A stretch of 39,081 nucleotides of DNA from Polyangiaceae bacterium. Its GTDB lineage: Bacteria > Myxococcota_A > Polyangia > Polyangiales > Polyangiaceae. Shown one piece after another: positions 1 to 39,081 of the stretch. A program made the translations under genes and the position numbers. Within the stretch, counting starts at the first letter, position 1; the number at the start of each line of letters is the position of its first letter. The stretch lies in assembly GCA_035762175.1 (NCBI GenBank), contig DASTPP010000105.1:1-39081 (forward strand), read 5' to 3'. The notes beneath the pieces were generated by a model. The model had not been told where the DNA came from, ran no database searches, and saw only the letters and a list, made by a program, of their open reading frames with translations.

Positions 1-2
1 GC

Positions 3-557
3 TCGCGCCGGCTGCGCTTCCCCGAAGAGCGCGAGGTCGTCATCACCGACACCGTCGGGTTCATCCGCGACCTGCCCGAAGACCTCTTCGCCGCCTTCCG
101 CGCCACCTTCGAAGAGGCCGCCGACGCCGACCTGCTCTTGCACGTCGTCGACGCCTCCGACCCCGCCCGCGGCGAGCACATTCGCACCACCGAGACGCTG
201 CTCACCGAGCTCGAGCTCTCTGACTTGCCCCGCCTCGTCGTCTACAACAAGGCCGACCTCATCGCCCCCGGCGAGGGCGAGCGCCTCGTCGCCGGCCGCG
301 CCAACGCCGCGCTCGTCTCGGCCCTGCACCGCGAGACCACCCGCGCCCTGCTCGACAAGATCGCCGCCCACCTCGCCGACCGCTGGCAGCAGGCCGAGCT
401 CGCCCCGCCCACGCTCGCGGCCGGCTCGCTGCCCCAGCCGTCCGTCGCGGCCGACGGCGCCGCGCCCGCCCCCCCCGACCACCGCAGCACCCTCGACGAA
501 CTGCGCGGCCCCCGCCGGGGTCGCCGCGCGGCCGCCCGCGTCAGCACCGTGCTTTAG
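3..557 (+). CDS. hflX: GTPase HflX, C-terminal fragment (5' end outside window)
   Basis: Frame-3 translation from position 3 reads '...[43 protein letters not shown]...'. This matches the conserved HflX G4/G5 region and C-terminal domain. The frame is open to the window edge, GC3 is high, and the stop TAG is at 555-557. Confidence 0.8.
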
Positions 558-993
558 CGCGAGCGCCACGACACCCGGATCAGGGCGGCCTGTCTTTGGC
601 GCGGGCGTCGGGCCGCCTGGGCTACGGCGACCTGGTGCTTTCGCGACGGCGCCAGGCCGCTCGGGTGCGGCAGCAGGCGTCGTTTTTTCGCGGGGGCCAG
701 CCGGCGCGGGTTTTGCTTACCAAGCCTCGCCGGCGGCCTCGCAAGCTGCCTGCGGAACCATGCTAAAAAACGTTCGGGTTCAAGTAGGGGTGTTTTTTTG
801 AACCCGCCCTTTGCGCGTCATGTCGCTCGGGCGGGGGTATTTTTTCACCCGCCGTCGGCGATCGAGCTCATGGTCCTTGGCCCGTTGAGAACGTCCTGGT
901 GAGCTTGCAAGCTCGAGCAGGGGTGTTTCTGCGGCCATGTCGGGTGCTCTCGGCCTTGAGTGTGGGTATGCACGTCGTGTACCCTCGGCGGCC

Positions 994-2637
994 ATGAGAG
1001 GCGTCGTTTTGCATCGTCGCGCCCTCGGGTGGCTTGCCTTGAGCTTGGCGGCGGTCGCTTGCCAAGAGGCAGAAGAAGACGTGGCGCCGGTCGAGGCGCC
1101 GCTTTGCACCGGCGAGGTCTCGCCGGGGCCCGCGCCGACGCGACGCCTCACCCGCTGGGAGTACAACAACACCGTCCGCGACCTGCTCGGCGACGAGACG
1201 CGCCCCGCCGACGCGTTCCCGGCCGACGAAGAGGCCCTCGGGTTTTCGAACAACGCGCTCGCCCTGACGACCTCGTCGACGCTGGTGCAGTCGTACATGC
1301 TGGCGTCCGAGGGGCTGTCCGAGCGGGCGACCGCGTCGCTGCCCGCGCTGCTGGGCTGCGACCCGGCGGCGGGCGAGGCCTGCGTCAAGCCCTTCGTCGC
1401 GTCGTTCGGGCGGCGGGCCTTCCGGCGGCCGCTCGCCGGCGACGAGGTCGAGGGCCTTCTCGGGCTCTACCGCGCGGCGAGCGCGGCGGGCGGGCCGCGC
1501 GAAGGGGTGCGCCAGATCATCGAGGCGATGCTCCAGTCGCCGCCCTTCCTCTATCGCCTCGAGCTCGAGGCGGCGCCCGAGGCCGGGGCGACCTCGCAGC
1601 CGCTCGGCCCCTGGCAGCTCGCCTCGCGGCTCTCGTACTTTCTGTGGGGCTCGATGCCCGACGACGAGCTCTTCGCCGCCGCCGACGCGGGGCGGCTCGG
1701 CACCCCCGACGAGGTGGCGGCGCAGGCGCGCCGCATGCTGGCCGACCCGAAGGCGCGCGAGCTGGTCCTGCGCTTCCACGAAGAGTGGCTCGACTACGAC
1801 CGCGTGCTCAGCGTCGGCCGGGGCAAGAGCGCGCAGTACTTCCCCGGCTGGGCGCCCGAGTACGCGCCGCTCATGCTCGAGGAGGCCCGCGCCTTCGTCG
1901 GGCACGTCGTCTTCGACGACCCGGCGGGCGACCTCGCGACGCTCTTGACCGCGCCCTACACCTTCGTCAACGGGCCGCTCGGCGCCTTCTACGGCTTCGA
2001 GGGCGCGCCCGCGGGCGAGGCCTTCGCGCGCGTCGAGCCGGGCGGGCGCGCGGGCGTCCTGACGCTCGGCGCGCTGTTGGCCTTCCACGCGCACTCCGAC
2101 CAGACCTCGCCCGTGCACCGGGGCCAGATGGTGCGCGAGCGCCTGCTCTGCGACCCGGTGCCGCCGCCGCCGCCCGAGTTCGACATCACGGTGCCCAAGG
2201 TCGACTCGGGCGCCACCGCGCGCGAGCGCTTCCGCGCCCACTCGCAGCAGCGCGTCTGCGCGGGCTGCCACGCGCTGCTCGACCCCGTCGGCTTCGGCTT
2301 CGAGAACTTCGACGGCGTCGGGCGCTACCGCGAGCTCGAGGCCGACGGCACGCCCGTCGACGCCTCGGGCAAGCTCACCGCGACCGACGTCGACGGCGAC
2401 TTCGTGGGCGTGCCCGCGCTCGCCGCCGCCCTCGCCCGGAGCGACCAGGTGCGAGGCTGTTACGTCACGCAGTGGTTCCGCTTCGCGCAGGGGCGCGCCG
2501 AGACCGAGCAAGACCGCTGCTCGCTCGAGGCGCTGCGCTCGGCCTTCGACGCCGCCGGCGGCAACGTCCGCGAGCTGCTCGTCTCGATGACCCAGACCGA
2601 CGCCTTCCTCTTCCGCCCGGCCGGGGGCGCGCCGTGA
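994..2637 (+). CDS. DUF1592/DUF1588/DUF1587-family (PSD1-like) lipoprotein
   Basis: ATG at 994 gives 'MRGVVLHRRALGWLALSLAAVAC', a lipoprotein signal with lipobox. Conserved blocks typical of the DUF1592/1588/1585 family are present: 'RLTRWEYNNTVRDLLG', 'FHEEWLDYDRV', 'CAGCHALLDPVGFGFENFDGVGRYR'. The family usually pairs with DUF1552. The stop overlaps the next gene start (GTGA). Confidence 0.75.
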   Translation: MRGVVLHRRALGWLALSLAAVACQEAEEDVAPVEAPLCTGEVSPGPAPTRRLTRWEYNNTVRDLLGDETRPADAFPADEEALGFSNNALALTTSSTLVQSYMLASEGLSERATASLPALLGCDPAAGEACVKPFVASFGRRAFRRPLAGDEVEGLLGLYRAASAAGGPREGVRQIIEAMLQSPPFLYRLELEAAPEAGATSQPLGPWQLASRLSYFLWGSMPDDELFAAADAGRLGTPDEVAAQARRMLADPKARELVLRFHEEWLDYDRVLSVGRGKSAQYFPGWAPEYAPLMLEEARAFVGHVVFDDPAGDLATLLTAPYTFVNGPLGAFYGFEGAPAGEAFARVEPGGRAGVLTLGALLAFHAHSDQTSPVHRGQMVRERLLCDPVPPPPPEFDITVPKVDSGATARERFRAHSQQRVCAGCHALLDPVGFGFENFDGVGRYRELEADGTPVDASGKLTATDVDGDFVGVPALAAALARSDQVRGCYVTQWFRFAQGRAETEQDRCSLEALRSAFDAAGGNVRELLVSMTQTDAFLFRPAGGAP

Positions 2638-4019
2638 GCCGCCCCCGCCTGCCCCGCCGCGCCCTCCTGCGGGGCGCCGGCGGCGTGCTCGTCTCGCTGC
2701 CGCTCTTCGAGAGCCTCGGCTGCGACGGCCGGCGGGGCCCGGCCCCGGGCGCCTCCAGGTCGCGCCTCGCCTTCCCCAAGCGCTTCATCGTCGTCTACAC
2801 GCCGAACGGCCAGTACGAGCCGCCCCCGACGCTCGACTTCGCCGGCACCACGTTCGAGCCGCTCGCGCCCTTCGTCCCGAAGCTCAACCTGGTGCGCGGG
2901 CTCGACATGTCGGTGCACGACGAGCCGCCCGGCGAGCCGCACCAGCAGGGCATGGCCTTCCTGACGGGGCGGCGGCTCAACGAGGGCACCTTCCTCGGCA
3001 GCGACTCGGCCTCGTACGCGGGCTGGGCGAGCGGCATCTCGGTCGACCAGGAGGTCGCCAAGGTGCTCTGCGTCGACACCCCCTACCGCTCGCTGCACCT
3101 CGGCGTCCAGTCGACGCTCTACGCCGGCACCGAGGTGCGCACCATCATCAGCTACGCCGGCTCCGACCAGCCCATCGCCAACGAGACGAGCCCCTTCGCC
3201 GTCTTCGACCGCATGTTCGCCCCCCTCGGCCCCGACGGCTCCGTCTCGGCCGAGCTGCGCGCGCGCCGCAAGTCGGTGCTCGACGTCGTCGGCAGGCAGT
3301 ACGAGTCGGTCAACGCCCGCCTCGGCGCCGCCGACCGGCAGAAGCTCGAGCAGCACCTCGCCTCCATCCGCGACGTCGAGGGGCGGCTGAGCCGGCAGGG
3401 CTCCTTCGTCGCCGCGGGCTGCAAGCGGCCCGAGCTGGGCGAGCCCGCCTTCGACCTGAACGATCCGGCCAATTTTCCCCTCATCGGCAAGCTGCAGACC
3501 GACCTGCTCGTCATGGCGCTCGCGTGCGATTTGACGCGCGTCGCCACCTTGCAGTGGTCCTCGTCGGCCAACAACCGGCCCTTCCCCTTCCTGAGCTACA
3601 ACGGCCAGCCCATCACCGGCGACGACCACCTGATGGGCCACTCGCCCGACTCGGACGTCGAGACCTGGGGCAAGCTCCGGGTCATCCGCCGCTGGTACCT
3701 CGAGCAGTTCGCCTACCTCCTGCGCAGCCTCGACTCCATCCAAGAGAGCGACGGCTCGACGATGCTCGACAACACCGCCGTCCTGCTCGGCAGCGAGCTC
3801 AGCCGCGGCAATACCCATAGCCACTCGAACATGAACTTCGTGCTGGCCGGCGGCGCCGCCGGCGCCTGGCGGACGGGCCGCTACCTCAACTACGAGGGCG
3901 TCGTGCCGCACAACAACCTGCTCGTCTCGATCCTCAACGGCATGGGCGTCGAGGGCACGACCTTCGGCGACCCCACCTACTGCACCGGGCCCCTCGCCGA
4001 ACTCACCCCGACGGGCTAG
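2634..4019 (+). CDS. DUF1552-domain protein with Tat-type signal
   Basis: GTG at 2634 overlaps the upstream stop, indicating translational coupling. The N-terminus 'VSRPRLPRRALLRGAGGVLVSLPLF' looks like a twin-arginine signal. The body ('FIVVYTPNGQ', 'WSSSANNRPFPF', 'GHSPDSD', 'THSHSNMNFVLAGG') matches the DUF1552 family that partners DUF1592 proteins. Confidence 0.75.
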   Translation: MSRPRLPRRALLRGAGGVLVSLPLFESLGCDGRRGPAPGASRSRLAFPKRFIVVYTPNGQYEPPPTLDFAGTTFEPLAPFVPKLNLVRGLDMSVHDEPPGEPHQQGMAFLTGRRLNEGTFLGSDSASYAGWASGISVDQEVAKVLCVDTPYRSLHLGVQSTLYAGTEVRTIISYAGSDQPIANETSPFAVFDRMFAPLGPDGSVSAELRARRKSVLDVVGRQYESVNARLGAADRQKLEQHLASIRDVEGRLSRQGSFVAAGCKRPELGEPAFDLNDPANFPLIGKLQTDLLVMALACDLTRVATLQWSSSANNRPFPFLSYNGQPITGDDHLMGHSPDSDVETWGKLRVIRRWYLEQFAYLLRSLDSIQESDGSTMLDNTAVLLGSELSRGNTHSHSNMNFVLAGGAAGAWRTGRYLNYEGVVPHNNLLVSILNGMGVEGTTFGDPTYCTGPLAELTPTG

Positions 4020-4140
4020 CGCGCCCGCCCGGCGCCGGGGCGGGGCCGCAGGCGGCGTTTTTTCGCTGCGGCCTACCTGGCAGTCGGCCTCGCTCCAAAG
4101 CCTCGCCTTCGGCCCCGCCCCGGCGCCGGGCGGGCGCGCG
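4019..4140. terminator. Bidirectional terminator-like inverted repeat between convergent genes
   Basis: A 28-bp perfect inverted repeat 'gcgcgcccgcccggcgccggggcggggcc' (4019-4047) and 'ggccccgccccggcgccgggcgggcgcgc' (4111-4139) encloses a nested hairpin 'ccgcaggcggcgttttttcgctgcgg' with a T6 run. It lies between the 3' ends of the DUF1552 gene (+) and the radical SAM gene (-). Confidence 0.45.
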
Positions 4141-4145
4141 AGCGA

Positions 4146-5195
4146 TTACGATCGGCCCGGGGGGTCGAAGAGCGAGAGCTGGGCGCCGGCCGGCGGCGGG
4201 CGCCGGAAGGTGCTCGGGGCGTCGCCCCCGTCGGGAAAGTGCGTGGGCAGGCCGAGGCGCCGGGCGTGGGCCTCGAAGAGCGCGTGCAGCGCCTCGACGT
4301 AGTGCCCCTCGCCCCGCATGCGCGCGCCGAAGCGGGGGTCGTTGAGGCGGCCGCCGCGCGCCTCGCGCACGCGGGCGAGCACGCGCTTCGAGCGCAGGGG
4401 CAGGGCGCGCTCGAGCCGCGCCGTGAACACCTCGCGGGTCGAGCCCGGCAGCCGCAAGAGGCCCCGGCAGGCCCAGCGCGCGCCCGCGTCGCGCGCCGCC
4501 TCGAGCAGCGGGCCGAGGTCTTCGTCGTTCAGCCCGGGGATGATGGGCGCGACCATCACGCCGACCGGCAGGCCCGCCGCCGCGAGCCGCGCGACCGCCT
4601 TGAGGCGCCGCGCCGGAGTCGGCACGTGGGGCTCGATCGCGCGCGCCTTCGCCTCGTCGAAGAAGGGCACGCTGACGGCCACCGCGACCCGCGCCTCGCG
4701 GTGCAGGCGCGCGAGCAGGTCGAGGTCGCGCTCGACGAGCGCGCCCTTGGTGATGACGCAGACGGGGTTCCGGAACTCGGCGCACACCTCGAGGCAGCCC
4801 CGCGTCAGCCGGTACGACGCCTCGAGCGGCTGGTAGCAGTCGGTCACGCCGCTGAAGGCGATGGGCTCGCCCCCCCACGAGGGCGCGAGCAGCGCCGCGC
4901 GCAGGAGCTCGGGCGCCCGCGGCTTGACGACGAGCTTCGTCTCGAAGTCGGTGCCGGCGCCGTAGCCGAGGTGCTCGTGGCCGGGGCGGGCGTAGCAGTA
5001 GGCGCAGGCGTGAAAACAGCCCCGGTACGGGTTCACGCTCCACCGGAAGCCGACGTCGGGGCTTTCGTTTTTCGTCAGAATCGTGCGGCTGTGGTCTTCG
5101 TAGACCTCGGGCGCCGCCGCGGGGGGCTCGCCGAGGTACTCGACGCTCGAAGAGAGCCAGGGGTTGGGCGGGTTTTCGGCCGGGGGCAGGGGCAT
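4146..5195 (-). CDS. Radical SAM protein, spore-photoproduct-lyase-like / DNA-repair photolyase family (COG1533-like)
   Basis: Contains the CxxxCxxC radical SAM cluster motif 'CFHACAYCYAR'. Overall pattern ('FETKLVVK', 'GVTDCYQP', 'VCVITKGALVERDLDLL') resembles the SplB-like radical SAM family. Good GC3. Confidence 0.7.
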   Translation of the reverse strand: MPLPPAENPPNPWLSSSVEYLGEPPAAAPEVYEDHSRTILTKNESPDVGFRWSVNPYRGCFHACAYCYARPGHEHLGYGAGTDFETKLVVKPRAPELLRAALLAPSWGGEPIAFSGVTDCYQPLEASYRLTRGCLEVCAEFRNPVCVITKGALVERDLDLLARLHREARVAVAVSVPFFDEAKARAIEPHVPTPARRLKAVARLAAAGLPVGVMVAPIIPGLNDEDLGPLLEAARDAGARWACRGLLRLPGSTREVFTARLERALPLRSKRVLARVREARGGRLNDPRFGARMRGEGHYVEALHALFEAHARRLGLPTHFPDGGDAPSTFRRPPPAGAQLSLFDPPGRS

Positions 5196-5330
5196 CGGGT
5201 GCTCAGACGTTCAGTATGCCGGGCGGGCGCCGGGGGGGCAATGCGCCGGGGCCCGTCGGCGGAAGCGGCCCGGGCGTTCGGGGGCGCCCCAAAGCACGCA
5301 ACCCGGGCGCGCCGCGGCCGAAGGGAGGGT

Positions 5331-5684
5331 ATGACCCCCAAGAAACGCCGCCCGGCCGCCTCGCTCTGGCTGGCCCTGCTCGCCGCGCCCGCTTGCCACG
5401 TCGTCCGCGACGACGCGCCCGCCCTGCTCGCGCAGGGCCGCTACGAAGACGCCCTCGACGCGCTGCGGGCGCGCGAGGCCGACGCGCGCTCGCTCGAGGG
5501 CCCCGAGCGGGCCCGCTACGCGCTCTACCGCGGCCTCGCGCACCTGGCGCTCGGTGACGGCCCGGCGGCCGGGCGCTGGCTCGGCGAGGCCAAGGCCTGC
5601 TTCGACGCCGACCCGCGCTGCCTGAGCGAGGCCGACGCGGGCCGGCTCGAGGGAGCGTGGCGCGGCATGGGGCGGGGGTTCTGA
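5331..5684 (+). CDS. Small hypothetical lipoprotein (TPR-like helical)
   Basis: ATG at 5331 is preceded by a strong RBS 'aagggaggg' (5321-5329). The N-terminus 'MTPKKRRPAASLWLALLAAPAC' is a lipoprotein signal. 117 aa, high GC3. Confidence 0.5.
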   Translation: MTPKKRRPAASLWLALLAAPACHVVRDDAPALLAQGRYEDALDALRAREADARSLEGPERARYALYRGLAHLALGDGPAAGRWLGEAKACFDADPRCLSEADAGRLEGAWRGMGRGF

Positions 5685-5743
5685 CGCGGGGCGGCGGGGC
5701 CTTGTGCCTTGGGGGGCCCCGCGTTCCGTCGTAGGGTTCGGCC

Positions 5744-7402
<1,659 letters not shown>

Positions 7403-7502
7403 GGCCGGGCCCGGGCGCCCCCGCGACCCCGGGCGACGAGCGCGGCCCCCGACGCGGCCGGGGGCCCGCCCCGGGGCCGCCGCCGGCCCGCGGGCGCCGC
7501 GC

Positions 7503-8111
7503 TCAGATCTCGCCGAAGAGGTCTTTCATGCGCGACTCGAGCGCGACGGCGATCTTGTACAGGCTGGGGATGGACGCCGACGACTCGGCCCGCTCGATCT
7601 GCGAGAGCAGCGAGACCGAGAGGCCCGTGCGCTTGCTCATCTGCTTGAGCGTGAGCGAGCGCTCTTTGCGAAGGTTGCGGATGGTGTCGCCGATGATGCG
7701 GTGCAGCTCTTCCTCGGGCGTGCGCGAGAAGCCCTTGCGCTTCATCACCCGGCTGATGGCCTCGCGCAGCTCTTCGACCTGGAAGGGCTTCTTGATGTAG
7801 TCGACCGCGTCGAGCTGCATGCCCGCCACCGCCGACTCGAGGTTCGGGTAGCCGGTGAAGAGAATGACGGCGATGTCCGAGTCTTGCTTGCGGATGGTGC
7901 GCAAGAGCGAGATGCCGTCGATTTCCGGCATCATGACGTCCAAGATGACGAGGTGGTAGTCTTCGCGGCGCAGCTCCTCCTCGGCCTTGCGCGGGTCGGT
8001 GAGGGTCTGGACGACGAAGCCGTCTTTGTCGAGCAGGGTCTTGACGTATTCGCAGATGGCTTCGTCGTCGTCGATCACGAGTATCCGCAGCGAGGGCATC
8101 TGGACGGGCAT
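7503..8111 (-). CDS. Response regulator with REC receiver domain and C-terminal XRE-family HTH DNA-binding domain
   Basis: 'LRILVIDDDEAICEYV...HLVILDVMMPEIDGISLL...AVILFTGY...YIKKPF' is a canonical receiver domain with the phospho-acceptor Asp. The C-terminal 'LRKERSLTLKQMSKRTGLSVSLLSQIERAE' is an XRE/Cro-like HTH. The ORF runs to 8147 (GTG). In-frame ATGs at about 8111 and 8099 are more likely starts. Transcribed divergently from cheA. Confidence 0.8.
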   Translation of the reverse strand: MPVQMPSLRILVIDDDEAICEYVKTLLDKDGFVVQTLTDPRKAEEELRREDYHLVILDVMMPEIDGISLLRTIRKQDSDIAVILFTGYPNLESAVAGMQLDAVDYIKKPFQVEELREAISRVMKRKGFSRTPEEELHRIIGDTIRNLRKERSLTLKQMSKRTGLSVSLLSQIERAESSASIPSLYKIAVALESRMKDLFGEI

Positions 8112-8324
8112 GGTGGGTCTCGCAAAAGGGGGGGTGTTTCCAGTCACACTAAAACCAGTGCGGTCCCAGGGTCAAACCCTATGCGCCGGGCCTCGCGCAG
8201 GGCCGGGTTTGGGGCTAGGGTGGCGGCCAATGGCTTCGGCGGTTCGGGGCGCGCAGGCGGCCCCCCGGCGCCCGAGGGCGCCAGAGCGCGTTCGCGAGGG
8301 TTGTGTCCTTCGTGGGGGCCCCGC

Positions 8325-8362
8325 CCGAGGTGCGTGAGGTGCGTAAGGGTGCGATAAACGCT
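8325..8362 (+). promoter_or_regulatory. Triplicated GTGCG(T/A)NA direct repeat immediately upstream of cheA (candidate operator)
   Basis: 'gaGGTGCGTGAgGTGCGTAAGgGTGCGATAAac': three copies at 9-10 bp phasing, 20-50 bp upstream of the cheA GTG start. RBS 'gaaggggg' follows. Confidence 0.35.
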
Positions 8363-8379
8363 CGCGCGAAGGGGGCGCC

Positions 8380-10629
8380 GTGAACGAAGGCGTCGACCGG
8401 GCGAGAGACGAGTTCTTCGCCGAGGCGCAAGAGATCCTCGAGACGCTCTCGCGCGATCTCTTGTCGCTCGACGACCGGCTGCGGGCGGGCGAGGGCGACC
8501 CCGAGCAGATCAACGACGTCTTCCGCGGGGTGCACACGCTGAAGGGGCTGGCGGGGCTCTTCGGCGCGCGGCGCATGAGCGTCCTGTCGCACGAGCTCGA
8601 AGACCTGCTCGACGAGCTGCGCCTGGGCAAGCGCCCGCTGACGCGCGACACGCTCGACCTGCTCTTCGAGGCGATCGAGGTCTACGGCAAGCTCTTGCAC
8701 CTCGAGAAGGCGGGCGACCGGGGCGCGGCGCCCGAGCTCGACGCGCTGCTCGCGCGGCTCGGGGCGGCGACGGGGTCGGCGGGGCCCTCGGCCGAGGGCT
8801 CGGCGTCGGGGGCGTACGACCTCGACCCGAACCTGCTCGCGGTGCTGACCGAGTACGAAGAGCACCGGCTGCGCACGAACCTGCAGAACGGCTCGACGCT
8901 CTACCGGCTGCACGCGCGGTTCCGGCTCGCGTCGATCGACCAAGACCTCGACGATCTGAAGGCGAAGGCGCGCGGGCTCGGCGAGATCATCACGTACCTG
9001 CCGACGGGCGAGGGGGGCGACGCCGAGTCGATCGACCTCGACGTGCTGCTGGCGTCGAAGGCGACGGCCGACCAGGTGCGCGAGGCGCTGGGCGCGGGGC
9101 TCATCATCGAGGCGATGGCGCGGCGGCCCTTGCCCGACCCGCCGGGGCGGGCGTCGGGCGGGGCGCTGCCGCCGCCCTCGCCGCCGCCGTCCGAGCCCCC
9201 GCCGCCGCCGCCGCCCCGGCTGAGCGACCTGCCGCCGCCGCCGGCGCGCCCGGGGCCGCTCTCGGTGCCGGCGCCGGCGCCGGCGCGGGCCGCGCCGGCC
9301 GAGGCGCTCGAGGCGCCGGGGCGGCCGGGCGAGGCGGCGCGGGCGGGCGAGGGGGGGGCGGCGGTGGCCCCGGCCGGGGGCGGGGGCGGGTCGCTGCGCT
9401 CGGTCAGCCAGACGGTGCGGGTCGACATCCGCAAGCTCGACCACCTGATGACCATCGTGGGCGAGCTCGCGATCGTGCGCTCGTCGCTCGCGCGCCTGAC
9501 CGAGCGGGTGCGCGCCAGCGGCGCGATGCGCGAGGTCGGCTTCGAGCTGCACCGGCTGCAGCGCTCGTTCGAGCGGCAGCTCGGCGCCATGCAGGACGGC
9601 ATCCTCGAGGTGCGCATGGTGCCGATCGGGCAGATCTTCAGCAAGCTCGAGCGCGTGGTGCGGCAGGCGGGGCGCGAGGCGGGCAAGCAGCTGAACCTGG
9701 TCATCACCGGCGGCGACACCGAGGTCGACAAGCTGATCGTCGAAGAGCTGAGCGACCCGCTCGTGCACATCGTGCGCAACAGCATCGACCACGGCATCGA
9801 GCCGCGCGACGACCGGCTGCGGGTGGGCAAGCCCGAGGCGGGCACGATCGCGATCAACGCCTTCCAGAAGGGCAGCCACGTGCTCATCGAGCTCGAAGAC
9901 GACGGCCGGGGCATGGACCCGAACCGCCTGCTGCGGGTCGCGGTCGAGCGGGGCTTTCTGCCCGAGCGCGAGGCGCTCGAGCTCGGCCCGAAAGAGATTC
10001 TGAACCTCATCTTCTTGCCCGGCTTCACGACCAAGAGCTCGCCCGACATGCTGGCGGGCCGGGGCGTCGGCATGGACATCGTGCGGACGAACATCGCCCG
10101 GCTCGGCGGCGTCATCGACGTGCACAGCGAGCTCGGCATCGGCACGAAGATGACCATCACGCTGCCGATCACGCTCGCCATCTTGAGCGTGCTCATCGTC
10201 GAGGTCGCGGGCCAGGCCTTCGCGCTGCCGCTCTCGCACGTGCAGGAGGCGCTCGTGTTCGACGAGCGCGGGGTGCGGGCGATCGACGGCCGCGAGACGA
10301 TGACGATGCGCGGGGCGACGTTGCCGCTCGTGCGGCTCGGCCGCCTCTTCGGGCTCGAGCGCGGGGGCGGCGAGGGGCGGGGGCGGGGCTTCGTCGTGGT
10401 GGTGAACTCGCACACCCGGCGCCTGGGCATCGTGGTCGACCGGCTCGAGGGCCAGCAGGACATCGTCATCAAGCCGCTCGGCGCCTCGCTGCGCCGGGTG
10501 CGGGGCTTCGCGGGCGCGGCGGACCTGGGCGACCAGCGGGTGGGCCTGGTGCTCGACGCGCCGGCCATCCTCGAGGAGGCGCTGGCCGGGGCCGATCTGG
10601 GCAAGGCGTCGCTCCTGGGGCGGGCTTAA
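8380..10629 (+). CDS. cheA: Chemotaxis histidine kinase CheA
   Basis: N-terminal HPt domain 'FFAEAQEILETL...VFRGVHTLKGLAGLFG' with the phospho-His. A long Pro-rich linker follows. Dimerisation region 'TVRVDIRKLDHLMTIVGELAI', HATPase_c ('HIVRNSIDHGIE', 'ELEDDGRGMD', 'GRGVGMDIV') and C-terminal CheW-like domain are all present. No receiver domain. Confidence 0.92.
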   Translation: MNEGVDRARDEFFAEAQEILETLSRDLLSLDDRLRAGEGDPEQINDVFRGVHTLKGLAGLFGARRMSVLSHELEDLLDELRLGKRPLTRDTLDLLFEAIEVYGKLLHLEKAGDRGAAPELDALLARLGAATGSAGPSAEGSASGAYDLDPNLLAVLTEYEEHRLRTNLQNGSTLYRLHARFRLASIDQDLDDLKAKARGLGEIITYLPTGEGGDAESIDLDVLLASKATADQVREALGAGLIIEAMARRPLPDPPGRASGGALPPPSPPPSEPPPPPPPRLSDLPPPPARPGPLSVPAPAPARAAPAEALEAPGRPGEAARAGEGGAAVAPAGGGGGSLRSVSQTVRVDIRKLDHLMTIVGELAIVRSSLARLTERVRASGAMREVGFELHRLQRSFERQLGAMQDGILEVRMVPIGQIFSKLERVVRQAGREAGKQLNLVITGGDTEVDKLIVEELSDPLVHIVRNSIDHGIEPRDDRLRVGKPEAGTIAINAFQKGSHVLIELEDDGRGMDPNRLLRVAVERGFLPEREALELGPKEILNLIFLPGFTTKSSPDMLAGRGVGMDIVRTNIARLGGVIDVHSELGIGTKMTITLPITLAILSVLIVEVAGQAFALPLSHVQEALVFDERGVRAIDGRETMTMRGATLPLVRLGRLFGLERGGGEGRGRGFVVVVNSHTRRLGIVVDRLEGQQDIVIKPLGASLRRVRGFAGAADLGDQRVGLVLDAPAILEEALAGADLGKASLLGRA

Positions 10630-10630
10630 T

Positions 10631-10947
10631 TAAGATCCGGCCCCGGGGCGCGGCCGGCGGGCGGAGGGTAAGAACCGGCAAGATCCGGCCTCGGGGCGCG
10701 GCCAGCGGCCGGCGGGCACGGCTGGGGCCGGCGGCGGGCGCGGCGGGGGGCCCCGGCGGGCGCGGCGGGGGCCCCCGGCCGTGGGCGATGCGGCGAGGGG
10801 CGGCAGCGTGCGATGCAGCGGGGGCCCGGGGGTGGGCGCGGCGGTGGCCCCGGGGGCGGGCGATGTGGCGGGGGGCCCCGGGGGCGGGCGTGGCGGGGGC
10901 CCCGGCGGCGGGCGACGCGGCGGCCCGCCTATGGTAGAACGGACCTC
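10631..10947. repeat. GC-rich intergenic tandem-repeat block between cheA and cheW
   Basis: It begins with the palindrome TTAATTAA at the cheA stop. A 30-bp direct repeat 'aagatccggcc(c/t)cggggcgcggcc(g/a)gcgg' follows, then about 7 degenerate tandem copies of a roughly 24-bp unit 'ggcgggcg(n)ggcgggggccccgg'. Confidence 0.6.
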
Positions 10948-11436
10948 GTGGCGGACCTCGTGCGGGCGAACGAACCTGCCCTTCGGCGCGCGAGCGCGGG
11001 CGGCGGGGCGCTCACCGAGTATTTGTCGTTCCGGCTGGGCGACGAGCTGTTCGCGCTGCCGCTGCGCAACGTCCAAGAGCTGTACCCGTACAAGCCGCTG
11101 ACGTACGTGCCGCGCGCGCCCGAGGACGTCATCGGCATCTTGTTCGTGCGCGGCCTGCTCGTGACGGTCATCGATCTGCGGCGCCGGCTGCGGCTGACGC
11201 CCGCCGACGAGCGCGCGCGCGGGCGCATCTTGCTGGTGCCGGGGCCGGAGGGCGAGACGTTCGGGCTCTTGGTCGACGAGGTCGAGCAGGTCTACCGCCT
11301 CGCCGAGTCGGAGGTCGAGGCGGCGGCGAACGTGCTCGGGGGCAACACGGCCGAGTACGTGGCGGGCATCGGGCGGCGCGACGACCAGGTGATCGTGCTG
11401 CTCGCCCTCGGGCCCCTGCTGGCGGCGGGCCGATGA
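10948..11436 (+). CDS. cheW: Chemotaxis coupling protein CheW (copy 1)
   Basis: 'LTEYLSFRLGDELFALPLRNVQEL...IGILFVRGLLVTVIDLRRRL...GLLVDEVEQVYRL' is a CheW-like domain. GTG start chosen at 10948; an alternative is 10960. The stop overlaps the next gene start (ATGA). Confidence 0.8.
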   Translation: MADLVRANEPALRRASAGGGALTEYLSFRLGDELFALPLRNVQELYPYKPLTYVPRAPEDVIGILFVRGLLVTVIDLRRRLRLTPADERARGRILLVPGPEGETFGLLVDEVEQVYRLAESEVEAAANVLGGNTAEYVAGIGRRDDQVIVLLALGPLLAAGR

Positions 11437-11948
11437 CCGAGTCGCGCGCGCGCTCCGGGCCGCAAAAGACCCTGGTGGGCTTCGAGCTGGGCGACGTACA
11501 TTACGCCGTCGACATTGCGCGCGTGATGCAGATCGTCAAACCCCTGCCGATGACGGTGCTGCCCCGCATGCCCGAGGGGCTCGTCGGGGTTTGTGAGTAC
11601 CGGGGCATCGTGACGGCGGTGGTCGACCTGCGGACCCACTTCGGGCTCGAGCCGAAGCCGGTGACGCGCCAGACGAAGTGGCTGGTGCTCGACGTGAGCG
11701 GCCGGCCGCTGGCGCTGGTGGTCGACGGGGTGACCGACGTGTTCGGCGCGCCGGGCGAGCCCTTGCGGGCGCCGCCCTCGTTCGGGGTCGAGCGGCAGGG
11801 CATCTTGGGGGTGGCGTCGCACGGCGCGCGCATGACCTTCGTGCTCGACACGGGGCGCTTCCAGGCGCTGGCGCAGATGCCGCAGTCGATGTCGGTGCCG
11901 CGGCTGAGCGGCGCCTCGCCGCCGGTGGGGGCCGGCTCGAGGTCGTGA
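11433..11948 (+). CDS. cheW: Chemotaxis coupling protein CheW (copy 2)
   Basis: 'LVGFELGDVHYAVDIARVMQIVKPLPMTVLPRMPEGLVGVCEYRGIVTAVVDLR...LALVVDGVTDV' is a CheW-like domain. ATG overlaps the upstream stop, and its own stop overlaps the cheR GTG. Confidence 0.8.
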   Translation: MTESRARSGPQKTLVGFELGDVHYAVDIARVMQIVKPLPMTVLPRMPEGLVGVCEYRGIVTAVVDLRTHFGLEPKPVTRQTKWLVLDVSGRPLALVVDGVTDVFGAPGEPLRAPPSFGVERQGILGVASHGARMTFVLDTGRFQALAQMPQSMSVPRLSGASPPVGAGSRS

Positions 11949-12835
11949 GCCCCCGGCGCGCCGCCCCCGCCTCGTCGGTGCAGGCGCCCGACGCGGCCGA
12001 GATGCGCCAGCTCGCCGAGGTCTTCCGGCAGGAGGCCGGGCTCGTCTTCGCCGACGACTCGGGCTTCGTGCTCGAGCGGCGGCTGCGCGAGCGGGTGGCG
12101 GCGCTGGGGCTGCCCTCGTTCGCGCACTACGTCGACTACCTGCGCTACGACCCGGGCGGGGCGCGCGAGCTCGAAGAGGCGCTCGAGCTCGTCACGACGC
12201 ACGAGACGTACTTCTTCCGCGAGGAGTACCAGCTGCGGGCCTTCCGCGACGAGGTGGTGCCGCGGCTGCGGCAGCTCGCCGGCGCGCGCCGGCGCCTCTC
12301 GGTCTGGAGCGCGGGCTGCGCGACGGGCGAGGAGGCCTACACGGTGGCGATGCTGCTCGCGCACGGGGCGCTGCCGCCGGGCTGGCAGGCGCGCGTCCTC
12401 GGCAGCGACCTGTCGCGCCGCTGCGTCGCCGCGGCGCGCCGGGCGGTCTACGGGCCGGCGGCCTTCCGCTGCGTGCCCTTCGAATTCCGCCAGCAGTACT
12501 TCGCCGAGACCGCCGAGGGCACGGCCGTTTCGCCCCCGATCCGGGCGATGTGCTCGTTCGTCCAGCTGAACTTGCTCGACCGCGACCGGCTCGCGGTGGT
12601 AGGTCGGGTCGACGCCATCTTCTGCCGCAATGTGCTCATCTACCTCGACCAGGAGGCACGGCGCCGGGTGCTCGACAACGTCTACGAGTGTCTCTTGCCG
12701 GGCGGCTTTCTGATGCTCGGCCACTCCGAATCGCTCCTGCACGTGCCGAGCGGCTTCGAGCCGGTGCGCCTGCGCGACGACCTCGTCTACCGAAAGCCCG
12801 AGGGCGCCCAGGCGCGCCGGGGGGGGGCGCCATGA
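11945..12835 (+). CDS. cheR: Chemotaxis protein methyltransferase CheR
   Basis: 'FADDSGFVLERRLRERV...THETYFFRE...LSVWSAGCATGEEAYTVAMLL...IFCRNVLIYLD' carries the CheR N-terminal and SAM-binding domains. Translationally coupled at both ends. Confidence 0.87.
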   Translation: MSPRRAAPASSVQAPDAAEMRQLAEVFRQEAGLVFADDSGFVLERRLRERVAALGLPSFAHYVDYLRYDPGGARELEEALELVTTHETYFFREEYQLRAFRDEVVPRLRQLAGARRRLSVWSAGCATGEEAYTVAMLLAHGALPPGWQARVLGSDLSRRCVAAARRAVYGPAAFRCVPFEFRQQYFAETAEGTAVSPPIRAMCSFVQLNLLDRDRLAVVGRVDAIFCRNVLIYLDQEARRRVLDNVYECLLPGGFLMLGHSESLLHVPSGFEPVRLRDDLVYRKPEGAQARRGGAP

Positions 12836-13926
12836 GCGAGACCGGCGAGCCCAAGCGCATCCGCGTGCTCATCGTCGACGACTCGGCCTACAACCGCAAG
12901 CACATCGCCGACATCTTGAGCTCGAGCGGCGAGATCGAGGTGGTGGGCAAGGCGGGCGACGGCGAAGAGGCCCTGCGCCTCGCGACCCAGCTCAAGCCCG
13001 ACGTCATCACGCTCGACCTCGAGATGCCGCGCATGGACGGCTTCACCTTCCTGCGCATCATCATGGCGCGCCAGCCGACGCACGTCATCGTGGTCTCGAG
13101 CTACAAGCAGACCGAGAACACGCTCAAGGCGATCGAGCTCGGCGCGCTCGACTTCGTGAAGAAGCCGAAGAGCCAGCTGTCGCCGGACGTGACCGAGATC
13201 CGCGCCGAGCTCTTGCAGAAGGTGCTGATGGCCCCGAAGGCGCGCGTGCGGCGGGCGCCGCCCCCGCGCGCCGCGCTGCCCTCGCTGCCCCAGGCGCCGC
13301 AGGCGCCCGCGCTGACCCAGGTGCACCCGCGCGTGGTCGTCGGCATCGCCTCGAGCACGGGGGGCCCGACGGCGCTGCTCGACATCTTCGGGCGGCTGCC
13401 GCGGCTGCCGGCGGCGCTGCTCATCGCGCAGCACATGCCCGACAAGTTCACGCGCACCTTCGCCGAGCGGCTCGACCGCAAGTGCCGCGAGAACCGCGAC
13501 GAGAGCAAGGTGGCCTTCCGCGTGTCCGAGGCGCAGGACAACGACCCGGTGCTCGCCGGCACGGCGTTCGTCTGCCCCGGCCGCCAGTGCATGGAGCTGA
13601 TGGCCCTGCCGAACAACGAGTACCGCCTGCGCACGGGCTCGCCGAGCGGCTCGGACCGCTACGTGCCGAGCGCCGACCGCCTCCTGCGCAGCGTGGCGGC
13701 GGTGGCGGGGGCGCGCTCGGTGGCCGTCGTGCTGACGGGCATGGGCGACGACGGCGTCGAGGGGGCGCGGGCGGTGCGCGACGCGGGCGGGGTGGTGCTG
13801 GTCGAGAGCCCCGAGAGCGCCGTGGTCTTCGGCATGCCGGGGGCGGTCGTGCGCGCGGGGCTCGCGCACCACGTGCTCTCGCTGCCGGCGATCGTCGACT
13901 TCTTGAGCTCGCACGTGCCGCTCTGA
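12832..13926 (+). CDS. cheB: Protein-glutamate methylesterase/response regulator CheB
   Basis: N-terminal REC 'IRVLIVDDSAYNRKHI...VITLDLEMPRMDGFTFL'. C-terminal methylesterase 'VVVGIASSTGGPTAL', 'LLIAQHMP', 'VVLTGMGDDG'. ATG overlaps the cheR stop. Confidence 0.9.
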   Translation: MSETGEPKRIRVLIVDDSAYNRKHIADILSSSGEIEVVGKAGDGEEALRLATQLKPDVITLDLEMPRMDGFTFLRIIMARQPTHVIVVSSYKQTENTLKAIELGALDFVKKPKSQLSPDVTEIRAELLQKVLMAPKARVRRAPPPRAALPSLPQAPQAPALTQVHPRVVVGIASSTGGPTALLDIFGRLPRLPAALLIAQHMPDKFTRTFAERLDRKCRENRDESKVAFRVSEAQDNDPVLAGTAFVCPGRQCMELMALPNNEYRLRTGSPSGSDRYVPSADRLLRSVAAVAGARSVAVVLTGMGDDGVEGARAVRDAGGVVLVESPESAVVFGMPGAVVRAGLAHHVLSLPAIVDFLSSHVPL

Positions 13927-14141
13927 CGCGGGCCGGCGGGCGGGGGCCGCGGGGGCGGGCCGGGGCCGCCAAAGGCCGCGCCGGCCGGGCTTCGACGCGC
14001 TGCGTGGTCGGCCCCGGCGTTGAAGGGCGCGGAAAGGTCCGTTAGAAGGGGCTACCAGAAGGCGGCTCGAGCCCGCCGAAGACTGGCGCCGCCGCAGGCA
14101 CGCGGCCGCGCGGCGCCCCCCCCCGCACGGAGCCACGGACC

Positions 14142-15449
14142 ATGAGCAGTGACGCGACGGCCGCACCGGTCGAGACCCCGCCCACCGACAGGCACGCCTA
14201 CTCGTTCTTTCAGACCATTCAGAGCTACCTCGACCAGGCGGCGGACGCCATCAAGCTCGAGCCCTACGTCCGCACCATTCTGTCGCAGCCGAAGAACGAG
14301 ATCATCGTCAACTTCCCCGTCAAGATGGACGACGGCACCGTGCGGCTCTTCAAGGGCTACCGCGTGCAGCACTCGAACATCACGGGGCCCTTCAAGGGGG
14401 GCATTCGCTACCACGAGGGCGTCACGCTCGACGACTGCAAGGCCCTCGCGGCCATGATGACCTGGAAGTGCTCGCTCATGCGGCTGCCCTACGGCGGCGG
14501 CAAGGGCGGCGTGAAGTTCAACCCGCGCAACGTCTCGCGCGACGAGCTGCAGCGCATCACGCGCCGGTTCTTCCACTCGCTCGGCAACAACATCGGGCCC
14601 GACTTCGACATCCCCGCGCCGGACGTCGGCACCAACGGCCAGATCATGGCGTGGGCGATGGACACCTTCGCCAACACCGTCGGGCACGTGAACAAGCAGG
14701 CCGTCAAGGGCGTGGTCACGGGCAAGCCCGTCGCCTCGGGCGGCACGCTCGGGCGCGACAAGGCCACGGGCCAGGGCGTCGTGCACTGCGTGACCGAGTG
14801 GGCGCGCGACCGCAACTTCGACCTCGAGGGCGCCACCATGACGGTGCAGGGCTTCGGCAACGTCGGCTCGCACCTCGCCGTCATCCTGTCGCGCCTGGGC
14901 GTCTCGACGGTGGCCGTCGGCGACCACAGCGGCTACCTGTTCAACCCCGAGGGCTTCAACGCCCACAAGCTGCAAGACTGGGTCGCCGACCACGGCAGCA
15001 TCGCCGGCTACCCGGCGGGCAAGAGCATCTCGCGCGACGAGTTCTTCTCGGTCAAGGCCGACATCTTCGCGCCCGCCGCGCTCGAGAACCAGGTCGGCGT
15101 GCGCGAGGCGAAGATGCTCGACGTCAAGCTCGTGGCCGAGGGCGCCAACGGCCCGCTGACGCCCGAGGGCGAGCGCGTGCTCGAGTCGCGCGGCATCGAC
15201 ATCCTGCCCGACGTGCTCGCCAACTCGGGCGGCGTCACCGTCAGCTACTACGAGTGGGTGCAGAACAAGCGCAGCGAGTCGTGGTCGCTCGAAGAGGTCG
15301 ACGCCAAGCTCGAGCGCGGCATGAAGCGCGCCTACGCCGACGTGACCGGCATGGCCCGCGCCCGCAAGCTGCCGATGCGCGTCGCCGCCTACGCCGTGGC
15401 GCTCGAGCGCATCCAGTCGATTTACCGCGAGCGCGACATCTTCCCCTGA
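14142..15449 (+). CDS. gdhA: Glutamate dehydrogenase (NAD(P)+)
   Basis: 435 aa with the hallmark GDH motifs 'RVQHSNITGPFKGGIRYH', 'WKCSLMRLPYGGGKGG', 'VQGFGNVG', 'NSGGVTVSYYEWVQN'. Confidence 0.92.
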   Translation: MSSDATAAPVETPPTDRHAYSFFQTIQSYLDQAADAIKLEPYVRTILSQPKNEIIVNFPVKMDDGTVRLFKGYRVQHSNITGPFKGGIRYHEGVTLDDCKALAAMMTWKCSLMRLPYGGGKGGVKFNPRNVSRDELQRITRRFFHSLGNNIGPDFDIPAPDVGTNGQIMAWAMDTFANTVGHVNKQAVKGVVTGKPVASGGTLGRDKATGQGVVHCVTEWARDRNFDLEGATMTVQGFGNVGSHLAVILSRLGVSTVAVGDHSGYLFNPEGFNAHKLQDWVADHGSIAGYPAGKSISRDEFFSVKADIFAPAALENQVGVREAKMLDVKLVAEGANGPLTPEGERVLESRGIDILPDVLANSGGVTVSYYEWVQNKRSESWSLEEVDAKLERGMKRAYADVTGMARARKLPMRVAAYAVALERIQSIYRERDIFP

Positions 15450-15486
15450 GGCCGCCGCGCGCCGGCCGCCCCCGGGCGGGCCTCGC

Positions 15487-16335
15487 TCAGGGGCCGGCGC
15501 CCCCGGCGGCCGGGCGGGGGGCCCGAAGGCGCAGCGCCGCCGCCACGACGGCGGGCAAGACCGCCGCGACGAGCAGGCCGCTCTCGCCGAGCCAGGGCCA
15601 AAGGCGGGGCTTGACCGCCGGGTTGAAGCAGGCCTGCGTCAGCGCGTTCCAGGCGGCGTGCGCCAGCACCGCCGGCCAGACGCTGCCCGTCGTCAGCCGC
15701 AGGTGCCCGACGAAGACGCCGTAGGCGGTCGCCACCGGCACGAACACCAGCGCCGCGGCGGCGGGCGCGCCGGCGCCGGGGCCGTAGGCCCCCGCCACGA
15801 TCAACGGCACGTGCCACAGCGCCCAGACGAGGCCCGAGGCGAGCAGCGGCCTCGGCACGCCCGCTTCGACCATGCGCGGCAACAGGTAGCCCCGCCAGCC
15901 GACCTCTTCGCCCGCCGCGAGCGGCACGAAGAAGGCCGTCACGACCGTGAGCGACAGGAGCGCCGTCCACGCGAAGTGCAGGCGCGGGTCGCCGAGCGAC
16001 GGGAACGGCGCCGGCAGGCGCGCCGGCGCGAAGTCGACGAGCCCGGCCGCCCACGCGCCGCCGTACGCGACGGAGCACGCGGCGAGCGGCACCCCGAGGG
16101 CGGCCGCCGCCGCGCGGCCGAAGCCCCGGCCGAGCCGGAACGAGACGTCGGCGAAGCCCTCGCGGCGGGCGAGTCGGGCCGCGGCGGACGCGACCGCGGG
16201 CACGAAGATGAGGGCCGTGTGCTGCCGCCGCGCCACCCACAGCCAGTAGCCGAGCGCGCTGAGCGGCAGGAGGATGGCGAAATAGAGCGCCAGGCCCCTG
16301 GCCGCCTCGCGCTCGTCGCGTCGTGATCTCGGCAT
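15487..16335 (-). CDS. CPBP-family intramembrane glutamic endopeptidase (CAAX protease/Abi-like)
   Basis: Multi-TM hydrophobic protein carrying the CPBP motifs 'EEVGWRGYLLP', 'ALWH' and 'HAAWN'. The ORF is open to 16350, with an in-frame ATG at 16335. Confidence 0.72.
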   Translation of the reverse strand: MPRSRRDEREAARGLALYFAILLPLSALGYWLWVARRQHTALIFVPAVASAAARLARREGFADVSFRLGRGFGRAAAAALGVPLAACSVAYGGAWAAGLVDFAPARLPAPFPSLGDPRLHFAWTALLSLTVVTAFFVPLAAGEEVGWRGYLLPRMVEAGVPRPLLASGLVWALWHVPLIVAGAYGPGAGAPAAAALVFVPVATAYGVFVGHLRLTTGSVWPAVLAHAAWNALTQACFNPAVKPRLWPWLGESGLLVAAVLPAVVAAALRLRAPRPAAGGAGP

Positions 16336-16531
16336 GGCTCGGCGGGGCACGCCGCCGGCCCTCGCCGGGCCATTGTAAGGGCCCCGCCCGCCGCGCCGTC
16401 GACCTTCTCGCGGCCGTCCGGCGGGCGGCCCCGCCCGCGCCCGCCGTCGCCGCGCCGCCGCCAGGCTCCGCCGCGGGCCTCGTCACGGGGCCCGCCCGTG
16501 CCCCGTCGCGGGCCGTGCTAGGGGGCCGCCC

Positions 16532-16792
16532 ATGCTCCGTTCTCGCGCCCTGCCGGCGTTGCTCGCCGGGCTCTTCGCGTGCGACCCGGCCGCCGCCCCG
16601 GCGCCCGCGTCGCCCCCCGCCCCGGCGCCCGCGTCGTCCCCCGCCCCGGCGCCGGCCGCAGGCGCGGGACGCCGAACGCGCCGCGCGTTTCGGACGTCAG
16701 CGACGTTTGCCCAGGAGCCGCCCAGCCGCCCAGTTCACCCTGGGCGGCGCGCCTCGGGTCGCGTTCCTGGTCGCAACAAGCCCGGTCGGTAG
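16532..16792 (+). CDS. Possible small Ala/Pro-rich lipoprotein (weak call)
   Basis: 'MLRSRALPALLAGLFAC' is a signal plus lipobox. A direct-repeat-encoded '(A)PAPASPPAPAPASSPAPAPA' segment follows. Codon bias deteriorates in the last third. It is followed at once by a hairpin/T-run terminator array. Confidence 0.25.
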   Translation: MLRSRALPALLAGLFACDPAAAPAPASPPAPAPASSPAPAPAAGAGRRTRRAFRTSATFAQEPPSRPVHPGRRASGRVPGRNKPGR

Positions 16793-16795
16793 AAC

Positions 16796-16925
16796 GGCCG
16801 GGCCACCCCGGCGGGGTCGTTCGGTCGCGCCATAGAGCGCTTGGGCCACCCCTCAGGGGTCACGGTGCCGCTCTCGAGAGCGGTTGGGCCACCCCTCAGG
16901 GGTCCTTTTTTGCCTCTTTTTTGAG
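16796..16925 (+). terminator. Array of three ~19-bp hairpin motifs plus a 16-bp perfect palindrome, ending in two T-runs (intrinsic-terminator-like / structured RNA)
   Basis: Hairpin motifs 'gggccaccccggcggggtc' (16800), 'ttgggccacccctcaggggtc' (16841) and the same sequence again (16884) sit about 42 bp apart. The perfect palindrome 'ccgctctcgagagcgg' (16868-16883) lies between the last two. Downstream is 'cttttttgcctctttttt' (16905-16922). Local GC drops markedly. Confidence 0.5.
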
Positions 16926-17046
16926 TGTGCCAGCCTTCGAAGGGCCTCGCGAGCGGTCGAGCTGCCTGTTGGCACAACCCCGGCCGACCCTCGAGGAGCG
17001 TCCCAGGTGGGTGCGCTCAAGCCATGGTGGGGTAGAGTCGTGCGCC

Positions 17047-18162
17047 ATGGGCTCATTCGGCAGGAGGCAACGGCGCTCGCAGGGGCGCAAGCCGCAGGTT
17101 CGTGAGGTGCTGGGTACGTTCAAGGCGCGCCACTTCGAGCCCTTCGTGCGCTCGACCGGCGAGGCGGTGACGGCCGAGGTTCTCGACCCGTGCTTTTACC
17201 CTTCGCCCGCCGAACGCGATTGGCTGGTCGAGCGCCTGCGCCACGACGTCGGGCTGGTGGCCGAGCTCGGCGAGACCGACTTCGTTCGCTACGTCGAGGT
17301 CGTCGTCACCGCCCAGGGCCGGGTGGCGCTCGTCATGGCCGAGCCGCTGAGCGCGGCGTCGCTGACGTCGTACCTGAGGGCCCTGGGCGGGCGGGTGCTT
17401 CCGCCGTTGGCGTACGTCATCACGCGGCGCGTGCTGACCGCGCTCGGAGAGCTGCACGGCCTCGGCCTCGTGCATCGCGCGCTCTCGACCGACACGATCA
17501 TGCTGGGGGGGGCCAACGGCGAGAGCGTGAGGGTCTTGGACGCCGGCCTCGGCGACGCGCTGTTCGAGGCGTCGTTGCGTTCGCCCGAGGCGCGCGGGCA
17601 CGTGCCGGGGGTGCTGCACTACCTGGCGCCCGAGCAGTATTCGGCGTTGCCGGTCGACGGGCGAGCCGACCTCTACGCGGCGGGCGTCATCTTTTACGAG
17701 ATGCTCGCCGGGCGACACCCCCTGTTCGACGACGATCGGGGGCTCACCTACCACCCGGGGGCCCGCAGGCGCATGGTGGCCGGCGAAGGGTTCTTCCCCC
17801 TCGGCCACTTCGCCCCCGAGTACGCCGGCTCGCGCGTCGAGTGGGTCTTGGCCCGGGCGACGTCGCCTTTTGCGCATCTACGGTTTCAAACGGCGCAAGA
17901 GCTCTTCGGCGCGCTCGACGAGCTGTGGGTCGACTTCATGGGCCCCGACGAGCTACCGCTCGAAGAGCGGCTCCGGCGCGCGGCCGACGGCGAGCCGCTG
18001 CAGCTGACCGAGCGCGACATCGAGCGCATCAAGGCGGGCGAGATCGAGCTGGTCAAAGGCGATCTCGCCACGCTCACGCCGGGGCGGCTGGATGTGTTGA
18101 GCGTCACCCACGAACCGGGGGCGGGGGGCCCGGGTGACACCGGGGGCGGGGGGCCGGGGTGA
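17047..18162 (+). CDS. Protein-kinase-like protein with degenerate catalytic motifs (probable pseudokinase)
   Basis: ATG at 17047. Kinase-fold landmarks are present but catalytic residues are altered: 'LVHRALSTDTIML' in place of HRDLKPxN, 'VLDAGLG' in place of DFG, and 'YLAPEQ' (APE). No glycine loop or VAIK lysine is recognisable. The C-terminal Gly/Pro tail is encoded by 25-bp tandem repeats. Confidence 0.6.
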   Translation: MGSFGRRQRRSQGRKPQVREVLGTFKARHFEPFVRSTGEAVTAEVLDPCFYPSPAERDWLVERLRHDVGLVAELGETDFVRYVEVVVTAQGRVALVMAEPLSAASLTSYLRALGGRVLPPLAYVITRRVLTALGELHGLGLVHRALSTDTIMLGGANGESVRVLDAGLGDALFEASLRSPEARGHVPGVLHYLAPEQYSALPVDGRADLYAAGVIFYEMLAGRHPLFDDDRGLTYHPGARRRMVAGEGFFPLGHFAPEYAGSRVEWVLARATSPFAHLRFQTAQELFGALDELWVDFMGPDELPLEERLRRAADGEPLQLTERDIERIKAGEIELVKGDLATLTPGRLDVLSVTHEPGAGGPGDTGGGGPG

Positions 18163-18215
18163 CGCCGGGGGCGGGGGCCGGGGTGACGCCGGGGGCGGGG
18201 GCGCGCGCTGAGGGC
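18115..18215. repeat. ~25-bp tandem repeat (about 3.5 copies) spanning the 3' end of the kinase-like gene
   Basis: 'gggggcggggggccgggtgacaccgggggcggggggccggggtgacgccgggggcgggggccggggtgacgccgggggcgggggcg'. Its unit is 'ccggggtgac(g/a)ccgggggcggggg'. Confidence 0.6.
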
Positions 18216-18253
18216 CGGGCGCCGGCCCGGGCGGTCGCCGCCTCGTCGCGGGC

Positions 18254-18511
18254 TTGGGCGGGGCGACGTTGGCGCTGCATCGCGTGGCCCTCGACGGCAC
18301 GGGCGCGCGCGTGCTCGGGCGCGTGGCCGTGGCCAACGGCACGTCGTACCGGGCGCAGTCGCTGCGGCCGGCGCACCTGGCCTTCGGCGGCGGCTTCGTC
18401 TACTTCAGCGACCAGGGCACGCTGACGGGCGACGTCGAGGCTGCGATCAACCCGCGGCTCGAGGGGGTGCGCGGTCAGGCCGACGGGGCGGTCTACCGGC
18501 TGCCGCAGTGA
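18254..18511 (+). CDS. Hypothetical small protein (85 aa), weak call
   Basis: Good GC3 bias throughout: '...GTSYRAQSLRPAHLAFGGGFVYFSDQGTLTGDVEAAINPRLEG...'. There is no recognisable domain and it may be a remnant. Confidence 0.3.
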   Translation: MGGATLALHRVALDGTGARVLGRVAVANGTSYRAQSLRPAHLAFGGGFVYFSDQGTLTGDVEAAINPRLEGVRGQADGAVYRLPQ

Positions 18512-18570
18512 GGGGGCGGGGGCGAGGGCGGCGGCCGAAGAGCCGTCGCCTACCCCGGCGCCCCAGCCGG

Positions 18571-18636
18571 CGGGGCCTGAGCGCGACGTCAGCGGGGCCT
18601 GAGCGCGACGTCGGCGGGGCCTGAGCGCGACGTCGG
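18571..18636. repeat. Perfect 22-bp x3 tandem repeat
   Basis: 'cggggcctgagcgcgacgtc(a/g)g' repeated three times head-to-tail. It lies in the convergent intergenic region just downstream of the 513-aa gene. Confidence 0.7.
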
Positions 18637-18677
18637 AAGCGGGCCGCGTGAGGCCGCGAAGCGTTCGGGCCGCGCCC

Positions 18678-20219
18678 TCAGCCCGGGCTGCGCAGCTCGA
18701 CCGGCGGCACGAGCGCCTCGGCGCCGAAGAGCGAGAGTTGCATCCAGGGCTCGGCGACGCCGCCGGTCAGGCGCGTCAGCATGCGTTGGGCGTGGCGGTT
18801 CAGGCGCATCAGCTCGCGCGCGCGGGCGGTGGTGACGAGGGGGGGCTCGACCCGCCACTCCCAGAGGGTCGAGCGGTCGGGGCCGATGACGGGCCGCAGC
18901 CACTCGTGCCACTCGAAGGCGGCCGCCTCGCTCATGGCCGCGCGCACGAGGTCGACGAAGGCGGGGGTGATGCTCGCGGGGGCGGCGATGGCGCGCGCCA
19001 GGGGGGGCGCGGCGACGAACGGGCCGCCGCGCAGCCACTCGGCGCAGGCCTCGGCGAGCACCGAGCGCACGACGCGGTCGAGCGGCGAGCGCTCGGTGAG
19101 CGGGGGCAGGGGGCGGGGGGCGGGGGTCTTCGCGCGGGCGAGCAGCGGCTCGGCGGCGAAGGCGTCGCAGCGCACGTCGGCGTGCACGTGGTACTGCAGG
19201 GCGGCGACGACGCGCTGGGCGACCGAGACGGGGGTGCCCGGGGGCAGCTCGACGCCGAGGCCCTCGGGGCCCACCTCGAAGAGCACGGGCTTGGCGACGC
19301 CGAGGTCGACCGCGCGCACGTGGTAGGTCGAGCCCTCGACGTGCTCGGGCAGGCCCCAGAGCCGGAAGGGCTCGCCGCCGCCGAACAGGCGCCCGATCGC
19401 GCGGGCGGGGTCGCCCCCGGGCCAGGGCACCGGCACCCAGATGCGCACCGGGCCGAGCGACGACGACTCGAGCGCCGCGGCCGTCGCGGCGTGGTCGGAC
19501 AGGACCACGCGCAGGACGCGCTCGAGCTGCTCGAACGAGTTGCCCGACGAGGTGAACTTGCCGTTGTGGAAGACCTCGGTCAGCGCGAACGCCTCGGGCG
19601 GGCCGACGCGCACGCGCACCGAGTAGACGCTGGTGGCGCCCGGCAGCACCTCGCTCTTGCGGAGGCGGTCGAGCGTCTCGGCGGCCGAGGGCGCCCAGAA
19701 GCGCAGCGTCACCAGGTCGACCTCGTCGCCCTTGCTCTCGTCGTCGCCGCCGCGCAGCTCGCGCCGGTCGTGGCGCAGCGAGAAGAGCACCATCTTGCCC
19801 TCGACCCGCCCGGCGAGCGCCTCGAGCGTCGCGGGCAGGAGGTACGTCGGCTCGAGCAGCGGCGTCGCGTGCGCCAGCGCCTCGTGCAGCCGGTCGGCCT
19901 CTTTGACGTTGGCCGTCGTGTGCAGCCGGAAGTACGCCCGGTCGCTCGTGTCGAGCCACGCCGTCAGGTCGCCCTGCGCGATCGTGAGCAGCTCGGGGTC
20001 GCGGCAGGGGCGCGCCTCGAAGCCCACCTTCGCGCCGACCTCGGCGAGCGCCGCCAGCGGCTGCCGCGCCATCTCGCCCTGGGCTTGCAGCACGTACGTC
20101 TTGAGCGCCGTGCGCCCCTCGTCGGCCTCGTCGGGGCCGACCGGCGGCCGCACGGCCGCCGACACCATCTGTCGCTCGAGCAGGGTCGCCAGTTCGCTTC
20201 GAGAGTGAATTACGGCCAT
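18678..20219 (-). CDS. Hypothetical protein, 513 aa, no recognisable domain
   Basis: Long ORF with consistent high-GC3 codon usage and balanced amino-acid composition ('MAVIHSRSELATLLERQMVSAAV...FHNGKFTSSGNSFEQLERV...'). It lies directly downstream of, and on the same strand as, the TehB-like methyltransferase. Confidence 0.6.
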   Translation of the reverse strand: MAVIHSRSELATLLERQMVSAAVRPPVGPDEADEGRTALKTYVLQAQGEMARQPLAALAEVGAKVGFEARPCRDPELLTIAQGDLTAWLDTSDRAYFRLHTTANVKEADRLHEALAHATPLLEPTYLLPATLEALAGRVEGKMVLFSLRHDRRELRGGDDESKGDEVDLVTLRFWAPSAAETLDRLRKSEVLPGATSVYSVRVRVGPPEAFALTEVFHNGKFTSSGNSFEQLERVLRVVLSDHAATAAALESSSLGPVRIWVPVPWPGGDPARAIGRLFGGGEPFRLWGLPEHVEGSTYHVRAVDLGVAKPVLFEVGPEGLGVELPPGTPVSVAQRVVAALQYHVHADVRCDAFAAEPLLARAKTPAPRPLPPLTERSPLDRVVRSVLAEACAEWLRGGPFVAAPPLARAIAAPASITPAFVDLVRAAMSEAAAFEWHEWLRPVIGPDRSTLWEWRVEPPLVTTARARELMRLNRHAQRMLTRLTGGVAEPWMQLSLFGAEALVPPVELRSPG

Positions 20220-20517
20220 CGCGCGACCACCCTAGCGCGGGCGCGGCGCCGGGCCCAACTATCCGATCGCGCGCCCCGGGCCCCGCCGCTCGCCGCGCCG
20301 CCGCCGGCCCCTCGCGCCCCGCCGCTCGCCGCCGCGCCCGCCGGCCCCGCGCGCGCCGGCCACGCCCGGCCCCCCTCGGCTCGCAGCGCTGGCGCGGAGG
20401 GGGCCTCGGCCCGCAGCGCCGGCGCCGTGGCCGCCCCGGGCCCGGCGCCCGCGCCGCCCGCCCTCGCGGGGGGCGCGGCCGGCCCCGCCCCGCGCCGCCG
20501 CGGCCCGCCCGCCGCCC

Positions 20518-21600
20518 TCAGGGGGTGCGGCGGAAGACGAACCAGCGCAGCTCGACCGGCGGGTCGGCGTTGTCGGGCATCGTCATGATGTCGCGCCCGG
20601 TCGCCCAGTTGATGTACCAGCCGGTGGGCGGCCAGTCGGCGGCGGGGACGAACTTCTTTTCGTACTCCATCACCGACTCGTCGGACACGAGCTCGAAGGG
20701 CAGCCCGCGGATGGCGGCGGCGAAGTCTTGCCGGGTGAAGGTCGAGGACCACACCGCCTCGGAGTATTCGCGCACGATCTGCTCGAGCTCGTAGTCTTCG
20801 TCGCTGACGAAGGTGTTGCAGACGACGCAGCCGCCCGGCGCCATCGCGGCCCCGAGCCGCTCGAAGAGCGAGCGCAGCTGCGCCACCGACCGGAAGTGCG
20901 TGAGCACCTCGGAGATGACGACGACCTTGTAGTAGTTCTGCTTCTCGGACAGGTCGGCCGTGTGCACGTCGGCGTTGATGATGTTGACCTTGAGCTTATC
21001 TTTCTCGGCCGCCTCGCGGATGATGTCGGTGAACGAGGCCGTCATCTCGAGCGCGTCGACGGGGTGGCCGATGCGCGCGAGCGGCAGCGAGTTGCGCCCC
21101 GTGCCCGCGCCGATGTCGAGCACCGGCACCTCGGACGGGTCGCCCAGCTCGGCCGCCACGTGCAAGAGCTTCTGGTCGGGGTGCTTGCCGAAGAGCGGCG
21201 GCTTCTTGTTGGCGACCCAGAGGTCGTACTGCTCGCTGAGCGAGGGCACCACGTACCGGATGTGGTACTGGATGCCGCGCTTGGGCGGCGGCTGCGTCTC
21301 CCAGCGCACGCGCAGCTCGGCGATGGCCGAGGCGCGAAAGCCCTCGTCGAGCTGCTCGCGCAAGAGGCCCCGCAGGTGGTCGAGCTCCGGCTCGGTGAAG
21401 GGCTTGCCGAACGCGGTGAAGATGGCCTTGAAGCCGTCCATGTAGTGGTCGATGAGCGAGGGCGCGCAGGGCATCGCCATCTCGCCCTTGCCGCGGATGC
21501 GGCGGTCGACCTTCTGGTAGATGCCCTCGCGGATGCGCGTCGTGTTCGCCTCGCGCGCTCGCTGCTTGGGGCCGGTGATGACGGGCTTTTTCTTTTTCAT
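20518..21600 (-). CDS. Class I SAM-dependent methyltransferase, TehB-like fold, with ~120-aa Lys-rich N-terminal extension
   Basis: ATG at 21600 gives 'MKKKKPVITGPKQRAREANTTRIREG...'. The SAM-binding motif I 'VLDIGAGTGRNSLPLA' resembles TehB 'LDLGCGNGRNSLYLA'. The C-terminal region has no known counterpart. Confidence 0.75.
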   Translation of the reverse strand: MKKKKPVITGPKQRAREANTTRIREGIYQKVDRRIRGKGEMAMPCAPSLIDHYMDGFKAIFTAFGKPFTEPELDHLRGLLREQLDEGFRASAIAELRVRWETQPPPKRGIQYHIRYVVPSLSEQYDLWVANKKPPLFGKHPDQKLLHVAAELGDPSEVPVLDIGAGTGRNSLPLARIGHPVDALEMTASFTDIIREAAEKDKLKVNIINADVHTADLSEKQNYYKVVVISEVLTHFRSVAQLRSLFERLGAAMAPGGCVVCNTFVSDEDYELEQIVREYSEAVWSSTFTRQDFAAAIRGLPFELVSDESVMEYEKKFVPAADWPPTGWYINWATGRDIMTMPDNADPPVELRWFVFRRTP

Positions 21601-21784
21601 GGCGGCGGGGGCACTCTTAGGCCGGAGCGGGCGAAGGGTCCAGCGTGGCCCGGGGCGGGCCGTCGGGCTAGCGCCTCGGCGCGCGCCGGGCGGGGGCCCC
21701 GCGACCCGCTGGCGGCCCCGGCGGGGGCGGCGGCGGGGGGGGGCGCCCGGGGGCGGCGGGGGCCTCTGGGGGCCGGCCAAGGGG

Positions 21785-21822
21785 GCTGACATTGAACTAC
21801 TGAACGGATTGACAGTATAAGG
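21785..21822 (+). promoter_or_regulatory. AT-rich sigma70-like promoter (TTGAAC-N18-TATAAG) upstream of the DGQHR gene
   Basis: 'cTGACAttgaactactgaacggaTTGACAgTATAAGg' contains TTGAAC (21792-21797) and TATAAG (21816-21821), with additional TTGACA/CTGACA hexamers. This is an isolated AT-rich island in a 72% GC background, 60 bp upstream of the ATG at 21884. An RBS-like 'gagg' sits 8 nt before the start. Confidence 0.5.
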
Positions 21823-21883
21823 CCTGCGTGCTTGGTTAGGGCCCTGGGGCGGCCCGAGGGGCCCGGCCCCTCACGAGGCCGCC

Positions 21884-23041
21884 ATGCTCGCCACGCAGAT
21901 CCGCCAAAAAGACGGGGTGTTTTATTTCGTCGCCTACCCGGCCGAAGACCTCTTGCGTCGGGTGCGGTTCATCAGCCGCTTCTACGGCGACGAGGGCGCG
22001 CGCATCGACGCCGAAGAGGTCGACGCGGCCGACGAGGTGGGGCGCTTCATCGCCCGCATCGAGCGCAGCGACCGGTCGTTCCAGCGGGCTTTGTCGAAGC
22101 GCAAGGTGGCGGCGATCGAGAACTTCTACGAGACGGCGATGAGCCAGCCGCCGATTCCGGGCACGGTGCTGCTCTTCACGCCCGAGGCGCTGCGCTTCGA
22201 CCCGGTGGGGGCGTTCGACAACGTGGGCGACCTGCAAGAGCCGAACGAGAAGTACCTCATCATCGACGGCCAGCACCGGCTGGCGGCGCTGCACTTCTAC
22301 GCGCAGCGCCACCCGCACGAGGCGCGCACGCTGCACGTGCCCTGCGTCGTGTTCGACGGCCGCAGCGAAGACTTCGCGGTCGAGATGTTCGTCACCATCA
22401 ACTCGACGCCGACGCGCATCAACAAGAGCCACCTCGTCGACCTGTACGAGCGGGTCTCGTGGGCGGCGCCCGACCGGCGCCTGGCGGCGAAGGTGGCCGA
22501 GATGCTCTACGAGCGGGCCGACAGCCCGCTGCGCTACAAGATCAACCGCCTCGGCGGGCGCAGCCGGCAGGCCAAGTGGGTGCTGCAGGCCGAGCTCTTC
22601 AACGAGCTCTTGCGCTGGGTGCAGGCCGAGGGGGCGCCGGGCGGCCGCTCGCCGGCCGCGGCGGCCGAGTCGTTCTATGGCCCCATCCGCGACTTCTTCC
22701 GGGCGGCCGAGAAGGTCTGGGGCGAGGCCTGGGGCAACCCCGCGTTCATGGTGACCAAGCCCGTCACCATCAAGGCGATGCTGCGGGTGTGCGCGGCGCT
22801 CGCGAAGCAAGACGCCGAGCCCGACGAGGGGCGGCAGAGGCGGTGGCAAGAGCGGCTCGAGCCGTGGTCGCAGCTCGCGCGCGACTTCCGGTCCGAGGGG
22901 TTTTATGAGCGCTTCGCCGCGCGCGGCCAGGTCGAGCGCGTGGGCCGCGTGGCGCGCGAGCTCGCCCGCCGCGTCGACGTGACGCTGAACTCGCCGCGCC
23001 GCCCGGGCGGCTCGTCGGCGATGGCCGAAGCGGCCGAGTAA
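21884..23041 (+). CDS. DGQHR-domain protein (DndB-like, ParB/Srx nuclease-fold family)
   Basis: Signature 'KYLIIDGQHRLAALHF' (DGQHR motif) plus downstream 'FAVEMFVTINSTPTRINKSHLVDLYERV' (FxxIN...Q/H..L block), as in DndB and DpdB family proteins. 385 aa. Confidence 0.8.
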   Translation: MLATQIRQKDGVFYFVAYPAEDLLRRVRFISRFYGDEGARIDAEEVDAADEVGRFIARIERSDRSFQRALSKRKVAAIENFYETAMSQPPIPGTVLLFTPEALRFDPVGAFDNVGDLQEPNEKYLIIDGQHRLAALHFYAQRHPHEARTLHVPCVVFDGRSEDFAVEMFVTINSTPTRINKSHLVDLYERVSWAAPDRRLAAKVAEMLYERADSPLRYKINRLGGRSRQAKWVLQAELFNELLRWVQAEGAPGGRSPAAAAESFYGPIRDFFRAAEKVWGEAWGNPAFMVTKPVTIKAMLRVCAALAKQDAEPDEGRQRRWQERLEPWSQLARDFRSEGFYERFAARGQVERVGRVARELARRVDVTLNSPRRPGGSSAMAEAAE

Positions 23042-23062
23042 GGGCCGCGGGGCGACCAGGGG

Positions 23063-23244
23063 GTGAGGCGGGCGAGGCGGGCGAGCGGGGCGAGGGGGGC
23101 GAGGCGGGCGAGGGGGGCGACGCCGCGGCGGACGGTCCGGCCGAGCGGGTGCTCCCGCCGGGCCGTCCCCTGCGCGCGTCACGTCCGTCCCGGGCCCCGA
23201 TGGCCGGGTAGCGCGAAGAGGGCCGTCCCCTGCGCGCGTCACGT
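23063..23244. repeat. Intergenic repeats: about 7 copies of a 9-bp 'ggcgaggcg/ggg' unit, then a 25-bp direct repeat x2
   Basis: 'gggccgtcccctgcgcgcgtcacgt' occurs at about 23160-23184 and 23220-23244, 60 bp apart, upstream of the SGL lipoprotein gene. It is preceded by '(ggcgaggcg)n' at 23063-23128. Confidence 0.6.
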
Positions 23245-23322
23245 TCGAGCGGCCGGGCGGGCGACGCCCCCCGGGTGGCGCGCCGGGGCGCCGTCGCGCG
23301 CGCCGTGGTAGCGTGCGGGTCG

Positions 23323-24612
23323 ATGGCGGCTGGCTTGCGGTTTCGGGCCCTCGGGGCCCTCGTGATGGGCTGGGCCGCGGGGTGCGGCGGCGCCGAGGCG
23401 CCGCGGCCCGCGCGCTCGACGCCGGCGCCCGCGGGGTCGCCGGTGGCCGCGGCGGGGCAACCGAAGGCCGACCCTTGGCTCGCGACGTTCCGAGAGCGGG
23501 CGCGGCGCGACCCGAACGACGGGGCGGTTCTTTACAACGTGGCGGCGCTCGCCGACCAGGCCGGGGCGGCCGACGAGGCGCTCGGGTGGCTGCGGCGACT
23601 CGACGCCATCGGGTGGTCCATTCCGCCCGACGAGCGCGACTTTGCGACCCTGCGGGCCCGGCCCGAGTACCGAACGCTCGCCGCCTCGTTCGCCGCGCGC
23701 GCGCCCCGCGTGCAGAGCGGCCGCGTCGCCTTCACCGTGCCGGAGCCCGACCTCATCCCCGAGGGCATCGCGTACGACGAGCGGGGCGGGGCGTTCTTTC
23801 TGAGCAGCATCGCCAAGCGGAAGATCGTGCGGGTCGACGCGCGGGGGCGGGCGTCCGACTTCGTGCCCTCGGGCCGGGGGGGGCTCGGCGCCACGCTCGG
23901 CATGTACGTCGACCCGGGGCGGCGCCTGCTCTGGGCGGTCAGCATGCCGCGGCCGGGCCGGGGGGTCGGGGGCGAGCGGGCGCTCTATGGCTTCGACCTC
24001 GAGACGGGCGAGCAGCGCTACAAGCTCGTGCCGACCCCCGACGTCGAAGGCGACCGGCTGATCAACGACGTCACGGTGGGCCCGCGGGGCGAGCTCTACG
24101 TGACCGACAGCAACGCCGGGGCGCTCTTCGTCGCCGAGGGGCCCGAGGGGCCGCTGCGCCCGCTCTTCGGGCCGGGCACCTTCAACGGGCCGAACGGGCT
24201 CGCCTTCTTCGGGGAGGCGGGCGTGCTGCTGGTGGCGCACTCGGTGGGGGTCGCGGCCGTCGACCCCGCGGCGCGGACGTTCCGCGAGGTGGGCCGGGGG
24301 CCGGCCGAGGCGATCGGGGGCTTCGACGGCATGGCGCTGCGGGGCCGCACCCTGCTGGGCGTGCAGAACGCGCTCGGGGCGCCGCGCGTCGTGCGGGCCG
24401 AGCTCGACGCGCGGGCCTCGGCGGTCGTCTCGTTCCGGGTGCTCGAGGCGTCGAGCCCGGCGCTCGAGCTGCCGACGACGGGGGCGGTGGCGGGCGAGGT
24501 CTTCTACGTCATCGCCAACAGCCAGCTCCGGGCGATGGGCCCCGACGGGCGCCCGCGCGAGGGCGTCACGCTGCGCGACCCGACGGTGCTCGCGCTGCCG
24601 CTGGGCGGCTGA
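23323..24612 (+). CDS. Secreted lipoprotein with SMP-30/gluconolactonase/LRE-like (beta-propeller) region
   Basis: ATG at 23323 gives 'MAAGLRFRALGALVMGWAAGC', a lipobox. The body has beta-propeller-like repeats ('PEGIAYDERGGAFFLSS', 'NDVTVGPRGELYVTDSNAGALFV', 'FNGPNGLAF'). Confidence 0.55.
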   Translation: MAAGLRFRALGALVMGWAAGCGGAEAPRPARSTPAPAGSPVAAAGQPKADPWLATFRERARRDPNDGAVLYNVAALADQAGAADEALGWLRRLDAIGWSIPPDERDFATLRARPEYRTLAASFAARAPRVQSGRVAFTVPEPDLIPEGIAYDERGGAFFLSSIAKRKIVRVDARGRASDFVPSGRGGLGATLGMYVDPGRRLLWAVSMPRPGRGVGGERALYGFDLETGEQRYKLVPTPDVEGDRLINDVTVGPRGELYVTDSNAGALFVAEGPEGPLRPLFGPGTFNGPNGLAFFGEAGVLLVAHSVGVAAVDPAARTFREVGRGPAEAIGGFDGMALRGRTLLGVQNALGAPRVVRAELDARASAVVSFRVLEASSPALELPTTGAVAGEVFYVIANSQLRAMGPDGRPREGVTLRDPTVLALPLGG

Positions 24613-24622
24613 GGGCCGGGGC

Positions 24623-25162
24623 ATGAAGGTCGCACCCTTCGGCCTGCCGCGCGACGAGATCCGGCGCGAGCTCGAGGCGCTGCGCCACCCCTTCTCGGTC
24701 GCGATCGAGCGGGCGAAGAACCCGTTCAACATCGGGGCGATCGTGCGCACGGCGCACTCGTTCCTGGCGAAAGAGATCGTGCTGGTCGGCTCCGAGCCCT
24801 GGTACGAGCGGGCGGCGATGGGGATGCACCGCTACGAGACGCTGGTCGAGCTGCCCGACGCGGCCGCGCTCGTCGCGCGGGCGCGGGCGCAGGGGCAGCG
24901 GCTCGTGGTCTTCGAGCGCGAGGCGGCGCGGGTCGGGCTCTGGGAGGCCGAGCTGCCGGACGGCGCCGTGCTCGTCTTCGGCAGCGAGGACGCGGGCGTG
25001 TCGGCCGAGCTCGTGGCGGCGGCCGACGAGGTGGTGGCCATTCCGATGTTCGGTATCAACAACTCGTATCCGGTAACGGTGGCGGCGGGCATCGCGATGG
25101 CCGAGTGGGCGCGGCGGCGCTACGGCGGCGGGCGCCTGGTGCCGGCGGCGCCGGGCGGCTGA
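24623..25162 (+). CDS. SpoU/TrmH-family RNA 2'-O-methyltransferase
   Basis: SPOUT motifs 'NPFNIGAIVRTAHSF', 'LVFGSEDAGVS' and 'IPMFGINNSYPVTVAAGIAM'. 179 aa. Confidence 0.8.
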   Translation: MKVAPFGLPRDEIRRELEALRHPFSVAIERAKNPFNIGAIVRTAHSFLAKEIVLVGSEPWYERAAMGMHRYETLVELPDAAALVARARAQGQRLVVFEREAARVGLWEAELPDGAVLVFGSEDAGVSAELVAAADEVVAIPMFGINNSYPVTVAAGIAMAEWARRRYGGGRLVPAAPGG

Positions 25163-25190
25163 CCCGGCGCTCAGTTCGGGCCGAAGGCGG

Positions 25191-25432
25191 CCGGCGGCCC
25201 CGGACTCGACGTCCGGGGCACGGGCTCGCCCGCTCGAACGGAGGGCAAAGCCCGGCCGCCGTTGGGGCCGGGCGCGCTCGCCGCGAGCCGCTTCGCGCGC
25301 TCGCCCGGCAAGCCAAAGCCCGCGGGAGTCCGGCCCCCGCGAGGGCCGGACTTGGCGGGCCGGCACGGTGCCGAAGCCGCGCGGCACGACGTGGGTACGC
25401 CGTGCCCCGGACGTCGAGTCCGGGGCCGCCGG
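25191..25432. mobile_element. MITE-like element: 33-bp perfect terminal inverted repeats flanking a 176-bp core, bracketed by 24-bp direct repeats
   Basis: Left TIR 'ccggcggccccggactcgacgtccggggcacgg' (25191-25223) is the exact reverse complement of 25400-25432. Immediately outside are direct repeats 'gcgctcagttCgggccgaaggcgg' (25167-25190) and 'gcgctcagttGgggccgaaggcgg' (25433-25456). The right-hand copy encodes the last codons and stop of the 589-aa gene, so the left-hand copy is a displaced duplicate of that gene terminus, as a target-site duplication would be. Confidence 0.55.
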
Positions 25433-25436
25433 GCGC

Positions 25437-27206
25437 TCAGTTGGGGCCGAAGGCGGGGGGCGAGGCGGCGGCGGACTCTTCGCCGACGGCGTCGAGCAGC
25501 TCGCAGGCGAGGGCGCCGACCTCGACGTCTTCGTCTTCTTCGGCGACGCGCTCGATGAGCTCGAGGGCGCCCGGCCAGCTCGCGCCGCTCAGCGACATCA
25601 GGGCGATCTTTCGCAGCTCGGGCTCGGGGTGGGCGAGGGCGCGCTCGAAGGCGTCGCGCCACTCGGCGCCGGGCTCGGGGGGGCTGCTGGCGCCGAGGGC
25701 GGCGATGGCGAAGGCGGTCTCGGCGTAGGTGCCCGCGTCGGCGAGCATGGCGAGCAGGGTGCGGGGGCCGAGCAGCGGCAGCGCGGGGCGCAAGGCGTTG
25801 GCGAAGGCGGCGGGGTCGGGGCCCTCGAAGCGCAGGAGGGCGACGCCGAGGACGGGGTCTTCTTGGTAGCGGATGAAGTGCGTGTTGGCCTCGTCGCTGA
25901 AGGCGAGCTCGTAGCGCTTGTCGCCCTCGGCGTCGCCGGAGGCGGAGAGCCAGAGCCAGCGCCGCTCGCGGGCGACGGCCTTGACCTCTTCGCGCGTGAC
26001 GTCGGAGGCGAGGGCGACCGAGAGCGGGCCGCGCGCGGGCGCCTCGAAGGGCGGGGCGGGGTCGTCTTCGCCGGCGAGGCGGCGGCGCAGGAAGGGGTCG
26101 CCCTCGGCGCGGGTGCGGTGCGGCTCGAGCGGCTCGCCGCGCCAGCGGGCGACGGCGACGGCGAGGCGGCGCACGCGCGCGTCGGGGTGGGCGAGGGCCT
26201 GGGCGAGCGCGCCGGCGAGCGGGGGGCCGCCGAGGGTGCCGAGCACGTAGAGCGGGAAGGCGACGTGCAGCGGGTGCGGCGGCGGCTCGCCGGGCTCGTT
26301 CAAGAGCTCGGCGAGCACCTGGGCGGCCGAGGCGGGGCCGAAGGGGGCGAGGGCGGCGACGACGTCGAGGGGCAGGTCGTCGGGGTAGTCGGCGCCGACG
26401 ACTTCGTTCCACCGGCGGAGGGCGGCGGCGGCGGCGCGCACGGGCCGGTAGCGGACCTCGACGACGAGGTGGTCGCCGTGGGCCTCGGCGCGCAGGACCG
26501 ACTTCGACAGGCGCGTGCGCACCGAGACGACGGGCAGCTCGCCGGGCATCTGGGCCATCGCCTCTTGGCGGCGCAAGAGGTAGGCGAGCGCGCCCTCGGG
26601 CCGCGCCATGGACTCGGCGAAGGGCTCGTCGAGGTAGGGGTCGCCCGGGCTCGAGGTGCCCCAGGAGAGGCCGTCGCAGAAGGGGTCGGTCGCGAAGTGC
26701 CGCTCGAAGTGCGCGAGCCCGGCGCCGTCGTCGCGGCCGGCGAAGAGGCGCAGCCGCCCCGGCAGCCCGGCCTCGGGCTCGGCCCGGGGCACCAGGTGCT
26801 CGTCGAGCGAGCGGCGGACGCGCTCGGCCGTCGCGCCGGCGTCGACCCAGAGCAGCGGCGAGAGCGTGTCGGAGAGCGCGAGCCAGAGCCGGTCGGGCGC
26901 GTCGGTGTTGACGAGCCAGAGCGGCGTCGCCGAAGGCGGCCGGAGCGGCCCGCGCTCGCTGCCGCCGACCCAGCGCCCGCGGTACGGCACGGGCGGGCCC
27001 TCGGCGACGGGCCAGAAGCAGGCGAGGCGGGCGCGCACGACGGCCTCGACGTCGGGGCGCAGCCCCTCGCCGAGCAGCGGCCCCTTCGGGTCGCGCAGCA
27101 CGTTCAGGCGCGCCTGGGCCTCGGCGGCCGACAGCCAGCGCAGCGATCGGAGCGAGGGGTGCGAGCGCAGGGAGACGAGCCAGAGCGGAGGCGAGAACGA
27201 CAGCAT
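25437..27206 (-). CDS. Hypothetical protein, 589 aa (possible HEAT/ARM-like C-terminus)
   Basis: Long ORF with coherent codon bias and no recognisable catalytic motif: 'MLSFSPPLWLVSLRSHPSLRSL...HFIRYQEDPVLGVALLRFEGPD...'. Its C-terminal 'AFGPN*' is duplicated at the MITE-like element. Confidence 0.55.
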   Translation of the reverse strand: MLSFSPPLWLVSLRSHPSLRSLRWLSAAEAQARLNVLRDPKGPLLGEGLRPDVEAVVRARLACFWPVAEGPPVPYRGRWVGGSERGPLRPPSATPLWLVNTDAPDRLWLALSDTLSPLLWVDAGATAERVRRSLDEHLVPRAEPEAGLPGRLRLFAGRDDGAGLAHFERHFATDPFCDGLSWGTSSPGDPYLDEPFAESMARPEGALAYLLRRQEAMAQMPGELPVVSVRTRLSKSVLRAEAHGDHLVVEVRYRPVRAAAAALRRWNEVVGADYPDDLPLDVVAALAPFGPASAAQVLAELLNEPGEPPPHPLHVAFPLYVLGTLGGPPLAGALAQALAHPDARVRRLAVAVARWRGEPLEPHRTRAEGDPFLRRRLAGEDDPAPPFEAPARGPLSVALASDVTREEVKAVARERRWLWLSASGDAEGDKRYELAFSDEANTHFIRYQEDPVLGVALLRFEGPDPAAFANALRPALPLLGPRTLLAMLADAGTYAETAFAIAALGASSPPEPGAEWRDAFERALAHPEPELRKIALMSLSGASWPGALELIERVAEEDEDVEVGALACELLDAVGEESAAASPPAFGPN

Positions 27207-27261
27207 GAGGGGCCCTCGATCGTGCGCCCTTCGGCGCGCGGCGCAAGGCGAGCGCAGGGGC

Positions 27262-27320
27262 CGCGCGGCCCCTTAAATGTAACGGGAAATACCGTTGTTA
27301 AAAATGTAACGTTGTGGGGT
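27262..27320. promoter_or_regulatory. AT-rich island with GC palindrome and 2x 'AAATGTAACG' direct repeat
   Basis: 'caGGGGCCGCGCGGCCCCttAAATGTAACGggaaataccgttgttaaAAATGTAACGttgtgg'. A 16-bp perfect palindrome is followed by two copies of AAATGTAACG about 27 bp apart, with an inner 'aacgg..ccgtt' dyad. It lies in the 700-bp spacer between the divergent 589-aa gene and the 162-aa/MVP genes. Confidence 0.4.

Positions 27321-39081: not shown

Follow-up and report, generated by a model that had tools for sequence, protein, structure and literature searches.

The five che genes found in this Polyangiaceae genome appear to form a reduced chemosensory operon of the beta-group/Che8 type, an alternative-function type. 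The response regulator gene that lies head to head with them would then be a lineage-specific neighbor and not a dedicated output of the pathway. Sequence comparisons lead us to favor this reading, at slightly less than an even chance. The DNA that was analyzed, referred to here as the window, is a complete contig of 39,081 bp from a Polyangiaceae MAG.

Gene content and layout of the operon

The features of the operon and of the region upstream of it are listed in Table 1. The first-pass annotation had named a receiver protein with an XRE-type helix-turn-helix (REC-XRE), cheA, two cheW genes, cheR, and cheB, and had described CheA as lacking a receiver domain. Pfam bears out both the gene content and the CheA architecture. 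CheA possesses a P1/Hpt domain with H52 in the motif HTLKG, an alpha/beta mid-domain, a Pro-rich linker, and the P3, P4, and P5 domains. The mid-domain (about residues 136-245) is conserved in an alignment of the P1-P3 region. Its AF2 model (pLDDT 82) is ferredoxin-like, and a comparison of the model with the PDB gave no significant match. The cheB product scores 344 bits against the NCBIfam CheB model, which is above the model cut-off. None of the five che genes is disrupted; the catalytic motifs are present and the GC3 codon bias is normal.

Table 1. Features of the che operon and the adjacent regulator gene in the window
Feature	Coordinates	Strand	Description
REC + HTH_XRE (DigR-architecture) response regulator	7503..8111	-	202 aa; Pfam Response_reg + HTH_3
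Putative regulator promoter + candidate operator	8135..8175	-	motif upstream of orthologues; function inferred
Three tandem GGTGCG(T/A)NA units	8327..8357	+	sequence search + TRF; 23-53 nt 5' of cheA start
cheA	8380..10629	+	749 aa; Pfam Hpt, H-kinase_dim, HATPase_c, CheW domains
GC-rich tandem repeat, ~24-25 bp unit, ~8 copies	10724..10926	+	TRF; within cheA-cheW1 spacer
cheW1	10948..11436	+	162 aa; Pfam CheW 9.4e-31; GTG start by homology
cheW2	11433..11948	+	171 aa; Pfam CheW 1.4e-25
cheR	11945..12835	+	296 aa; Pfam CheR 5.1e-51 + CheR_N
cheB, receiver + methylesterase	12832..13926	+	364 aa; Pfam CheB_methylest 7.5e-51, Response_reg 1.1e-24

Overlapping junctions had been described at every boundary of the operon. 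Three of the four can be read in the sequence, an ATGA between cheW1 and cheW2 (11433-11436), a GTGA between cheW2 and cheR (11945-11948), and an ATGA between cheR and cheB (12832-12835). The fourth boundary is different; the cheA stop codon (TAA, 10627-10629) is followed by a repeat-filled spacer of 318 bp before cheW1. In the closest relative, L081, this spacer is 98 bp and contains no tandem array. The cheW1 start was set by an alignment (A2) with eight homologues. A longer open reading frame, from 10672 or 10813, was rejected because it adds a Gly/Arg-rich, low-complexity N-terminus that is absent in the homologues.

The absence of mcp and cheY genes that was first reported holds within the 39,081-bp window. 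No MCP signalling domain was found there by Pfam, which included the approximately 25 other genes, or by six-frame tblastn with the Tsr signalling domain (E<5). Pfam and six-frame tblastn with a Che8-type CheY and the E. coli CheY (E<5) found no stand-alone cheY in the window, and receiver domains were present only in the REC-XRE regulator and CheB. The HEAT-repeat protein of Labilithrix has no homologue in the window.

Relationship to Che8 and distribution in the clade

The operon looks like the beta-group/Che8 type, as judged by gene order and published descriptions. It shares with this type a receiver-less CheA, two CheW proteins, CheR, and CheB, encoded in the same order and without an mcp gene. 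This order recurs in all of the relatives. The beta-group che clusters of delta-Proteobacteria have no mcp gene (PMC2577667), and M. xanthus Che8, which extends from MXAN_4759 to MXAN_4751, has no Mcp8 (PMC3945109). The MCP-less state had been put forward as distinctive; it is already a published trait of the beta-group/Che8 type (PMC2577667, PMC3945109, PMC6194562).

The gene order of M. xanthus Che8 is reproduced in the sister clade and the Nannocystales relatives of the window's CheA. The Nannocystales relatives, with CheA proteins that are 45-47% identical, possess an extra trailing cheY. Plesiocystis belongs to the Nannocystaceae. It is listed among the carriers of the beta-group cluster (PMC2577667). 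The sister clade has the arrangement cheY-cheA-cheW-cheW-HEAT-cheR-cheB and no mcp gene, and cheY was found directly 5' of cheA in 19 of its loci, including that of Labilithrix luteola. Unlike Che8, the clade of the window has no cheY in the CheY8b position upstream of cheA. It also lacks the HEAT-repeat gene of about 690 aa between cheW and cheR, a criterion that comes from the relatives examined here and is absent from the published beta-group/Che8 definition. Both genes have been lost in the window's clade and are present in its sister. A further difference from Che8 is the head-to-head arrangement with the REC-XRE gene. The cluster of the sister clade resembles Che7/Cpc7 in having CheY and a HEAT-repeat protein of the phycobilin-lyase/NblB type, whereas the window's cluster has neither and Che7 has its own Mcp7 (Darnell et al. 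2014, to the extent that it is cited in PMC9040617 and PMC6194562).

One monophyletic CheA clade comprises 11 distinct loci, and in 10 of them the REC-XRE gene and cheA are paired head to head. The junction is kept down to 58% CheA identity, and the outer flanks (hutU and GDH) are more variable. Nine of the 10 che-adjacent loci have the five-gene operon, down to 60% CheA identity. In L018, cheA stands alone beside the regulator gene, and cheW, cheR, and cheB are not adjacent. A gene for an alpha/beta-hydrolase lies between the regulator gene and cheA in L165, L167, L169, and L170, and L169 also has a split cheA. In one member of the clade, L020/L172, the regulator occurs without any che genes. 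L091 shows an independent loss of cheY and the HEAT gene, with no REC-XRE gene as a neighbor. The adjacency traces to a single evolutionary event, and it therefore counts as one observation (n=1).

The REC-XRE regulator and its control region

The regulator has a receiver domain (Pfam Response_reg, 3.4e-31) and a C-terminal XRE helix-turn-helix (HTH_3, 1.7e-10; also HTH_26 and HTH_31). A divergent REC-XRE gene at 7503-8147 had been described. Pfam and the minus strand agree with this, but the start is most likely the ATG at 8111 and not the GTG at 8147, which gives the protein the length of 202 aa seen in nearly all homologues. At E<=1e-10 there are 4287 homologues, mostly of 202 aa. D14/D15/D16, D58, T86, and K108 are invariant in the alignment (A1) and Y105 is conserved; D58 is the predicted phospho-acceptor. 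The receiver is closest to receivers of the OmpR/PhoB/NtrC type and is less like CheY.

Relatives of the regulator are found across the Polyangiaceae, encoded by 589 of the 600 pattern matches listed. From the genome scan, 80 loci were retained, with orthologues that are 66-74% identical; in 78 of them, che genes are absent from the surrounding 10 kb. A PAS-GAF hybrid kinase is the upstream same-strand neighbor in seven Sorangium genomes. Most of the 80 loci are without a conserved kinase neighbor, Sorangium being the exception. A distant homologue of the regulator is likewise an orphan.

Myxobacteria are already known to have a regulator of REC-XRE architecture in DigR, an orphan REC-HTH_Xre protein that has as its kinase SgmT, an orphan hybrid kinase with a GAF sensor (PMC3509222). 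The window's regulator is similar to DigR in its N-terminal receiver, C-terminal HTH_Xre, and orphan gene, a likeness of architecture. The PAS-GAF kinase beside the Sorangium orthologues is likewise reminiscent of the GAF sensor of SgmT. None of the cluster look-ups for ten distant homologues yielded a member from Myxococcus. Matches to the DigR site, TAATC-N14-GATTA, are no commoner in the window than chance would predict; 5 were counted where 8.4 were expected, and all 5 lie inside genes.

Upstream of the regulator gene are a putative -35 element (TTGACC, 8175-8170), an 18-nt spacer, and a -10 element (TAGTGT, 8151-8146). An imperfect 19-bp palindrome with the consensus GTTnnAGTGnCACTnnAAC, which differs from the published DigR site, is located at 8137-8155 and overlaps the -10 element. 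In 69 of 85 loci this motif precedes the gene of the regulator orthologue, with or without adjacent che genes, and it has a single high-scoring site in the window. The region probably serves as the promoter and a candidate operator of the regulator gene. A triple repeat before cheA had been proposed as an auto-regulatory site. The repeat is present, with GTGCGNNA occurring at 8330, 8339, and 8349, and TRF reports 2.9 copies with a period of 9 at 8327-8353. Its proposed role as a regulatory site is not supported. The repeat is conserved neither in L081, despite a CheA identity of 85%, nor in the clade's other members.

In comparison with L081, the dN/dS of the regulator is 0.035, against 0.30-0.44 for the che genes and 0.26 for hutU, and dN is roughly tenfold higher in the che genes than in the regulator. 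A shift of the clade's regulator receiver towards CheY was considered. The outgroup control indicated that the residues are ancestral and not new adaptations, and the control left no sequence evidence for a rewiring.

Possible outputs of the pathway

In the reading that we favor, one or more unlinked MCPs would assemble with both CheW proteins and CheA. CheR would methylate these receptors and CheB would demethylate them, which would allow adaptation. Phosphate from H52 of the CheA P1 domain would pass to CheB as well as to a receiver protein whose gene lies elsewhere, the operon's own cheY and HEAT-repeat gene having presumably been lost in this Polyangiaceae lineage. The REC-XRE regulator would most likely keep a classical, unlinked histidine-kinase partner. 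What was observed is the identity and order of the genes, their distribution in the clade, and the conservation statistics; we infer the signalling steps, and also that CheA and the regulator are not linked. The mostly che-less loci of the regulator, its own promoter, its receiver type, its low dN/dS, and its ancestral residues suggest that it is independent of the che operon. Unlinked outputs would also have precedents, in L091, in M. xanthus CheA8, for which an unlinked orphan regulator has been reported as the target (PMC9040617), and in DigR/SgmT (PMC3509222). Against this, the regulator-cheA junction is kept in nearly all loci of the clade while the flanks vary more, L018 keeps cheA alone beside the regulator, and neither the 39-kb contig nor the surrounding 10 kb in relatives revealed another receiver protein.

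Loss of cheY and the HEAT gene and the presence of the regulator as a neighbor occur in the same clade, which would fit a replacement of the output. CheA would then phosphorylate or dephosphorylate the regulator, as with CheA3 and CrdA, and connect receptors to transcription; the regulator may retain a classical kinase as a second input. We regard this exchange of outputs as rather unlikely, with evidence on both sides. The monophyly of the CheA clade and the divergent adjacency are consistent with it. With undisrupted che genes and dN/dS values below 1, some output would be needed, and the regulator has every residue required for phospho-acceptance. Che3 provides a precedent, as it has no cheY and its output is taken to be the DNA-binding regulator CrdA (PMC3147164). 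The window likewise has a cheY-less che operon adjoining the gene of a DNA-binding response regulator. Che3/CrdA suggests that a classical kinase and CheA may together set the phosphorylation of such a regulator; a corresponding link in the window would be hypothetical. The Che3 operon encodes two MCPs and CrdA is an NtrC-type sigma-54 activator (PMC3147164), whereas the window's operon has no mcp and its regulator has an XRE helix-turn-helix and no AAA+ domain. The window's CheA also has no receiver, unlike that of Che3; M. xanthus has five hybrid CheA-receiver kinases, with CheA3 included by elimination (PMC9040617, PMC3945109). Other points against an exchange are that the regulator is ancestral, family-wide, and almost unchanged in the clade, with ancestral residues at its few receiver differences, and that its receiver is of the OmpR/NtrC and not the CheY type. 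It is divergent from the che genes and not co-transcribed with them. The intervening hydrolase genes, the che-less L020/L172, the single origin of the adjacency, and the losses in L091 without a REC-XRE neighbor weigh in the same direction.

The connection could also be transcriptional, with the regulator binding the palindrome in the shared region and controlling both its own gene and the che operon. A 19-bp palindrome would suit a dimeric HTH protein, and its overlap with the -10 element, its conservation, and the divergent orientation kept across the clade agree with such control. The spacer in L166/L001 is just about 75-110 bp, so the palindrome is necessarily near the cheA promoter in those loci. 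We nevertheless consider this improbable. The palindrome is just as conserved where the che operon is absent, so it would serve the regulator's own promoter. Its distance from the cheA start is about 225 bp in the window and larger where the hydrolase gene intervenes. No second copy was found near cheA or elsewhere in the window, and the palindrome is a putative binding site for the regulator. Very improbable is a decaying operon without an output, drifting to loss after cheY and the HEAT gene disappeared. The faster dN of the che genes, the repeat expansion inside the window's operon, the split cheA in L169, and the solitary cheA in L018 would be expected of decay. The five genes of the window, however, have kept their catalytic motifs and codon bias, their dN/dS is similar to that of hutU, and the five-gene operon persists across most of the clade.

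The Che8/beta-group systems are common in myxobacteria and Geobacter and have no established function or output, and the function of Che8 itself is not established (PMC9040617). It is possible, although doubtful, that CheA signals directly to the regulator here. At the same tentative level, a Che8/beta pathway may have dropped CheY and HEAT and may feed, as a kinase or phosphatase, into the family-wide, DigR-like REC-XRE master regulator beside that regulator's classical kinase. If true, the Che8/beta class would gain its first assignable output, and a CheA would for the first time be seen to act on a Cro/XRE-type transcription factor. The Che3/CrdA principle, an array and a classical kinase acting on one factor, would reach a different class of regulator. 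The pathway might also be tied to the control of extracellular-matrix genes. DigR regulates matrix, and the beta-cluster of Geobacter is reportedly linked to matrix expression by preliminary, unpublished data. If CheA does not act on the regulator, the operon would be an ordinary reduced Che8-type operon and the clade-wide synteny a single event, not independent evidence of coupling. In either case, the clade is a natural lineage in which a Che8-type system has lost CheY and HEAT and has kept its kinase, couplers, adaptation enzymes, and a single DNA-binding regulator as its neighbor.

Gene content and layout of the che locus

The gene set of the window, which has a G+C content of 72-79%, was identified through GC3-guided gene calling and Pfam. 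The regulator and the che genes are flanked by hutU and a glutamate dehydrogenase (GDH) gene. The first-pass annotation had described this locus as a che operon without an MCP or a stand-alone CheY. This observation was largely right. Neither an MCP signalling domain nor a third receiver domain was found anywhere in the window, which is a complete contig (39,081 bp) of a Polyangiaceae MAG. Two corrections can be made. The regulator had been started at 8147, a GTG that would fall upstream of its inferred promoter. It is started here at ATG 8111, which gives it the length that nearly all homologues have. In addition, the che genes had been said to overlap at every boundary. Three junctions do overlap, by 4 nt each, but cheA (stop at 10629) and cheW1 (start at 10948) are separated by a spacer of 318 bp (10630-10947). 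Within this spacer, there is an array (10724-10926) of about eight copies of a GC-rich tandem repeat of approximately 24-25 bp, with the consensus CCGGGGGCGGGCGTGGCGGGGGCC. Translated in the cheW1 frame, the array gives a Gly/Arg-rich tract. The same junction measures 0-100 bp in relatives, and in the closest relative, L081 (CheA 85% identical), it is 98 bp with no array. An Rfam scan of the whole window gave 0 matches.

Features of the regulator and che region, with the alpha/beta-hydrolase genes of related loci
Feature	Position	Strand	Basis or remark
Regulator, receiver + HTH_3/XRE, 202 aa	7503-8111	-	Pfam; start by homologue length
Regulator promoter-like element	-35 TTGACC 8175-8170, 18 nt, -10 TAGTGT 8151-8146	-	Conservation
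cheA: Hpt, H-kinase_dim, HATPase_c, and CheW domains; no receiver	8380-10629	+	Pfam
cheW1	10948-11436	+	Pfam; start GTG 10948 set by homology
cheW2	11433-11948	+	Pfam
cheR	11945-12835	+	Pfam
cheB	12832-13926	+	Pfam
Alpha/beta-hydrolase gene, L165	9051-10001		Stop overlaps or abuts cheA start
Alpha/beta-hydrolase gene, L167	9229-9990		Stop overlaps or abuts cheA start
Alpha/beta-hydrolase gene, L169	8422-9450	-	Stop overlaps or abuts cheA start
Alpha/beta-hydrolase gene, L170	8921-9745	-	Stop overlaps or abuts cheA start

Relatives of the che cluster

Relatives of CheA were taken from metagenomes and genomes, and their neighbourhoods were annotated by tblastn. The sister clade has CheAs that are 52-58% identical to that of the window; in 19 of its loci, including that of Labilithrix luteola, cheY is directly upstream of cheA. 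On contigs long enough to show it, the gene series reads cheY-cheA-cheW-cheW-HEAT (~690 aa)-cheR-cheB, and mcp is absent. In Nannocystales relatives (45-47% identity), a trailing cheY is added to this order, and in still more distant relatives an mcp gene precedes the HEAT gene. The order in the sister clade and Nannocystales is the same as that of Che8 in M. xanthus, which comprises CheY8b, CheA8, CheW8b, CheW8a, two non-che genes, CheR8, CheB8, and CheY8a, and has no Mcp8 (PMC3945109). It also fits the "beta group" clusters of the delta-Proteobacteria, which are mcp-less (PMC2577667). Che8 of C. coralloides is likewise without an MCP (PMC6194562). Thus, the missing MCP is a known trait of the Che8/beta group and no peculiarity of this locus. 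Che8 is a cluster of unknown function (PMC9040617), and the window locus is probably a new form of this cluster type that is CheY-less, HEAT-less, and regulator-adjacent.

In a neighbour-joining tree of 41 CheAs, the window, L081, L082, L164, L165, L166 (=L001), L167 (=L168), and L018 group together in a clade whose sister is the canonical clade with cheY and the HEAT gene. Two loci outside the tree, L169 and L170 (=L171), were counted in the clade by their same layout and the 'QVEEL' signature of their regulators. All che-bearing loci of the clade, including these two, lack cheY and the HEAT gene and have a REC-XRE gene divergently upstream. Members of the clade occur in MAGs such as JADLFU01, CAUJEP01, JAXLYQ01, and CAYNEK01. 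The hutU and GDH flanks are kept less consistently than the junction of regulator and cheA. The che operon of L165, L167, L169, and L170 begins with an alpha/beta-hydrolase gene, which is located between the regulator and cheA; this gene is absent from the window and L081. A hydrolase gene is also found slightly upstream of cheY in Labilithrix. The cheA of L169 (6122-8418, minus strand) was called as two ORFs, one Hpt-only (174 aa) and one with P3-P5 (584 aa). It may be a truly split kinase, or else the result of a frameshift or an error in assembly. In L018, cheA alone (742 aa, all domains; 7696-9924, minus strand) adjoins the regulator (10001-10606, plus strand). No cheW, cheR, or cheB was found there within 10 kb, and the neighbours are ybbR, cdaA, and folP. 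L020/L172 (also L173), a member of the regulator's clade, has no che genes alongside. L091, placed within the canonical clade, has independently lost cheY and the HEAT gene. It has an FHA protein upstream and no REC-XRE neighbour.

Between P1 and P3, CheA possesses a mid-domain (residues ~136-250, window 8785-9129) with the motif LTEYEEHRLR...GEIITYLPTG. It is very conserved and present in every relative, even where CheA identity drops to 39%. The two clades do not differ in how well P1 and the mid-domain are conserved. The AF2 model of the mid-domain is ferredoxin-like (pLDDT 82), and a Foldseek search of it against the PDB gave no match at E<=0.001 and no CheA P2 in the top 50. No sequence match identified it as a P2 (CheY-docking) domain. 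A HEAT_2 protein of the window (25437-27272) was considered as a relocated HEAT partner and rejected, as its resemblance to the cluster-type HEAT protein is not significant.

The regulator and its possible link to CheA

A genome scan matched at least 600 stretches, and 589 of these 600 encode a relative of the regulator. The best 80 loci (66-74% identity) are nearly all labelled Polyangiaceae, Polyangium, Sorangium, Minicystis, Byssovorax, Labilithrix, or Myxococcales. Only two of the 80 have cheA nearby, and neighbourhoods are otherwise variable. A homologue outside the group (54% identical) is also an orphan. In seven Sorangium genomes (L029, L032-L034, L037, L038, and L041), a hybrid kinase gene is present about 0.8-3.8 kb upstream of the regulator orthologue on the same strand. 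The kinase (PAS-GAF-HisKA-HATPase-REC, ~930-1050 aa) is a candidate cognate kinase for the regulator family. It is reminiscent of SgmT, but without the GGDEF domain. SgmT is the orphan GAF hybrid kinase that phosphorylates DigR of M. xanthus, itself an orphan regulator of the REC + HTH_Xre type (PMC3509222). The regulator of the window has this same architecture. No named Myxococcus member was found among the distant regulator homologues by representative library search and cluster look-ups, and a search of the window for DigR sites showed no enrichment.

The best PDB and NCBIfam matches of the regulator receiver are OmpR/PhoB/NtrC-type regulators. In the PDB listing of 60 matches, E. coli CheY structures come only towards the end, and the 25 NCBIfam families listed do not include CheY. 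The sister-clade CheY, unlike this receiver, has CheY as its best match. Between the window and L081, dN/dS is 0.035 for the regulator and 0.30-0.44 for the che genes. The che-adjacent clade stands apart from the remaining 77 orthologues at receiver positions 12, 23, 43, 113, and 115, which map to alpha1 and the beta5-alpha5 region. The clade residues, V12, V23, A43, E113, and L115, are the consensus of the lost CheY and were considered as a signature of rewiring. However, these residues at 12, 43, 113, and 115 are mostly shared by 26 REC-XRE homologues that are more distantly related, with position 23 ambiguous. They are thus retained ancestral states, and the signal was dropped as evidence of rewiring.

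Clade-wide, the sole conserved element of the spacer between the regulator and cheA is at the regulator end (8135-8175). The -35/-10 element overlaps an imperfect 19-bp palindrome with the consensus GTTnnAGTGnCACTnnAAC, and many loci have a second related box, TCTAGTGACGTGGTAAC, ~27 bp further upstream. This promoter/palindrome element occurs once in the window. It is strongly conserved: 69 of 85 loci have it upstream of the regulator orthologue, whether che genes are nearby or not. Judged by sequence, it is plausibly the regulator's own promoter with a putative autoregulatory operator. A scan of 7400-8500 for consensus sigma-70 promoters and terminators found nothing. The GTGCG triplet, proposed in the first-pass annotation as an auto-regulatory site, is a real tandem repeat of 9-10 bp. 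As a conserved operator it was rejected: in L081 and in further members of the clade, it is either missing or no longer recognisable. Since it is unconserved even in L081, nothing supports a regulatory role.

Our leading reading, held tentatively, is that the regulator is a conserved neighbour of the Che pathway and not its dedicated output. Direct phospho-signalling from CheA to the regulator would account for a linkage that holds clade-wide and coincides with the loss of the native CheY and HEAT genes, and in L018 it is cheA alone of the che set that is left beside the regulator. The che genes are also intact and under purifying selection, and Che3/CrdA is a precedent for a Che pathway acting on a DNA-binding regulator (PMC3147164). 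Still, such signalling appears rather unlikely. The adjacency traces to one ancestral event, and the regulator is ancestral, family-wide, and essentially unchanged in the window's clade. The two genes are divergent, sometimes with another gene between them. For Che8-type kinases, unlinked outputs are on record (PMC9040617), and the L091 locus implies one as well. A purely transcriptional link through a shared control region is less probable again, and operon decay is very improbable.

Other genes in the window

An 874-aa protein (28576-31200, plus strand) contains a major-vault-protein shoulder, Vault_3 repeat domains, and an SPFH/Band_7-like stretch, and is a bacterial MVP-like protein. A gene with DndB-like and GmrSD_N-like domains (21821-23041, plus strand) adjoins that of a 450-aa SAM-dependent methyltransferase (20518-21870, minus strand). 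This pair may be related to DNA modification or defence. A further pair (937-4019, plus strand) encodes a DUF1587/1592/1595/1588/1585 (PSD/PSCyt) protein and a DUF1552 (HXXSHH) protein. Such pairs are typical of Planctomycetes and myxobacteria, and this one is kept in L081.

Follow-up and report, generated by a model that had tools for sequence, protein, structure and literature searches.

Introduction

REPINs, which are mobilised by RAYTs, leave no target duplication and have spacers of tens of nucleotides; their copies number from tens to hundreds, and a conserved tetranucleotide adjoins the stem. Retrons, known in myxobacteria, feature long a1/a2 inverted repeats, and for IS1630 (IS30 family, Mycoplasma), inverted repeats are described as the sequence that is targeted and duplicated. 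Prokaryotic MITEs are shorter than 500 bp, are bounded by terminal inverted repeats (TIRs) of about 4–30 bp and by direct repeats (DRs) that arise through target duplication, give stable stem-loop transcripts and lie in intergenic regions (PMC10969869). Longer target duplications are on record: those of IS1630 are cited as long and variable, at 19–26 bp (PMC2853133), and insertion with long target duplication (Furuta/Kobayashi) brings in gene-sized restriction-modification units that lack TIRs, with duplications of at least about 26 bp and a screen threshold of 30 bp (PMC2853133). Casposons duplicate 15 bp, with one 22-bp off-target casposase event, and TIR-only mini-elements are substrates (PMC5137440). 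Finally, the pneumococcal SPRITE repeats are small, dispersed hairpins resembling Rho-independent terminators and placed after genes (PMC10969869, PMC3049150). Our literature search found no described MITE or REP families in Myxococcota.

Here we analyse a locus that we read, with a probability of about one half, as the insertion site of a non-autonomous TIR element of MITE-like type, whose 24-bp duplication is unusually long and which would now provide terminator-like hairpins between convergent genes. It resembles MITEs in its size (242 bp), TIRs, target duplication, non-coding nature, intergenic position at a gene 3' end, strong stem-loop and presence/absence polymorphism, and differs from them in the 24-bp duplication (usually <10 bp), in TIRs of 33 bp that each form a hairpin and in being 81% GC and not AT-rich. 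The 24-bp duplication falls within the 19–26 bp of IS1630; however, the target at this locus shows no significant structure (fold z +1.2 and +0.2), no IS30-type transposase lies nearby, and host phylum and GC content are unrelated. As in insertion with long target duplication, the duplicate is single in the empty genome, such duplicates sometimes lie over a gene 3' end, and no mobility gene is present, whereas at this locus a non-coding, palindromic segment of 242 bp was inserted, with perfect TIRs and a 24-bp duplication (34 bp only at 88%). With casposons the locus shares a TIR-bounded insert and an atypically long duplication overlapping a gene 3' end, a pure analogy, given a duplication of 24 and not 15 bp, a protein-coding target and no Cas1 known for the lineage from these data. 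REPs and REPINs are likewise GC-rich hairpins of 20–25 nt, in inverted pairs between convergent genes and with the potential to terminate transcription or stabilise mRNA, but the element has a 24-bp duplication and a 176-nt spacer, the conserved tetranucleotide beside the stem is not seen in it, and searches of the window and of species genomes found no further copies. The small terminator-like hairpins after genes recall SPRITE; there is no sequence relation, and terminator function is suggested here only by hairpins plus TTTG and one consensus site.

Direct and terminal inverted repeats between two convergent genes

The window, that is, the whole stretch of 39,081 nucleotides that was analysed, contains a SpoU/TrmH-family RNA methyltransferase gene of 179 aa (24623–25162, plus strand; Pfam SpoU_methylase, E 8e-25), homologs of which in Myxococcota MAGs carry the names tRNA G18 2'-O-methylase or TrmH. 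Its TGA stop (25160–25162) lies 4 nt ahead of the left DR. Convergent with it is a HEAT-repeat protein gene of 589 aa (25437–27206, minus strand; Pfam HEAT_2) with orthologs of 588–596 aa at 79–93% identity. Between the two genes, a DR (25167–25190), the 242-bp element (25191–25432) and a second DR (25433–25456) follow one another. This DR-TIR-core-TIR-DR geometry is exact and gapless, and none of it is expected by chance. A 691-aa ORF (25171–27246) that ends at the left-DR TGA was rejected as another frame through the HEAT gene, an artefact of 75% GC.

The left, SpoU-side DR (GCGCTCAGTTCGGGCCGAAGGCGG) and the right, HEAT-side DR (GCGCTCAGTTGGGGCCGAAGGCGG) share the 24-nt consensus GCGCTCAGTT[C/G]GGGCCGAAGGCGG, which gives two matches in the window and 0 in shuffles, and both copies abut the TIRs directly. 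The earlier note, made from the letters alone, had announced flanking 24-bp direct repeats; they are present, but as a match of 23/24 (C versus G at position 11) and not 24/24, and the left copy starts at 25167 and not at 25166. A weaker similarity reaches 34 nt at 88% identity (25163–25196 / 25429–25462), and in this extended form the DRs overlap the TIR ends by 4–6 nt. Each DR consists of 4 intergenic nt and the final 20 nt of the HEAT gene (the stop and 17 more). The right copy holds the functional stop, read as TCA at 25437–25439 on the plus strand, and the last codons of the 589-aa gene (..AFGPN*), as the same note had it, and its TCAGTTGGGGCCGAAGGCGG is identical in the closest relatives L042, L007 and L045. 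The left copy, displaced and now non-coding, still reads AFGPN* with one synonymous difference. The insertion struck the HEAT gene 3' end, which the duplication kept intact. Neither DR region folds better than shuffles (z +1.19 and +0.16), so a palindromic target of the IS1630 kind was rejected; the only palindrome is the 11-nt TTCGGGCCGAA of the left copy, which the ancestral-type right copy has in imperfect form. Other local 28-nt direct repeats (23160/23220 and 27704/27765) and tandem 9-mers occur in intergenic regions of the window.

The left TIR (25191–25223) and the right TIR (25400–25432) are perfect complements over 33 nt. Each arm forms a hairpin with a 9-bp stem, namely hairpin A (25197–25219, 5-nt loop) on the left and hairpin A' (25404–25426) on the right. 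A repeat search returned inverted arms of 37 nt with 1 mismatch (25187–25223 / 25400–25436), the perfect portion being 33 nt with 176 nt between, and a 28-nt piece of the TIR arm has exactly 2 occurrences in the window versus 0 in 100 shuffles; both TIRs and the core were thereby recovered where they had first been noticed.

Relatives lack the element

The locus was compared with contigs of eight sequence-distinct, Myxococcota/Polyangiales-like relatives in which the HEAT gene is 83–96% identical at the nucleotide level. In seven of the eight, the gene-end sequence is single and the element is absent, as is seen in L007/L008, L009/L010, L012, L014, L042 and L045; the eighth, L013, lacks the element too, and its gene terminus is altered. 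Positions 7744–7779 of L009 align both to window 25458–25423 and to 25194–25159, and positions 1257–1293 of L045 align both to 25437 onwards and to 25171 onwards. Because these single stretches align to both DRs, a lineage-specific insertion with target duplication is indicated, the DR flanks being a duplication of sequence that is single in the empty site. These alignments bear out the earlier suggestion that the left DR is a displaced duplicate of the gene end. That suggestion predicted orthologous loci with one copy of the 24-bp sequence, as seen in the seven relatives; the contrary outcome, an identical element at all orthologs and no empty site, was not found, the element being absent from 8/8 relatives.

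Even the closest relative, 95.8% identical in the adjacent gene, has no part of the core at its junction. The HEAT-SpoU spacer varies among lineages from 19 to about 150 bp and is alike only in L007 and L045, which suggests that this junction turns over by some process anyway.

A non-coding core rich in hairpins

The core (25224–25399) comprises 176 nt of 80% GC that fold into several hairpins in MFE predictions, and the 242-bp element as a whole is 81% GC. In all six frames, its GC content differs little between codon positions (0.77–0.84), whereas the flanking genes have GC3 of 0.96–0.97 and GC2 of about 0.5. Thus, the element is non-coding. The whole region folds much more stably than shuffles, with z = −6.3 on the plus strand and −5.6 on the minus strand. 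Internal dyads, anticipated in the earlier note, take the form of two stable hairpins at 25250–25273 and 25327–25352, in addition to the hairpin of each TIR arm. Hairpin B (GCCCGGCC..GGCCGGGC, 25250–25273, minus strand) is followed by TTTG on the minus strand. Hairpin D (25327–25352, 11-bp stem), together with an overlapping stem (25319–25343), occupies 25319–25352 of the minus strand, and CTTTGGCTTG follows the overlapping stem.

Hairpins A, B and D are all stable, with T-runs of 3 nt only after them. A terminator scan found a sole site (25343–25319, minus strand, HEAT-gene sense), not significant at 1 found versus 0.4 expected in shuffles. Both terminator-like hairpins have the same orientation and inversion is confined to the TIRs, where an identical GC-rich hairpin sits 10 nt past the HEAT stop and 34 nt past the SpoU stop. 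A reading of the core as an inverted, REPIN-like doublet was rejected, its halves aligning only via hairpins B and D with a score of 12, near background. Rfam gave 0 matches in the window at the gathering score, and at E ≤ 10 the best match in the element region scored 16.8 bits against a 35-bit threshold. No promoter-like site was found in the scan of the element, and the core showed no similarity to neighbouring sequence or to the relatives' spacers.

Search for further copies

The 242-bp element has one copy within the 39-kb window. No second full copy was found in the window, in the relatives' loci or in genome, metagenome, viral, plasmid and phage collections, among which the source genome is not included; the relatives' loci, about 100 kb, yielded one partial homolog at another site. 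The exact TIR 24-mer (hairpin A plus one flanking base per side) has six matches in 185,579 species genomes. All six, from Actinomycetota and Krumholzibacteriia, are single hairpins with no second arm and were discarded as relatives; L001, the one that was inspected, turned out to be an ordinary terminator that follows a stop codon. The hairpin-B motif common to the window and L012 gave 0 matches in a metagenome scan that missed L012 itself, so that collection is incomplete for this lineage. When the motif was relaxed, 27 metagenome matches appeared, all of them generic AAAGCCCGGCC..GGCCGGGCTTT terminator hairpins with unrelated flanks. Hairpin B is thus not diagnostic by itself. Scans of viral contigs gave 0 matches and the plasmid collection none, and a phage match of 38 nt fell by chance inside Xanthomonas phage genes. 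When pseudo-proteins from all six frames were searched, no spurious ORFs lying over other copies came up at E ≤ 0.01. One frame searched with HMMER against 1.84 billion representatives returned a sole match, P0128, which is spurious, being a PRAME-like tandem repeat from eukaryotes with 31 matches to 'PPR..DLAGRH'. Among the part of the window ORFs that was screened, there was no integrase or Cas1 gene.

The partial homolog is a module of ~85 nt upstream of SpoU in the L012/L043/L044 lineage, built of hairpin B, a TTTG..CCGTT spacer of 29–30 nt and hairpin A. Its identity with the window is 31/37 in the best stretch, and its Smith-Waterman score of 22 compares with maxima of 16 in shuffles and 17.5 for the non-homologous stretches in a set of 1914 empirical windows. 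In hairpin A of the L012-lineage module, a G-C pair is swapped to C-G in compensatory fashion. The comparison involves two independent sequences only, and MAFFT places hairpin A one column off register. The L012-lineage homolog is partial, lies <700 bp from the same SpoU gene and owes its similarity partly to a generic hairpin motif. All three metagenome contigs (L012, L043 and L044) end inside the module, which is the only candidate relative of the element in the sequences searched.

Discussion

How would the element have reached this site? In the mechanism that we favour, a 242-bp element with 33-bp perfect TIRs would have entered the junction of two convergent genes in a Polyangiales-like myxobacterial lineage. 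A transposase or integrase would have acted in trans on the TIRs and cut the target with a 24-nt stagger, and fill-in of the staggered cut would have left the 24-bp duplication. Before insertion, the genes would have been only about 8 nt apart, the junction reading SpoU-TGA-CCCGGCGC-TCA-HEAT; the duplication left the HEAT gene with an intact end, and the copy next to SpoU is displaced and no longer codes. The event was probably recent because the DRs differ by 1 mismatch in 24 nt, the TIRs by 0 in 33 nt, and the closest relative, without the element, is 4% diverged. The insertion may be tolerated because it supplies an identical GC-rich hairpin 10 nt past the HEAT stop and 34 nt past the SpoU stop. 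The two terminator-like hairpins in HEAT sense could then serve as a transcription stop or insulator, or at least not disturb one.

In its size (242 bp, <500), its lack of coding capacity, its TIRs and its DRs that duplicate a single empty-site sequence, the locus matches a MITE. Of the MITE-like insertion first proposed, the insertion and target duplication are upheld by the empty sites; the MITE label itself is less secure, since it presupposes a family with several copies and preferably a parent IS, and the collections searched yielded neither. That the TIR arms resemble ordinary GC-rich terminator hairpins counts against the main reading. So does the 24-bp duplication, which is, as had been remarked at the outset, long for a target-site duplication and well beyond the usual <10 bp, and so does the fact that no transposase or integrase is known for the element.

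A rival reading is a one-off capture: a hairpin-rich fragment, such as a terminator cassette from elsewhere, would have been ligated into a staggered break, and the TIRs would belong to the fragment itself without acting as recognition sites. Long, variable target duplications without mobility genes are documented, some overlapping a gene 3' end by 2–15 bp (PMC2853133); no other full copy and no partner IS were found in the collections searched, the TIR hairpin is of the generic terminator type, and the DR/TIR overlap of 4–6 nt at both junctions could be microhomology. We nevertheless hold capture to be a clearly less likely explanation, since the documented cases bear whole genes, with duplications above about 26–30 bp and no TIRs, since perfect 33-bp TIRs abutting the duplication exactly on both sides are the hallmark of end-recognising transposition, and since a related module stands at a second locus in another lineage. 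A purely local origin, with a convergent terminator or spacer evolving at the site and slippage or template switching doubling the gene terminus, would fit the lineage-to-lineage variation of the junction spacer (only L007 and L045 share a version), the other local 28-nt direct repeats and tandem 9-mers in intergenic regions, and the hairpins right after both stops with their one terminator-like site. It seems doubtful, because every relative lacks the core entirely at the junction, even at 95.8% adjacent-gene identity, a direct duplication around an inverted one needs at least two independent, precisely abutting events, and the terminator scan is not significant (1 versus 0.4 expected). The earlier note's alternative of a terminator born by local duplication is thus disfavoured, the 176-nt core being unlike neighbouring DNA or any relative's spacer.

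Two further explanations give the repeats other roles. If the DRs were attL/attR cores, or remnants of them, an integrase- or casposase-type event at the HEAT 3' end could have supplied or regenerated the gene end. Integrases classically enter at a gene 3' end and regenerate it, the 15-bp duplication of casposons lies over a gene 3' end and TIR-only mini-casposons integrate in vitro (PMC5137440), and the DRs are not identical (23/24); but the ORFs screened, part of those in the window, include no integrase or Cas1, 242 bp is far under any known integrative element, and the candidate second copy lies at a different, unrelated site, against strict site specificity, all of which makes such an event improbable. 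Least credible is a structured non-coding RNA gene (an sRNA, a retron-like msr/msd or similar) flanked by repeats by happenstance. Its appeal lies in the great stability of the fold, seen on either strand (z about −6), and in long inverted repeats resembling retron a1/a2; yet no Rfam family rises beyond noise even at E ≤ 10, no reverse transcriptase adjoins, no promoter-like site was seen, no relative conserves it, and the symmetry of the fold on both strands fits DNA palindromy over directional RNA.

The MITE-like reading can be extended, though we regard the extension as unlikely: the element may be the first member of a GC-rich, hairpin-ended MITE family in Polyangia, moved by an IS1630-like or casposase-like enzyme that staggers its cuts by about 24 nt, and whose last-codon insertions would be harmless and left as ready-made terminators. 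The partial copy upstream of SpoU and the contig breaks would then mark other members. If this is a true mobile family, Myxococcota would gain a kind of MITE whose target duplication is unusually long, and an enzyme that cuts with a wide stagger would be implied. In practice, the locus shows how a gene 3' end can absorb an insertion without damage, and that convergent-gene junctions in these very GC-rich genomes turn over via hairpin elements, breaking metagenome assemblies. For now, it represents one insertion polymorphism, well documented and of modest general importance, ordinary to mildly unusual.

These genomes also contain another dispersed family of long hairpins, unrelated to the element (window 4015–4143 versus L045 300–432), which shows that the lineage has elements of this sort moving or turning over.

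An insertion with duplicated ends between the SpoU and HEAT genes

In the window, whose GC content is ~75% and uniform along its length, a SpoU/TrmH-family methyltransferase gene (24623-25162, + strand; Pfam SpoU_methylase, E 8e-25) converges with the gene for a 589-aa HEAT-repeat protein (25437-27206, − strand). The element and its direct repeats (DRs) lie between the two and overlap the gene region: a left DR (25167-25190), a left terminal inverted repeat (TIR, 25191-25223), a 176-nt core (25224-25399), a right TIR (25400-25432) and a right DR (25433-25456). This is the arrangement, and the place, that the earlier note had described, with minor corrections: the DRs are not identical but agree at 23/24 positions, position 11 being C in one copy and G in the other. 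Over 33 nt the TIRs match perfectly, and allowing one mismatch extends them to 37 nt; neither the TIR nor the DR repeats occurred in 100 dinucleotide shuffles. The right DR does contain the last codons and stop of the HEAT gene (..AFGPN*), and the left DR, claimed to be a duplicated gene terminus, can still be read as AFGPN*, its Pro codon being CCG where the right DR has CCC. Because the closest relatives (L042, L007 and L045) carry the right-copy version, the mutation lies in the non-coding left DR. A 691-aa ORF (25171-27246, − strand) runs in another frame through the whole HEAT gene and ends at the left-DR TGA; we rejected it as an artefact of the 75% GC, although gene-calling software could annotate it wrongly.

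We identified five close orthologs of the HEAT protein (79–93% identical; best match 93%); SpoU homologs are more numerous. Their source names are Myxococcota, Polyangiales or Sandaracinaceae-like bacteria, a placement with which the gene content of the window (DUF1552, Che system, Ser/Thr kinases, vault-protein homolog) agrees. We compared the junction in contigs of eight sequence-distinct relatives, the HEAT-gene part of which is 83–96% identical to the window at the nucleotide level. As predicted for orthologous empty sites, seven of the eight have one ...TTCGGCCC[C/G]AACTGA gene end and lack the element entirely. It is absent as well from the eighth, L013, but there the HEAT terminus is altered. 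Consistently, single BLASTN segments of relatives match both DR regions (L009 7744-7779 to window 25458-25423 and 25194-25159; L045 1257-1293 to window positions from 25437 and from 25171), and deleting the element with one DR leaves SpoU-TGA-CCCGGCGC-TCA-HEAT, with a spacer of 8 nt. These empty sites support reading the element as an insertion with target duplication. It is missing from the closest relative, L042 (95.8% identical across 788 nt of the HEAT gene), and the DRs and TIRs are near-identical, suggesting that the event was recent.

The HEAT-SpoU spacer itself varies in sequence and length by lineage while the flanking gene ends are conserved. Stop to stop it measures 19 bp in L009/L010, ~56 bp in L014, 63 bp in L007/L008 and 70 bp in both L042 and L045; it is ~150 bp in L013, and in L012, to whose lineage L043 belongs, ~95 bp separate the HEAT gene from the homologous SpoU stop. 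Only L007 and L045 have a spacer version in common. Thus, the junction is a turnover hotspot. In L013 the spacer holds a (GACGC)n tandem run and, with the HEAT stop lost, that ORF grows to 678 aa; a 1-nt indel in L012 shifts the frame, so that the called SpoU ORF extends to 217 aa and overlaps HEAT.

The element is non-coding and highly structured

GC by codon position is flat within the element in all six frames (0.77–0.84), in contrast to the flanking genes (GC3 0.96–0.97, GC2 ~0.5); the element is non-coding. Each TIR arm forms a hairpin with a 9-bp stem (GCCCCGGAC-n5-GTCCGGGGC, −20 kcal/mol; hairpin A), and the core bears out the internal dyads proposed for it, with additional stable hairpins at 25250-25273 (hairpin B) and 25327-25352. 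The whole region folds more stably than shuffles (z = −6.3 for the + strand, −5.6 for the − strand). That foldability is the one point in favor of an RNA gene, a highly improbable reading: Rfam gave no match at gathering scores in the window and noise alone at E ≤ 10 in the region. We found no promoter-like site in the element region and one terminator-like site (− strand, 25343-25319; 0.4 expected). With the element in place, both convergent mRNAs reach an identical hairpin A, 10 nt past the HEAT stop and 34 nt past the SpoU stop, and the minus strand presents two hairpins followed by GGGCTTTG. A role as terminator or insulator between the convergent genes is plausible; terminators carried by MITEs have been treated elsewhere (PMC10969869).

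A candidate partial copy in a related lineage

Is the element repeated elsewhere? A TIR 24-mer searched against species genomes, a set that like the other collections lacks the source genome, returned six unrelated single hairpins and no paired ones; one of them, L001, was considered as a relative and proved a plain terminator. Of two metagenome scans for element motifs, one gave no match and the other 27 generic terminator hairpins. Viral contigs, plasmids and phages gave no relevant match, nor did a six-frame pseudo-protein search over the element, and the sole match of an exhaustive one-frame HMMER search was spurious, a repeat protein. No second full copy exists in the window or in ~100 kb of the relatives' loci, and neither Rfam nor literature searches yielded a described family that matches.

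The sole positive lead is a candidate, partial second copy that adjoins the same SpoU gene, upstream, in the L012/L043/L044 lineage (three JGI samples). Its order and spacing are those of window minus strand 25273 to 25197: hairpin B (24 nt), a spacer of 29–30 nt starting TTTG..C.CCGTT, and hairpin A (22–23 nt), whose stem survives a double change from G-C to C-G. The best stretch is identical at 31/37 positions, with a Smith-Waterman score of 22, against at most 16 for dinucleotide shuffles and at most 17.5 for non-homologous stretches among 1914 empirical 135-nt windows of the same lineage; only orthologous gene-end (DR) matches exceeded 17.5. Hairpin B, which contributes to this similarity, is of a terminator type that is very common. 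All three independent metagenome contigs stop inside the module, as expected of a repeat or, alternatively, of a hard-to-sequence GC hairpin. The module sits in a stretch of additional non-coding DNA of 216 bp or more (L012 2700-2790; L043 1-110; L044 1-125); in other relatives SpoU begins ~15 bp downstream of the SGL/NHL gene.

Origin of the element

How did the element arise, given that the insertion, the duplication and an intact HEAT gene end are all observed? A transposon-type insertion is the most economical account. The element would have been linked through its two TIR ends to a target whose strands had been cut at a distance of 24 nt, and filling of the gaps would have duplicated those 24 bp. 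As the staggered cut spanned the final 20 nt of the HEAT gene, the end of that gene would have been regenerated and the insertion neutral. The enzyme, the 24-nt stagger and mobilization in trans are what such a model implies. Target duplications of such length are uncommon but on record, the usual length being <10 bp (PMC2853133): IS1630 makes duplications of 19–26 bp (cited in PMC2853133), and a casposase, which accepts TIR-only mini-elements, routinely produces 15 bp and on one occasion produced 22 bp (PMC5137440). Unlike the targets of IS1630, the 24-bp target here forms no significant hairpin. We class the element as a small, MITE-like TIR insertion whose duplication is atypically long; MITE status in the sense of a multi-copy, mobilizable family is plausible.

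One-off capture of a fragment with a long target duplication (PMC2853133) would agree with the failure to find further copies, yet it does not fit perfect TIRs that abut the duplication, and we regard it as unlikely. A terminator that evolved locally and was accompanied by duplication would suit the hypervariability of the spacer and the presence of other local repeats in the same genome; that history requires two events that abut precisely and lacks intermediates among the relatives examined, which makes it rather improbable. Still more doubtful is site-specific integration at the HEAT gene end: the candidate second copy lies at a different location, which speaks against it, and screening of window ORFs revealed no integrase.

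Other hairpins, repeats and polymorphisms

A 129-bp long hairpin (4015-4143; 47-nt arms, 89% complementary) exactly occupies the gap between the stops of a DUF1552 gene (960-4019, +) and a radical-SAM gene (4146-5195, −). The ~55-nt apex shares homology with a long hairpin at L045 300-432 (79% over 53 nt, E 7e-6), which directly follows a DndB-like gene, a non-orthologous position; the outer stems are unlike in sequence, yet each pairs. The L007/L008 contigs stop there. The two hairpins look like members of a second family of dispersed palindromic elements. Hairpin elements of these genomes thus do relocate or turn over, and the prior for mobility of the 242-bp element rises accordingly.

The SGL/NHL-repeat gene (window 23275-24612; L007 4139-5424) shows a presence/absence polymorphism: the window, L007, L009, L013 and L014 carry it between SpoU and the DndB-like gene, and it is missing entirely from L045, 93% identical to L007 in nucleotides. 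Intergenic local repeats occur at 23059-23124, 23160-23247 and 27576-27838, among them five or more tandem GGCGGGCGA-like 9-mers and a 28-nt direct repeat (copies 60 nt apart, 96% identical) recognizable too in L045 447-506. Upstream of the HEAT gene, another 28-nt direct repeat (27704/27765, 61 nt apart) lies amid many imperfect inverted repeats. Finally, an 854-aa protein (28636-31200, +) has the shoulder and repeat domains of the major vault protein (PF11978, E 2e-26) and adjoins a 162-aa ORF, an arrangement conserved in L009, L014 and L010; it is thus a bacterial vault-protein homolog.
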